This document shows positions 1-64,000 of a stretch of 64,000 nt of DNA, piece by piece (position 1 is the stretch's first letter; each line of letters starts with the position of its first letter). A program made the position numbers and the translations under genes. The notes below the pieces were generated by a model. The model did no database searches. It was not told where the DNA came from and worked only from the letters and a program-made list of their open reading frames with translations. Source of the stretch: an uncultured Pseudomonadota bacterium (GTDB lineage: Bacteria > Myxococcota_A > Polyangia > Fen-1088); assembly GCA_963847705.1 (NCBI GenBank), contig CAWKBC010000034.1, positions 160,001 through 224,000 on the forward strand, read 5' to 3'.

Positions 1-61
1 ACCGCGCTTCCCCGCTTGCTCCCGACGTCGAGGGACCCATGCTAGGCGTCGAGGTGAAGCG

Positions 62-988
62 ATGACCGATCAATCGAAGATCTTGGCGGTGGTGGGGCTC
101 GGGCAGATGGGGCGGCAAATGGCTGCCCGCCTGGCGGCGAATGGATTTTCCTTGCGCGTCTGGAACCGCACCCGCAGTCGGGCCGACGGCCTGCCCGGGG
201 CGACGGTCTGCACCTCACCCGAGGAGGCAGCGGCGGGCGCGTCGATCGTGCTCAGCTCGCTGGCCGACGACGCGGCGGTGCGCGAGGTGGTGCTCGGTGC
301 CCACGGCGTCCTCGCCGGGCTCGCCCCGGCGGCGCTCCACCTCGGGACCAGCACCATCTCGGTCCGGCTGGCGCGCGAGCTGGCGGCGGCGCACGCGACC
401 GCGGGACGCCTGTTCGTGGCGACGCCGGTGCTGGGGCGACCCGACGCCGCGGGACGCGGCGAGCTCTGGCTCCTGACCGGGGGCGATCCTGCGGCGCTCG
501 CGCGTGCGCAGCCGGTCCTGGCCGTGCTCGGCCGCGGCCAGGTCCACCTCGGCGACGCGCCGCAGGCGATGCTCGGCAAGATCCTGGCGAACTTCATGAT
601 CGCCGGCACCCTGGAGTTGCTTGCCGAGGCCACCGCGCTGGGAGAAAAGGGGGGCCTCCCGCCCGCCACGCTGGTCGGCATGTTCACCGACACCCTCTTC
701 GGCTCGCCGATCGTGAAGGGCTACGGCCCCCGCCTCGCCGCCGGCCAGTACCTTCCGGCCGGCTTCACCGTACCGCTGGGCCTCAAGGATGCCGAGCTGG
801 CGCTGGAGGCCGCGCGCGAGCTGCGGGCGCCGCTCCCGGCGGCGGCCGTCGTGCGCGATCACCTGATCGGCGCGCTGGCGCGCGGGCGCGAGAGCTGGGA
901 CTGGTCCGCCCTGGCGACCGCGGTGCGCGAGGCGGCCGGCCTCGCCGTGGGCGACGGCACCTCGCACGCCCCGCCGCCTCGAGACTGA
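62..988 (+). CDS. NAD(P)-dependent oxidoreductase, 3-hydroxyisobutyrate/6-phosphogluconate dehydrogenase family
   Basis: N-terminal GLGQMG Rossmann motif, VWNRT, TPVLGRPDAA, catalytic-region K-x-x-x-N (KILAN) and C-terminal LKDAEL motif. Confidence 0.9.
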   Translation: MTDQSKILAVVGLGQMGRQMAARLAANGFSLRVWNRTRSRADGLPGATVCTSPEEAAAGASIVLSSLADDAAVREVVLGAHGVLAGLAPAALHLGTSTISVRLARELAAAHATAGRLFVATPVLGRPDAAGRGELWLLTGGDPAALARAQPVLAVLGRGQVHLGDAPQAMLGKILANFMIAGTLELLAEATALGEKGGLPPATLVGMFTDTLFGSPIVKGYGPRLAAGQYLPAGFTVPLGLKDAELALEAARELRAPLPAAAVVRDHLIGALARGRESWDWSALATAVREAAGLAVGDGTSHAPPPRD

Positions 989-1030
989 GGGGGTCGCGCT
1001 GCGCGCCGAGCGCGAACAGCGCCTGCGCCG

Positions 1031-2089
1031 TCAGCCGGTGGTGCGGCGGCGCGTCTGCCAGCTGTCGATGATCTCTCCCAGGATCTGGCGCAGCGAGATC
1101 TCGACCTTCCAGCCTGGAAAGTGGCTCTCGAGCTTCCTCAGGTCCGAGATGTAGCAGATGTGATCGCCGCGCCGGGGCTCGTCGACGTACTCGGTCTTGA
1201 GACGCGACCCCGAGAGCTCGGCGACCAGCTCCGCCGCCTCCAGGATGGAGCAGCTGTTCGGGCGTCCGCCGCCGATGTTGTAGACCTCGCCCGGACGAGG
1301 GGCCTCGTAGAAACGATGGATCGCCCGCAACACGTCCCGCGAGTGGATGTTGTCGCGAACCTGCTTCCCCTTGTAGCCGTAGATGCGGTAGGTGGTGCCG
1401 GTCAGCGCCGCCTTCACCAGGTACGACAAGAAGCCGTGTAGCTCGACGCCGCTGTGCTGCGGCCCGGTGAGGCAGCCCCCCCGGAACACGCCCACCTTGA
1501 GCCCGAAGTAACGCCCGTACTCCTGGGCCATGACGTCCGCCGCCACCTTCGAGGCGCCGAACAGCGAATGCAGGCAGCGATCGATCCGAAAGCTCTCGGC
1601 GATCCCGTTCCAGTCCTCCGGGCGCGCGTACTCCCAGCGGGTCGGCAGCTCCTTCAGCTCCAGCTCGTTGGGGGCGTCACCGTAGACCTTGTTGGTGCTG
1701 GTGAACGCCAGCACCGTCTCCGGCTGATGCCGCCGCACGCCCTCCAGAAAGTTGAGCGTTCCCCCGGCGTTGACGTCGAAGTCTTCGAACGGCATGCGCG
1801 CCGCCAGGTCGTGCGAAGGTTGGGCGGCGCAGTGAACGATCAGGTCGAAGCGCTGCTTGGACAGCAGGTCAAGCACCCCCTCCCGGTTGCGGATGTCCAG
1901 CTCGACGTGCTGAAAGCGCGGCGTCGCGCGCTGCAGCCGCTGCTGATTCCAGCGCGTGTCGCCGTCCGGTCCGAAGAAGACCGCGCGCATGTTGTTGTCG
2001 ACGCCCACCACGTCTGCGCCCAGCCCGTCGAAATAACCGACCGCCTCGGACCCGATGAGTCCGTTCGATCCCGTGACAAGGACCCGCAT
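1031..2089 (-). CDS. NAD-dependent nucleotide-sugar epimerase/dehydratase (CDP-paratose 2-epimerase-like)
   Basis: [39 protein letters not shown] and YNIGGG extended-SDR motifs. Confidence 0.88.
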
Positions 2090-2184
2090 GGCCGGAAGCT
2101 AACTCGACGGGTGGGCGGCGGCAAGGAATGCCGACGACGATCCTGGCCCCCCGTGCGGCAGAGGCGGTAAGCTCGCGGCGACGG

Positions 2185-3330
2185 ATGTCTTCGCACCGCC
2201 GCTTCGCGCTGGTCTGCCCCAACTACCATCCCGTGACCTGCGGCGTGGGCGACCATTCGATGCGCCTCGCCGCCGAGCTTGGCCGCCGCGGCTTCGAGGC
2301 GCGTGTCTTCACGCGCACACCCGTCGCCCCGCACCCGGAAGCGCCCGAGATCGTCGTCGTCGGTGAGAGCGGACCCACGCCCACGGTGATCGCCGAGCGC
2401 CTGCGGCGGCGAATCCTGGAGTACGCGCCCACCGACCTGATCATCCAGTACACCCCCCACATGCTCGGCGCCTGGCGGCTGGGCAGCCCCGCGATGCTGT
2501 GGTTGGCCGAGGCAGCCCGGCGACGGCGGATCAACGTCGTGCTGCTGGCGCACGAGCTGTTTCTCCCCTGGCGGCGACGGCCGGACCTCGCCCTCAGCGC
2601 GGCCATGGTCCGGGTTCAGCTGGCCGCCATGATGAAGGTGTCTGATCACGTCCTGGTAACGATGGAGACCCGGCTGGCCGAGATCGCCTGGCTGGCCAGA
2701 GCCGTGCGCCTGCGACGGCCGGCGGGTATCGTCCGCGTCGGCGCCAACGCGCTGCCTGTGACCCGCGCGCGGCGGCCCGGGCGCCTCCGGGTCGGCGTGT
2801 TCTCGACGCTGGCCAGCACCAAGCGGTTCGACGTGGTGCTCGACAGCTTCCGCCTGCTGCACGCGCGGCACCCCGAGGCCGAGCTGGTGTTGCTGGGCGA
2901 CTTCGGGTCACCCGACGACCCGCGCGTGCGCGCCCTGCACGCCGCCCTGCAGGCGCACCCGGGCCGTGCCCGCATCCGCGTCCCCGGCAAGCTGGCGCTC
3001 GACGCGATCGCCCGGGAGGTCTCCGAGCTGGACGCTTACCTGTTCCCGATGATCTCGGGAGCCAACACCCGCAGCGGGACCTTGCCCCTCGCTCTCGGTG
3101 CGGGGTTGCCCGTCGTCGCCATCAAGAGCTACGAGACCGACCCCCTGTTCGTCGACGGGGACAACCTGCTCTTCGCGCGCAGCCTCACGGGCGAGGCCTT
3201 CGCCGAACAGGTGCTCCGCCTGGTGGCCGATCCGGCGCTCGAGCTGCGGATATCGCAGGGCGCGAAAAGACTCTATGATGCGGACCTCTCTTGGGAGCGG
3301 ATCGGCGAGCAAGTGCTCTCGCAAATCTGA
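2185..3330 (+). CDS. Glycosyltransferase family 4 (GT-B)
   Basis: CGVGDHS N-terminal motif, HE motif, KRFD, SGTLPLALGAGLPVV C-terminal GT4 signature. Start is ATG 2185 (ORF opens at 2128). Confidence 0.8.
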   Translation: MSSHRRFALVCPNYHPVTCGVGDHSMRLAAELGRRGFEARVFTRTPVAPHPEAPEIVVVGESGPTPTVIAERLRRRILEYAPTDLIIQYTPHMLGAWRLGSPAMLWLAEAARRRRINVVLLAHELFLPWRRRPDLALSAAMVRVQLAAMMKVSDHVLVTMETRLAEIAWLARAVRLRRPAGIVRVGANALPVTRARRPGRLRVGVFSTLASTKRFDVVLDSFRLLHARHPEAELVLLGDFGSPDDPRVRALHAALQAHPGRARIRVPGKLALDAIAREVSELDAYLFPMISGANTRSGTLPLALGAGLPVVAIKSYETDPLFVDGDNLLFARSLTGEAFAEQVLRLVADPALELRISQGAKRLYDADLSWERIGEQVLSQI

Positions 3331-3350
3331 GGAACCCTCCTGCCCAACCG

Positions 3351-4088
3351 ATGATCTCTAAGACCGATGTGCTCTGGAGGCTGCGCCGGGTCCTCAATCG
3401 CACCGGTCTGGACGTGGTCCTCTACCGCCACACGCGCCATCCGGTGGCCCGCCGGAAACACCTCTTCTCCCATCACGGGATAGACCTGGTCCTCGACGTG
3501 GGCGCCAACGCCGGCCAGTACGGACGGTTTCTGCGAAACATCGGCTACCTCGGGCGGATCACCTCGTTCGAGCCGCTGTCATCGGCGTTCGCCGCGCTCG
3601 AGCGCACCCGGGCGGGGGATCCGCTGTGGGAGGCACAGCGGGTGGCGCTCAGCGACCGGGAGGGCTTCGCGACCCTGAACCGCGCCGGGAACTCCGAGTC
3701 GAGCTCGTTCCTTCCGATGCTGCCCGCCCACCTCGCCGCCTTTCCGGAGTCCCGCTACGTCAACACCGAGCGGGTCCCCATGACCACGCTGGCGCGGGTG
3801 GTCGCCACCGTCCCGGCCGACGCCCGGGTGTTCCTGAAGGTCGATACCCAGGGCCACGAGCGGGCCGTCCTCGAGGGCGCGGGCGCCGCCCTGGAGCGCT
3901 TCAGCGGCGTTCAGCTCGAGATGTCGATCGTCCCCTGTTACGACGGAGAGCTGCTCATGCCTGAGATGATCGCCTACATGTCCGGGCGCGGCTTCGCGCT
4001 CATGAGCCTCGAGCCCGGGGCGAGCGACCGGCGCACCGGGCAGCTCCTCCAGCTTGACGGGCTCTTCTTCCGCGCACCGCCGAGTTGA
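3351..4088 (+). CDS. FkbM family methyltransferase
   Basis: LDVGANAGQY, SFEP, LKVDTQGHE and QLDGLF motifs typical of FkbM. Confidence 0.9.
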   Translation: MISKTDVLWRLRRVLNRTGLDVVLYRHTRHPVARRKHLFSHHGIDLVLDVGANAGQYGRFLRNIGYLGRITSFEPLSSAFAALERTRAGDPLWEAQRVALSDREGFATLNRAGNSESSSFLPMLPAHLAAFPESRYVNTERVPMTTLARVVATVPADARVFLKVDTQGHERAVLEGAGAALERFSGVQLEMSIVPCYDGELLMPEMIAYMSGRGFALMSLEPGASDRRTGQLLQLDGLFFRAPPS

Positions 4089-4100
4089 CGGCGGTCGCCC

Positions 4101-5306
4101 TCATCTCGGGTCGAGCGGCGGCACCAGCGCGTTCAGAGGTCCCAGCAGGGCCGCCTGGTTGGCGGGCAGGTCGTAGTGGGCGCGCCTGAGCCGCTCGGCA
4201 GGGACGTGCTGGCTGCGGTGCGCGTCGGGGAGATTCCACAGCCTGAGCAGCCGGGTGACACCTTCCTCGACCCGCTCGTTGCCCCACCAGGCGACGTAGT
4301 CCGTCATGCCGGAGAGGTGAGCGATCGAGCTGTCCAGCGGCGCGTGCGCGAAGAGCGGCCGCGCCGCGAGCAGGTAGCTGCTCAGCTTGGTCGGGAACGA
4401 CGTCTGGCGGAGAACCGCCGCGCGCCGAGAGAAAGGGTAGTTGAGGTAGAGCGCGAAACAGCGGCTCAGGCGCTCGATGGCGTGGCGCTCGTCGAGGTGG
4501 CCGGTGACCTCGACGTCGATCCGGCCGCCGACCTCGGCGCGCAGGCGCTCGCCCGGCCCCTGTCCGATCATGACGATGCGCCCACGCGCGCCTACCCGGC
4601 CCGCGGCCTCTTCGAGCACTCTGGCCAGCAGGGGCAGCTGATCGTAGCCGTAGGTGTTGCCCATGACGCCGATCTCCAGCGACCCACCGGCCAGGTGGGC
4701 CGGCCGCTCGAGGACCGGCTCGGCGATGCCGCGGTGAACGATGGTGGAGGCGATTCCGTATCGCTCCCGGTATCTGCGGGCCATGCCCTCGCAGACCACG
4801 TCCACCGAACGAGCCCGGCGCAGCGCGTACCCGAAGTCGCGTTCGATGAGCGGCAGCAGCGCGACATGCCGCCGCGACATCAGGGCCACACCGAACGCGG
4901 GGTCGTCGTGAACCGAGAGGTGGACGGGCAGTGACGGCCGGCTCAGCAGCCGCGCCGCCACGTGCACCATCGCCCCGTGCATGACGATCCAGAGCGCGCG
5001 CGCCTGGCGCTGCCGCGCGACGACCTCGACCTCCCGCGCCAGACGCCACGACAGCAGGCCGTCGATGGTCACCGAGCGCGTGGCCAGGCGGCTTGCCAGC
5101 ACCGACGGGAGCCCGAGCGAGCCCCGTCGCAGCCCGATCTCCAGCGGACCCGCCGCGCCGGTCATGGAGGGAGAGGCCCAGAGCACCCGCTGACGCACCT
5201 CGCCCGGCAAGAGGCTCCGCAGGATCACGGCGCCTCCACCGCCCGCCGCCGGCGGGTAGTCCGTGAGCAGCAACAACGGGGTCTCGGCGGTGTATCGCTC
5301 CAACAT
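4101..5306 (-). CDS. Putative GT-B glycosyltransferase-like protein
   Basis: HDD motif, SFPTKLSSYL GT4-like signature, context among glycosyltransferases. Start uncertain; ATG 5306 chosen to avoid overlap. Confidence 0.65.
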   Translation of the reverse strand: MLERYTAETPLLLLTDYPPAAGGGGAVILRSLLPGEVRQRVLWASPSMTGAAGPLEIGLRRGSLGLPSVLASRLATRSVTIDGLLSWRLAREVEVVARQRQARALWIVMHGAMVHVAARLLSRPSLPVHLSVHDDPAFGVALMSRRHVALLPLIERDFGYALRRARSVDVVCEGMARRYRERYGIASTIVHRGIAEPVLERPAHLAGGSLEIGVMGNTYGYDQLPLLARVLEEAAGRVGARGRIVMIGQGPGERLRAEVGGRIDVEVTGHLDERHAIERLSRCFALYLNYPFSRRAAVLRQTSFPTKLSSYLLAARPLFAHAPLDSSIAHLSGMTDYVAWWGNERVEEGVTRLLRLWNLPDAHRSQHVPAERLRRAHYDLPANQAALLGPLNALVPPLDPR

Positions 5307-5340
5307 CAGCGGCGGCACGATAGCACGGGCGAAAATCCCC

Positions 5341-6203
5341 TCAGCCGAACTGTGGGGCCAGCCGCGCGCGCTCAATCGCGTCGGAGGGCGCGTCGGTCGG
5401 AAGGGGAACATCGGGACGGGAGAGCCGGGCCAGCCAGCCGCGGTCGAGCGGCCGCTCGAGGTCGCTCACCGCGACTGCGGCCGCCGTGGTCTGCGCCTTG
5501 TCGCCGATGGCGTCACCGACGCCGACCGCCCAGCCAGCCAGCAGCAGGGCCAGGCGCGTCGCGGTCGAAGCGCTGTAGGTGTAGAGCGCGCAGCGGGGAC
5601 CGGCGAGGCGCCGCGCCTCCGAGAACGCGGCCACCGTCCAGAGGGCCGGGTTCGCGCGCGGCGAGAAGGGATCCCAGTAGATGACGTCGGCGCGAGACCT
5701 CTGCCGGGCCAGCGTCTCCAGGAGATCGCCGCGGACCAGGCGCCAGTGCGTCCGCGCGGTCTCGTGCGCATCGTGGGCCAGGAGGGCGCGGGCGGCGTCG
5801 GCGGGCTCGCCGCGCCAGCCGAAGGGTTCGCCGGCCGCCAGCGCCAGCTCGAGCGCGCCGAGCTCGCGTTCGAAGCTGACGAGCTCGAGGAGCGCCGCGC
5901 TGTCCGGCAGCCCCTCGGATGCGCACCGCGCCGCCAGCGCGTTCGAGCCAGCACCCAGGCCCACATCGAACAGGACCAGGCGACCGGCACCCTGCCCTGC
6001 CGCCTCCCTTGCCACCAACCTCTCCGGAGCCGCGACTGCCGGACGTAGAGCTGCTCGGCCTCGACGAGAGGACCGACGCCCGGGTGCATGACCTCGCCGT
6101 CGGCGAGGCTGCGCATCGCCAGCGCGCCGCCGCGCGTCCGGACGATTTCGTGGCTCACGCGCGGGTGGCTGGCGCGCTCCTGGCTCGGGCGGTCGTCGCT
6201 CAC
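5341..6203 (-). CDS. MnmC/MnmD-like SAM-dependent methyltransferase, split by a 1-bp frameshift near 6025-6030
   Basis: The N-terminus (MHPGVGPLVEAEQLYV) lies in the 5466..6203 frame. DVGLGAGSN, ELVSFE, YWDPFSPRANPALWT and TYSA...RLALLLAGW lie in the 5341..6252 frame. The start overlaps the tgt stop (GTGA). Confidence 0.75.
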
Positions 6204-7360
6204 GCGCGCACCCTGGCGTGCTCGTGGCGATCGATCTCGGCCAGTCGCTCACGCGCGAAGCTGGCGTAGACGCCTTTGTCGATCGCCTCGCGCGCCTGTC
6301 GCATCAGCTCCAGGTAGTGGTGGAGGTTGTGGATGCTGAGGAGGCGCGGCCCGAGCGGCTCGCTGCACTTGAAGAGGTGGTGCAGGTAGCTGCGACTGAA
6401 GGTCCGGCAGGTCGAGCAGGCGCAGCGCGCGTCGAGGGCCTCGTCGACCGCCGCGTTGGCCCCGCGCGTGACGCGCACGCGCCCCGTCCAGGTGAAGGCC
6501 GTCCCCTGCCAGGCCAGGTGTGTCGGCAGCACGCAGTCGAACATGTCGACGCCGCAGCCGATGGCGTAGAGGAGATCGGGCGGCGTGCCGACGCCCATCA
6601 GGTACCGCGGCTTCGCCTCCGGCAGGAGATCGACCGCCAGGCCCGTGACCTCCTCGCGCTCGGCCCGCGTGTCCCCCACCGCCAGGCCGCCGATCGCGAA
6701 GCCGTCGAAGGAGTGCTCGGTCAGGAAGGCGGCCGATTGCCGCCGCAGCGCCGGGACCAGGCCCCCCTGCACGATGGCGAACAGCGCCTGCGCCGGGTTC
6801 TTGCGCGCCGCCAGGCTGCGCAGCGCCCAGCGGTGCGTCCGCTCCATGGCCGCCCGCACGGCCGCCTCCTCGGCCGTCGACGGGACGCACTCGTCGAGCG
6901 CCATCATGATGTCCGACCCCAGCGCCGTCTGCATGTCGATCGACGTCTCGGGGGTGAGGTGATGGCGGCGGCTGTCGATGTAGCTGCGAAAGCGCGCGCC
7001 GCTCTCGTCGATGGTGCGGTCGGCCGGCAGCGAGAAGATCTGATAGCCGCCCGAGTCGGTGAGCACGGCCCGCGGCCAGCGCATGAAGGCGTGCAGACCG
7101 CCGACCCGCCGGAACAGCTCGGGCCCCGGCCGAAGCAGCAGGTGATAGGTGTTGGCCAGCAAGATCGGCGCGTCGAGCGTCAGCAGATCGTCCGGTGTCA
7201 GCCCGGTCACCGTGGCGCGGGTCCCGACTGGCATGAAGACGGGCGTCTCGATCGCTCCGCGCGACGTCAGCAGCGTCCCCCGCCGCGCGCGCGAGCCGGG
7301 ATCGCTGGCGCCGCGAAGGAAGCGCAGCGGGGAGGTGGGGGGTGGGTCGGCTGTTTCCAA
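6200..7360 (-). CDS. tgt: tRNA-guanine transglycosylase family protein (divergent)
   Basis: TPVFMPVGT, LANTYHL, TDSGGYQ, MALDEC, IVQGG, GGLAVG, YLMGVG, DMFDCVLPT and a Zn site CxCxxC...H. Start uncertain (TTG 7360 or 7474). Confidence 0.9.
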   Translation of the reverse strand: METADPPPTSPLRFLRGASDPGSRARRGTLLTSRGAIETPVFMPVGTRATVTGLTPDDLLTLDAPILLANTYHLLLRPGPELFRRVGGLHAFMRWPRAVLTDSGGYQIFSLPADRTIDESGARFRSYIDSRRHHLTPETSIDMQTALGSDIMMALDECVPSTAEEAAVRAAMERTHRWALRSLAARKNPAQALFAIVQGGLVPALRRQSAAFLTEHSFDGFAIGGLAVGDTRAEREEVTGLAVDLLPEAKPRYLMGVGTPPDLLYAIGCGVDMFDCVLPTHLAWQGTAFTWTGRVRVTRGANAAVDEALDARCACSTCRTFSRSYLHHLFKCSEPLGPRLLSIHNLHHYLELMRQAREAIDKGVYASFARERLAEIDRHEHARVRA

Positions 7361-7521
7361 GCGGGCGCGACAGGCTACAACATTGCTACCGTCGTCGATC
7401 GCGCCGAGGGTCGAGGTCGAGGGGGATCCACGCTCAGCTCCAGCGGCGCCGTCCGCTGGAGCGAGGCTCGGCAATCGCGTCGAAAAGCAGGAGGGCGAAC
7501 AGCGCCGACATCAGGGGGCGC

Positions 7522-8568
7522 TCACCGGCCGGCGCCCCGCAGCAGGCGGCGAACCTCCAGGGCCACCCGTCCCATGGGACGCCGGATGACGTCCGGTAGA
7601 CGGCCCACCATCATCATCGCACGCAGGTCGGGGCGAGTGACCATGGCCTCGGCGCGCGAGAGGACGGCGGCCACCTCGTCGCCATGGTTGTTCTCGAGCA
7701 GCGCGAACACCAGCGATCCCACCGTTCGCGCATATTGCGGTTCGACGAAGGATCGGAACTCGCGCAGCGCTGGATCCTCGAGATACCGCTGCAGGACGAG
7801 CTCCGACTGGCGCAGGGCACGGAGACGCCCTTGGCTCGATCCCCAGGAGCGGGTCTCGGACTGGTTGTGGACGCGGTAGCGCGTCAGCCGGCGCGGCTCG
7901 TAGTAGGCCCTCGCGCCGGTGCGCGCGGAGAGGTACGTGATCCAGAGGTCGTAGAAGGTCCCTACCCCGTCGGGAAAATCGGTCCAGTCGATCGCCGACT
8001 TCCTGAACAGCGCGGCCATCGCGGCGGGGACCACCCGATGCAACACCACCTCGGCCAGAAACCGATCGATCGGGCCGCGTGGCAGGGCGCTGCGGTACCA
8101 GAAGCGCGTATTCTGATCGCTGAGCTCCGGGTTCAGGCTGCCGTCCTCGTTCATCACGTGATGATCGGAGAAGGCCACGCTCATCGAATCGTCGGCCTCC
8201 AGAGCCGGAACGAGGCTGGCCAAGAAGTCCGGCTCCCAGGTGTCGTCGTCGTGAATCGTGGCCACGTACTTCCCGTTGGCCGCGGCCAGCGCCGCCCAGA
8301 TGTTGGCGCCCATCCCGACATTCTTGGGGTTCCGTCGGTATTTGACCCCGCGCGCCTCGTACCTCGAGACGACCGCCCCGTAGACGTCCTCGGTGCTGGC
8401 GTCATCGCTCACCACGATCTCGACGCGGGGGTAGGTCTGAGCCAGGGCGCTCTCGATCGCGTCCGAGAGGAAGCGCACGCGATTGAAGGTCGGGATCACC
8501 ACCGTGACGAGCGGAGCCTCCTCGGCAACCGCCACCGCACCTGCGTCTCGGGTTTCGGCCAAGGTCAC
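7522..8568 (-). CDS. Glycosyltransferase family 2
   Basis: VTVVIPTFNR, VSDDASTE, HDDD (DxD) and YRVH motifs. Confidence 0.9.
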   Translation of the reverse strand: MTLAETRDAGAVAVAEEAPLVTVVIPTFNRVRFLSDAIESALAQTYPRVEIVVSDDASTEDVYGAVVSRYEARGVKYRRNPKNVGMGANIWAALAAANGKYVATIHDDDTWEPDFLASLVPALEADDSMSVAFSDHHVMNEDGSLNPELSDQNTRFWYRSALPRGPIDRFLAEVVLHRVVPAAMAALFRKSAIDWTDFPDGVGTFYDLWITYLSARTGARAYYEPRRLTRYRVHNQSETRSWGSSQGRLRALRQSELVLQRYLEDPALREFRSFVEPQYARTVGSLVFALLENNHGDEVAAVLSRAEAMVTRPDLRAMMMVGRLPDVIRRPMGRVALEVRRLLRGAGR

Positions 8569-8678
8569 TCTTTTAGACTACGTTTGCCATGGTGTTCAAC
8601 CGCAGCCGGTGAAAAGAGCACCTGCCACTTCCGGTCGAACGAGATTGCCCCTCGCATCGTATCCAAACCGCCCCGCGC

Positions 8679-8740
8679 TTGCAGTGACTTAACTCAAGTG
8701 GGGGCCGGAGGATCGGACCTCCGACATTCTGCTCTCCAAG
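8679..8740 (-). repeat. Degenerate copy of the tRNA-Pro 3' half plus flank (att-like direct repeat)
   Basis: The 18-bp stretch acctccgacattctgctc at 8717-8734 is identical to 20218-20235, and similarity extends on both sides. Confidence 0.75.
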
Positions 8741-8890
8741 TTTTGAGGCAGGTGGGTCCGGACGTGGCGAACCGATCGAACCATCTGAGATGATTACAGA
8801 ATCAGCTCGTTCGTTTTCGCCGACACGAGGTTGGTGTACGTCGGCGTGGAGGTGTGCTGCCGGATGAACTCGTCGATCTCCGCCGGCCTC

Positions 8891-8976
8891 TGTTCACGTT
8901 CATGTTGAACCGCGTCCCGCTCCCCCTCATCCAGACGTGCAGCGGAAACATGTGGCGGTGCGCACCCGCCAGGATC
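8891..8976 (-). pseudogene. fumC: Short remnant of class II fumarate hydratase
   Basis: Reads [28 protein letters not shown], matching the FumC FPLxVWxTGSGTxxNMNxNE motif. No flanking FumC sequence. Confidence 0.65.
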
Positions 8977-9078
8977 CAGCCCAAGCTCCCACGACGATGG
9001 ACCAAGCATCGTCCCGGAGCTTCCGGACCAACCCCTCCGGAGCTGCGCCCGACTGTGGCGCTCACCACACCGGTGCGG

Positions 9079-9741
9079 TCAGCGGCCGGCGACGGTCGAT
9101 GGCTTGCCGGCGTTGACCGCCAGCTGAGCGTCGAAGGCGCGCTTGTAGGCAGGCCGCGCTTCGCCGCGGGCCACATAGGCGGAGAGGTTCGAATATTCGT
9201 CCAGCAGCCCTGACGCTCTCAACCTGAGCAGCACCGACACCATCATCAGGTCGCCTGCGCTGAACGCGCCATCGAGCCAGTCGGCATCGCCGAGGCGGCG
9301 GGAGAGCTGGCCCAGCCTGTTGCGGATGCGCTCCTCGACGAGAGGCATGCGTTGTGCGGACCAGGGCCTGTCGCCCTCGAGGATCCTGGCGGTCACGAGC
9401 TCGAGGATGGGCGGCTCCACCGTGCTGAGCGCGGCGAACATCCAGGCGATGGCGCGCGCCCGGGCATTCGCCTGGCCCGGCAGCAAGCCCGGGTGTCGCT
9501 CGGCGATGTGAAACACGATCGCCCCTGTCTCGAACAGCGCGAGATCGGCTTCCTCATAGGTCGGGATCTGGCCGAAGGGATGAAGCGCCACATGCGCGGG
9601 TTCCTTCATCGCACCAAACGAAACGAGGCGAACCTGGTAGGGTTGGCCCACCTCTTCCAGCGCCCAGCGAACGCGCGTGTCACGCGCCAGCCCCTTGCCG
9701 CCGTCAGGTGACCGTTCAAAGGCGGTGATCGTGATGGTCAT
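9079..9741 (-). CDS. Glutathione S-transferase family protein
   Basis: VRWALEE, HPFGQIP, FETGAI and FSAGDL GST motifs. Confidence 0.92.
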
Positions 9742-9768
9742 CGGTCAATACTCGCCCTGGTGCGCTCA

Positions 9769-10389
9769 CTATAGCCGGAGGTGGGCCAGGAACATCTCGG
9801 CGATCGCGGCCGCCCAGCGGTCGACCTCGGGGCGGCTGCGGGCGGTCTCGGAGACGTGCTTGCCCATCCCCGCCAGCGTGGCGACGTAGAGTCGAGCGGC
9901 GAAGGCGCGACGGCGGCGCGGAAGGTCGGGTGCCGCCTGGGCGATGAGCGCGCGCAAGAGCGGCATCCCGCGGGCGCGGTGCTCGCGGGCCTGGGGCGCG
10001 TCCCGGTAGAGGGGGGCGGCATCGCCCAGCGCACGCCGCAGCGGCGCCTCTTCATACTCGGAGCGAAAGAAGGCGCGCAGGGCGGCGCGCAGGCGCTCGG
10101 CGGCCCCCAGCCGCTGGTCCGTGAAGATCCCATCCAGGAGGCGGCCGGTGGCCATCCACTCGTCCTGCTGCAGGCGAAAGAGGATCGCCTGCTTGTTGGG
10201 AAAGTACTGGTAAAGCGAGCCGACGCTGACCCCGGCCCGCTCGGCGACCCGCACGGTCGTGAAGCCGGCAGCCCCCTCTCGCTCGAGAACGCGAACCGCC
10301 CCCTGGAGGATGGCCTCGACCAGGCGGTTCGAGCGGGCCTGCTGCGGCCGTTTTCTCGGGACAATGACGACGGCCGGCTTTCTGGGCAC
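9769..10389 (-). CDS. TetR family transcriptional regulator
   Basis: RKRPQQARS leader and HTH FTTVRVAERAGVSVGSLYQYFPNK. Confidence 0.92.
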   Translation of the reverse strand: MPRKPAVVIVPRKRPQQARSNRLVEAILQGAVRVLEREGAAGFTTVRVAERAGVSVGSLYQYFPNKQAILFRLQQDEWMATGRLLDGIFTDQRLGAAERLRAALRAFFRSEYEEAPLRRALGDAAPLYRDAPQAREHRARGMPLLRALIAQAAPDLPRRRRAFAARLYVATLAGMGKHVSETARSRPEVDRWAAAIAEMFLAHLRL

Positions 10390-10399
10390 GCACGCTCCG

Positions 10400-10434
10400 A
10401 ATGCGAATTGTGAACGCGAAGGTAAATTCGTATT
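10400..10434. promoter_or_regulatory. Putative TetR operator (inverted repeat)
   Basis: aatgcgaatt (10400-10409) and aattcgtatt (10425-10434) are 9/10 complementary and lie between the divergent tetR and methyltransferase genes. Confidence 0.6.
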
Positions 10435-10476
10435 TTAGACCTGTCGCCCACCAGCCGCCAACAGGTAGGTCATCTC

Positions 10477-11145
10477 ATGTCCAGCACACTCACCGCCTCG
10501 CCCGTCGCCCCGCTGCTCGATCGGCTGTACGCCGACGCCGCCCGCAGCGGAAAGCTCCTCGGCCAGATGTTCGGCCACCTCACGCGCGAAGAGCGCCTGG
10601 CGCGGATGTCGGATCCGAACGCCGACTACCGCGCCTTCTTCGGCAAAGCCCGGGAGATCCACATGCCGGTCTCGCGGGCCACCGGGGCGCTTCTGTACAT
10701 GCTGGCCCGGGGCAACGGCGCCCGCGCCGTCGTCGAGTTCGGGACCTCGTTCGGGCTCTCCACGATTCACCTGGCCGCCGCCCTCCGCGACAACGGCGGC
10801 GGCAAGCTGATCGGCAGCGAGTTCGAGCCCCACAAGCTGGCCCAGGCCCGCGCCAACCTGGAGGCCGCCGGGCTCGCCGATCTGGTCGAGATCCGGGAGG
10901 GTGACGCGCTGGAGACCCTGGCCCGCGATCTCCCCGGCACCGTCGACCTCCTGCTGCTCGACGGCCACAAGCCGCTCTACGGCAAGATCCTGGCGCTGGT
11001 CGCCCCCCGCCTGCGCGCCGGCTCCTACGTGGTCGCCGACAACGCGGACGCCTGCCCCGACTACAAGGCCCACATCCGCGCCTCCGGCTCCGGCTACCTC
11101 TCGATCCCGTTCGGCGAGGATGTCGAGCTCACGATGAAGCTGTGA
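10477..11145 (+). CDS. O-methyltransferase (class I SAM-dependent)
   Basis: VVEFGTSFGLST, GDALETL, DLLLLDG and VVADN motifs. Confidence 0.9.
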   Translation: MSSTLTASPVAPLLDRLYADAARSGKLLGQMFGHLTREERLARMSDPNADYRAFFGKAREIHMPVSRATGALLYMLARGNGARAVVEFGTSFGLSTIHLAAALRDNGGGKLIGSEFEPHKLAQARANLEAAGLADLVEIREGDALETLARDLPGTVDLLLLDGHKPLYGKILALVAPRLRAGSYVVADNADACPDYKAHIRASGSGYLSIPFGEDVELTMKL

Positions 11146-11214
11146 GGTCCGCGCTTCGCGCCTGGGATCTCGGATCACAGTTCCAGAGTGGTTCGTGGCG
11201 TGCGCGTGGACCCG

Positions 11215-11392
11215 CCCGGCCATCGAGCTGGAGCACATCTTCGTTCGATCGATACTGGCAGGCGCGTCGCGCACGGAGCGCCGGCTCAGGGCTCGGCCTG
11301 CGCATCGCGAAGGGGATCGTCGAAGCGCACGGCCAGCGCATCTGGGACGAGAGCAGCCGGGGCGCGGGAGCTGCGTTCTGTTTCACATTGGT
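11215..11392 (+). pseudogene. C-terminal remnant of a sensor histidine kinase (HATPase_c)
   Basis: ELEHIF joined across a 4-bp duplication (ttcgttcg) to FDRYWQ...GSGLGLRIAKGIVEAHG.RIW...G.GAAFCFTL. No N-terminal part. Confidence 0.75.
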
Positions 11393-11468
11393 CGCGCAGG
11401 TTCCCGCCGCACCGACCCACGCCTCCCCTGAGCCGAGCACCAGAGACGGCGCTCACCGGAGGCCGGCG

Positions 11469-11753
11469 TCAGGGTGAGCCCAGCGGGTTCCGCGGCGAGC
11501 TCGGCGACGAGTTGGTCTCCGTCGGCGAGAGGGTGGGAGAGCTCCCTGGGATCGGGACGTCGCTCGGGACGATGACGCCGTGCTTGGAGGACGGCTGATC
11601 GAGGTCGGCCGGAAAGTCCGGGGAGGGCGAGCTTGGCGCCGCGGAGGCTTGCGAGCGGTGAGCCCCCGAGGTGCCGCAAGCCAACAGACCACAGGTTCCC
11701 AGCACAAACCCGAGTGCCCTGTAGGTCATCCACCGAAAGTAATCGCGATCCAC
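11469..11753 (-). CDS. Hypothetical small lipoprotein-like protein
   Basis: Hydrophobic stretch ending LLAC, followed by a Ser/Pro-rich tail. Follows the next gene on the same strand. Confidence 0.35.
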   Translation of the reverse strand: MDRDYFRWMTYRALGFVLGTCGLLACGTSGAHRSQASAAPSSPSPDFPADLDQPSSKHGVIVPSDVPIPGSSPTLSPTETNSSPSSPRNPLGSP

Positions 11754-11770
11754 ACCGGAGCAAGACCGTT

Positions 11771-12310
11771 TCAGTTGTCGGCGTGCGCCGTGGGCTCCAC
11801 GGTCGCGGACTCTGTGGCCGTGGTCTTGGCCGAGATCGTCGCCGTATCCGGCGCTTCGGGGATGGTCTCCGCCAGGGCGGCCGCCTCTGGCGCGGTCGTG
11901 TCAACTGCGGCAGCCGTCGTCGGGACGGCGGCGACACCGGGGACGCTGGCGACATCGGCGACGTCGGCGACGTCGGCTGCCGCCTCGACGCGCGCTCCCG
12001 CACGCGCGAGCGCTGCCATCTCGCGTCGATGCTGCTGCGCCAGCCTCAACGCCTCGGCGCCCTCCTCCTGCGCCTTGGTGGCCAGCTGCCGCGCGCGGTC
12101 CGGGTATCGGGGCATTCGCTGCGCATAGTTGAAGTCAGCCTTGGCATCGGCCAGGCATCTGGCGGCCTCGGGCGATCCCTCCACCGCGCCGGCCGCCTCG
12201 GCCTGCCGAATGACGTCGTTGAAGAGGGCGCGCTGCTCGCTCGAAGGCATGAACGGCTGCTCCGCGCATCCGACGGCTCCCACAATCAGGCAGATCCCGA
12301 TGAAACGCAT
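11771..12310 (-). CDS. DUF4398-like lipoprotein with Ala/Thr-rich tail
   Basis: Lipobox AVGC, then IRQAEAAGA...EAARCLADAK...ARQLATKAQEEGAEALRLA helical pattern. Confidence 0.55.
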   Translation of the reverse strand: MRFIGICLIVGAVGCAEQPFMPSSEQRALFNDVIRQAEAAGAVEGSPEAARCLADAKADFNYAQRMPRYPDRARQLATKAQEEGAEALRLAQQHRREMAALARAGARVEAAADVADVADVASVPGVAAVPTTAAAVDTTAPEAAALAETIPEAPDTATISAKTTATESATVEPTAHADN

Positions 12311-12734
12311 GATGAACTGCTGACGCAGCAAGCGGCGTGCCGGGAATCGCATACGGATCAAGCGGGAGAAGGCCAGCGACCGTCACCATTCGGTGCCGTC
12401 CTCCGTTACCGCGGCAAGAGAGAGGTGGCGGCGGGATGCCGAGCGCACGAGGTGGCGGCGACCGGCACCCACAGTCTCCCCGGGCCTGCGAGATCGGCGG
12501 CGTCCCCCCAAACACGGTTCAACGGCGACCACGACAACACGGTGAAAGTGCTCTCGCAATCATCGCGGCGCCGCACGCTCTCATGGACCGTCGGCGCCGG
12601 CATCGCCCGGGCAGCAGGCGAGCGAGATCGTGTCCGCCAGTCGGTGGCCGCGCGGTTGCCCTGCGCGCAAAACAGGTCCAAGATTTCCCGCGGCGCGTGG
12701 CGGACGGTGCGCCGAAGAGAAAAGGAGCTGCTCG

Positions 12735-13133
12735 ATGTTGAAGGTGAAAGACATCATGACGAGTAAGGTCTACACGGTGGAGTTCGACGCTTCGGCCGAA
12801 GAGGCGGCCTGGGGCCTGACCCGCCGCCAGATCGGGGCGGCTCCCGTGAAGAACCGGCAAGGCGAGCTGGTCGGGATCTTGACCAAGGGCGACCTCGTCG
12901 ACCCCGAGCCGCATCAGTGGATCAAGAAGGAGGCCACGGTGGGCGATCTCATGGACCCGGAGATCATCGCCGTCTACGAGGACGACCCGGCGCTGGAAGC
13001 GGTGCACGAGCTCGCCAGCAAGAACCAACACCGCCTGGTCGTCTTGAACACGGAGAACAAGCTGGTCGGAATTGTGAGCACGATGGACGTCGTACGTGCC
13101 CTCGACAAAGGGCTGTCATTCGCCGTCCAGTGA
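12735..13133 (+). CDS. CBS domain pair protein
   Basis: VKDIMT...LVGILTKGDL and VGDLMD...LVGIVSTMDV. RBS aaggag upstream. Confidence 0.9.
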   Translation: MLKVKDIMTSKVYTVEFDASAEEAAWGLTRRQIGAAPVKNRQGELVGILTKGDLVDPEPHQWIKKEATVGDLMDPEIIAVYEDDPALEAVHELASKNQHRLVVLNTENKLVGIVSTMDVVRALDKGLSFAVQ

Positions 13134-13454
13134 GGCGGCAACCCCGGCCACGGTAGGCGTTCTCTGAGGGCTCGTCCGGCCCCCGCCCCGCCTCACCCAT
13201 TTCCTGCCCCGACGAGCTCGTCGAAGTACCCGACCGTCCAGCCCCATGGCGGAAGTCGCCCCGGGTGTCCTCTGCCGGCCCGCCCGGGCCCTGCATGACT
13301 CCGTCCATCGATACGGTGGGTCAACACGTTGATCTGTCGCATGAGTCTCACCTGCCTCTGACAACACGACGAACGGGCCCGCCGTGGATCGACATCGGGA
13401 TCATCGACCCGTAACGGCGCGAATTCGCTGACACGACAAAGTTCACACCGCGGT

Positions 13455-13481
13455 TGTCGATCCGGTAGCCCGTCGATCGTC
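13455..13481 (+). promoter_or_regulatory. Putative ECF sigma promoter for the YciI gene
   Basis: TGTCGAT-N16-CGTC, which resembles ECF41-type TGTC...-N16-CGTC promoters, 38 bp upstream of the start. Confidence 0.45.
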
Positions 13482-13518
13482 GCTCCGATACACCACCCGA
13501 ACCACGAGGAGACACGCG

Positions 13519-13992
13519 ATGAGGGTCATGATTTTCGGGAAGACGACCAAGCAAACCGAAGCGGGCCAGCCGCCGACCGAAGAGGCGCTGCTGGCGATGC
13601 ACAAGTTCAACGAGGAGTTGCAGAAGGCCGGCGTGCTGCTCGATCTCGGCGGCCTCACGCCGACCAGCCGCGGCGTGCGCCTGAAGTACAGCGGGAGCAA
13701 GTGCAGGGTGATCGATGGCCCGTTCGCCGAATCCAAGGAGGTGATTGCCGGCTACCTGCTGCTCGAGGTCAAGACGCTCGCCGAGGCGGTCGAATGGGCC
13801 AAGCGCGCGCCGTTCGGCCTCGGCGCGCCAGACGGCGAGGAGGCGGAGGTCGAGCTCCGACCGCTGTTCGACGCGGCGGACTTCGACGTGCCGGGCGAGG
13901 CCGAGGAGCGCGCCAGGCGACTCGGCCTCGACGTGCCGGGCGAGCCCGAGCAGCGCGCCAAGCGACTCGGCGAAAAGCCCGGCCAGGCGTGA
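13519..13992 (+). CDS. YciI (DGPF) family protein
   Basis: IDGPFAESKEVIAGY and EAVEWAKRAP. The C-terminus carries a 45-bp tandem duplication (13882-13971). Confidence 0.92.
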   Translation: MRVMIFGKTTKQTEAGQPPTEEALLAMHKFNEELQKAGVLLDLGGLTPTSRGVRLKYSGSKCRVIDGPFAESKEVIAGYLLLEVKTLAEAVEWAKRAPFGLGAPDGEEAEVELRPLFDAADFDVPGEAEERARRLGLDVPGEPEQRAKRLGEKPGQA

Positions 13993-14049
13993 CCGCGACG
14001 TGGGGCGCGGTTACGGTCAGCCCCCGCCGCCCGCGTGCCTGGGGGATGC

Positions 14050-14526
14050 CTATCCGCGCCGAGCTGCATCGATCGCGGCGACGTCGATCTTCTTCATGGT
14101 CATCATCGCCGAGAAGGCCCGCTTCGCTTCGCCGCCGCCAGCCGCCATCGCCTCGGTGAGCGTGCGCGGCGTGATCTGCCAGGAGAGGCCCCATCTGTCC
14201 CTGCACCAACCGCACGCGCTCTCTTCGCCGCCGTTGTTCACGATGGCGTTCCAGTACCGGTCGGTCTCTTCCTGGCTGTCCGTCGCGATCTGGAAAGAGA
14301 ACGCCTCGCTTTGCTTGAACGCAGATCCGCCGTTGATGGCAACGCAGGGGATGCCGCACACCGTGAATTCGACCGTCAGCGCCTCCCCCTCCTTCCCGCC
14401 CGGGAAGTCCCCCGGCGCCTTGTGCACGGCCGTCAGCTTGCTGTCCGGGAAGGTGGCCGCATAAAAGCGCCCCGCCGCTTCCGCGTCCTTGTCGAACCAG
14501 AGGCAGATCGTGTTCTTGTGGATCAT
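14050..14526 (-). CDS. VOC family protein (PhnB / 3-demethylubiquinone-9 3-methyltransferase-like)
   Basis: CLWFDKDAEAA, INGG, QEETDRYWNA, CGWCRDRWGLSWQI and MMTMKKID. Confidence 0.92.
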   Translation of the reverse strand: MIHKNTICLWFDKDAEAAGRFYAATFPDSKLTAVHKAPGDFPGGKEGEALTVEFTVCGIPCVAINGGSAFKQSEAFSFQIATDSQEETDRYWNAIVNNGGEESACGWCRDRWGLSWQITPRTLTEAMAAGGGEAKRAFSAMMTMKKIDVAAIDAARRG

Positions 14527-14679
14527 GTTCAGTCAGCCCTTTCGCTGTTGCTCCACTCAGCCTGCCCTACTGCCCGGTGCTCGCGACCGGCATCGCGCCC
14601 GTGTAGCAGCTGCTCCTTGCGGGGCTGAAATATACGTACTTCATCGGGGTGGCGGAATAGGTGCCCGGCACGAAGGTGC

Positions 14680-14775
14680 TGCGCGCCTTTCCGCCCGCGC
14701 CCACCGCCGCCTGGGAGACGGTGACCTCGAAGCCCCGCTCGGCGAGCTCGTGCGCGGCGCTGAGGCCCCCCACCG
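14680..14775 (-). pseudogene. N-terminal remnant of an FAD-dependent oxidoreductase
   Basis: GGLSAAHELAERGFEVTV...GGKARS dinucleotide-binding fragment with no continuation. Confidence 0.65.
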
Positions 14776-14833
14776 GGACAGGACTTTCAAGAGGCCTTCC
14801 ACCCGGATGGTAGCGAAGCGATGCCGGAGGCGG

Positions 14834-15196
14834 TTATCCGTCTGTCTCGCTGACGCGTTGTAGTTCGAGCGCCAGCACCGTCGCGCGCATGGGCGTCTCG
14901 ACGAACCGAAGTCCCAGCCCGCTCGGTAGGTCGACCAGATCCTGAAACGGACGCCACCAGCGAACCTCGCCGAGGATTTCGACCGGCTCGGTGGCCCCCG
15001 GAATCATGAAGCGCACGATCACCCAATCCCCCACGGCCAAAAGCCGCGGTGTCGAGACGAAGAGCCCGCCCAGGCAGACGTTCCGCGCTATTCCCGGGCC
15101 AGATCCGGTGCGACTTCGCAAGTGAACCGGGATCTGGATGTCGGTGCGCTCCGGTCGAGGAGGGATCTTCTCGGCAGGAGACTGGGCGTGGGTCAT
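14834..15196 (-). CDS. PilZ domain protein (myxobacterial type)
   Basis: RxxxR-like PRPER, NVCLGGLFV, GEVRWWR and GLGLRF. Confidence 0.8.
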   Translation of the reverse strand: MTHAQSPAEKIPPRPERTDIQIPVHLRSRTGSGPGIARNVCLGGLFVSTPRLLAVGDWVIVRFMIPGATEPVEILGEVRWWRPFQDLVDLPSGLGLRFVETPMRATVLALELQRVSETDG

Positions 15197-15282
15197 GGCG
15201 GTCCTCCCATCGCTTTGGTGGCCTCCGCCGGGCCGGAGGTTAGTCCCTATTTCGGGGCGGGGCGTTTCCCTGCCTCACTCAC

Positions 15283-15993
15283 TCACTCCTCGTGCTCAGC
15301 GAACCGCTCGAGGCGATACGCGAGCGCCGGACCTTCCGAGCCTTCGTACGCCAGCTGGGCAATGAGCAGAGAGAAGGGCTCGGTGTAGCGCGCGATCCGA
15401 AGCGGCCCCGCGTCGATTGGGTCAAAGCCGAGGTCACGGATCAGCCCGGCCGCGATCTTCTTCGCGGGTTCATCGTCGCCGCAGTACACGAGACTGGGCC
15501 GCGTGAGCTTTCGACGTGCCTCAAAAACACCGAAGAGCACCTCGCTGGGCACGGTGCTGAACGCAGCAACAACACGCGAGGCGGGGAGCCGCCGCGCGAG
15601 CTCTTCGGCGCCGGACGTATCGCGGCCAAGCACGAGAGCCGTGTCGTCCGTGTTCATCGGTAGGCTGCAACTCACGATGACCTTCCCCGATAGGTCGCCG
15701 GCTTGCTTCAGAACGTCATCGAGCCTCGACCAATGCACCGCGAGTAAGACAACCTCGGCGTGTGTGGCCGCTTCGCGGGGCGTCCCCGCCCGAGTATCGC
15801 CATCTGCCCCGCGCGCCAAGCGCTGCAGCTTGGCCTTGCTCCGGGCGTAGCTGAACACGACGTCATGACCTGCACGCGCGAAAAGGGTGCCGAGCTTGCC
15901 GCCCATCAAACCAGAACCGAGGATACCGATCCGGGTGTGCCCACCGTGGCTGTCTCCGCGGGGGCGGAGCTCTCGCGTGTTCGATCCCTTCAT
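15283..15993 (-). CDS. NADPH-dependent F420 reductase family oxidoreductase
   Basis: IGILGSGLMG, LLAVHW, TSGAEELA, RVVAAF, YCGDD and GFDPIDAGPL. Confidence 0.88.
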   Translation of the reverse strand: MKGSNTRELRPRGDSHGGHTRIGILGSGLMGGKLGTLFARAGHDVVFSYARSKAKLQRLARGADGDTRAGTPREAATHAEVVLLAVHWSRLDDVLKQAGDLSGKVIVSCSLPMNTDDTALVLGRDTSGAEELARRLPASRVVAAFSTVPSEVLFGVFEARRKLTRPSLVYCGDDEPAKKIAAGLIRDLGFDPIDAGPLRIARYTEPFSLLIAQLAYEGSEGPALAYRLERFAEHEE

Positions 15994-16850
15994 GGGGTCG
16001 GCCTCTTGCCGGCATCATCGAACGCGAGCGAGGTCGACAGCTCGCGGAAGGCGTTGGTCTGCTGCTGAAGAGTGCTGGCCACCTGCTCGGCGGTGGCGAC
16101 GGCGTCGGCACCGGCGATAAAGCGCAGCGGGGGCTGCTTCTGCTCGGCGATGGTCAGTAACGCCCGGGCCAACTTAGCGGGGTCGCCGGCCTGCTTGCCG
16201 TTGTGTCCTTTCCAGAAGTCGAGCTGCTTCGCTCTGCGGTCGGCATAGTCCTCGATGGACGGCTCGGCGTAGGTCGTCGACTGCTCCGTGAGGAGCTCGG
16301 TGCGAAAGAACCCTGGGTTCACGATGGTGGTGTTGATTCCGAACGCCGCGACCTCGACCGCCAGCGACTCCATCCAGCCCTCCAGTCCGAACTTAGAGGC
16401 GGCGTAGGCGCTGCAGAACTCGAAGCCAACCAGGCCTGCGGTCGACGAGATCGAGATGACGTGCCCCGACCGCTGCTTTCGCATGACCGGCAGGACAGCG
16501 CGGGTGACATTCATCGGGCCCACGAGGCTCGTCGTCAGCTGCCGTTCGAACTGCTCTGGTGCCAGCTCCTCGAAGTAGCCGGCGTGAAAATTGGCAGCGT
16601 TGTTGACGATCACGTCGATGCGGCCGAATCGGTCCACGGCGGCTCGAACCGCAGCCTGGGCCTCACCCAGTCGGGTGATGTCGAGCTTGACCGTCAGGAG
16701 ATTGCCAGACGTGCCCAGGGTCTCGGACAGACGGACCGTATCTCGGCCCGTGGCCACGACAGCACGCCCAGTCGCCAGCGCTGCCTTGGCAATCTCGACC
16801 CCCATGCCGCGGCCGGCGCCCGTGATGAACCAGACCTTCTTGTTTTCCAT
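15990..16850 (-). CDS. Short-chain dehydrogenase/reductase
   Basis: WFITGAGRGMG, NNAA, YAASK catalytic motif and PGFFRT. Confidence 0.93.
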   Translation of the reverse strand: MENKKVWFITGAGRGMGVEIAKAALATGRAVVATGRDTVRLSETLGTSGNLLTVKLDITRLGEAQAAVRAAVDRFGRIDVIVNNAANFHAGYFEELAPEQFERQLTTSLVGPMNVTRAVLPVMRKQRSGHVISISSTAGLVGFEFCSAYAASKFGLEGWMESLAVEVAAFGINTTIVNPGFFRTELLTEQSTTYAEPSIEDYADRRAKQLDFWKGHNGKQAGDPAKLARALLTIAEQKQPPLRFIAGADAVATAEQVASTLQQQTNAFRELSTSLAFDDAGKRPTP

Positions 16851-16949
16851 GGGCACAGTCTGCGCACGAGGCCGGCGCAGGACCATGCTTCACTTTCTTA
16901 AAGGACTCGGTAGCCTGGCTACACAATGCATCGACGTCCTTCGAGTCGC

Positions 16950-17144
16950 TCATACCTCTCCGGCGGCCCTACGTCCGCGAGGTCGGAGGCCATCGATGCG
17001 GCTCGCGAAGGATCGATGGTCACATGCGAGGTATGCGGTGCCCAAGGCACCCTGGCCGAGCGACGCGGCTGGACATCGGTCAAGTGCGACGCGCACGAGA
17101 ACTGGTCCCGGTTCGACCCAAGGCCGGCTATCCCTTCAGCGTGA
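16950..17144 (+). pseudogene. Fragment of a Zn-ribbon hypothetical protein (possibly phage-type)
   Basis: EAIDAAREGSMVTCEVCGAQG...GW...CDAH motif without a credible start. Confidence 0.4.
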
Positions 17145-17363
17145 CCGGAGCATGGGTGGGGGCCGGCGAGGTGCCGTTGCCTAACTCAAACTGAGGCAAG
17201 GATATGTTGGACCCGGAATCAGATGTCGACCAGCGTCCAGCGGCCCAGGAGCTCTTGGCGAAGCTCAGGAGCGCGCTGCCAGACCTGAAAGCGATCGGGA
17301 ACAGGTCCGCCATCGCGGCGACCTGGTCTCGACTTTCTTGTCTGCCCGCGCGGCCGGACTAGA

Positions 17364-18095
17364 TTGTCGGGCGTGCACGTCGTTTTCGTTGCCGGCGCTG
17401 CGGGCGTGATCGGCAAGCCTCTGGTGACCCTGCTGGTGCAGGGGGGGCATCGCGTGTTCGGAACGACCCGGTCGAAGACGCGGGCGGCCAACCTGGAGCA
17501 ATCGGGGGTGATTCCGATCGTGCTCGACGTGTTCGACCGCCAGGCGGTCGCGGAGGCGATCAAGGGGGCGTGCCCGGACGTGGTCATCCATCAGTTGACC
17601 GATCTCTCCGGCGGTTTGCAGCCCGATCGGATCGCGGAGAGCCGCGCCAAGACCAGCCGCCTTCGCATCGAAGGCACCCAGAACCTCGTCGCGGCCGCGC
17701 GGGCCACCGGCGCGCGCCGGCTGATTGCCCAGAGCATCGCCTGGCTCTATGCCCCAGGCCCGCTGCCATACCGCGAAGACGATCCCCTCGACCCCGCGGA
17801 GGGCACACCACAAGCGGTCACTGCGCGTGGAGTCATCGCACTCGAGAAAGCCGTCCTCGACGCCGCCCCCGTCGAAGGCATCGTGCTGCGCTACGGCCGG
17901 TTCTACGGTGGGGGGGCGGACGCAGCGCCGGCTGGCATCCCCGGCGTGCACGTGGACGCAGCGGCGCACGCCGCCGTGCTCGCCATCGAGCGCGGAGCTC
18001 CGGGAGTTTACAACGTGGCCGAACCCAGCCCCGCGCTGGCGATCGACAAGGTCCGCCGAGAGCTGGGGTGGGATCCTGGCTTTCGCGCCGGATGA
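17364..18095 (+). CDS. NAD-dependent epimerase/dehydratase family protein
   Basis: FVAGAAGVIG, VIHQLTDL, GTQNL, QSIAW, LRYGRFYG and VHVDAAA. Confidence 0.85.
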   Translation: MSGVHVVFVAGAAGVIGKPLVTLLVQGGHRVFGTTRSKTRAANLEQSGVIPIVLDVFDRQAVAEAIKGACPDVVIHQLTDLSGGLQPDRIAESRAKTSRLRIEGTQNLVAAARATGARRLIAQSIAWLYAPGPLPYREDDPLDPAEGTPQAVTARGVIALEKAVLDAAPVEGIVLRYGRFYGGGADAAPAGIPGVHVDAAAHAAVLAIERGAPGVYNVAEPSPALAIDKVRRELGWDPGFRAG

Positions 18096-18139
18096 CCGCG
18101 AGCCAGACCGGCACGGGCTATTCCGATCTCGCCCGGCGG

Positions 18140-19420
18140 TCATATGCGTCGCGCGGCGCTGCGTTCCGGGTGCTCGAAGGCGGAGGCAAAGGGTTCGAGC
18201 TCGGCGTCGGTCATTCCGAGTGAACGGCCCTCGGCGCGCCAGCCAGCCACCACGTGCTCGACGTGGGCCGCGACCTCCTTGGCGCGAGCCCGCGAAATCC
18301 TGAAATATGGAGCGACGGAGAGCAGTGCCTCGATCGTCGCCTCCGGGCCGGTCTCGGGCGAGATCCAGGTTTTGAGCTCACGCACGCGATCGGGGAACGG
18401 GTTCAGGTCGAAAGCCGGGGCCAGCCGCCACTGGCCGTAACCAGCGTGCAGGAAACCGTGGTTGAGTAGATGGTCGTCGACGTTGGTGATCAAGATGGAG
18501 AACGCCATCCGTCGCCACAGCTCTTCGATGTCCGCCTGCGCCGCAGCTCCGTAGATACGAAGCGCGTCGACGATTTCCGTATAGGCGTGCTCGCCTGGAT
18601 CTCCCGGCTCCGCGCCGAGCATGGTCGCGGCCGATACGTAAAGCACCCGGCCTCCTCCATCTGCTCGATCGAAGCGCTTGATCAGAGCGACCGGGACACC
18701 GTCGCTATCAATGAGGCGTGCGTCGGCCGCCTCGATTCCTGCCGCCCTCGCCAGATGCATCGCGAGAACCTCGCCTTTCGTCACCGCGCGCTCATCCGAA
18801 ACGCTCGGGAACTTGCCGATGGACAACCGGCCATTCTCGTCCACGACCGTACACTTCGGCCGCAGGCCGCCGAGCGAGGTACCCCGTCCTCGCAGGTTCG
18901 CTAGATCCGCCGCGGTTTCGCTGTTCGTCTCAACCGAGCGACTCGCGGCCGCGAGACTGGCGAGCTCGATCAGCGGCGGCGCTGTGCGGCGACCTGGCTC
19001 CGAAGCCCGCTGGAAGCTTCCTTCCTCGTCTTGAAAGCGAAGGGCACCTACGCGACTCGCGTCGTCCACCTCCAACAGGAAGCCGAGGTCATTCAGGGGC
19101 CGCGGGTCGAATTCCGTCCCAGAGCGACGAGCTTCCTGCATGCGCTTCGCGTGGTCGCGGAGGATGACACGTCGGCCCCAACCGTCTGGTTCCGTGTCGG
19201 CGATTGAGGAGTGGAAGATCGAGCCGTCGCGAGTCTTTTTGTGAAACTGCGGCCCGGCAACGAGTTGCAGTGCCGGGTCGATCGAAAATCGGTCCCGAGC
19301 CGACAGCCAGCTGGCGTCGTACTCGAAGGCGGCGCTCGCTCGCGCTCCGTCCGCGCTGTATCGGATCATTCCGATCAAGCGCGGCTCGTCGCCCACGAAG
19401 ACCTTGATGGTGCGTCTCAT
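18140..19420 (-). CDS. hipA: HipA-family kinase toxin
   Basis: N-terminal FEYD..WL...FSIDP.L domain, P-loop SLGGLRPK, KRFDR, NVDDHLLNHGF and LAPAFDLNP. Confidence 0.9.
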   Translation of the reverse strand: MRRTIKVFVGDEPRLIGMIRYSADGARASAAFEYDASWLSARDRFSIDPALQLVAGPQFHKKTRDGSIFHSSIADTEPDGWGRRVILRDHAKRMQEARRSGTEFDPRPLNDLGFLLEVDDASRVGALRFQDEEGSFQRASEPGRRTAPPLIELASLAAASRSVETNSETAADLANLRGRGTSLGGLRPKCTVVDENGRLSIGKFPSVSDERAVTKGEVLAMHLARAAGIEAADARLIDSDGVPVALIKRFDRADGGGRVLYVSAATMLGAEPGDPGEHAYTEIVDALRIYGAAAQADIEELWRRMAFSILITNVDDHLLNHGFLHAGYGQWRLAPAFDLNPFPDRVRELKTWISPETGPEATIEALLSVAPYFRISRARAKEVAAHVEHVVAGWRAEGRSLGMTDAELEPFASAFEHPERSAARRI

Positions 19421-19749
19421 AGAGGGACCGGCTCCCTCTTGGGACGCACGCGCTTCGGAACGCGCTGCTCATCGAGCAGCAGGCCCTGTTCGTCGCTGCT
19501 CGCATCAACCAAATCGCCTAGCGCATCGCCGAATCCAAGGACGAACAACGCCATCGCGTACACCCCCATCGACACGGTCGGGTCCCCTTTTTCGAGGCGC
19601 ACGTATGTGCTCTTGGCGACGCCCAAGCGTTCCGACATCATCGCGGTCGTCAGATGACGTTTGCGGCGCGCAAGCGCGAGGTCCGATCCGAATTTCTTTA
19701 GGGATCGCCGGACCTTGGCCGGAAGGACGTCGTGAACGGATGAGCGCAT
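19417..19749 (-). CDS. XRE-family HTH antitoxin (HipB-like)
   Basis: ARRKRHLT...ERLGVAKSTYVRLEKGDP HTH. Overlaps the hipA start by 4 bp. Confidence 0.88.
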   Translation of the reverse strand: MRSSVHDVLPAKVRRSLKKFGSDLALARRKRHLTTAMMSERLGVAKSTYVRLEKGDPTVSMGVYAMALFVLGFGDALGDLVDASSDEQGLLLDEQRVPKRVRPKREPVPL

Positions 19750-19759
19750 CGTAATGGCC

Positions 19760-19798
19760 TATATATGATTCCGTATGTCGGATTAGAATTCGTATATA
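19760..19798. promoter_or_regulatory. Putative operator/promoter of the HipBA-like operon
   Basis: AT-rich imperfect inverted repeat tatatatgattc ... gaattcgtatata directly upstream of the antitoxin start. Confidence 0.55.
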
Positions 19799-20198
19799 CT
19801 ACCTTACGGACGGTACAGCGCTAGCCCCAAAAGGTCGCTGTTCTTGAGGCGGCGGCGCAGCTCGACGTATTCTTCGACGCGCCTGTTCTCGGAGTCGGTA
19901 GGACCTTTGCTCTCCGCTGTGGGCTGCGGCACCACCCACCGATGGGTCGCGCTTCCGCTCCCGGTCAGGGTTCAGCTGAGGAGACCACTCCCAGCGATCG
20001 CGGTCCCCATTCAGGGCCATCGCCACCTGGCCGCTGACAAGTCAGGGTGGACGCGGTGGCTACATGTTGGCGAACCGACTGTCGTTTCGACCCAAGACCG
20101 ATGGATTTACTTCACCGGTACTTCAAGGCTCTGGCGAGAGCGATTCAGCCGTTCTCCCCCGACTGGAACCAGCCGACGATTCCAGCGACTTAGGTCGG

Positions 20199-20272
20199 TC
20201 GGGGCGAGAGGATTTGAACCTCCGACATTCTGCTCCCAAAGCAGACGCGCTACCAGGCTGCGCCACGCCCCG
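20199..20272 (-). tRNA. tRNA-Pro (anticodon TGG), CCA not encoded
   Basis: Minus strand reads cggggcgtggcgcagcctggtagcgcgtctgctttgggagcagaatgtcggaggttcaaatcctctcgccccga. It has acceptor stem cggggcg/cgccccg, a D loop, anticodon loop tt-tgg-ga and T loop ttcaaat. Confidence 0.97.
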
Positions 20273-20304
20273 TGGGGCGTGAATATACACGACCTGTGGG
20301 CGCA

Positions 20305-21006
20305 CTACTGCCCGCGATAGAGGTCGGGAAAGAGCTTCTGCAGGTGGGTCACCTTGGGGGCGTCGTTGAACATGATGTAGGGGTTGTCGGGGTGCAGGGT
20401 GGCGTAGTTCTGGTGGTAGGCCTCGGCCGGGTAGAACGCCTTGAGGGGGACGATCTCGGTGACGATGCGGTCGGGGAAGGCCTTCGCGCGACCGAGCTGG
20501 GCGACGTAGGCGTCGGTGACGCGCTTCTGATCGGCGTCGGTGTAGAAGACGACCGACCGGTACTGCGTCCCCTCGTCGGCCCCCTGGTGATTGAGCTCGG
20601 TCGGATCGTGCGCGACGGAGAAGAAGACCTTCAGGAGCTGGCCATAGGTCACCTGCGAGGGGTCGAAGGTGACCCGCACCGATTCGGCATGGCCGGTGTC
20701 GCCACCGCTGACCAGCTCGTACTTGGCGTTCTCGGCCGAGCCGCCGGCGTAGCCGGACGTCGCCTCGGTGACGCCCTTGACGTGCTGGAAGACGGCCTGG
20801 ACCCCCCAGAAGCAGCCGCCCGCGAAGACGACCGTCGACTTGCCGGGCTTGGCCCCGCGCGCGACGTCCACGGCGGGGGATGGCAGCGTGACCGCGTCGT
20901 GGGCGCCGGCGCGGGCGCAACTCGCGAATAGACCAACCGTGGTCAGCGCAACCATCGGCACTGCCAGGGCCAGCGCGCGTCTGAGCTTGCTCGAGTGAAA
21001 CGTCAT
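20305..21006 (-). CDS. msrA: Exported peptide-methionine (S)-S-oxide reductase
   Basis: FAGGCFWG, SGYAGG, GHAESV, HDPT, GTQYRS and AEAYHQNY, with an N-terminal signal/lipoprotein peptide. Confidence 0.95.
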   Translation of the reverse strand: MTFHSSKLRRALALAVPMVALTTVGLFASCARAGAHDAVTLPSPAVDVARGAKPGKSTVVFAGGCFWGVQAVFQHVKGVTEATSGYAGGSAENAKYELVSGGDTGHAESVRVTFDPSQVTYGQLLKVFFSVAHDPTELNHQGADEGTQYRSVVFYTDADQKRVTDAYVAQLGRAKAFPDRIVTEIVPLKAFYPAEAYHQNYATLHPDNPYIMFNDAPKVTHLQKLFPDLYRGQ

Positions 21007-21025
21007 CGGAACCTCCACCCAATGC

Positions 21026-21050
21026 TACGCGACAGCGGTCCGCCGGTTAC
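21026..21050 (-). promoter_or_regulatory. Putative ECF16/SigF-type promoter of msrA
   Basis: Minus strand GTAACC-N15-CGTA, 20 bp upstream of the ATG, with RBS ggagg. Confidence 0.55.
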
Positions 21051-21243
21051 GCGTGGCGCGAGTGCTCTGCGCGGAAGCCATCTGGGCCGAGCTCGACGGT
21101 CGACGACCACCCGGGCCCGTCCCGAAAAAATCACGTCTTCTTGGCAAACTGCGATTGCCTTAACTCAGCCGTCTGATACGGATGGTCGATGAAAATTCGA
21201 CCGTCTTCCCTTCGCCGCGCCCCGCCGCGCCGGGCGTGGTTGG

Positions 21244-22011
21244 TCAGACGCCGCCGTACCACTCGTAGCCCTGGTCGCTCCAGTAGCCGCCGTTCCGCTC
21301 GGGCAGGAAGAGGATGCGGGTCAGGTACTTGGTGTTCTTGTAGCCGAGCTTGACCGGCGAGTAGACGCGCGCCGGGGCGCCGAAGGCCGGGCCCAGGGGC
21401 GCGCCGTCCTGGCCGTAGACGATCAGCGTCTGCGGGTGGAGGGCGCTCTCGAGGTCCCAGCTCTCGTGATAGTCATCGTCGAAGGACTGGAAGTCGACGT
21501 AGCGCGCGTCGGGCGAGAGGCCCACGCGGCGGGCCAGCTCGCTGAGCTGCACGCCGGTCCTGACGGAGACGGCCGACCAGCCCTCGACGCAGAAGTGCTC
21601 GAGGCGCAGCTCGGTCCGCGGCAGGCGCATGAGGTCGCCGAGCGTGAGGCGCAGCGGGTGAGCCACCGCGCCGCCGATCTCCAGCCGCCAGACGCCGCGC
21701 TCCTTCTCGTCCCAGGTCGGGACCGCGTCCGCGATGAAGTAGGAGGGGAAGGCCGCGCCGGCCAGTTGCGCGCCCGGCGGCGCGACGTTCATGGCGGTGT
21801 GGCGGAAGAGCGCCCGCTCGAGCTTTTCGTTGAAGCGCTCGGAGGCGGCCAGGAGACCGGCGGCGCTCTTCGGGCCTTTGGAGTCGCAGCCGGCGAGCGC
21901 GAGCGCGGTCAACGCGCCAGCGCCGGTGATGAGACTGGCGCCGAGGAAGGTCCGGCGATCGATCCCCAGCCTCTCTGCGGCGTGGCGCGGCGGCAGCCAG
22001 AGCTTGCTCAC
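21244..22011 (-). CDS. Molybdopterin-dependent oxidoreductase (MsrP/YedY-like), Tat lipoprotein
   Basis: Tat motif DRRTFL, lipobox LAGC, Mo-ligand HFCVEGWS, ALHPQT, FGAPAR, KLGYKNTK and GGYWSDQGY. Confidence 0.88.
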   Translation of the reverse strand: MSKLWLPPRHAAERLGIDRRTFLGASLITGAGALTALALAGCDSKGPKSAAGLLAASERFNEKLERALFRHTAMNVAPPGAQLAGAAFPSYFIADAVPTWDEKERGVWRLEIGGAVAHPLRLTLGDLMRLPRTELRLEHFCVEGWSAVSVRTGVQLSELARRVGLSPDARYVDFQSFDDDYHESWDLESALHPQTLIVYGQDGAPLGPAFGAPARVYSPVKLGYKNTKYLTRILFLPERNGGYWSDQGYEWYGGV

Positions 22012-22018
22012 GACCTCT

Positions 22019-22966
22019 TCACGACGTCTTGGGTGGCTCTGAGACCGGCGGTTTGGGCGGCCCGGGCGGCGCCGGCGGATCTCCGGCTGGCGGTTCGGGG
22101 TGGGCCGGTTCGCCAGGAGACCTCGGCGGCGGCGGCTCGCTCTCCGGCTGCGGCGGGTTTCGCGGCTCCGTCACCGGCGGATTCTCCGCCGGCGGATCGA
22201 TCGGAGGCGGCGTTTCCGGCACCTCCCCGGAGGTCGCCGCAACCGACCCCGTCGCGGCGGCGTGCGGCCCGGCCCGCAGGTTCACGAACGGACGCGCGTT
22301 GCGCGCTTCGGGCGACTTCGATTCGTCGTAGCCGCCCGTGGTGATGGAGCGCAGCGAATAGGGATCGACCGCGAACACCATGAAGACATGCCCCAGCGTG
22401 AGCGCCACGAGAGCCAGCATAACCACGAAGTGCCAGTAGCGCGCCCAGACGTAGCCGCCCAGCAGATGTGTGAGCGGCGCCAGCTGCACCGGTTTCCAGA
22501 TCGCGACGCCCGAAATGACCGCCGCGGCGGCCACCCAGGGGAGCGCAAAATAGACGCTCCGCTGAAGCGCGTTGTGCTTCCCCTGGCGCGGGTGGACCTT
22601 TCGCCGCCCGAGATAGAACCTCACCATCTCCAGCGAGTCGCGGATGAGGCCGCGGCGGGGAACCAGATCGCGCCATTCACCGTGCAGGTAGATGAAGCCG
22701 AGATAGACGAGGCCGTTGACGACCAGCACCCACATGACCGCGAAGTGCCAGTGGCGCGCGCCGGCCAGCCAGCCGCCGAAGGTCAACCAGGCGGGGATGG
22801 CGTCGCCTTCGAACGGGTAACAGCAGAACGACTCCCCCTTGCGCGCGAACGCCGGGTAGGCGTTGAAGATGCGCAGGCCGCTGCCGATCATGATCACCAG
22901 CGCCAGCGCGTTCACCCAGTGGGTGAGGCGGACGATCCAATGATGGCGGGGGGTCGTCGTTTTCAT
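22019..22966 (-). CDS. Cytochrome b/b6-domain membrane protein (partner of the Mo enzyme) with Pro-rich tail
   Basis: RLTHW, SGLRIFNA, ARHWHF, KHNALQR, ARYWHF and GHV heme-His motifs. Confidence 0.88.
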   Translation of the reverse strand: MKTTTPRHHWIVRLTHWVNALALVIMIGSGLRIFNAYPAFARKGESFCCYPFEGDAIPAWLTFGGWLAGARHWHFAVMWVLVVNGLVYLGFIYLHGEWRDLVPRRGLIRDSLEMVRFYLGRRKVHPRQGKHNALQRSVYFALPWVAAAAVISGVAIWKPVQLAPLTHLLGGYVWARYWHFVVMLALVALTLGHVFMVFAVDPYSLRSITTGGYDESKSPEARNARPFVNLRAGPHAAATGSVAATSGEVPETPPPIDPPAENPPVTEPRNPPQPESEPPPPRSPGEPAHPEPPAGDPPAPPGPPKPPVSEPPKTS

Positions 22967-23032
22967 GTGCGCCTGCCGGGGGGCCACGAGGACGGGCGAG
23001 GTCCCCGATGAGATCGGCAAGTTGCGCGTGAG

Positions 23033-23206
23033 CTACTTGGCGTCTTCTCCGCTCATGCCACCCATTCCGCCCTCCTTCTTCTTCTTCTTCTTCGACTTCT
23101 TCTTGGTCTCTCCGCTGGCGCCGCCCATGCCTTCGGCGTGAGCGATCGTCCACGAGGTCGGCAGCAGTACCGCGAGCGTCAGAAACATTGCGCGAATCAA
23201 CTTCAT
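23033..23206 (-). CDS. Small secreted Lys/Gly/Met-rich peptide (copy 1, 57 aa)
   Basis: RBS aaaggaga, signal peptide ending AHA, mature part EGMGGASGETKKKSKKKKKKEGGMGGMSGEDAK. Paralog adjacent. Confidence 0.7.
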   Translation of the reverse strand: MKLIRAMFLTLAVLLPTSWTIAHAEGMGGASGETKKKSKKKKKKEGGMGGMSGEDAK

Positions 23207-23362
23207 GGTCATCTCCTTTGTTTCGTTTGTGACAAGGCGATCCAAATGGATCGCAATTGTCACTATAGGATCAAAGGAGGTCGATTGCGTAAGGAAGGCG
23301 CATTGCAAAGCCGGAGGTCATCGGGGACCGTGAGATCCCCGACGCCATCGGCATCTTGCGCG

Positions 23363-23539
23363 CTACTCCCCCTTCTTCTCGTCGCCCATGTCGCCCGAAC
23401 CGCCCGTGCCGCCCTTCTTCGACTTCTTCTTGCTCTTCTTCGACGGGCTCGAGCCGCCCGTGCCTTCGGCGTGGGCGATCGTCCACGAGGTGGGCAACAA
23501 CACGGCGAGCGTGAAGAACAGTGCGCGAATCAGTTTCAT
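23363..23539 (-). CDS. Small secreted Lys/Gly-rich peptide (copy 2, 58 aa)
   Basis: RBS aaggaga, near-identical signal peptide MKLIRALFFTLAVLLPTSWTIAHA and a Lys-run mature part. Confidence 0.7.
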   Translation of the reverse strand: MKLIRALFFTLAVLLPTSWTIAHAEGTGGSSPSKKSKKKSKKGGTGGSGDMGDEKKGE

Positions 23540-23600
23540 GGTGGTCTCCTTGTCTCGTTTGTTGGGACGCGGTCCGTTTGGACGCGCCCGACAATATGAG

Positions 23601-26300
23601 TCACCGGAGATCGAAGTCGTAGGGGAGACGCGCCGCAAATCCGGACCCGTTACCTTGAACCAGGAACGGCGCCAGCAGCCGCAGCGCTGCGCGCGCGTCG
23701 TCGGTCAGCAGCCTCGCCGGCGGCGCGACCGTCGGACCGATCAGCGGAGCGGACTCTTGCGGCGACTGCTCGTCTGAATCGGCCGCCGCGTCGACCAGTG
23801 AGCCGGCGGCCGGCCCACCTTCGGCCGGCCCACCTTCGGCCGGCCCACCTTGGGCCGACCCGCTTTCCAGCACCGAGGCCGCGCCCGCCAGCCGGCGCAA
23901 CAGGCCCCTCTGCTCGACCGGCAGCAGCGCCAGCTCCGGAAGCCGGTCGCGCCCGAGCGGCACACCGCCCAGGCGCGCTGCTTCATCGACCGCCGCCGAG
24001 ACACCGCCCAGCCGGTCGACCAGCCCCAGCTGCTGCCCCTGCGCGCCGGTCCAGATGTGCCCGCGGCCGAGCTCGTCGACCCGCGCGGCGGTGAGCCCGC
24101 GCGTGCGGCGCCCGTCGGCCACCGTCGCCACGAACAGCTGATAGAGGTGCTGAATCTGCTGCTCGGCCAGCGCGCGCTCGTCCTTGGTCCAGGGCCGGTA
24201 GGGCGACAGGAAGTCGGCGTGAGCCCCCCGCCGATAGGTCTCGACGTTGATCCCCAGCGTCCCCAGCAGCTTCTGGCCGTCGACCTTGTAGCCGAACACA
24301 CCGATCGATCCGGTCGTCGTCGAGGGCTCCGCGTAGATGACGTCGGCTGGCGCGGCGATGTAATAGCCGCCCGAGGCCGCCAGGTCGCCCATCGAGACGA
24401 CGATCGGCTTGCCAGCCTCGCGCACTTTCTTGATCTCGCGGGCGAGGACGTCCGAGGCGAAGGCCGAGCCGCCCGGGCTGTTCACCCGCAGGACGACCGC
24501 GGCGATGGTCGGGTCCCGCCGGCACTGCTCGAGCGCCGCGCCCAGCGTGTCGGAGCCGGCGAAGGCGCCCAGCCCGAACGGCAGCTCCGTGTTGGGGCCG
24601 TCGACCATCGTGCCGTCGACGAACAGCACGGCGACGCGGCGGCCCGGCCAGGCGGCCGGCGCCGGTGGAGAGGGATCAGGATCGCGCAGCTTGAGGCTGG
24701 CGCGGCCGAGCGCGTGCTGGACGAACGGCTCCAGATCCCCCTCGGCGGCGACGGCGTCGGCCAGCCCCGCCAGGTTGGCGTCGCCCGCCGAGAAGATGCC
24801 CCGGTCGATGAGGCCACGGACGATCGTGGCGTCCATCGGGTGGCCGGCGCGCGTGCGGTCGGTGGCGATCGCGGCCGTCAGGCGGGTGTAGATGTCGTCG
24901 AGCAGCTGGTTCTTGTTCTCGCGCACCGCCGGCGACTGCTCCGTCATCACGAACGGCTCCATCGCCCCCTTGAACGCCCCGACGCGCACCAGCTCCAGGC
25001 GGACGCCCAGGCGGTCCATGCCCTCCTTGTAAAAGGTGACGTTGCTGGCGACGCCGGTCACCGCCAGCTCGCCCGCGGGATGAATGAGGATGACGTCGCA
25101 GGCGGCGGCCAGGTAGTACTCGCGGGTCGACGGGAAGGTCAGGTAGCCGAAGGTTCGCTTGCCGTGCGCGCGCAAGAGCGCCACCAGGTCGCGCAGCTCC
25201 TCGAGGCGGGCGTAGCCGAGGTTGACCCCCTCGATCTTGAACAGCACGCCGGCCACGGCCGGATCGACCGCCAGCGCCCGCAGCCGGCGCACCAGCTGGA
25301 AGAAGTGACGATCGTCGTCGATCCCCTCGAGGCGCACGCGCGCGACATAGGCCGGCGCCGCCAGCGCTGGGCGCCGCTCGCCGTCGAGGTGGATGCGCCC
25401 GGCGATCCCGGCGCCGCTCCCGCCGGTGCTGGGAATGAGGATCGGGACGCCCACGACGGCGCCCAGGTGGTCGAAGTCGATCGCCAACCCGAAGGCGAGC
25501 CGGGTGTCGCTGCCGTCTCCGAAGGTCCCGCCCGTCCCCCGGGGGACGTTCTCCCCCTCGCCGTAGAGGCGAAGGCCGTCGACCAGGGTGACGGAGACGC
25601 GGGCGCGTGGCACCAGGCGATCCCAGTCGTCGGCGTTGGCGTGCGCGGCGCCGAGCGCCACCTCCAGCCGGGTGGTGCCGAGCGGTCGCAGCAGCAGCTC
25701 CGCCGTCCAGAGCCGCGGCAGCGTGGCACCGAAGGCGTTCGGGTGCGGCTGGCCGACATCCTCGACGGTGGCCCCGAGCGCGACGTAGCGCCCGGCGCGC
25801 GCCGAGAAGCCGAAGTCGAAGGTGTCGGCGCCGGCGAAGGAGCCATCCCAGATGTGCGCCCAGGAGACGCCCAGGGAGGCGTTGCGCAGGAAGTGCAGCG
25901 CGTAGGCGAGCTGCAGCGTCGTGTGCGCGTCGATCCCCACGGCGCTGGCGCCGATGACCCGCGACAGGCCCAGGCCCAGGGAGCTGCGCAGGAAGATCGG
26001 CAGGCCCAGGTAGGCGCCCAGGCCACGGCGGGGGACGACGGCGGGATCGGAGGCGTCGGCGCCGACCAGCTCCAGGCCGGCCGCCGGGAGAAATCCGAGC
26101 GCGCTCGGGTTCAGCTGGACGGCGGTGGCGTCGGCGTCGCCGGCGCGCGAACCGTCGGTGATGTAAGGCCCGCGGGTCGGCCGCAGCTCGGGATCGCTGG
26201 CCTGGGCCCGCGCCGGCCGCGCCGCCAGCAGCGGCAACGCCAGGAGCACCGCCAGAAGAGCGAGGACTCGACCACCGACGCCAGGAGGGCTCGAACGCAT
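23601..26300 (-). CDS. sppA: Signal peptide peptidase SppA (S49) with an N-terminal beta-barrel-like domain
   Basis: YYLAAACD, FKGAMEP, LRVNSPGGSA, SMGDLAASGGY, TGSIGV and GHIWTG. About 300 aa of N-terminal amphipathic beta-strands after a signal peptide. Confidence 0.9.
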   Translation of the reverse strand: MRSSPPGVGGRVLALLAVLLALPLLAARPARAQASDPELRPTRGPYITDGSRAGDADATAVQLNPSALGFLPAAGLELVGADASDPAVVPRRGLGAYLGLPIFLRSSLGLGLSRVIGASAVGIDAHTTLQLAYALHFLRNASLGVSWAHIWDGSFAGADTFDFGFSARAGRYVALGATVEDVGQPHPNAFGATLPRLWTAELLLRPLGTTRLEVALGAAHANADDWDRLVPRARVSVTLVDGLRLYGEGENVPRGTGGTFGDGSDTRLAFGLAIDFDHLGAVVGVPILIPSTGGSGAGIAGRIHLDGERRPALAAPAYVARVRLEGIDDDRHFFQLVRRLRALAVDPAVAGVLFKIEGVNLGYARLEELRDLVALLRAHGKRTFGYLTFPSTREYYLAAACDVILIHPAGELAVTGVASNVTFYKEGMDRLGVRLELVRVGAFKGAMEPFVMTEQSPAVRENKNQLLDDIYTRLTAAIATDRTRAGHPMDATIVRGLIDRGIFSAGDANLAGLADAVAAEGDLEPFVQHALGRASLKLRDPDPSPPAPAAWPGRRVAVLFVDGTMVDGPNTELPFGLGAFAGSDTLGAALEQCRRDPTIAAVVLRVNSPGGSAFASDVLAREIKKVREAGKPIVVSMGDLAASGGYYIAAPADVIYAEPSTTTGSIGVFGYKVDGQKLLGTLGINVETYRRGAHADFLSPYRPWTKDERALAEQQIQHLYQLFVATVADGRRTRGLTAARVDELGRGHIWTGAQGQQLGLVDRLGGVSAAVDEAARLGGVPLGRDRLPELALLPVEQRGLLRRLAGAASVLESGSAQGGPAEGGPAEGGPAAGSLVDAAADSDEQSPQESAPLIGPTVAPPARLLTDDARAALRLLAPFLVQGNGSGFAARLPYDFDLR

Positions 26301-26378
26301 CGCCGCCCGCGGAGTATAGTGCCCAAACCGCCAGCGAGAGCGAGCAACGGCGAGCAAAGAACCAGGACCAACGCGCAG

Positions 26379-27008
26379 ATGGACGCAGACACCACCAAGA
26401 GCTGGGATCGGCCCCCTTCCGACATCGCGCTGCCGGAGCTGTTCGAGCAGTGGCTGCCGGGAGCGTTCGCGGCGACCCGTCAGCGCGCGCCGGCGGGGAC
26501 GCCGCTCCTGCGGGTGACGGTCTCGGGCAGCGGGGGCGGCGCCTGGGAGCTGGCGCTCGAGGGCGATCGGCTCCGCGTGGAGCCGCCCGGGCGCGATTCG
26601 CCCGACATCTGGATCCGCCTCTCGGTCGCCGATCTGCGGCTGGTGCTGGGGGCCGCCGATCCCGACCTGCCGCCGATCGTCTCGGCCGACTGGTCGGCGC
26701 ACCACTTCCTGACCGTCAATCCGAACGAGATCGATCTGGTGCGGCAGATCTCCGGACGTCTATTGCTGGAGATCGAGGGGCGGCGGCGGCGGCGGTTCGC
26801 GCTCGACCTGGGGTTCGGCAAGGCGGGGGTCAGCGCCGGGCGGCCGCGCACCACGGTGCGCCTCGACGCCGCGACGTTCGAGGGGCTGCGCAGCGGCGCG
26901 CTTCCGCCGATGCAGCCGCTCATCGACGGACGGATCAAGCTCGAGGGCGATCGGGCGCTGGCGATGCAGCTAATGCTGCTGGTCGGGAGTCGGCTCGGCC
27001 GGCGCTGA
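26379..27008 (+). CDS. SCP2 sterol-binding-domain protein (two SCP2-like repeats)
   Basis: GGGAW.L...PDIWIRLS and TTVRLDAATF...G.LPPMQ....GRIKLEGD.ALAMQL. Confidence 0.7.
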   Translation: MDADTTKSWDRPPSDIALPELFEQWLPGAFAATRQRAPAGTPLLRVTVSGSGGGAWELALEGDRLRVEPPGRDSPDIWIRLSVADLRLVLGAADPDLPPIVSADWSAHHFLTVNPNEIDLVRQISGRLLLEIEGRRRRRFALDLGFGKAGVSAGRPRTTVRLDAATFEGLRSGALPPMQPLIDGRIKLEGDRALAMQLMLLVGSRLGRR

Positions 27009-30000
27009 GGGCGCCGCTTTCTCGGAGGCGCCCTTGTCGTCGCTCTTGTCCTCGCCGCTTTGGTCGCCCTTGGGGCTTCGCTCGTCCGGGCGCTTGTCGT
27101 CGTGATCCTCCGGCCTGGCGGCCGGGCGCTCGCGCTCCGGCGCCTCGCCCGACGGCGGGGGAGACGCCTGCTCCGACGGCGGCGCAGCGGCTTCTGAGGG
27201 CGCGTCCGGCTGCGCCTCGACCGCCGCCGGCGCGGGGGTCGCCGTCGAGGCGGCCGCGCGATGGGCGTGGGAGGTGTGCTCGCGCTTGCTGTCGGTGGCC
27301 AGCGCGTGCCGCGCAGCGCTGAGGCCGTGGGTGAAGGTCGGATCGTCGGGACGCGTGGTCAGCGCCTTTTCGTACTCGGTGACCGCCTCGCCGTCCTCGC
27401 GCAGGGCGTGGAGGCACTCGGCCAGAAGCGCGTGCGCCTCGGCGTTGCCACCCGAAAACGCCACCACCTCGCGCGCCCAGCGGACCGCCTCGGTGTCCTT
27501 GTTGGCCGACAGCGCCGATTGCGCGCGCGTCCGCAGGGCGGCCACCAGCTCCGCCTCGCCACCGCCGTGGGCGTCGAGCGCCAGCGCGATCCGGTAGTGG
27601 GCGACGCCGGCCTCGATCTCGCCGCGATCGAGCTCCTCCTCGGCCGCCTTCACCAGCAGCCCCTTGGCGCGCGTCGCCAGGGTGTCGGCGATCGCGCTGC
27701 CGCCGTCGGCGCGCAGGCGCGCCAGCTGCTCTTGCAGCGCCGGGAGCTGCGCGAACCCGAACCCGCTCCCCATCATCCGCTCGACGTCGGCCACCCCGGA
27801 GCGCAGGCGCTGCGCCCGCCGCTCGGCGTCGCTCGGCTGGGCGGGCGCCGAGGTGGTCGCGAAGGCAGCGCCCGGCAGGGCGGCCGTCTGCGCCTGTGCG
27901 CTCCAGGGGAGCCTCCGGTAGATCGTCACCGCCGCGACGCCGACCAGCGCCAGCGCGGCGAACGTCCCCGCGTACCGCCAGCCGCCGCCCGCGTCGCGGG
28001 TCGCGCCGGCGCCGGTCGCGGCGGAAACGCCCAGGTCGTCGCCGCGGCCGCCGCGCTCCGCCTCCCAGGCCGGTGGCGGAACCGGCGAAGGCGCCCGGCG
28101 CGGCGCGGCCGGCGGGCTGTCGGCGCGCGGGTGCGTCCCGCCGGGGGCCTCGTCCGAGTACGAGATCTCCGGCACCACGCCGCGCTCCTGATCGTGCAGA
28201 CCCAGCATCTCGGAGACCGCGCGCGAGCGCCCGAACAGCGACTTCACCAGGTCGTATTCGAACTGCGCCATGCTCTGGTAGCGGTGCGCCGGATCGGCCT
28301 CGAGCGCGCGCACCACGATGCGGTCCAGCTCTTCGGGGACGTCGGCCTTGATCCCGCGCGGCGGGATCAGCTCCTTGTCGCGCGACATCTGGGGCGGCGA
28401 GCCGGAGACCATCTCGTAGATGAGCGCGCCCACCGAATAGATGTCGCTGCGCTGATCGACCGCGCCCCCCTCCGCCTGCTCGGGCGCCATGTACTCCGGC
28501 GTCCCCATCGCCACCCCTGGATTGGTGAGGCGGCGCGCGCGCCCCATGCTGCGGGCGATGCCGAAGTCGAGCACCTTGACGAAGTCGGCCTGGCCGTCGC
28601 GGGCGACCAGAAAGATGTTCTCCGGCTTGAGGTCGCGGTGGATGACGCCGGCCGCGTGCGCAGCGGCCAGCGCGCGGCAGATCTGGGTGGCGATCTTGCA
28701 GGCGCGCTCGGGGGCCAACCGCCGCTCGTGCGACAGCACGTCGGCCAGATCGATCCCGTCGAGGTGCTCCATCACGAAGTAGGCGCAGCCATCCTCGGTC
28801 TCGCCGAAGTCGGTCACGTCGATGATGTGCGGGTGGCCGATGCGGGAGGCGGCGCGCGCCTCGCGCCGGAACCGCTCGACCAGATCCTGCTGCGTCGAGT
28901 AGGCGGGGTGCAGGATCTTGATGGCCACGTCCTTGCCGATCTCCACGTGCTCACCCGCGTAGACGGTCCCCATCCCCCCTTCCCCGATCTTGCGGATCAC
29001 CCGGTAGCGGCTGTCGATCACCCGCCCGGTGAAGTCGACCCCCGTCGAATCGTCTTCCTTGGGGAACTGCAGCTTGGTGCTGCCCGATTCCAGCAACGAC
29101 AGCGGCACCGGCATGCGCGCCGACTGGCGCGGCGCAGGCGCGGGGAGCAGCGCCGCGCTCTCGGCCAGCAGCTTGTCGCGCTCGGCCCGCTCGTCCTTCG
29201 CGGTCGTGTCGTAGAGGCCGCGCAGGAAGTCGGCGGTCCGCTCGGCGTCGGCGCGCGGCGAGATCTGCGTGATGATGTCGGAGAGCGCCTTGCGCATCTC
29301 CTCGGCCGACTGGAACCGCGCCTCCCGGTCGGGCGCCAGCGCCCGCAACAGGAGCGCGTCGAGGTTGGGCGTGATCCAGGGGGCCTTCGACGAGGGGGGC
29401 TGCACGCGCGGGTGGCGCACCAGCGACATCGCCGTCGCGGGGTCGAGGTTGGCCAGCTGCAGATACTGGTTCCCGGTCACCAGCTCCCACAGCACGATCC
29501 CCAGGCTGTAGATGTCGGTGCGGGCGTCGGCGATCTCGCCGCGCGCCTGCTCGGGCGACAGATACGACGCCCGCCCGAACACCACGCCGGGGGCGGTGTT
29601 CTCTTGCTTGAGCACGCTGCGCGCCAGGCCGAAGTCGGTCAGCTTCACCTCGCCGAAGTAGCTGATGAGGATGTTGGGGGGCGCCACGTCGCGGTGGACC
29701 AGGCGCAGGTCGGCGTGCGAGTGGACGTAGGCCAGCGCGCGGCAGATCTCGCGCGCCACGTGCAGGGCGACGTCGAGCGGGATGCGGGTGCGGGTGCGGA
29801 CGCAGCGGTTCCAGATCTCGCGCAGGTCCTTCCCCTCGACCAGCTCCATCGCGATGAAGAACTCGCCGTCGACCTCGCCGGCGTCGAAGGTGGGGACCAG
29901 GTTGGCGTGCGAGAGACGCAGCACCACCTTGGCCTCGTCGAGAAAGCGATTGGACTTGGCGCGATCGTTCTTCTCCGCCAGCACCTTCTTGACGACGCAG

Positions 30001-30116
30001 AACTTCTGAAAGCCGGCCGCGCCGGCGGCAGCCAGAAAGATCGCACCCATCCCGCCGCGCGCCATCGGCTTGAGGAGCACGTACTTTCCGAATTTGAGCG
30101 GGTAAGTTTCCGCCAT
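26970..30116 (-). CDS. Ser/Thr protein kinase with two kinase domains, a TM segment and C-terminal TPRs
   Basis: Domain 1 has ARGGMG, HRDVAPPN, DFG and YLSPEQ. Domain 2 has GEGGMG, AIK, HRDLKPEN, DFG and GTPEYMAPEQ. TM segment and TPR-like helices follow. Confidence 0.92.
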   Translation of the reverse strand: MAETYPLKFGKYVLLKPMARGGMGAIFLAAAGAAGFQKFCVVKKVLAEKNDRAKSNRFLDEAKVVLRLSHANLVPTFDAGEVDGEFFIAMELVEGKDLREIWNRCVRTRTRIPLDVALHVAREICRALAYVHSHADLRLVHRDVAPPNILISYFGEVKLTDFGLARSVLKQENTAPGVVFGRASYLSPEQARGEIADARTDIYSLGIVLWELVTGNQYLQLANLDPATAMSLVRHPRVQPPSSKAPWITPNLDALLLRALAPDREARFQSAEEMRKALSDIITQISPRADAERTADFLRGLYDTTAKDERAERDKLLAESAALLPAPAPRQSARMPVPLSLLESGSTKLQFPKEDDSTGVDFTGRVIDSRYRVIRKIGEGGMGTVYAGEHVEIGKDVAIKILHPAYSTQQDLVERFRREARAASRIGHPHIIDVTDFGETEDGCAYFVMEHLDGIDLADVLSHERRLAPERACKIATQICRALAAAHAAGVIHRDLKPENIFLVARDGQADFVKVLDFGIARSMGRARRLTNPGVAMGTPEYMAPEQAEGGAVDQRSDIYSVGALIYEMVSGSPPQMSRDKELIPPRGIKADVPEELDRIVVRALEADPAHRYQSMAQFEYDLVKSLFGRSRAVSEMLGLHDQERGVVPEISYSDEAPGGTHPRADSPPAAPRRAPSPVPPPAWEAERGGRGDDLGVSAATGAGATRDAGGGWRYAGTFAALALVGVAAVTIYRRLPWSAQAQTAALPGAAFATTSAPAQPSDAERRAQRLRSGVADVERMMGSGFGFAQLPALQEQLARLRADGGSAIADTLATRAKGLLVKAAEEELDRGEIEAGVAHYRIALALDAHGGGEAELVAALRTRAQSALSANKDTEAVRWAREVVAFSGGNAEAHALLAECLHALREDGEAVTEYEKALTTRPDDPTFTHGLSAARHALATDSKREHTSHAHRAAASTATPAPAAVEAQPDAPSEAAAPPSEQASPPPSGEAPERERPAARPEDHDDKRPDERSPKGDQSGEDKSDDKGASEKAAPSAPAEPTPDQQH

Positions 30117-30213
30117 TGTCCGCTTGAGGCTCGCGATCGTAGGACATTCGCCGCCCAGACGCGAGCGGCCACCACTCAATCGCTCGAAGACGCTTACCCG
30201 GATGAGCTTGCCG

Positions 30214-32115
30214 TCATTCACCAATGTCCAGATCGCGGTCGCGGGCGCCGGACCGCAGCACGGTCAAAGCCGACGGTGGCGCCAGCGCCGAATCGCCGAG
30301 GAGGGTGCGGAGCCGGCCGACCGCGTCGTCTCGTTCGGCCAGATTCGCAGAGGGATCGTAGTCGGCGGCGAGCCCGTCGCCCGGGGAGGCGTCGGGCGCG
30401 ACCAGGCGGCGCAGGCTGCGCCAGGCCAGGTGCCGCACCGCCGGGGTGCGATCCTGCGCCATGACGTCGAGCAGCGCTCCGACGCGACGCGCCCGGGCAC
30501 CGGGGTCGATCAGGGGAGCTCGGCCGAGCGCATCGGCCGCCGCTGCGCGTGCCACCGGCGGACCTCCGAACAGCGCCTCCAACGGCGACGTTCCCGCCGG
30601 AACCGGGGCGCCCGGCGCGAAGCGCGCCCCACCCCACAGCCTCCGGGCAGCCGCCTCGGCCCAGGCGGCCGTCCGCTCGACGTGGCAGGTGGTACAAGCG
30701 TCGGGGCGTCCGGCGGCGGCGGCCCGGGCCGGGTCGGGAACCTCGATCCGGTGGCTGCGGTGCACGTCGAGCACCCCGTAGACGATCCGGGGCATGTGGC
30801 AGGAGACGCAATGGATGCCGCCCCCTTCGCCCCCTGCCCCCACCTGTCCCCCTTGGCCCGCCCCATCGTGGTGCGCGTGGAGCCGCGCCGCCTCCGGGGT
30901 CGCCAGCGCCGGGTGGCAGGTGGTGCACATCGAGCTCGACGTCTTCCCCCCGGCCTTGCTCCCGAACCGCGCCCGGATCTGCCCGCGCGGATCGCCCTCG
31001 TGCATGCCATGGCAGCTGATGCAGGTGAGCGGCCCCTGCATCGTGCAGGGCGATTGCAAGAGCCCCTGGTATTCGTACGCGGTGAGGCGCGGCGTGCCGT
31101 CGTCCCAGAAGCGCGCCGCGAAGGCCTGGCGATCGCCGTGCATAGGCGTGTCGCGCCAGAGCGGCGCGCTCTCGATCGCCAGATCGTCGCCGGGAACGAA
31201 GGGATCGCCGTGCTCGAGCAGCGGTTCGAGCTGATCGGCGATCCGCTGGCCGTGGCAGCGACCGCAGAGATCGGCGGCGCGCTCCGGCGACAGGCGCGAC
31301 GGGTTCACGATGGTCGGGTCGGCGCCGCCGTTCACCTGCAGCGCCCAGCGGCGCAGCGGATTGCCGTTGCGCGCCACGTGCTCGGCGCCCGGGCCGTGAC
31401 AGGCCTCGCAGGCGATGCCCAGCTCGGCGACGGAGGTGGCGAACCGCCCGCTGGCGGGATCGCGCGCCGGGTTGGGCGCGACGTTGTGGCAAAAGACGCA
31501 GTTGTCGTTCCAGCGGGTGACGTGCCGATCGAAGTCGCCCCCACCGAACACGGGCCGCCCGGTCGGCGCCGCTGCGAGATCGCCGGAACGATCGGAAGAC
31601 CGATCGGAAACCGGATCGGAGAATAGAAACGCGCCGGTCATCGGGAACCAGCGCCGCTCCTCGACCTGCCAGGCGACGGGCAGCCGCCAGTAGGTGTCGC
31701 CCTCGCGGGCCAGGTACTGCTGGTAGCGGCGCGACCCGACGGTGCGGACGACGTCGACCGTCCGGGGCGGCGCCCCCGCCGAGGTGAACGTCATCTGATA
31801 TCCGCCCTGCGCATCGCGCGCCATCCGGGTGGTGACGCCGGCTTGCCGCAGGGTCGCGCCCGAAAAATCGCCGCGGACACTGTCCGGGGTCGCTTCCGCC
31901 GTCATGCTCCGGTGGAACGTCCGGTGCCAGCTGGCGTAATGGTCTTCGTGACAGCGGCGGCAGGCGAGCGAGCCGACGTACCCGCCGCCGTGCAGATCGC
32001 GCGGGCGCCCCAGATCCGCGGAGAGGACCCGCTCCTCGAGCCAGGCTCCGACCACCACGGCGCCCACGAGGACCGCCACCGCCAGCGGAGCTAGGAGGCG
32101 TGCGCGGCGCGACAC
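30214..32115 (-). CDS. Multiheme (8 CxxCH) cytochrome c with a C-terminal HEAT-like region
   Basis: CRRCH, CVFCH, CEACH, CGRCH, CISCH, CTTCH, CVSCH and CTTCH, with an N-terminal TM anchor. Confidence 0.88.
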   Translation of the reverse strand: MSRRARLLAPLAVAVLVGAVVVGAWLEERVLSADLGRPRDLHGGGYVGSLACRRCHEDHYASWHRTFHRSMTAEATPDSVRGDFSGATLRQAGVTTRMARDAQGGYQMTFTSAGAPPRTVDVVRTVGSRRYQQYLAREGDTYWRLPVAWQVEERRWFPMTGAFLFSDPVSDRSSDRSGDLAAAPTGRPVFGGGDFDRHVTRWNDNCVFCHNVAPNPARDPASGRFATSVAELGIACEACHGPGAEHVARNGNPLRRWALQVNGGADPTIVNPSRLSPERAADLCGRCHGQRIADQLEPLLEHGDPFVPGDDLAIESAPLWRDTPMHGDRQAFAARFWDDGTPRLTAYEYQGLLQSPCTMQGPLTCISCHGMHEGDPRGQIRARFGSKAGGKTSSSMCTTCHPALATPEAARLHAHHDGAGQGGQVGAGGEGGGIHCVSCHMPRIVYGVLDVHRSHRIEVPDPARAAAAGRPDACTTCHVERTAAWAEAAARRLWGGARFAPGAPVPAGTSPLEALFGGPPVARAAAADALGRAPLIDPGARARRVGALLDVMAQDRTPAVRHLAWRSLRRLVAPDASPGDGLAADYDPSANLAERDDAVGRLRTLLGDSALAPPSALTVLRSGARDRDLDIGE

Positions 32116-32149
32116 GCGGGCATCTTAACCGGCGCCGTCGCGCCGGGCC

Positions 32150-35174
<3,025 letters not shown>

Positions 35175-35449
35175 TTCACGAGCGCGCGTCGCCGGAAGCG
35201 CCGGCGGAGCTGAACCCCCGCGGGGCGCCGCCCGTTGGGCGTCTTCTTGGGTGGGCGATCTTATCAGGTCGAAGCTCCTGGCATGACTTTCGCGCTTCGC
35301 ACCCCGGGCAGGAAAATTGCGCGGGTGTACCGGCTTGTAATCGACGAGACACCAATACTTCTAAAGGACCGATTTCTCACATGTGGTCAGATGCCATACC
35401 CATCGCTCCCCTGATGCGGGTGGCGCGGAAAAAGGCGAAGATAACCGTG

Positions 35450-37039
35450 ATGTCGACGGGGAAAACGGTCGCGGTCTTGCGAGCTCTGGTGCTCGGCGCG
35501 CTCGCGCCCGGGTGTAGCTCAGGCGGAAATCAGATTGCCGGGACCGGGGGTACGGGCGGCCAGGGGGGCGCCGGCGGAAGCTCGCAGACGACGACCGAGA
35601 CCATCACGATCGCCGAGAGCAGCAATCCCAAGGTCGACATCCTGTTCGTGCTCGACGACTGGGCCTCGACGACCGAAATGCAGCAGAAGCTCAACGACCA
35701 GCTTCCGACCTTCGTACGGGTGCTGCAATCCTTGCCCACGCCGCTCGATCTCCACGTCGCCGTTGCGACCACCGACATGGGCGCGCCGAGCGACGTGATG
35801 AACCAGATCATGTCCACGGCGCAGGGGGACAACGGCGCCTTCCAGAGCACGCCGAGAGGGGCCTGCACCAGCACGACCCTCATGAACGGCGCGACGTTCC
35901 TCGCCGACGACGGAAACGGAACGGCGAACTTCACCGATCCGATGGCGACCGTTCTTCAGTGCATCTCGCTGGTGGGCAACAAAGCGAGCGGATTCGGCCA
36001 ACCGCTCGCCGCCGCCGCGCGGGCGCTCGGCGCGGACAACGTCGTGAACGGGGTGCCGACGCCTCCAGCGACGAACGTCGGGTTCTTGCGACCGGACGCC
36101 TATCTGGCCATCATTTTCCTGGCCAACCAGGACGACTGCTCTGTCCCCGCCGGAACGCAGCTCTTCTCGATCAACGGAGGGGAACAGAATCTGACCAACC
36201 CGCTCGGGCCGATCTCGCACTACCGCTGCAATCAGTTCGGGCACCTCTGCAAGGACCCGGCGTCGAGCAACCCGCAGGCGCTGGTCATGCCGCCGCTCAA
36301 TCCGCCGTCCGACGCCCAGGGGACGACCTCGAATCCGACGCTCGACCTGACCGGCTGCCAGGACAACGACCAGGGGACAGGTCTCCTGATCCCGGTCAGC
36401 ACGCTCGTCTCGGAAATCAAGGCGCTCAAGTCCGATCCGGACAATCAGATCATCGTCGCCTCGATCTCGGCGCCGCCGACGCCGTACACGGTCGCCTGGC
36501 TCCCGGAATCGGACGGAGAGAACACCCAACCCGGAGAGCTCTGGCCCGAGATCGAGCATTCCTGTGGCGCGAGGGGGGGCGACGACGTCAACCCCCAATC
36601 GGTGTTGAACCCGACCGACGGCAGCTTCGGGGATCCCGGCGTGCGGATGGCGGCGTTCGTGGGCGGCTTTTCAGACAGCGTGCTCGCGTCGATCTGCGAC
36701 GCGAGCTACGCCTCGGCCGCGCAAGTGATCGCCACGAAGGTCGGCCAGCTGCCCAGCAGCGGGACCTGCCTCACCGGCCCGATTCAGACCGCCGCCACTG
36801 GAGCGCCGAGCTGCACGGTCGTCGCCCAGGTTCCGAGCGCGAGCGGCGCCACCAAGAGCGTGCCTTACGCCAGCTGCCAGGCCAACGGCGGGGCCGCCCC
36901 CTGCTGGACGCTGGTCACCGGCCCCGCGAACTGCGCGGGCCAGACGGTTGTCGTGATGAACGCTCCCGGTGCGCCGAGCTCGTCGGTCACCGCCAGTTGT
37001 CAGGTCTGCAATCCGGGCGCTTCCGTTCCGGGCTGCTAG
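35450..37039 (+). CDS. Cys-rich lipoprotein with a VWA-like domain (myxobacterial type)
   Basis: Lipobox APGC, Gly linker, VDILFVLDD..S, LHVAVATTDMG, GFLRPDAYLAIIFL..QDDCS and ASICD. Confidence 0.7.
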   Translation: MSTGKTVAVLRALVLGALAPGCSSGGNQIAGTGGTGGQGGAGGSSQTTTETITIAESSNPKVDILFVLDDWASTTEMQQKLNDQLPTFVRVLQSLPTPLDLHVAVATTDMGAPSDVMNQIMSTAQGDNGAFQSTPRGACTSTTLMNGATFLADDGNGTANFTDPMATVLQCISLVGNKASGFGQPLAAAARALGADNVVNGVPTPPATNVGFLRPDAYLAIIFLANQDDCSVPAGTQLFSINGGEQNLTNPLGPISHYRCNQFGHLCKDPASSNPQALVMPPLNPPSDAQGTTSNPTLDLTGCQDNDQGTGLLIPVSTLVSEIKALKSDPDNQIIVASISAPPTPYTVAWLPESDGENTQPGELWPEIEHSCGARGGDDVNPQSVLNPTDGSFGDPGVRMAAFVGGFSDSVLASICDASYASAAQVIATKVGQLPSSGTCLTGPIQTAATGAPSCTVVAQVPSASGATKSVPYASCQANGGAAPCWTLVTGPANCAGQTVVVMNAPGAPSSSVTASCQVCNPGASVPGC

Positions 37040-37050
37040 AGACAGAGCCA

Positions 37051-38295
37051 ATGCCGGGCGAATATCTGCTGGTCATCGACGACAGCCCGACGGTGCAGAA
37101 GGTCGTCGAGCGGGCGCTCTCCGAGGCGGGGCACCGGGTGCTCGCTGCGGCGGACGGCGAGTCGGCCCTGGCCTTGATCCGTGAGGCCCGCGCCGTGCCC
37201 GAGCTGATCCTCCTGGACGGCCTCATCCCCGGGCGCGACCCCGCCGATTTCTGCCGCCAGTTGACCGACCAGCCGGCGCTGGCCCGGGTCCCGGTGGTGG
37301 TGATGATCGCGCGCGGGCAGGCGGCCGATCTGGAGGAGCGCTTCGCCAGGGCGTCCAACGTCGTCGACACGATCGGCAAGCCGTTTTCGCCGGAGGCGCT
37401 GCAGGCCGTCGTCGCGCGCGTGGTTCGCCTCCCAGGTTCACTGGGCCGAACCGCCACCTCGTTCGCCGTCGCCGAAGCTCTCTCGCTGTCGGCCGAACCC
37501 GCCGACAGAGGCGTCGCCGAGGCCCGCGCGTTCGCCGCCGAAGGACTGCTCCTGGCCGGCAATCTGGCGGCGATCTCGCTGAGCCAGATCATCGAGCTGC
37601 TCGCCGATCAGCTGCACACCGGAGCGCTGCGGGTCCTCAACACCGAGAGCGGCGCCCGCATCGAGATCTACTTTCAGGCGGGGCGGGTCGACTTCGCGGC
37701 CGCGATGGGGGTGGCCGAAGAGTTCCTCATCGGCCGGTTCACCGTGGAGACCGGCGACGTCACGGCCGAGGCGCTCACCCGCGTGCTCGAGGAGCGCGCC
37801 CGGGCCACGATCCCACCGCCCCTGTTCGGCGCCGATCTGGTGGCCCGGGGGCTCATCTCGCAGGCGGCGCTGACGCTGGCGATGACCCGCCAGACCAGCG
37901 AGCTGGCTTACGAGACGCTCCGCTGGCGCGCTGGTTTCTTTCAGTTTCGGCAGGGCGGCGAGCTGCCCGCGCCGGCGCGCGAGGCGCGGCTTCAACTCAA
38001 CGTCGATCGGATGCTGCTCGAGGGGTACCGCCGGGTCGACGAGTGGCGGGTCATCGAGCGCGAGATCGCCGACCTGGACGAGGTCTTCATCCGCAACGAA
38101 AACAAGATCGCCGAGCTGCCGCGCGGGACCCTGACGCGCGACGAGCTGGGCGTGCTCGACGAGGTCGACGGCCGCCAGAGCGTGCGCGAGATCGTGCGCA
38201 AGCTGCGCATGGGATCGTTCGACGTCTCGAAGGTCTTCTTCCGCTTCAGTCGCGCCCGCCTGATCCGAAGGCGCGTGCGTCCGACGTCTGTTTAG
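37051..38295 (+). CDS. Response regulator with DUF4388 (PatA-N) domain
   Basis: LVIDDS...LILLD...KPF receiver, then GNLAAISL.QII..L...TGAL.V, W..GFFQF and LLEGYRRVDEW. Confidence 0.88.
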   Translation: MPGEYLLVIDDSPTVQKVVERALSEAGHRVLAAADGESALALIREARAVPELILLDGLIPGRDPADFCRQLTDQPALARVPVVVMIARGQAADLEERFARASNVVDTIGKPFSPEALQAVVARVVRLPGSLGRTATSFAVAEALSLSAEPADRGVAEARAFAAEGLLLAGNLAAISLSQIIELLADQLHTGALRVLNTESGARIEIYFQAGRVDFAAAMGVAEEFLIGRFTVETGDVTAEALTRVLEERARATIPPPLFGADLVARGLISQAALTLAMTRQTSELAYETLRWRAGFFQFRQGGELPAPAREARLQLNVDRMLLEGYRRVDEWRVIEREIADLDEVFIRNENKIAELPRGTLTRDELGVLDEVDGRQSVREIVRKLRMGSFDVSKVFFRFSRARLIRRRVRPTSV

Positions 38296-39026
38296 CCGGC
38301 TATGGCGCTTTGGCCGTCGAGAGGCGCGTCGGGGCGCTGGAGCTTGTAGCCCATGCCGCGGACCGACTGCAGCCGCTCGCCGAGCTCGCCCAGCTTGGCG
38401 CGCAGGTTGAGCACGTGCGTGTCGACGGTGCGGACGCGCCCGACGTGGCGGTAACCCCAGACGCGGGAAAGGAGCTCCTGGCGGGTGAACACGCGGCCAA
38501 CCCGGTCCGCGAGAAACCGCAGGAGCTGAAACTCGTAGGGCGTGAGGCCGAGGGATTTCCCCCCCTCATAGGCCTGCCGCATCTCGCAGTCGAGCGTGAC
38601 GTCCCCGTACCGAACCTGCAACGGCGCACCCGGCCGCTTGTCGCGCGCCTGAAGCTGCCGCAGCCGGGCCGCCATCTCGTCGGCGCTGACCGGGATCAGG
38701 ATGAAGTCGTCGGCCCCCATCTCCGGGTCGAGCCCCGAGACGCGCGCCACCTCGAGACAGAGGAGAATCCGCGTCGCCACCAGGTCGGGACGTTGCCGCA
38801 GCCGCTTGATCGCGTGCCGGCCGATCTCGAGGTGCTCGCCCGCCTCCACCACCGCCACATCCGCCACGCCCGACAGCGCGTCCAGCTCCGCCAGATCGTA
38901 GCCGACCACCGTCACGTCGTGCCCCAGACTGCGCAGCATCGAGGCCGGGGATTCGGGTCGCGCCTGGCTGCGCCCTGGATCCAGGGTCACCACGATCGCG
39001 CGCAATCCAGAGCCGACGAGCCGCAT
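38292..39026 (-). CDS. OmpR/PhoB-type winged-helix regulator with an atypical receiver (GlnR-like)
   Basis: C-terminal LTPYEFQLL.FL....GRVFTRQELL..VWG...RTVDTHV..LRAKL...VRGMGY. The receiver lacks the canonical Asp and Lys. Start may be 39062. Confidence 0.85.
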   Translation of the reverse strand: MRLVGSGLRAIVVTLDPGRSQARPESPASMLRSLGHDVTVVGYDLAELDALSGVADVAVVEAGEHLEIGRHAIKRLRQRPDLVATRILLCLEVARVSGLDPEMGADDFILIPVSADEMAARLRQLQARDKRPGAPLQVRYGDVTLDCEMRQAYEGGKSLGLTPYEFQLLRFLADRVGRVFTRQELLSRVWGYRHVGRVRTVDTHVLNLRAKLGELGERLQSVRGMGYKLQRPDAPLDGQSAIAG

Positions 39027-39142
39027 GTATGGAGCGTCCACCGGGGAAGAACCGATGAACACATTCAGACTACGCCACCGCCGGTTAACTGCGGGTTTCG
39101 GCGACGAACATTCTATGTAAACGCCCCCGATCGTGAGGTCGG

Positions 39143-39311
39143 TGACTTCTGATCGCGTCGAGCGTAGGCGGGCTTTGCCCGCCGGAGCTCATCGCGGGAG
39201 GTTTCAGGAACCCTCCCAGGGTTCCTGACTTCTGATCGCGTCGAGCGTAGGCGGGCTTTGCCCGCCGGAGCTCATCGCGGGAGGTTTTAGGAACCCTTCC
39301 CAGGGTTCCTG
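39143..39311 (-). repeat. Two tandem 83-bp units, each with two hairpins (REP/BIME-like)
   Basis: Units start at 39143 and 39226. Hairpins ggcgggc-ttt-gcccgcc and aggaaccct-ccc-agggttcct. Confidence 0.9.
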
Positions 39312-39313
39312 CC

Positions 39314-40363
39314 TTAATACACAGGCCAACGATGGGGCAGGAAGTATTCTTCGTAGACGCGCAGGGCGTAGCGGTCGGTCATGCCGGTGATGAAGTCCCC
39401 CACGGCGCGCGAGAGCCCGTCGGACTCCGGAATTCCCTTGGGCCAGTGACTGGCGCGGAACTCGTCGGGGTGGGCGTGGAAGTAGGCCCACAGCTCGCCG
39501 ATGATCCGCTGCGCCTTCTCGAACTCCCCGCGGATCTCCTTCCGCTCGTAGACGGTCTCGTACAGAAAATCGCGTAAGGCGATCAACGCGTCGAGCACCT
39601 CGTCGGTCATCCGGATCTGGCGCTTTTCTTCCAGCCGCGAGGCCGACACCATGTCGTTGACCATCCGGGAGATCCGCTCGCCGTGCGAACGGCCGAGCTT
39701 GTCGAGGATGGAGGCCGGAACCGAGGCCGGATCGACGACCCGCCCGCGGACCGCGTCGTCGAGATCGTGGTTCACGTAGGCGACGATGTCGCTGATACGG
39801 ACGATCTGCCCTTCCAGGGTCATGGCCATCAAGTTCGGGTTGTCCGAGATGATGTGCCCCTTCCCCTTCGAGTGCTTGAGGATCCCGTCGCGCACCTCGA
39901 CGGAGAGGTTCAGCCCCTGCCCTTCCCGCTCGAGCTTCTCCACCACGCGGATCGACTGTTTGACGTGGTGAAAGCCGTCGGGCATCAGCTTGGCCAGGAC
40001 CTTTTCGCCGGCGTGACCGAACGGCGTGTGGCCGAGATCGTGCCCCATGACGATCGCTTCGGTGAGCGACTCGTTGAGGCCGAGCGCCCGGGTCACCGTG
40101 CGGGCGATCTGCGACACCTCCAGGGTGTGGGTGATGCGCGTGCGGTAGTGGTCCCCTTCCGGGGCCAAAAAGACCTGCGTCTTGCCAGCCAGCCGCCGGA
40201 ACGCCTTCGAGTGGATGATGCGATCACGATCGTGCTGGAAGATCGGGCGCACCGGATCGGGCGGCTCGGGGCGGTCGCGCCCCTTGCTGGCCCGGCTCTT
40301 CTGGGCGAACGGCGAGAGGACCTTCTCCTCGTCGTCCTCCAGTTTTTCGCGGATGCTGCTCAT
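39314..40363 (-). CDS. dgt: Deoxyguanosinetriphosphate triphosphohydrolase (HD domain)
   Basis: DRDRIIHSKAFRRL..KTQV, RTRITHTLEV, GHDLGHTPFGHAGE, HDLDD and GMTDRYA. Confidence 0.9.
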   Translation of the reverse strand: MSSIREKLEDDEEKVLSPFAQKSRASKGRDRPEPPDPVRPIFQHDRDRIIHSKAFRRLAGKTQVFLAPEGDHYRTRITHTLEVSQIARTVTRALGLNESLTEAIVMGHDLGHTPFGHAGEKVLAKLMPDGFHHVKQSIRVVEKLEREGQGLNLSVEVRDGILKHSKGKGHIISDNPNLMAMTLEGQIVRISDIVAYVNHDLDDAVRGRVVDPASVPASILDKLGRSHGERISRMVNDMVSASRLEEKRQIRMTDEVLDALIALRDFLYETVYERKEIRGEFEKAQRIIGELWAYFHAHPDEFRASHWPKGIPESDGLSRAVGDFITGMTDRYALRVYEEYFLPHRWPVY

Positions 40364-40374
40364 CGTTCTTTCTG

Positions 40375-42603
<2,229 letters not shown>

Positions 42604-42630
42604 CTGTGAATTGTCCAATGTGTGTTCCTT

Positions 42631-43965
42631 CTAAGGTTTGCCGTAGGGGGGCGATCCGCTCGGCGCGCGCAGCGCGTAGAGCTTGTGATCGTCCGACCCC
42701 ACGAAGATGGTGCCGTCTGCTGCCAAGGTGGGAGAGCTGTCGATGTCGCCACCGAGCTCCACCGACCAGCGCAGATGGCCGTCGGGCTCGAGACAATAGA
42801 GGCGGTCGTCCTGCGAGCCAAACAGGACGGCGCCTGCCGCGTCGACCAGAGGCGACGAGACGATGCGATCGCCGGCCCGGAATGACCAGGCCAGCGTGCC
42901 GTCCAGATGGACGGCGTAGAGTTGAGCGTCGAACGAGCCGACGTAGATGATGCCGTTGCCGATCGCCACGGAGGAGCGGATGTCGGCCCCCGTCGTGAAG
43001 GCCCAGCGCAGGACGCCGTCCGGGCCGATGGCGTACAGCTTGTGATCGTCGGAGCCGACGTAGATCGTCCCGTCGTCACCGATGGCGGGCGCCGGCTCGA
43101 TGTCGGCCCCCGCCCGAAAATCCCAGCGCTTCTGGCCGTTGGGGGCGATGGCATAAAGAGTGTTGTCCTGGCTTCCCGCCACCACGGTGCCGTCGGGAAG
43201 CAGCGCCGGGGCCGACGAGACGTGTCCGTTGGTCGCAAAATGCCAGCGCAAGGTGCCATCGGGGTTGATGGCGTAGACGCCGTCGCCCCCGACGTAGATG
43301 ACGCCGTCCGGGCCAATGGTCGGGCCGGCGTCGACGTCACACCGGCTGGCCTCCGGGCCGATCCCGACCCGCTGGGGACAGGCCCCCAGTTGCACGATCC
43401 AGCGCGGTTTCCCCTCGTTTGGCGTCACGGCGTAAAGATGATCGTCGTCCGAGCCGATGTAGACAGTCCCGTCGTGTGCCACGGCGGGCGAGCTGAAAAT
43501 GATGTCCCCTGTCGCGTACGACCACTTGAGCGTCCCGTCCCGGGCGACGTCGTACACCCGGTTGTCCTGCGAGCCGACCAGGACCGAGCCGTCGCCGGCG
43601 ATGGCCGGTGAAGAGATGATGGGACCGCCGGTCTGGAAGACCCACCAGATGGTGGGCTTGATGGCTGGGAGCGTGAAGGGGGAGCGCCCGCGGTGCGTCG
43701 GCCCGAAGCGGAACATCGCCTGCGCCGGCTCGACGGCGTACTGCGGGAGTGGCAGCGGCGCCGAGGACCCCTCGCTCACGCTGCCGAAGGGCCGGGACGC
43801 GGTGGCCGGCCAGGTGCAGTGGCCCGCGTCGCACAGCCGGTTGAGCTTGCAGTCATGGTCGCTGGCACAGGGCACCGCCTCCACGTGGGCGCAGGCCAGC
43901 GGCGCGAGACACAGACCGGCCAAGCAGAGAAGACGAAGAAGGCGAAGGGCCGGGATTAGGTTCAC
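42631..43965 (-). CDS. PQQ-like beta-propeller repeat lipoprotein
   Basis: Lipobox LAC, a short Cys-rich module, and repeated SSPA...DG.IYVGS.D..LYA...DG..RW units. Confidence 0.85.
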   Translation of the reverse strand: MNLIPALRLLRLLCLAGLCLAPLACAHVEAVPCASDHDCKLNRLCDAGHCTWPATASRPFGSVSEGSSAPLPLPQYAVEPAQAMFRFGPTHRGRSPFTLPAIKPTIWWVFQTGGPIISSPAIAGDGSVLVGSQDNRVYDVARDGTLKWSYATGDIIFSSPAVAHDGTVYIGSDDDHLYAVTPNEGKPRWIVQLGACPQRVGIGPEASRCDVDAGPTIGPDGVIYVGGDGVYAINPDGTLRWHFATNGHVSSAPALLPDGTVVAGSQDNTLYAIAPNGQKRWDFRAGADIEPAPAIGDDGTIYVGSDDHKLYAIGPDGVLRWAFTTGADIRSSVAIGNGIIYVGSFDAQLYAVHLDGTLAWSFRAGDRIVSSPLVDAAGAVLFGSQDDRLYCLEPDGHLRWSVELGGDIDSSPTLAADGTIFVGSDDHKLYALRAPSGSPPYGKP

Positions 43966-44008
43966 CGGCAGGAAACGAAACGTTCGGATGGCGCAAGGTT
44001 AAGGCAAA

Positions 44009-45061
44009 TTGGAAAACCTGCAAGACCGTCTGTTACGATCGATCACCTTGGACAGATTCCTTCGTGTGGCCGGCGTCTTCGCCGTCCTGATCGCCGGCTG
44101 CAAGAAGCACGAAGTTCGGGTCAGCCCGCCGCCCGCTCCAGCCGTGTCAGCGCCCATCGCTGAAGCAGTCCCCCCGCCGCCGGTGCACACCGGACCTGTG
44201 AACGCCCACGCGCACTACCGCCACGTCGTCATCATCAGCGAGGACGGCCTGCGACCCGACGCGCTGATGAACGTGCTGCCGCCGGTGCATGCCGAGCTGA
44301 TGAAGCGAGCCTCCTATTCGCTGACGGCGCGCACGATCCGCCGCGCCTCCACCCTGCCGGCGCACGCGGCGATGCTGTCCGGATTCGACGTCAAACAGCA
44401 CGGCCTCTACTGGAACTCGTGGCACCCCGATCGCGGCTGGATCCTGGTTCCCACCATCTTCGATGCCGCCGAGAAGAACGGCGGCACGGCCGCCGCGTTC
44501 GTCGGCAAGCAAAAGCTCGAGCACATCGCCCACCCCGGCTCGGTCGACTACTTCTCGCGCCCCGGCTACTTCTGCAAGAAGGTCGTCGAGGAGGCGAGCG
44601 ACTACCTGGTCAAGAAGCGGCCACAGATCGAGTTCATTCACTTCTCCGATCCCGACGACCTCGGTCACTCGGACGGCTGGATGTCGAACCCCCAGCTCGA
44701 GGCGGTGCGCCACACCGATCGCTGCCTGCGCACCCTGCTCGACGCGACGGCCGCCGCGGGCCTCGACAAGGACACGCTCTTCATCATCTCGGCCGATCAC
44801 GGCGGCCACGGACACAACCACTCGGGCAAGATCAAGGAGGACCGCCTCATCCCCTGGATCGCCTGGGGCCCCGGCGTCCGCGCGGGCCATCGCATCACCA
44901 CGCCGATCAGCACCGTCGACACCGCGGCCACCGCCCTCTGGGCGCTCGGCTACCCCAACACCCCCGGCGCCATCGGGCACCCGGTGATGGACGCGTTCGA
45001 TCCTGCGACCCTCCCCACGCTGATCGGGACCTCTCCTCCGGCGGTCGGCCACCCCCTGTAG
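44009..45061 (+). CDS. Alkaline phosphatase superfamily (nucleotide pyrophosphatase/phosphodiesterase) lipoprotein
   Basis: IISEDGLRPD, STLPAHAAML, DDLGH and SADHGG metal-binding motifs, with lipobox IAGC. Confidence 0.85.
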   Translation: MENLQDRLLRSITLDRFLRVAGVFAVLIAGCKKHEVRVSPPPAPAVSAPIAEAVPPPPVHTGPVNAHAHYRHVVIISEDGLRPDALMNVLPPVHAELMKRASYSLTARTIRRASTLPAHAAMLSGFDVKQHGLYWNSWHPDRGWILVPTIFDAAEKNGGTAAAFVGKQKLEHIAHPGSVDYFSRPGYFCKKVVEEASDYLVKKRPQIEFIHFSDPDDLGHSDGWMSNPQLEAVRHTDRCLRTLLDATAAAGLDKDTLFIISADHGGHGHNHSGKIKEDRLIPWIAWGPGVRAGHRITTPISTVDTAATALWALGYPNTPGAIGHPVMDAFDPATLPTLIGTSPPAVGHPL

Positions 45062-45298
45062 TCTCCGCGTCCGGTCGCAGAGCTCGCGGACACAGCGTCG
45101 AGCGCTTCGCGCTCTCGCCGCGTCGCGCTCGCCCGCGCCAGCTCTCCCAAAGCTCCCCCACCACCCGGTCGCGGGCCGCCCCGTCTCCTCGTCGTCTCGT
45201 GGCCTCCCCAATCGCAGCCTCGCGGCTCGGCGCCCCGGATCCGGATCGGTCCCGAACCCCGAGATCCCCGACCGCGCGCGCCGCGCACGTGACCTCCC

Positions 45299-45420
45299 GC
45301 TCGCACGCTCTTTCCGCGCGCGAACTTTTTTCCGGCGGCGAGGAGCGTGGCGTTCGATCCACCGGTGCGCTCCTCGCCGCCGGAAAAAAGTCCCGTGCGG
45401 AAAACAGAGCGTGCTCGAGC
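45299..45420. repeat. Long inverted repeat (24-bp perfect core, about 50-bp imperfect arms)
   Basis: acttttttccggcggcgaggagcg (45324-45347) pairs with 45368-45391. Lies between convergent genes. Confidence 0.9.
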
Positions 45421-45493
45421 GGGCGCCGCTCGCGTCCGCACGGCCCGTAGTTTACTGGCGCCAGAGAGCCAACCTCAGGGCGACATCGACGGG

Positions 45494-45724
45494 CGACGCC
45501 CAAGGCGATGCGCGTAGCGCGAGCCCCGACGCCCAAGGCGATGCGCGTAGCGCCAGCCCCGACGCCCAAGGCGATGCGCGTAGCGCCAGCCCCGACGCCC
45601 AAGGCGATGCGCGTGGCGCGAGCCCCGACGCCTAAGGCGATGCGCGTGGCGCGAGCCCCGACGCCCAAGGCGATGCGCGTAGCGCCAGCCCCGACGCCCA
45701 AGGCGATGCGCGTAGCGCGAGCGT
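45494..45724. repeat. Seven tandem copies of a 33-bp unit
   Basis: cgacgcccaaggcgatgcgcgtagcgc(g/c)agccc at 45494, 45527, 45560, 45593, 45626, 45659 and 45692. No unique spacers. Confidence 0.95.
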
Positions 45725-45764
45725 CCGAGGCGAGAGCGGGAGCCCCGATGCGCTGAGCCGGCGG

Positions 45765-46595
45765 CTAGAAGAAGTTCAGCGCGAAGTTCACCAGCGACCA
45801 GTTGCTCACGGTCTGGTCGTTGCCGTTGCTGTTCAGGTGCGCGCCCGTGATCGTCGCTTCGACGTCGAACGACCAGTTCCACCCCTGGATCAGCTCGACG
45901 CCGAGCCCGCCCATCGCCGCCGCGCCCCACTGGGTTGGTTGGTTGTTGCCCTGAACGGCGTCTGCCAGCCCGAAACCGCCCTTGATGAACACGCGGCGAG
46001 TCACGAAGATCTGCAGTGCGAGGAGGTTCGCCGTCTGCGAGATCGTCGAGGATCCGGAGGTCGCGACAGCGCCTTCGACGTCCCACAGCAGCAGCAGGCC
46101 CGGTTGCAACCCGAATCCCAGCCGGAAGGTGTAGGCGAACCCGTTCTCGCTGTCCTGTTTCCCGGTGGACTGATTTTCGAAGATCAGCCCGCCGAACCCG
46201 ATCCCGCCGCCCAGCGTGAACGGGCGATTGAGGACGTCACGCTGCGGCTGCGGCGGTGGGTAGGTGTAGTACGTCGGCGGCGGTGCGTACCGATAACGAT
46301 AGGGCTGGTACGGCGGCGGCCCGTAGACACGCGGCGCATAGGCCGGCGGCGCACCGTACGCCGGCGGCGCCCCATAAACCGGTGGCGCAGGCGGGGGAAC
46401 GTATCCCGGCGGCGGTGCGTACGCCGGCGGCAGCTCCGGCTGAGCCTGGGGCGCCGGCGCGGGAGCGGGCGCTGGCGCGGGGGCTGGCGCCGGCGTGATC
46501 ACCTGGGGAGGCGCAGGCTCCGGCAGGATCTGTTGCGCGTGCGCAGCAGCGGTGTGAAGCAAAAGAACAGTCAATCCAACGAGGAGCTTTTTCAT
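45765..46595 (-). CDS. Outer-membrane beta-barrel protein with a Pro/Tyr-rich N-terminal region
   Basis: Signal peptide ending AHA, PAP/PPY repeats, about 8 amphipathic beta-strands and a terminal Phe. Confidence 0.75.
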   Translation of the reverse strand: MKKLLVGLTVLLLHTAAAHAQQILPEPAPPQVITPAPAPAPAPAPAPAPQAQPELPPAYAPPPGYVPPPAPPVYGAPPAYGAPPAYAPRVYGPPPYQPYRYRYAPPPTYYTYPPPQPQRDVLNRPFTLGGGIGFGGLIFENQSTGKQDSENGFAYTFRLGFGLQPGLLLLWDVEGAVATSGSSTISQTANLLALQIFVTRRVFIKGGFGLADAVQGNNQPTQWGAAAMGGLGVELIQGWNWSFDVEATITGAHLNSNGNDQTVSNWSLVNFALNFF

Positions 46596-46659
46596 CGTGC
46601 GAACCTCGGTCGGCTTATGAGTGGCCATACCGCGGACGTTTGCAAAGGAGGCGCCACCC

Positions 46660-47718
46660 TTAAAATTTACGGAGCGGCGGCTCGCCGGGCGTCAGCGCGG
46701 GCGGTCCGTGCGAGGGGACACGGCGTACCCGTGCGAGGGCTGCGTCAGGCGTCTTCACCTTCTTGATCAAAACCGGTACACGCATCCCGGACTGCAGCGT
46801 CCGACGGTGCGGAGGGTCACGCCCCGACGCCGACCGCGCCGTCGGATCGAGGCGCCGCGACAGGCGGCCGACGACCTCGATGGTGTCACCCGGAAGAATG
46901 TCGATCTCCGCCGCCCACAGCTCCCGTTGATCGAGGCGCAAGCGGGTCAGGACCGGGTGGTCGATCTCCAGGAGGGTGGTGCTGTGAAACTGGACCCGCT
47001 CCTCGTTCGGAAACGGGTCGAGCAACATGCCGCCCGTGACCTCGATCCAGATCGGCTCGTCGGTGCCGTCGTCCAGCAGGAAGTCGAACGCCGCCTCGTG
47101 AAAGAAGCTGGGGGCGAACCAGCTGCCGCGCCGGAACCGGGTGAGCGACCAGACCGCCGAGCGCCCCTCCAGCGCCGTGGCGGCGGTCCGGCGCGCGATG
47201 ACCACACCGCGCACGGCGACCGAGCGCGCGTCGGGAATCCCGCGCAGCTCCGAGATCTGGTGGAGGCGCCGGCGCGCGACCAGATGGTGAATTCGGTTGG
47301 CCATCCGCACGCCGAGCGGCCCCCAGGCCGCCGAGAGAGCGGTCGCCGCCCCCGCCGCCGCGGCGGCGATTCCGAGATCGTTCGCCGCCATGGCGATCAT
47401 CCCCCAGGCGGCCAGCGCGGCGGCCGCAGACGACGTGGCCGCCGTGGCGAAGCGAACGCCCCGGGGAAAGGAGATCCAGCGGGCGATGGCGCCGCCCGTG
47501 CGGCTGAGCGGCGCGGCATCCTCGCTGTCGACGAGGTCGGTCGAGCGGCGCGAGAATCCGTCGACCAGGTGGGCCACCGCCGCGGCAAGCCGTGTCTCGA
47601 CCCAGCCCGCCACGCCGGCACGGGCTGGCTCGCCGGTGCGCTCGGCGCGCCCGACGCTCGCCCGGTCCCACTCCGCGATGCGATCCCGTTCGATTGCGGT
47701 CAGGTCGCGTTCCGACAT
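46660..47718 (-). CDS. Hypothetical membrane protein
   Basis: Two hydrophobic segments followed by a beta-rich domain (VAVRGVV...DFLLDDG...ILPGDTIEVVG). Family not securely recognised. Confidence 0.6.
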   Translation of the reverse strand: MSERDLTAIERDRIAEWDRASVGRAERTGEPARAGVAGWVETRLAAAVAHLVDGFSRRSTDLVDSEDAAPLSRTGGAIARWISFPRGVRFATAATSSAAAALAAWGMIAMAANDLGIAAAAAGAATALSAAWGPLGVRMANRIHHLVARRRLHQISELRGIPDARSVAVRGVVIARRTAATALEGRSAVWSLTRFRRGSWFAPSFFHEAAFDFLLDDGTDEPIWIEVTGGMLLDPFPNEERVQFHSTTLLEIDHPVLTRLRLDQRELWAAEIDILPGDTIEVVGRLSRRLDPTARSASGRDPPHRRTLQSGMRVPVLIKKVKTPDAALARVRRVPSHGPPALTPGEPPLRKF

Positions 47719-47928
47719 CTCGGACCTCTCTCAAACTACGTAAGGTCAATTTTCACACGGACCAACCCGAGATGCACCTGAACGTCGTATGTGGAACCCT
47801 GAAAGGGTCCCAGGCCCCCCGCGATGGACTCCGCCGGGCAAAGCCCAGCTCCGTCCGACGGGATCCATGCAGGTCTTTGAAAGGGAACCCCGCGCGGGAG
47901 CGGACATGGAGTACACTTCCGTGGCTCG

Positions 47929-49728
47929 ATGCCAGACTCCGATGGCCCGCGCGGGCCGCTGGAAGCGCTTCGCAACGCCGCGCGCGGCGGACAGGAGCGC
48001 TTCTTGGTCGCGCTCTCCGACCGCCTCGAACGCAGCCGCATCGCCGGCGCGCTGACGAGCGAGGGCTTCGTGCTGGAGTCGGATTCGCTCTCCGACGCGC
48101 TGGCGCGGCTGGCCGATGAGTCGTTCGACCTGGCGATCCTCGATCTGCCGACCGAGCGCCTGGACGTCGAACCGGGAACCGGGCGTGATCCGCTGGCCGC
48201 CTCGCGGGAGCTGCGCCCGTTCAGCGATCTGATCCTCATCAGCGACGGCGATCCGGTGCGTGGCGGACAGGCCTTCGCGCGCGAGGTGGCCGCCGTCTTG
48301 CCGCGACCGCTGCCGGAGGTGGACGCGCTCCTGCGGGCGCACATCAAGCGGCTGGCCGGGTTCCGGCGCGCGCGCACCCGCGGCCTCCTGGTCCTCAACG
48401 CCTTCGCCGGCGTCAAGGACGAGCTGGTCGCCACGGATCCGGCGCTGGCTGCCGCGCTCGCCGATCTGGCGCGCGAGGCCCGGCGCGAGCCGGCGATCGT
48501 GGTTCTGGGCGACGACGAGCTGGTGTTGGCCGCAGGGGGCCAGGCCGACGAGCCGAACCCGGACGCCGCGGTGGTCGAGGTCAGCGCGAACGAGGCGATC
48601 GACACCCGCCTCGGCGAGGCGCGGATGCGCGTGCCGGGCGCGGCGCTGGTGGCGGTCGACGCCGCCCCTTCGATCGAACGGCTGGCCTCGGCGATCTACG
48701 GAGGCGCGCGTGCCTATCTCCCGCGCGCGGCGCTCGACCTCCTGGGCCGAATCGCGGCCTCCACGGCGGCTCGCCGCCACGGCGAGTCGAACGGGGTCCG
48801 GATCGTGGAGGCGCTGGCCCGCCACGGCGTGCTGACCGGAGCCGAGCGCAAGCGCACCCCGACGCCGCCGCGCGATATCGACGCGCGCCTCATCGCCGAC
48901 GCCACCACGCCGCGACCGCACGCCGCGGTGGTTCCCACCGGCCACGAGGTGCTGGTGGTCGACGACGAGGCGGTCGTGCTGACCGTCCTGCGTGAGGCGC
49001 TTCGGCGCGGCGGCTACCGTGTCACCACCGCCGCCTCGGCTGAAGAGGCCATCGACCTCATGCACAAGCGGCGCTTCGATCTGGTGCTGACCGACAAGAA
49101 CCTGCCCGGCGCCTCCGGGCTTGACGTGCTGCGGGCCGCCCGCACCTTGACCCCCGCGCCCGCCATCGTGCTCATCACCGGCTACAGCTCGTACGACTCC
49201 GCGATCGAGGCGATGGACATCGGCGCGCTCGACTACATCGAAAAACCGATCCGCGACGTCGACGACCTGCGGTTCCGGATCCGGCGCGCGCTCTCCCGCC
49301 GGGACGAGCAGCTGGCCCGCCCCAAGCCGACGCGGACCGCCGGGCGCGCCGGACGGGTGCTGCTGGTCGAGGTCGAGGGGCAGCGCCGCCAGCTCCTGTC
49401 GGAGTACCTCGGCAAGGCGCACCACGTGACGTCGGCGCAGGACGGTGACGAAGCGCTGACGCTGCTCAAGAGCGATCACTTCGATCTGGTGCTGGCCGAT
49501 CGCCACCTGCCGGGCGTGTCGGGGCTGCGGGTGATCGAGCACGCGCAGCAGATGCTCCCGCACTGCGCGTCGGTGCTCTACACCGCCTATCCCTCCTACG
49601 ACTCGGTGACGGAGGCGTTCGCCGCTGGCGTCGACGCCTATCTGGTTCGTCCCAGCGACGATCTGAAGAAGCTGGGCGAGAAGGTCGCGGAAGCCCTCGG
49701 CGGACGCGGCGGAATCCTGTTAGGGTGA
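47929..49728 (+). CDS. Multi-receiver-domain response regulator without an output domain
   Basis: Degenerate N-terminal REC, intact REC (VVDDE/LTDKNLP/TG/KP) and a third REC (LADRHLP/TA/RP). Confidence 0.8.
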   Translation: MPDSDGPRGPLEALRNAARGGQERFLVALSDRLERSRIAGALTSEGFVLESDSLSDALARLADESFDLAILDLPTERLDVEPGTGRDPLAASRELRPFSDLILISDGDPVRGGQAFAREVAAVLPRPLPEVDALLRAHIKRLAGFRRARTRGLLVLNAFAGVKDELVATDPALAAALADLAREARREPAIVVLGDDELVLAAGGQADEPNPDAAVVEVSANEAIDTRLGEARMRVPGAALVAVDAAPSIERLASAIYGGARAYLPRAALDLLGRIAASTAARRHGESNGVRIVEALARHGVLTGAERKRTPTPPRDIDARLIADATTPRPHAAVVPTGHEVLVVDDEAVVLTVLREALRRGGYRVTTAASAEEAIDLMHKRRFDLVLTDKNLPGASGLDVLRAARTLTPAPAIVLITGYSSYDSAIEAMDIGALDYIEKPIRDVDDLRFRIRRALSRRDEQLARPKPTRTAGRAGRVLLVEVEGQRRQLLSEYLGKAHHVTSAQDGDEALTLLKSDHFDLVLADRHLPGVSGLRVIEHAQQMLPHCASVLYTAYPSYDSVTEAFAAGVDAYLVRPSDDLKKLGEKVAEALGGRGGILLG

Positions 49729-49765
49729 CGATTCTCAGGGCGAAAGGTGCACGGGTAAGCAACAC

Positions 49766-52048
49766 ATGCGCATTGCGTTCACGCACAACCTGCGACTGAC
49801 CGACAGCGAAGACGAGGCCGAATTCGACAGCGTCGAGACCGTCGACGCCATCGCCGACGCGCTCCGCGCCGGCGGGCACGAGGTCGAGAAGCTCGAAGTG
49901 ACCGGCCCTGCCTCGCGCCTGGCGGCCCGCATCGAATCCTATGGGCCCGATCTGATCTTCAACAGCGCCGAAGGGCGGCGAGGGCGCACCCGCGAGGCGT
50001 TCTACCCGGCGATGTTCGAGGAGCTGGGGTTCCCCTACACCGGGTCGGACGCCTACGTCCTGACGGTCACGCTCGACAAGTGGCTGACCAAGCTGATCCT
50101 GGGCAAGCGCGGGATCGACACCCCGCGCGCGCAGCTGGTCACGCCCGACGAGTACCGGCGGATGCGCGATCCAGGGACGCTGGGGCTGGCGCTGCCGGTG
50201 ATCGTCAAGCCGAACTACGAGGGGTCGTCGAAGGGGATCGCCGACGAGGCGGTGGTGCGCGACGCGCGCGCCCTGGCCGAGCTCCTGCCGCGCGCGCTGC
50301 GCGCCTATCCCTCCGGCGTGCTGGTCGAGGAGTTCGTGGCCGGCATCGACGTCACCGTCCCCTTTCTGGAGGGGCGCGGCGACGAGGGGGTGCTGCTGCC
50401 GGTCGATTACGTCGTCGATCCGCCGGCCCGCAGCCGCTTCAACCTCTACGACTACCGGCTGAAGTCCGCGGAGGCCAACCGGGTGGCGGTGCGCTGCCCG
50501 CCCGATCAGCCGCGCGACGTGGTGTCGCGCCTGCGCCACATCTCCAAGATGGCGGCGCGCGCGCTGGGTATCCGCGACGTCGGTCGGATCGACTTCCGGA
50601 TCGGCGAGGACGGGCGCATCTATCTGCTGGAGGTCAACGCGCTCCCCTCGCTGGAGCCGGGGGCCAGCCTGTTCGCCGCGGCGGCGCGGGAGGGGCTCGA
50701 CTACGGTGAGTCGCTGCACGCCATCGTGGAGAGCGCGGCCAAGCGTCAGGGGCTGGTGGTCAAGCCCGGGGCGCGCCGGCGCCGCCCGGCCGATCCGCTG
50801 CGCATCGGGTTCACCTTCAACGTCAAGCGGGTCGACTCCAAGAGCGGCAACGATGCCGAGGCGGAGTACGACGCCCCCGAGACGATCGACGCCATCAAGG
50901 AGGCGCTGGAGAGCTACGGGCAGGTGATGCTGTTCGAGGCCGACGCGGAGCTGCCGCGGCAGCTGATGCAGACGCCGGTCGATCTGGTGTTCAACATCGC
51001 CGAGGGGGTGGCCGGCCGCAACCGCGAGGCGGCGGTCCCGGCGCTCTGCGAGCTGATGGGGATCCCCTACACCGGCTCGGACGCCGCCACGCTGTCGATC
51101 GCCCTCGACAAGGCCCTGTCGAAGCGGGTGCTCTTGCAGCACGGGATCCTGACCGCCGAGTTCCAGGTGATGGAGACCGGGCGCGAGCGCCTGTCGTCGA
51201 AGCTGAAGTTCCCCCTCATCGTCAAACCAAATCAGGAAGGGTCGTCGAAGGGGGTCAGCGCCTCGGCCTCGGTCGTCGATGACGAGGACGGCCTGCGCGC
51301 GGTGGTGCGCGAGCTCATCGATCGCTACCGCCAGCCGGCGCTGATCGAGGTCTACATCCCCGGGCGTGAGTTCACCGTCGGCCTGCTCGGCGATCGCCGC
51401 CCGCGCGTGCTGCCACCGATGGAGATCCTCTTCAAGGACAAGTCCAACCAGCGGCCGGTCTACGACTATCAGATCAAGCAAGAGTGGGAGAAGCACGTCG
51501 CCTACCAGTGCCCGGCACAGCTGTCGCCGGCGGAGCTGAAGGCGATCGAGCGCGTCTGCCGGGAGACGTTCGCGGCGCTCGACTGCCGCGACGTCGCGCG
51601 CGTCGACCTGCGCGTCAAACCCAACGGGGACATCTACGTCATCGAGGTGAACCCGCTGCCGGGGCTGACCCCCGGCTACTCCGACCTCTGCTTGATCGCC
51701 GCGGCGGCCGGGATCGAGTACCGGACGCTGATCGGCGAGATTCTGGAGGGTGGCCTCAAGCGCCTGCGCGAGAAGCGCCGCGAGGCGAAGACCGAGGCGC
51801 GCACCGAGGTCAAACCGGAAGCCAAGCCGGACGGCAAGTCAGACGCCGCCAGGTCCGGCACCCCGACGCCCATCACCACCAGCAACGGCAATGGCGCCAG
51901 CGCGGCGAATGCAGCCACCGCAACCACCGCCACAGCTTCCGCCAACGGCGGCCCCGCCAACGCGGCCGCAGCTGCAACGGCAGCTGCAACAGACAGAACG
52001 CCCGGTCCCGCGGTCGCCGGAGCTCCGTCGACGCCGGCTCCGGAATGA
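49766..52048 (+). CDS. Tandem D-Ala-D-Ala ligase-like ATP-grasp protein (two domains)
   Basis: Each half has AE(F/Y)D..ET.DAI, FN.AEG, PYTGSD, LDK, PxIVKPN.EGSSKG, R(I/V)D.R and EVN.LP.L. Confidence 0.9.
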   Translation: MRIAFTHNLRLTDSEDEAEFDSVETVDAIADALRAGGHEVEKLEVTGPASRLAARIESYGPDLIFNSAEGRRGRTREAFYPAMFEELGFPYTGSDAYVLTVTLDKWLTKLILGKRGIDTPRAQLVTPDEYRRMRDPGTLGLALPVIVKPNYEGSSKGIADEAVVRDARALAELLPRALRAYPSGVLVEEFVAGIDVTVPFLEGRGDEGVLLPVDYVVDPPARSRFNLYDYRLKSAEANRVAVRCPPDQPRDVVSRLRHISKMAARALGIRDVGRIDFRIGEDGRIYLLEVNALPSLEPGASLFAAAAREGLDYGESLHAIVESAAKRQGLVVKPGARRRRPADPLRIGFTFNVKRVDSKSGNDAEAEYDAPETIDAIKEALESYGQVMLFEADAELPRQLMQTPVDLVFNIAEGVAGRNREAAVPALCELMGIPYTGSDAATLSIALDKALSKRVLLQHGILTAEFQVMETGRERLSSKLKFPLIVKPNQEGSSKGVSASASVVDDEDGLRAVVRELIDRYRQPALIEVYIPGREFTVGLLGDRRPRVLPPMEILFKDKSNQRPVYDYQIKQEWEKHVAYQCPAQLSPAELKAIERVCRETFAALDCRDVARVDLRVKPNGDIYVIEVNPLPGLTPGYSDLCLIAAAAGIEYRTLIGEILEGGLKRLREKRREAKTEARTEVKPEAKPDGKSDAARSGTPTPITTSNGNGASAANAATATTATASANGGPANAAAAATAAATDRTPGPAVAGAPSTPAPE

Positions 52049-53400
52049 GGAAGCGGCTCCGCGAGCTGGGCTTCTCCATCGGCCGCTTCCCGGTCGGCGA
52101 ATCGAACGCCATCACCGACGTCGCCGGCGTCAAGGTCGGACACACGACGCTGATCATCGGCGACGGCCCGCTGGACGTCGGCAAGGGGCCCGTGCGCACC
52201 GGCGTCACCGCCATCATCCCCAACGCCAACGTGTTCGAGAGCCGGGTGGTCGCCGGCGGCTTCGTCCTCAACGGTGCCGGCGAGGTCTCCGGGATCACGC
52301 AGGTCCAGGAGTGGGGCCTGCTGGAGACGCCGATCCTGCTCACCAACACCATGGCGGTCGGCAAGGTCTCCGACGCCGCGGTCAAGTGGATGACCAAGAA
52401 GTGGCCCAAGATCGGCGGCGAGGACGACGTGGTGATCCCGCTGGTCGGCGAGTGCGACGACTCCTGGCTGAACGACACCGTCGGGCGCCACGTCCGCTCC
52501 GAGCACGTCTACCGCGCCATCGAGCAGGCGACGGCCGGCAAGGTAGCCGAGGGTTCGGTCGGCGCCGGGACCGGCCTCATCACCTGCGACTTCAAGGCCG
52601 GCATCGGCACCAGCTCGCGCCGGGTGGGGATCGAGGGGACCGACTACACCGTGGGGATCCTGGTGCAGTCGAACTTCGGCGTGATGCGCTCGCTGCGCGT
52701 CGACGGTGCGCCGGTCGGCGAGGTGCTGGAGCCGACCTACGCGGCGCCGCGGCGGGAGCGCAACGCCGGCTCCATCATCACGGTCATCGCCACCGACACG
52801 CCGCTCCTGTCATCTCAGCTCGTCCGACTCTGCAAGCGCGCCGCGCTGGGCATCGGCCGCACCGGCTCGTTCGCCGCCCACGGGTCGGGTGAGATCGTGG
52901 TCGCCTTCTCCACCTCCAACCGCGTCCCCCGCCAGACCTCCAAGATGACCGCCACGCTCGACGTCTTGCTGGACGAGGCCTGCGATCCACTTTACGAGGC
53001 GGTGGTCGAATGCACGGAGGAGGCGATCGTCAACGCGCTCTGCATGAGCGACGAGATGCGCGGCCAGTCGGGGCACGTCGCGCCGGCGCTGCCGCTCGAC
53101 CGCCTCTGCGAGATCCTCCAGAAGTACCGCCAGGCCTTCCGCCAACAAGACGGGGACCCTGGGAGGGTCCCCGAGCCCCTCCGCGACGAGTCCCACCGGG
53201 CAAAGCCCGGCGGGCCTTCACGCGATCAAGACGGGGACCCTGGGAGGGTCCCCGAGCCCCCCCGCGACGAGTCCCACCGGGCAAAGCCCGGCGGGCCTTC
53301 ACGCGATCAAGACGGGGACCCTGGGAGGGTCCCCGAGCCCCCCCGCGACGAGTCCCACCGGGCAAAGCCCGGCGGGCCTTCACGCGATCAAGACCAGTAA
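52045..53400 (+). CDS. DmpA/P1 (S58) family aminopeptidase with a repeat-derived C-terminal extension
   Basis: NAITDVAGVKVGH, RTGVT, LNGAGE, LTNT, GECDD..LND, EGSVGAGTG, autoprocessing G-SII.V.ATD and HGSGE. Start overlaps the upstream stop (ATGA). Confidence 0.9.
   Translation: MRKRLRELGFSIGRFPVGESNAITDVAGVKVGHTTLIIGDGPLDVGKGPVRTGVTAIIPNANVFESRVVAGGFVLNGAGEVSGITQVQEWGLLETPILLTNTMAVGKVSDAAVKWMTKKWPKIGGEDDVVIPLVGECDDSWLNDTVGRHVRSEHVYRAIEQATAGKVAEGSVGAGTGLITCDFKAGIGTSSRRVGIEGTDYTVGILVQSNFGVMRSLRVDGAPVGEVLEPTYAAPRRERNAGSIITVIATDTPLLSSQLVRLCKRAALGIGRTGSFAAHGSGEIVVAFSTSNRVPRQTSKMTATLDVLLDEACDPLYEAVVECTEEAIVNALCMSDEMRGQSGHVAPALPLDRLCEILQKYRQAFRQQDGDPGRVPEPLRDESHRAKPGGPSRDQDGDPGRVPEPPRDESHRAKPGGPSRDQDGDPGRVPEPPRDESHRAKPGGPSRDQDQ
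53146..53394 (+). repeat. Three tandem 81-bp two-hairpin units inside the peptidase 3' end
   Basis: caagac at 53146, 53227, 53308 and 53389. Hairpins ggggaccct-ggg-agggtcccc and ccgggc-aaa-gcccgg. Confidence 0.95.
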
Positions 53401-53402
53401 TC

Positions 53403-54476
53403 ATGCGCATCTGCTTGGTGGTCGCCGACGTGCGGGCGCAGCAGGCGACCTTCACTGGCGTCTACCTGGCCTGGGCCGCGCACCGGCGGGGACACGACGT
53501 CCGGTTCGTCTCCGTCGACGATCTCAGCTTCCTCGACGACAACAACATTCTCGCGCAGACGACGCGGGTCCGGGCGGGCGACTACGCGGATCCGGCCGCC
53601 TACGCCCAGGCGCTCGCCTCGGAGGAGGCGGTGGTCGAAGAGGACACGCTGAGCGGCTTCGACGTGGTCTTCCTGCGCTACAACCCGACGCGCGAAGGCG
53701 AGGGGCGCCCGGGCGCGCCGCTCATCGACTTCGGCTGGCGGCTGCGGCTGGCGGGCACGCTGGTGATCGACGATCCGGAGGGGATGCGCCGCGCCGGCAG
53801 CCGGATGTACCTGGCCGACTTTCCCGCCGACGTTCGCACCCGCACGCTGGTGTCGCGTTCGAAGACGCGCCTCAAGGCCTTCTTGAAGGCGCTCGACGGG
53901 CCGGCGGTGCTGAAGCCGCTGGCGCCCCGCGGCGGCGAGCACGTCTTCTATCTGCGGAGGCGGCAGGTCTCCAACCTCAACCAGATGATCGCGGCGGTGA
54001 CCAAGGAGGGGTACGCCCTGGCCCAGGAGTATCTCTCCGAGGCCGAGCAGGGGGAGAAGCGCCTCCTGCTGCTCAACGCCGAGCCGCTCCGGATCGGCGA
54101 GCGCGTGGCCATCTACCGCCGCCGCCCGGCCCGCAACGGCGCCGACGCCGGTGCCAATGCGGGCGGGGCCGGCGCGAAGTCCAGCAAGGCGGGCACCTCC
54201 CTGCGCGGCAGGTGCGACTTCGGCCCGGTGGAGGCGCGCATCTGCGACATCCTGCGGCCGAGGCTGCTGGCCGACGGGCTGACCTTCGTCTCGGTCGACA
54301 TCGTCGGCGATCGCATCCTCGAGCTGAACGTCTTCACGCCGGGTGGCCTGCACGCCGTCGCCGAGCTCTACGGTGTCGACGCCTCGGAGGTGGTGATCGC
54401 CGATCTCGAGCGCCGGGTCCGGCTGCGGGCCGCCTACCGCACGACGTTCGATCCCGAGGCCGCGGACGTCGTGTAA
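53403..54476 (+). CDS. Glutathione synthetase (GshB)-like ATP-grasp ligase
   Basis: FDVVFLRYNP, VIDDP, RTLVSR, VLKPL..RGG..VF, QEYL....GEKR, VDIVG and ELNVFTPGG. Confidence 0.8.
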   Translation: MRICLVVADVRAQQATFTGVYLAWAAHRRGHDVRFVSVDDLSFLDDNNILAQTTRVRAGDYADPAAYAQALASEEAVVEEDTLSGFDVVFLRYNPTREGEGRPGAPLIDFGWRLRLAGTLVIDDPEGMRRAGSRMYLADFPADVRTRTLVSRSKTRLKAFLKALDGPAVLKPLAPRGGEHVFYLRRRQVSNLNQMIAAVTKEGYALAQEYLSEAEQGEKRLLLLNAEPLRIGERVAIYRRRPARNGADAGANAGGAGAKSSKAGTSLRGRCDFGPVEARICDILRPRLLADGLTFVSVDIVGDRILELNVFTPGGLHAVAELYGVDASEVVIADLERRVRLRAAYRTTFDPEAADVV

Positions 54477-54488
54477 CCTAGATGGGCG

Positions 54489-55679
54489 ATGGACGAGCAA
54501 GATCCTCCTTCTGACGTTCCGCGCCGGCGGACCGAGGAGATGTCGGTCCCCACGGAGGTTATCTCCCCCGGCCCGATCTTCACGCTCTCGCCCGAAGAGA
54601 TCGCCCGCTTCTTCGTCCGGGCGCGCCGCGATCAGGACACCGAGCACTGGGACGTCCGGCTCGACGGCACGCTGCGTGAGATCCTCGAACGGGCCAACGA
54701 CTTCGTGCCCTCCGAGATGGGGGGGATCCTGCTCGACGATCCGCGCGCCAAGCTGGCCGGCGCACCGGCGCCGCGCCTCACCTACATTGCGGCCTTCGGC
54801 CCCGGCAACGGCAGCGTGGTCGGCAAGCGGCTGCCGAGCGATCGCGGATTCGCCGGGCGCGTCTACACCACCGGCCGCCCCAAGCAGACCGACAAGCTCG
54901 AGCCCGATGATCCGCTGCTCACCCTGACCGCCGAGCTGGGATCCATCAGGTCGATCGTGGCGGTCCCGATCGTGGTCGGCGAATCGATCTGCGGGATCCT
55001 CCAGCTGGGCAACCGGCGCTCCGGCACCCCCTACACCCCGCGCGACAAAGAGCTGCTGCGGATCTTCGCGGCGTACATGTCGTCGTCAATCCAGAACGCG
55101 CTCGACGCCATCCGCGCGCGGGCGCAGGCGCGGATGGACGACCTCACCGGCCTGGCCAACAGCCGCTACTTTCACACCCGGCTCGGCGAGGAGATCACCC
55201 GCGCCGATCACGACGGGACCGAGCTCGGCATGCTCTTCATCGATCTCGACCGCTTCAAGGGGGTCAACGACATGTACGGCCACCTGGCGGGAAGCTGGAC
55301 GCTGCAGAAGGTGGCGCGCCTCTTGGCCGAGCACGCCCCACCCGCTGCGCTGGTCGCCCGCTACGGCGGCGACGAGTTCGTGGTGATCCTCCCCGGCGCC
55401 GACATCGCGCGCGCCGCCCAGGCCGCCGAGACGCTGCGGTCGGCCATCGCCAGCGCGATCTTCTTCGATCTGCAGCCGGACAACCGGCGCACGCCGCCGC
55501 CGCAGCCGCCGCCCCGCATCACGGCGTCGATCGGCATCTCCTCCTACCGCGAGCACCTGGCCCCCGGCGGCACCCAGCGGCGCCGCGAGAGCACGCTGCT
55601 GCGCCTGGCCGACTCGGCCATGTACCGCGCCAAGGCGGCCGGGCGGAACCGCGTCCAGATCGCCGATCCGGAGGACTGA
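54489..55679 (+). CDS. GAF-GGDEF diguanylate cyclase
   Basis: GAF (SIVAVPI...GILQLGN) plus DDLTGL.N, IDLDRFK.VND.YGH, RYGGDEF, SIG and AD.AMY.AK..GRN. Confidence 0.93.
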   Translation: MDEQDPPSDVPRRRTEEMSVPTEVISPGPIFTLSPEEIARFFVRARRDQDTEHWDVRLDGTLREILERANDFVPSEMGGILLDDPRAKLAGAPAPRLTYIAAFGPGNGSVVGKRLPSDRGFAGRVYTTGRPKQTDKLEPDDPLLTLTAELGSIRSIVAVPIVVGESICGILQLGNRRSGTPYTPRDKELLRIFAAYMSSSIQNALDAIRARAQARMDDLTGLANSRYFHTRLGEEITRADHDGTELGMLFIDLDRFKGVNDMYGHLAGSWTLQKVARLLAEHAPPAALVARYGGDEFVVILPGADIARAAQAAETLRSAIASAIFFDLQPDNRRTPPPQPPPRITASIGISSYREHLAPGGTQRRRESTLLRLADSAMYRAKAAGRNRVQIADPED

Positions 55680-55743
55680 GCCCGGGGGCGCCGTGCGCCT
55701 GCTCATCTTGGACGGTCCCCGAGGCCCCCGGACGACGCACGTC

Positions 55744-55779
55744 TGCATAGAGGCATATTTTATAGTATGCTTGTATGCA
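55744..55779. promoter_or_regulatory. Palindromic operator and -10 box of the vapBC operon
   Basis: tgcata/tatgca and gcata/tatgc pairs are symmetric about 55761.5 and enclose TATAGT (55761-55766). Confidence 0.65.
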
Positions 55780-56024
55780 TGCGGACCACCATAGATCTGC
55801 CGGACGCCCTTTTCGCCAAAGCCAAGCGCCTCGCCCACGAGCGCGGGACCACCCTGCGCGAGCTGACGATCGAGGGGCTCGAGGCCGTTGTCGACCAGCA
55901 TCGCCGCGCTCCAAAGTTCCGCCTGCGCGATGCCTCTTACGGCAAAGGGGGCCTCGTCGAAGGATTGGACGAGACCGAATGGGATCGCATCCGTGACCTC
56001 GCCTACGAGGGCCGCGGCGGGTGA
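55779..56024 (+). CDS. vapB: VapB-type antitoxin (RHH)
   Basis: MRTTIDLPDALF..AK..A...GTTLREL..EGL. Overlaps the PIN gene start. Confidence 0.85.
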   Translation: MRTTIDLPDALFAKAKRLAHERGTTLRELTIEGLEAVVDQHRRAPKFRLRDASYGKGGLVEGLDETEWDRIRDLAYEGRGG

Positions 56025-56449
56025 TCGCCATCGACACGAACGTTCTCGTCTACGCTCACCGACGCGACTCGAGCTTCCATCAGCGCGCGCGAGACTGCCT
56101 GCAGGAACACGCCCAAGGCGATGCGGCCTGGGCGATTCCTTGGCCCTGCGTGCACGAGTTCCTGGCCATCGTCACCAACCCTCGCATCTTCAAACAACCA
56201 ACCCCGGTCGCAGCCGCCCTTCTCCAGATCGAGAGCTGGTTGGAATCGCCGACGCTTCGACTGTTGGGAGAAGAAGAGGGGTACTGGACGGTGCTGGCGG
56301 ATCTCATCAGAAGGAACAACGTCCGCGGCGGCAAGGTCCACGATGCGCGTATCGCCGCGCTGGCCATTCATCATGGCGCCCGGGAGCTCCTCTCGGCAGA
56401 CCGCGACTTCACCCGTATGGCCCCGCTGTCCGTGCGCAACCCGCTTTGA
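56021..56449 (+). CDS. vapC: VapC PIN-domain toxin
   Basis: IDTNVLVYA, E, VHDARIAA and SADRDF acidic PIN residues. Confidence 0.92.
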   Translation: MIAIDTNVLVYAHRRDSSFHQRARDCLQEHAQGDAAWAIPWPCVHEFLAIVTNPRIFKQPTPVAAALLQIESWLESPTLRLLGEEEGYWTVLADLIRRNNVRGGKVHDARIAALAIHHGARELLSADRDFTRMAPLSVRNPL

Positions 56450-56558
56450 AGCGGCAGCCCACGGGCCTGCTCACCAGCGCCATCAGCGGCCAGCGTCGTC
56501 ACCCTCTTCGAACGCGTCCGACGAACCTCAAACGAAGGAGTCCGACGCCGCGTAGCGG

Positions 56559-57110
56559 CTAGGTGTCTGCGGCCATCGTGGCCAGCGTGGTGACGGTCTT
56601 CCAGTTGCGGGTCGTGGCCGGGGCGCCGAGCGCGCGCTCGAAGGCGTTGTTCGACAGCTTGGTGTTGCCGTAGCCGTCGGGGCAGAGGAGGTAGATCGAC
56701 GTGCCGAGGCAGCGGAAGGTGTCGCGCCCCGAGGAGACGCCCTCCATCTTTTTCAGCCCGGCGGCGGCCGGCGCCCCGGCGAGAAACGTGACGTGCAGCT
56801 TCGTCACGTCGATCGTCTCCCCGCGCCGTTTGAGGAACGGGTTCTCCTCGACGATCCGCGCGAGCTCGGCCGCCCCGAGGACCAGCACCGGCACCTCGAA
56901 CCCGAAGTCGCGCTCGATCCGGGCCGCGATCTTGGTCCCGAGCGGCGCCGCCCCGCGCTCCTTGGCCTCGAACACGACGTTCCCGCTCTGGACGTAGGTG
57001 CGGACGTTCTTGAACCCGAGCGCCTCGAACGACGCGCGCAGGGCCTCCATCTTGACCGGCTTGCTGCCGCTCACGTTGATCCCGCGCAACATCGCCACGT
57101 AGCTGGGCAT
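56559..57110 (-). CDS. DUF1697 family protein
   Basis: LRGINVSG, VRTYVQSGNVVF, NPF and TTRNWKTV. Confidence 0.9.
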   Translation of the reverse strand: MPSYVAMLRGINVSGSKPVKMEALRASFEALGFKNVRTYVQSGNVVFEAKERGAAPLGTKIAARIERDFGFEVPVLVLGAAELARIVEENPFLKRRGETIDVTKLHVTFLAGAPAAAGLKKMEGVSSGRDTFRCLGTSIYLLCPDGYGNTKLSNNAFERALGAPATTRNWKTVTTLATMAADT

Positions 57111-57120
57111 CGCCGCCCTC

Positions 57121-58464
57121 CTATTTCTTCGCGCCCTCTTTTTTTTCGCCGTCGCCGCGCAGCCGGATCTGGCGCGCGGCGATCTCGCTCTCGTCGCCGG
57201 AGTCGGACGGATGGTAGTAGCGGTGGCCGCGGAGCTCCTCGGGCAGATACTCCTCGCGGACGTAGTGTCCCTTGAAGTCGTGTGGGTACTGATATCCCGC
57301 ACCCCAGCCCAGCGCCTTGCCCATCCCGCTCGAGGCGTTGCGCAGATGCGCCGGGACCGGCAGCGCGCCGTGCGCGTCGACGTCGGCCTTGGCGGCGGCA
57401 TAGGTGGTGACCGCGGTGTTGCTCTTGGGCGCCGTCGCCAGATAGATCGCCGCCTCGGTCATCGGGAGGATCCCCTCCGGCAGGCCGATGAAGCGAAAGG
57501 CGTCGAGCGCGGCGGTGGCCACCGAGAGCGCCCGCGGATCGGCCACGCCGATATCCTCGGCCGCGAAGATGACCAGACGGCGCAGCACGAAGAGCGGATC
57601 CTCGCCGGCCTCGATCATGCGCGCCATCCAGTAGACGGCGGCGTCGGGATCGCTGCCGCGCAGGCTCTTGATGAAGGCGCTCACCACGCCGTAGTGCTCG
57701 TCCCCCGCCTTGTCGTAGAGGATCGTCTTTTTCTGCGAGGCCTCCTCGACCACGGGCGCGGTGAGCACGATCTGGCCGGCGGCGTCGGGCACCGCGACCG
57801 CGGCCGCCGCCTCCAGCGTCGCCAGCGCCCGCCGGGCGTCGCCGCGCGCCTCGCGGACGATGAGATCGCGCACCTCGTCAGCCGCCGAGAGCCCGCGGCC
57901 GCCCAGCCCCCGCTCCCCGTCGGTGAGCGCGCGATCGATCACCGTCCGCAGATCGGCGTCCGACAGGGCGTGCAGCACCACCACCTTGGCGCGCGACAAG
58001 AGCGCGGCGTTCACCTCGAACGACGGGTTCTCGGTGGTGGCGCCGATGAGGACGATCGTCCCCGCCTCGACGTGGGGCAGGAGCGCGTCCTGCTGCCCCT
58101 TGTTGAAGCGGTGGATCTCGTCGACGAACAGCACGGTGCGCTCCCCCTGCTCATCGCGCCGCGTCGCCGCCTCGGCCACCGCCTCGCGCAGATCCTTGAC
58201 GCCCGCCATCACGGCGGAGAGCGGCACGAAGCGCGCGTGCGCCTCGGCCGCCAGCAGCCGGCCGAGCGTGGTCTTCCCGGTCCCCGGCGGCCCCCACAAG
58301 ATGAGCGACGGCAGCTCGCGCGCCTGCAGCGCGCGCCGGAGCAGCTTCCCCGGCCCGAGCAGGTGCGCCTGTCCCACGAGCTCGGCCAGCGTCCGCGGCC
58401 GCATACGCTCGGCCAGCGGCTGCCCGCGCCGATCCTTGCTGGCGGCCCGCGCGAAGAGATCCAT
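57121..58464 (-). CDS. rarA: Replication-associated recombination protein A (MgsA/RarA AAA+ ATPase)
   Basis: PLAERMRP, GPPGTGKTT, DEIHRFNK.QQD, GATTENP, SAFIKS.RGSD.DA and PKSN. Confidence 0.95.
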   Translation of the reverse strand: MDLFARAASKDRRGQPLAERMRPRTLAELVGQAHLLGPGKLLRRALQARELPSLILWGPPGTGKTTLGRLLAAEAHARFVPLSAVMAGVKDLREAVAEAATRRDEQGERTVLFVDEIHRFNKGQQDALLPHVEAGTIVLIGATTENPSFEVNAALLSRAKVVVLHALSDADLRTVIDRALTDGERGLGGRGLSAADEVRDLIVREARGDARRALATLEAAAAVAVPDAAGQIVLTAPVVEEASQKKTILYDKAGDEHYGVVSAFIKSLRGSDPDAAVYWMARMIEAGEDPLFVLRRLVIFAAEDIGVADPRALSVATAALDAFRFIGLPEGILPMTEAAIYLATAPKSNTAVTTYAAAKADVDAHGALPVPAHLRNASSGMGKALGWGAGYQYPHDFKGHYVREEYLPEELRGHRYYHPSDSGDESEIAARQIRLRGDGEKKEGAKK

Positions 58465-58553
58465 CGCTGGCAGTCTAGCGCGAGGCTTGCGCCGGGTGAC
58501 CTCAACGTTTGCCGCCGGCCTGCCGATGAGGCCGGCAGGAGCCCATTCGATCA

Positions 58554-59309
58554 ATGCACCGATCGTCGACAGCACTGTTGTTGATGGCGGCCGCCGCATT
58601 GGGCGGCGCCGCAGGATGCGCCGAGACCTCGCCCGCCGCCCAGCCAGGTGGGGCGCACCCCTCCGCGCAGCAACAGGCCCCCGTGGGTCTGGCGACGAAC
58701 GCCTCGCCGCGTGGCGCCACGCTCTCCCCGGCGGACGCCACGGCGGAGGTCGCCTACTACCGGGAGCGTTCGGTGGCCCTCGCCGGGGGCGCCTCGACCG
58801 AGATCGCGCGAACGGACTTCACGCGGCTCCGACGCGGCCGGCTGTATCTGACCGAGGGCCTCCCCGACCGCGAGATCGAGGAGCTGCGGCGGCGCCTCAG
58901 CGACGCCTTCGGGGCCCAGAACGTGGCCGCCATCCTGGAGCTGACGGGCCAGCTCATCGAACGAAATCAGGCCGATATTCGGGCGCACATGCTGCGCGCG
59001 ATCGCCTTGCGGCAAGCGGGCCACGACAGCGAGGCCCGCACGCACCACGACCTGGCGATCGCCCTGCTCGAGTCGATCATGGCAGGTGGCGACGGTCAGG
59101 GAGTCACTTCGCCCTGGACCGTGTTCGACGTCAGCGAGGAGTACGAGGTCCTGAAGGCAAAGGGCTGTATTCCGGGGCCCCAGGCACTGGTGGCGCACGA
59201 GGACCGGCAGTTCGACGTGCTGCACGCGCGCAATGCCTCGAACGGCGCCCCCTGTGAAGCCACCTTCGACATCACCGAGCTGATGGCCGTGACCGCGCGG
59301 CATCTTTAG
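58554..59309 (+). CDS. DUF4919-like lipoprotein
   Basis: Lipobox AAGC, DFTRLR, SI...GDG....SPW.V...EEY and FDIT. Confidence 0.65.
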   Translation: MHRSSTALLLMAAAALGGAAGCAETSPAAQPGGAHPSAQQQAPVGLATNASPRGATLSPADATAEVAYYRERSVALAGGASTEIARTDFTRLRRGRLYLTEGLPDREIEELRRRLSDAFGAQNVAAILELTGQLIERNQADIRAHMLRAIALRQAGHDSEARTHHDLAIALLESIMAGGDGQGVTSPWTVFDVSEEYEVLKAKGCIPGPQALVAHEDRQFDVLHARNASNGAPCEATFDITELMAVTARHL

Positions 59310-59335
59310 GGCGCGACCGAAGCCGACGAGGCGCA

Positions 59336-59452
59336 CCAGCAGGCCAGCGCCCCCAGCAGGCCAGCGCCCCAGCGCGCCAGCACGCCAGCGCCCCAGCAGG
59401 CCAGCACGCCAGCGCCCCAGCGCGCCAGCGCCCCAGCGCGCCAGCACGCCAG
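59336..59452. repeat. About 14 tandem degenerate octamers CCAGCnnn
   Basis: ccagcagg, ccagcgcc, ccagcgcg and ccagcacg units in the intergenic region. Confidence 0.85.
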
Positions 59453-59500
59453 ATCGACCGCAACTAGAACTGCCCGCGCTCGGATGTTAGGGTCGCGGCG

Positions 59501-61147
59501 TTGCGGCCGGCGCTGACCCTTCGATCGCTGTTCTGCCTCGGCCTGCTGGCCGCGGCGCCGAGCCCCAGCGCCGGTGCGAAGTCGAACGAGCCCGAGCCGT
59601 CTGCGGCGCCTCCGAATCCCCAGCCGCCGCCCGCGACCGAGACGGAAGCGGCGACGACCGGCAAGAACGGTCCGCGTCCGCTGATGGGCTTGGCGCCGCG
59701 GCCGGGCGCCTCGGCCGAGCTCCCCAAGCCGCCGCGCGATCCGGCCGAGCGCCGGGTCTGGCTCGGCGCCCAGCTCGACGCCCTCTTCCGGACGCCGGCG
59801 CTGGCCAAGGCCAAGGTCTCGGCGATCGTCGTCGAAGCCGACAGCGGCAAGACGCTTTACGCCCACGACGACAAGACGGGGCTCAACGCGGCCTCCAACG
59901 TCAAGATCGTCACCTCGGCGGCGTCGCTGTCGCTGCTCGGCCCCGAGTACCGCTGGCGCACGACGCTGGCGGTGGTCGGGCCCCCGGGCGGCCCGCCGCT
60001 GCCGTCGGGCGGCGAGGTGAGCGGCGATCTCTACCTGCGCGGCTCAGGCGATCCGACGCTGTCGACGGAAGATCTCGCCGCGATGGTGAGTGACCTGGCG
60101 TCGCTCGGCCTGCACAAGGTCAAAGGGTCGCTGATCATCGACGACAGCCTGTTCGACGGCGGCTACGTGCCGCCGGCCTACGATCAGAAGACCGACTCGA
60201 CCGCGTCGCGCGCGCCCTCGTCGGCCGCCTCGCTCGACGGCAACGTCGTCGGCGTCACCATCATCCCCGCCGCCGCCGCGGGCGCGCCCGCGCGCATCGT
60301 CGTCGATCCGGCGTCGCCCTATTTCACCGTCGCCGGGCGGGTCGTCACCGCCGCCAGCGGCCCGGCCGCGCCCAGCGTCGACACCAAAGAGGACGGCAAC
60401 CGGACGCGCGTCAACGTCGGGGGGCGCATCAAGCTCGGCGCCGATCCACGCACGTTCTATCGGCGCGTCGCGCAGCCCTCGCTGTTTCTGGGACAGACGC
60501 TCAAGCAGCTCTGCGAGCGACGTGGAATTTCCGTGGGCGGCGTTCGCGTCGGCGCCGCGCCCGCCCAGGGGCTGCGCGTGATCGCCACGCACGACTCGGC
60601 ACCACTGGCCGTGGTGGTCCAGGATCTCAACAAGCGGTCGAACAACTTTGCCGCCGAGCAGCTGCTCCGCACGCTGGGCGCCGAGATCGGTGGACATCCT
60701 GGAAACTGGGACAAAGGCCTCAAGGCCGTCGCCCGCTACCTCGGCGGTATCGGAATCAAGGCCGACAGTTACGAGATGAAGAACGGTTCGGGCCTCTACG
60801 ACTCGAACCGCTTCTCGGCGGCACAGATCGCCACGATCCTCCGCGCGGCGGCCCATGACTTCCGGATCTCGGCGGAGTTCTTGGCCTCGCTGGCGATCGC
60901 CGGCACCGACGGCACCATTGCCCACCGCATGGGCGCCACGCTGGCAGAGCGTTACGTACGTGCCAAGACCGGCACGCTGGCCAACGTGAGCTGCCTGTCA
61001 GGATTCGCCGGTTCGCCCGGTCACCTGCCGCTCGTGTTCTCCATCCTGGTCAACGACGTCGGAAACCCGAACGACGCGCGGCGCGCGCAGGATCGCGCCG
61101 CGGAGATCCTGGTCGCCTACCTCGAAGGCGACGCCGTCGCGAAGTAG
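59501..61147 (+). CDS. dacB: D-alanyl-D-alanine carboxypeptidase/endopeptidase (PBP4, S13)
   Basis: ASNVK (SxxK), GSGDP, SNN (SxN), GSGL...NR, GTDGT and AKTGTL (KTG). Confidence 0.93.
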   Translation: MRPALTLRSLFCLGLLAAAPSPSAGAKSNEPEPSAAPPNPQPPPATETEAATTGKNGPRPLMGLAPRPGASAELPKPPRDPAERRVWLGAQLDALFRTPALAKAKVSAIVVEADSGKTLYAHDDKTGLNAASNVKIVTSAASLSLLGPEYRWRTTLAVVGPPGGPPLPSGGEVSGDLYLRGSGDPTLSTEDLAAMVSDLASLGLHKVKGSLIIDDSLFDGGYVPPAYDQKTDSTASRAPSSAASLDGNVVGVTIIPAAAAGAPARIVVDPASPYFTVAGRVVTAASGPAAPSVDTKEDGNRTRVNVGGRIKLGADPRTFYRRVAQPSLFLGQTLKQLCERRGISVGGVRVGAAPAQGLRVIATHDSAPLAVVVQDLNKRSNNFAAEQLLRTLGAEIGGHPGNWDKGLKAVARYLGGIGIKADSYEMKNGSGLYDSNRFSAAQIATILRAAAHDFRISAEFLASLAIAGTDGTIAHRMGATLAERYVRAKTGTLANVSCLSGFAGSPGHLPLVFSILVNDVGNPNDARRAQDRAAEILVAYLEGDAVAK

Positions 61148-61329
61148 CCGGCCGGCCGTGCCGGGCGGCGCTCGCCGCCGGGACTCCACCCCTCGGTGTC
61201 TCGCGGCCGCTCGCGAAGCAGCTTGGCCTGCTCCTCCGGCGCCAGCTTCTCCCACCCTCGTCCCCCGCTCCCCTCATCCATCGCATCCATCCAATCGGTC
61301 GAACGCGGACTGATGTGACGCAGCAGCAT
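61117..61329 (-). CDS. Possible small hypothetical protein (70 aa)
   Basis: Strong RBS ggaggt 5 nt before the ATG. No recognisable motif, and it overlaps the dacB end. Confidence 0.3.
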   Translation of the reverse strand: MLLRHISPRSTDWMDAMDEGSGGRGWEKLAPEEQAKLLRERPRDTEGWSPGGERRPARPAGYFATASPSR

Positions 61330-61429
61330 CTCTACCTCCCCGGTGATGCTCACCCAAACTACCTCGGATTCTACCGAAGAAATTCCCGCCAGGCCGGCCG
61401 ATCGAGCATCAGTTGAAACTTCCGACCCC

Positions 61430-61495
61430 GACCGGGCGCGGAGCAGCGCCCCCGCTGTTCCGCGCCCGGTCTCTCTCTCTCGTTCTCTCCCGTTC
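61430..61495 (+). terminator. 19-bp GC-rich hairpin followed by a pyrimidine tract
   Basis: gaccgggcgcggagcagcg-cccc-cgctgttccgcgcccggtc, then tctctctctcgttctctc. The tail is not a clean poly-U. Confidence 0.4.
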
Positions 61496-61694
61496 TCGTC
61501 CCTCTCAAGGATCAGTATGCGCGCCGAATGTTTCCGTATCCTTTCGGCGCGACCCTTTGTTCGTTACTTCGCCGCGTCACGCGGCGCTTCGGTGCACGCC
61601 GAAAACGAGAACCGATCGCTGCCGTTCGGACCTGGGTGATTCCTGGTCGGCTGGCTTGAATTCGCGCGGCCTTTCTTCCAGGATGTCGCCGCCC

Positions 61695-62792
61695 ATGCAA
61701 CGCACGCCGCTCTATGAATCCCACCTCCGCCTCGGCGCGAAGATGGTCGACTTCGGCGGTTGGGCAATGCCGGTCAGCTACGCCGGCGGCATCATCGACG
61801 AGCACCGGGCCACCCGGCAGGCGGTGGGCGTCTTCGACGTCTGCCACATGGGCGAGATCCACTTCCGCGGGGCGCGGGCCGCGGAGGCCGTGCAGCGCCT
61901 CATCACCAACGACGTCGCACGGCTCACCGACGGGCGCGCGCTCTACACCGTGGCCTGCCTGCCGAGCGGCGGAATCATCGACGATCTGATCATCTACCGG
62001 CTCTCCGCGACGCACTATCTGACCGTGGTGAACGCCTCCACCTTGGAAAAAGACCGCGCCTGGTTCTTCGAGCACGCGCGCCCGCTCTGCGACGTGACCG
62101 ACGCCTCGGCGGAGACCGGCCTCATCGCCTTCCAGGGGCCGGGGGCGAAGCACGCGCTGCAACCGCTCACCAAGCTCGGGCTCGGCGATCTGGCAGGCTT
62201 CGCCTTCGTCGAGAGCTGCGAGATCGCCGGGGTGAAGGCCTCGATCGCGCGCACCGGTTACACCGGCGAGGACGGGTTCGAGCTCTTCTGCGACAGCAAG
62301 GACGCCGTCACGCTCTGGGACCGCCTGGTCGAGGCAGCGGCGGGGATCGGCGGCAAGCCGGTCGGGCTCGGCGCGCGCGACACGCTTCGCCTCGAGGCGC
62401 GCCTGCCGCTCTACGGCAACGATCTGGATGAGACCACCACGCCGCTCGAGGCCGGGCTCGGATGGGTGGTGAAGCTGGAGGGCGCCGACTTCATCGGTCG
62501 TGAGGCGCTTCGGGCGCAGAGCGCGGCCGGCGTGAAGCGCAAGCTCTGCGGGTTCGAGATGACCGGGCGCGGGATCGCTCGCCATGGCTATCCTCTGTTC
62601 GACGGCGAAGGCCGTCCGAGCGGCACCACGACCTCGGGCGGCCCGGCGCCGACGCTGGGCAAGAACATCGGCCTCGGCTATCTCCCGGTGGAGCTCGATC
62701 GCGCCGGAGAGCGCATCTCGGTCGACTGCCGGGGCAAGCGCGTCGACGCCGAAGTGGTCAAAGGCCCGTTTTACAAGCGAGGAAGAGCATGA
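61695..62792 (+). CDS. gcvT: Glycine cleavage system aminomethyltransferase T
   Basis: RTPLY..H, FGGW.MP, FDVCHMG, RTGYTGEDGFE and GLGARDTLRLEA. Confidence 0.97.
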   Translation: MQRTPLYESHLRLGAKMVDFGGWAMPVSYAGGIIDEHRATRQAVGVFDVCHMGEIHFRGARAAEAVQRLITNDVARLTDGRALYTVACLPSGGIIDDLIIYRLSATHYLTVVNASTLEKDRAWFFEHARPLCDVTDASAETGLIAFQGPGAKHALQPLTKLGLGDLAGFAFVESCEIAGVKASIARTGYTGEDGFELFCDSKDAVTLWDRLVEAAAGIGGKPVGLGARDTLRLEARLPLYGNDLDETTTPLEAGLGWVVKLEGADFIGREALRAQSAAGVKRKLCGFEMTGRGIARHGYPLFDGEGRPSGTTTSGGPAPTLGKNIGLGYLPVELDRAGERISVDCRGKRVDAEVVKGPFYKRGRA

Positions 62793-63199
62793 GCGCGCAG
62801 CAATATCCCGACGACCTCTACTACACGAAGGACCACGAGTGGGCGCGGCTGGAGGATCGCGACGGACAGAAGTTCGCGACCATCGGCGTGACCCGCTTCG
62901 CCGTCGATCAGCTGGGCGACGTGACGCAGGTCGACCTTCCGAAGGAGGGCGAGAGCCTGAAGCAGGCCGAGGTGTTCGGCTCGGTCGAGTCGGTCAAGGC
63001 GGTCTCCGATCTGTTCGCGCCGCTGTCGGGGAAGATCGTCAAGGTCAACTCGCCGCTCAGCGATTCGCCCGAGTACGTCAACGAGGATCCCTACGACGAG
63101 GGGTGGATGATCCAGCTCGCCCTGGGCGACGCCCAGGAGCTGACCGGGCTGATGGACGCCGCCGCCTACCAGGCGTTCCTGCGCGAACAGGGGGAATAA
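62789..63199 (+). CDS. gcvH: Glycine cleavage system H protein
   Basis: YTKDHEW, QLGDV, lipoyl-Lys motif VESVKA and VNEDPY..GW. Confidence 0.97.
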   Translation: MSAQQYPDDLYYTKDHEWARLEDRDGQKFATIGVTRFAVDQLGDVTQVDLPKEGESLKQAEVFGSVESVKAVSDLFAPLSGKIVKVNSPLSDSPEYVNEDPYDEGWMIQLALGDAQELTGLMDAAAYQAFLREQGE

Positions 63200-63202
63200 C
63201 GG

Positions 63203-64000
63203 GTGGCGGTTGAGCTCGGCCTACCTGACCATTTCGTCGATCGCCACGTCGGCCCGGACGCCCGCGAAGAGGCGGAGATGCTGCGGGTGCTGGGCGCCCC
63301 CAGCCTCGACGCGCTGATCGCCGAGACGATCCCGGCGGACATCCGCCTGGCCGGCGCGCTCGATCTCCCGGCGCCCGTCGGCGAGTCCGAGGTGCTGGCC
63401 GAGCTGCGCGCGCTGGCCGCCAAGAATCAGGTCTGGAAGTCGTTCATCGGGATGGGCTATTCGGACTGCTTCACGCCGCCGGTCATCCAGCGCAACATCC
63501 TGGAGAACCCCGGCTGGTACACGGCGTACACCGCCTACCAGGCGGAGATCTCGCAGGGGCGGCTGGAGGCGCTGCTCAATTTTCAGACCATGGTGGCCGA
63601 CCTGACCGGGCTGCCGATCGCCAACGCCTCGCTGCTGGACGAGGCGACGGCGGCCGCCGAGGCGATGCACATGCTGCACGGCCTGGCGCCGGCCACCGCC
63701 GACGTCGATCGCGGCGGGACGTTTCTGATCGCCGACGGCTGCCACCCGCAGACGATCGAGGTGGTGCGGACGCGCGCGCGTCCGCTCGGCATCGTGGTGA
63801 AGGTCGGCGACCCGGCGGCCTTCGACTTCGCCGCCGAGAAGGCCTTCGGCCTCTTGCTGCAGTATCCGGCCACCGACGGCGCGCTGCCGGACCACGCCGC
63901 GCTCATCGGGCGGGCGCACCAGGCCGGGGCGCTGGTGGCGATGGCCACCGATCTGCTGGCGCTGACGGTGCTGACGCCCCCGGGCGAGCTCGGCGCCGAC
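63203..64000 (+). CDS. gcvP: Glycine dehydrogenase (P protein), truncated by the window end
   Basis: From GTG 63203: [48 protein letters not shown] and [15 protein letters not shown]. Confidence 0.95.

Follow-up and report, generated by a model that had tools for sequence, protein, structure and literature searches.

A second tRNA-guanine transglycosylase (TGT) paralogue, coupled to an MnmC2-like methyltransferase, is encoded in the 64,000-nucleotide stretch of DNA analysed here (the window), which comes from an uncultured bacterium of the Polyangia. The pair is a real, conserved and uncharacterized variant of the TGT system, present here in split form; its architecture is in print, its function is not. 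To our knowledge, the general view of bacterial TGTs is that they read UGU strictly and feed one product, queuosine. The best explanation of the pair is a two-enzyme module that would operate apart from the normal queuosine pathway. (i) The extra TGT would swap preQ1 for guanine in an RNA loop other than the usual U33-G34-U35 site. (ii) The coupled MnmC2-like enzyme would then N-methylate the RNA-bound aminomethyl group, yielding N-methyl-preQ1 in RNA. (iii) The site would be one that the canonical TGT and QueA do not serve, the likeliest being G34 of a tRNA in which position 35 is not U, such as tRNA-Cys(GCA) or tRNA-Ser(GCU); the naming of these two tRNAs is speculation built on assumed residue roles. 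Insertion of preQ1 at a non-UGU guanine, probably G34 of a tRNA, followed by N-methylation is given a probability of about 0.45. That the pair makes methyl-preQ1 in RNA, at whatever site, seems somewhat more probable than not. From sequence we infer base exchange activity, preQ1 as the base and methylation after insertion. An earlier note on this DNA had proposed the same kind of pathway. None of the three outcomes that it named as damaging to its proposal is borne out by the genomes: a canonical tgt exists as well, the linkage is conserved, and complementation of mnmC is unlikely. Only two of its four diagnostic substitutions extend to the whole clade, and the pairing had already been printed.

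The features of the locus are collected in table 1. The TTG start of the window tgt is the same codon in all eight same-genus sequences, most of which also keep the 12-base upstream element; a consensus scan upstream of tgt found no full promoter. Against TIGR00430, the model for the bacterial, Q34-forming Tgt, the protein scores 433.1 bits, above the curated cut-off of 306.75, and PF01702 is its only Pfam domain. The gene pair exists as the earlier note described it, the tgt stop codon sharing four bases with the methyltransferase start. Polysaccharide genes flank the pair (window 1031-5411 and 7522-8568: an epimerase, GT4 and GT2 glycosyltransferases and an FkbM methyltransferase), and these neighbours are not kept beside it in other loci. 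Elsewhere in the window (18140-19749, minus strand) a HipA/YjjJ-family toxin is encoded with an HTH antitoxin upstream, near tRNA-Pro (20197-20272).

Table 1. Features of the paired genes, in window coordinates.
Feature	Position	Strand	Details
Second tRNA-guanine transglycosylase paralogue (tgt)	6200..7360	-	TTG 7360 to TGA 6200; 386 aa
Conserved 12-base element	7372..7383	-	Ends 11 bases before the tgt start codon; probably an extended -10 promoter box
MnmC2-like methyltransferase gene, 5' part	6025..6203	-	GTG start at 6203 overlaps the tgt stop by 4 bases
Methyltransferase gene, 3' part, other frame	5341..6024	-	SAM-binding motif; Glu101/Asp178/Lys236 equivalents; PF05430 match

The methyltransferase gene is broken in this assembly, which near 6025 lacks one base that all seven same-genus loci have. 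The start overlap was correctly seen in the earlier note, which missed this shift: the frame opened at the GTG codon holds only the first approximately 58 methyltransferase residues, and the SAM motif and PF05430 match lie in another frame (5341-6252). The deletion itself is what speaks for a true pseudogene in the window strain, whatever the rest of the clade does. We consider that unlikely, and an assembly or sequencing error is the probable cause: among 28 adjacent orthologues, 27 keep a single frame, and the one that does not comes from an assembly in which the tgt is fragmented too; the identity of the two halves to an intact orthologue is 84-96%; and the canonical tgt of the same assembly, beside queA (G000:C27:887778-888813, L139), is frameshifted too. 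An estimate of the frameshift rate, 3 in about 6,400 overlapping codons, is too small to be usable. Among the sequencing runs, none contained more than 16% of the words, and the four runs examined represent related strains only.

The window TGT is an additional copy. A canonical tgt with the PTRNARNG motif, which the earlier note had proposed to look for, adjoins queA on contig C27 of the same genome (G000). At least two TGT matches are present in all 20 genomes reached through clade loci, and in each of the 13 such genomes that were read the other copy has R286 and R289. Among 61 relatives, 17 are carriers; every one has a further TGT match, canonical in 10 of 10 checked. The TGT phylogeny that had also been suggested places the paralogue on one branch in two trees, with the methyltransferase linkage kept. 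In the first tree, a quick search, all 40 paralogue rows fall on one side of a branch (SH-aLRT 100, against 52 of the 104 canonical rows); in the second, 31 of 31 group together (SH-like 98, against 54 rows). With the bacterial Tgt (TIGR00430; Z. mobilis 1q2r, T. maritima 2ash) the window TGT shares the fold, D102 and D280, the purine and preQ1 pocket, the zinc site and a score above the cut-off. It differs in its separate branch, its status as a second copy, its replaced R286 and R289, its position away from queA and its tie to a methyltransferase. A third TGT paralogue branch, with 11 rows and a support of 99, was also seen (L091, L209, L211, L213, L215, L216, L218, L221, L222, L224, L227); its members keep R286 and R289 and have Glu or Lys at 127 and Ser or Gly at 290. 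More distant TGT-superfamily genes occur in three relatives, one a strong DpdA match (L130) and two weakly TgtA/DpdA-like (L128, L129).

The nearest named relatives of the window TGT belong to the Polyangia and Myxococcota, and cultured Anaeromyxobacter strains carry the fused form. Distant carriers of both domains are found in the Oligoflexia, Bdellovibrionales, Opitutaceae, Spirochaetes and Binatia, and also in Riflebacteria and Chthoniobacteraceae. The distribution is patchy, since no close relative of the module turned up in 110 further high-quality genomes from the phylum (best identity 54%), and no second carrier was seen in a 91-genome sample of the phylum of another carrier (G078): two TGT matches occurred in G078 alone, and two single matches in long frames do not belong to this clade. 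Two TGT matches are found in roughly 45-50 of these 110 genomes, almost none of which has this methyltransferase. Searches for the fused form in mobile elements returned 20 phage records and 73 plasmid records, none covering 80% of it, and it was absent from the 50 viral loci found in viral collections.

Coupling of the two genes was assessed in 39 clade loci, 38 of them distinct (L001 and L124 are identical). The methyltransferase lies directly downstream in 28, of which 22 have the same four-base overlap, and is fused to the TGT in four. Six loci are without it; of the genomes concerned, three encode it at another place and three contain a further clade copy that is paired. Conservation of the linkage, which the earlier note had proposed to test, extends beyond these loci and there often takes the form of fusion: of the 120 best longer homologues, 119 have both Pfam domains (PF01702 and PF05430), and so do 120 of 120 distant ones. 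In the set of 61 relatives, 17 of 17 genomes with the divergent TGT have a strong PF05430 match (E below 1e-9) and 0 of 44 others do, although these are not independent events because the genomes are kin. Of the 44, 39 were read at the motif, four were judged by identity or E-value and one has no TGT match. No conserved third gene accompanies the pair in 42 loci. No riboswitch or other Rfam RNA was detected in 15 clade loci apart from one tRNA, and a tRNA gene lies near the pair in only 1 of 41. Three genomes (G071, G074 and G075; L011/L131, L014/L132 and L015/L133) encode the divergent TGT twice, once paired with the methyltransferase and once alone, in addition to the canonical gene. These unpaired extra copies count against the best reading.

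Residues are numbered as in Z. mobilis TGT, to which the window protein was aligned and compared in a residue tally. The window TGT retains D102, D156, C158, V233, D280 and the zinc site and carries K52T, R286H, R289W, N290Q and E235D; the earlier note had read the intact catalytic, base-pocket and zinc positions, and the changes at 52, 286, 289 and 235, correctly. We take K52, R286 and R289 to be the residues that read U35 of the U33-G34-U35 site. In a wider tally of 137 diverse TGT/methyltransferase fusions, D102, S103, D156, C158, Q203, G230, L231, A232, V233, E235, D267, D280 and the four zinc ligands are invariant. Arginine survives once at 286 (Gln in 86, Ala in 39) and once at 289 (Gln in 122); at position 290, 96 fusions have Arg and 40 have Gln, and position 52 is Lys or Arg in all 137. 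The clade loci keep R286 in 3 of 39 and R289 in 1 of 39, against both arginines in 104 of 104 canonical sequences, a grouping partly defined by these residues; their loss holds across the tree-defined clade. Two of the four substitutions first thought diagnostic, those at 286 and 289, are thus clade-wide. K52T and E235D were rejected as clade markers and belong to the myxobacterial sub-branch only, since the fusions uniformly have K/R52 and E235; one canonical TGT (L230) has E235D as well. The divergent TGT has gained conserved basic residues at 240, 304 and 336. With the numbering shifted by a constant 16, the last of these would match E. coli R320, which is described as a contact to the tRNA stem (PMC13416341).

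Passages of PMC5699537 assign D102, S103, D156, Q203 and G230 to the purine pocket, D280 to the role of nucleophile and L231 and A232 to preQ1 specificity. All of these are invariant in the fusions, so that the divergent TGT is most naturally taken for an active enzyme of the preQ1 type. Three other identities were discarded. A non-catalytic QTRT2-like subunit does not agree with active-site residues that are invariant and not degenerate. Archaeal TgtA, which modifies G15, is ruled out by the TIGR00432 score (108.6 against a cut-off of 350 bits), by Leu/Ala instead of Val/Val at 231/232 and by the presence of PF01702 only, where TgtA has a PUA domain. The DNA transglycosylase DpdA is ruled out by the lack of an NF041059 match at E<=0.001 and, as regards a dpd gene cluster, of any conserved third gene in the 42 loci.

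Outside the myxobacteria UGU reading could survive, given R290 in 96 of the 137 fusions and K/R52 in all of them. The module might then compete with QueA and give all GUN tRNAs, or some of them, N-methyl-preQ1 instead of queuosine at G34. The invariant D267 would suit such a role, as would the fold, the TGT part of a modelled fused member being predicted to lie within 1.2-1.6 A of Z. mobilis TGT. We nevertheless regard this as unlikely: the arginine pair universal in the canonical sequences tallied is lost throughout the clade, myxobacterial members lose K52 too, and carriers keep queA and queG. For a non-UGU site, as in the preferred reading, a change of Arg to Gln with Lys52 kept would suit cytosine at 35, if the U35 role assumed above is right, and so point to the Cys and Ser tRNAs named above. 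The window's genome has both of them, each with U33.

Supply of the base was examined through the queuosine genes. The window's genome has queA, queC and queG; queF was not found in it, at a completeness of 85% and with rpoB also missing. Both queC and queF are lacking in 8 of 19 clade genomes. Such carriers presumably import preQ1, since queA is kept in five of five carriers tested; the need for imported preQ1 is a weak point of the preQ1 reading. The window's genome also encodes a second, divergent QueA-like protein with a short repeated insert (G000:C11:65642-66802, L205), whose gene follows a short-chain dehydrogenase and just precedes tRNA-Glu and an integrase-like ORF. Second QueA-like copies are likewise present in G071 and G079.

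The partner enzyme resembles MnmC2. The best PDB match of an intact orthologue is Aquifex MnmC2 (3vyw, E 1.3e-11), and alignments to 3vyw and E. coli MnmC show that the SAM loop and the equivalents of Glu101, Asp178 and Lys236 are retained. Among the 137 fusions, the Asp178 equivalent is Asp in 136, the Glu101 equivalent Glu or Asp in 135 and the Lys236 equivalent Lys or Arg in 127. The roles of these residues are described in passages of PMC3648344, where Lys236 is listed as RNA-binding. Scores against the MnmC2/MnmD model NF033855 lie below the curated cut-off of 136 bits, at 54-88 bits for eight of eight intact methyltransferases and 64 bits for the window 3' frame. The enzyme therefore shares with MnmC2/MnmD (Aquifex 3vyw; E. 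coli MnmC N-terminal domain) its motif, its key residues and its closest solved structure, but differs in falling under the family threshold and in occurring in a family of genomes where MnmE and MnmG were not found.

These low scores would be compatible with another product altogether. The methyltransferase might act on free preQ1 or another amine, or the TGT half might mainly dock RNA and present a base for methylation. The same view could draw on the de novo preQ1 genes not found in 8 of 19 carriers, and on the model of the fused member, in which two confident domains are joined by a low-confidence linker (pLDDT 93, pTM 0.63) and their orientation is unreliable. It is rather unlikely in view of the two catalytic aspartates and the whole pocket, which are invariant, unlike those of the non-catalytic QTRT2, and of the basic residue that most fusions keep at the RNA-binding Lys236 position.

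A more conventional role would be that of an ordinary MnmC2/MnmD finishing mnm5s2U34 and merely travelling with a spare tgt. The window methyltransferase is the only PF05430 match in its genome, MnmA is present in five of five genomes tested, MnmG occurs in 8 of 36 carriers overall, and a preprint lists the fused form in an mnm5s2U context (bioRxiv 10.1101/2023.12.21.572861). Within the family of the window's genome, searches of 37 genomes, 16 carriers of the pair among them, found MnmE in 0 of 37 and MnmG in 0 of 37. Most other families of the class yielded both, as did 9 of 14 controls. Without MnmEG we know of no source of nm5s2U, so the usual substrate of the methyltransferase is probably absent from this family and completion of mnm5s2U, or complementation of mnmC, is unlikely. 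Among the 44 relatives without the divergent tgt, 16 have an mnmG match and none of these has the methyltransferase. MnmM was found in 1 of 80 genomes, and one carrier has it; MnmL was found in 0 of 5. The conventional role is accordingly very improbable, and it was one of the outcomes that the earlier note had named against its own reading; the family-wide absence of mnmE and mnmG speaks against it, and the carriers with MnmG leave it some ground. Family f1 of the window's genome has apparently undergone a wide loss of xm5U34 synthesis: MnmE and MnmG were found in 0 of its 37 genomes and, in a sample of the phylum, in 55 of 111, with MnmA kept. In two Riflebacteria genomes, two full-length mnmG copies lie downstream of mnmE (G076:C10:54913-62064 and G077:C243:4218-11663).

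Two published systems stand close to the module. The first is a TGT/MnmC2 fusion, listed in one sentence of 'Alternate routes to mnm5s2U synthesis in Gram-positive bacteria' (bioRxiv 10.1101/2023.12.21.572861). It has the same domains, PF01702 and MnmC2, of which the window pair is the split form. In the main-text passages of that preprint the fusion is listed without a function, its status as a second paralogue, the changed arginines or the fact that carriers can lack MnmEG. The earlier note had known of no description of the pathway for bacterial RNA; this stands for its function in the literature searched, and fails for the pairing, which the preprint already lists as a fusion. The second system produces N-methyl-preQ1 (mdPreQ1) in phage DNA by means of DpdA2 and DpdM (bioRxiv 10.1101/2023.04.13.536721). 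As described there, it follows the same logic with the same proposed base, preQ1 insertion and then N-methylation. It differs in acting on DNA and not RNA and in the unrelated, DUF3109-family fold of DpdM, and the window TGT has no DpdA match. General background is available in parts of PMC10164549, PMC6165067, PMC8136771 and PMC10723273. Neither a functional study of a TGT/methyltransferase pair nor natural methyl-preQ1 in RNA was found in the literature searched, which covered few subscription-journal papers.

Tentatively, and at slightly under even odds, the module could add to queuosine and archaeosine a third type of RNA modification based on 7-deazaguanine: preQ1 would be inserted by a TGT that no longer targets UGU and then capped to N-methyl-preQ1 by a recruited MnmC2. 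Its hosts may include myxobacteria, Bdellovibrio relatives, Verrucomicrobia, spirochaetes, Binatia and Riflebacteria. Placed at G34 of G-C-N tRNAs (Cys, Ser), N-methyl-preQ1 may be the counterpart of queuosine for the NGY split codon boxes. If true, this would add a new nucleoside to the list of RNA modifications and give a function to the listed fusion, and thousands of entries annotated as plain Tgt would have to be corrected. A TGT with another recognition sequence would also be an orthogonal tool for site-specific RNA labelling.
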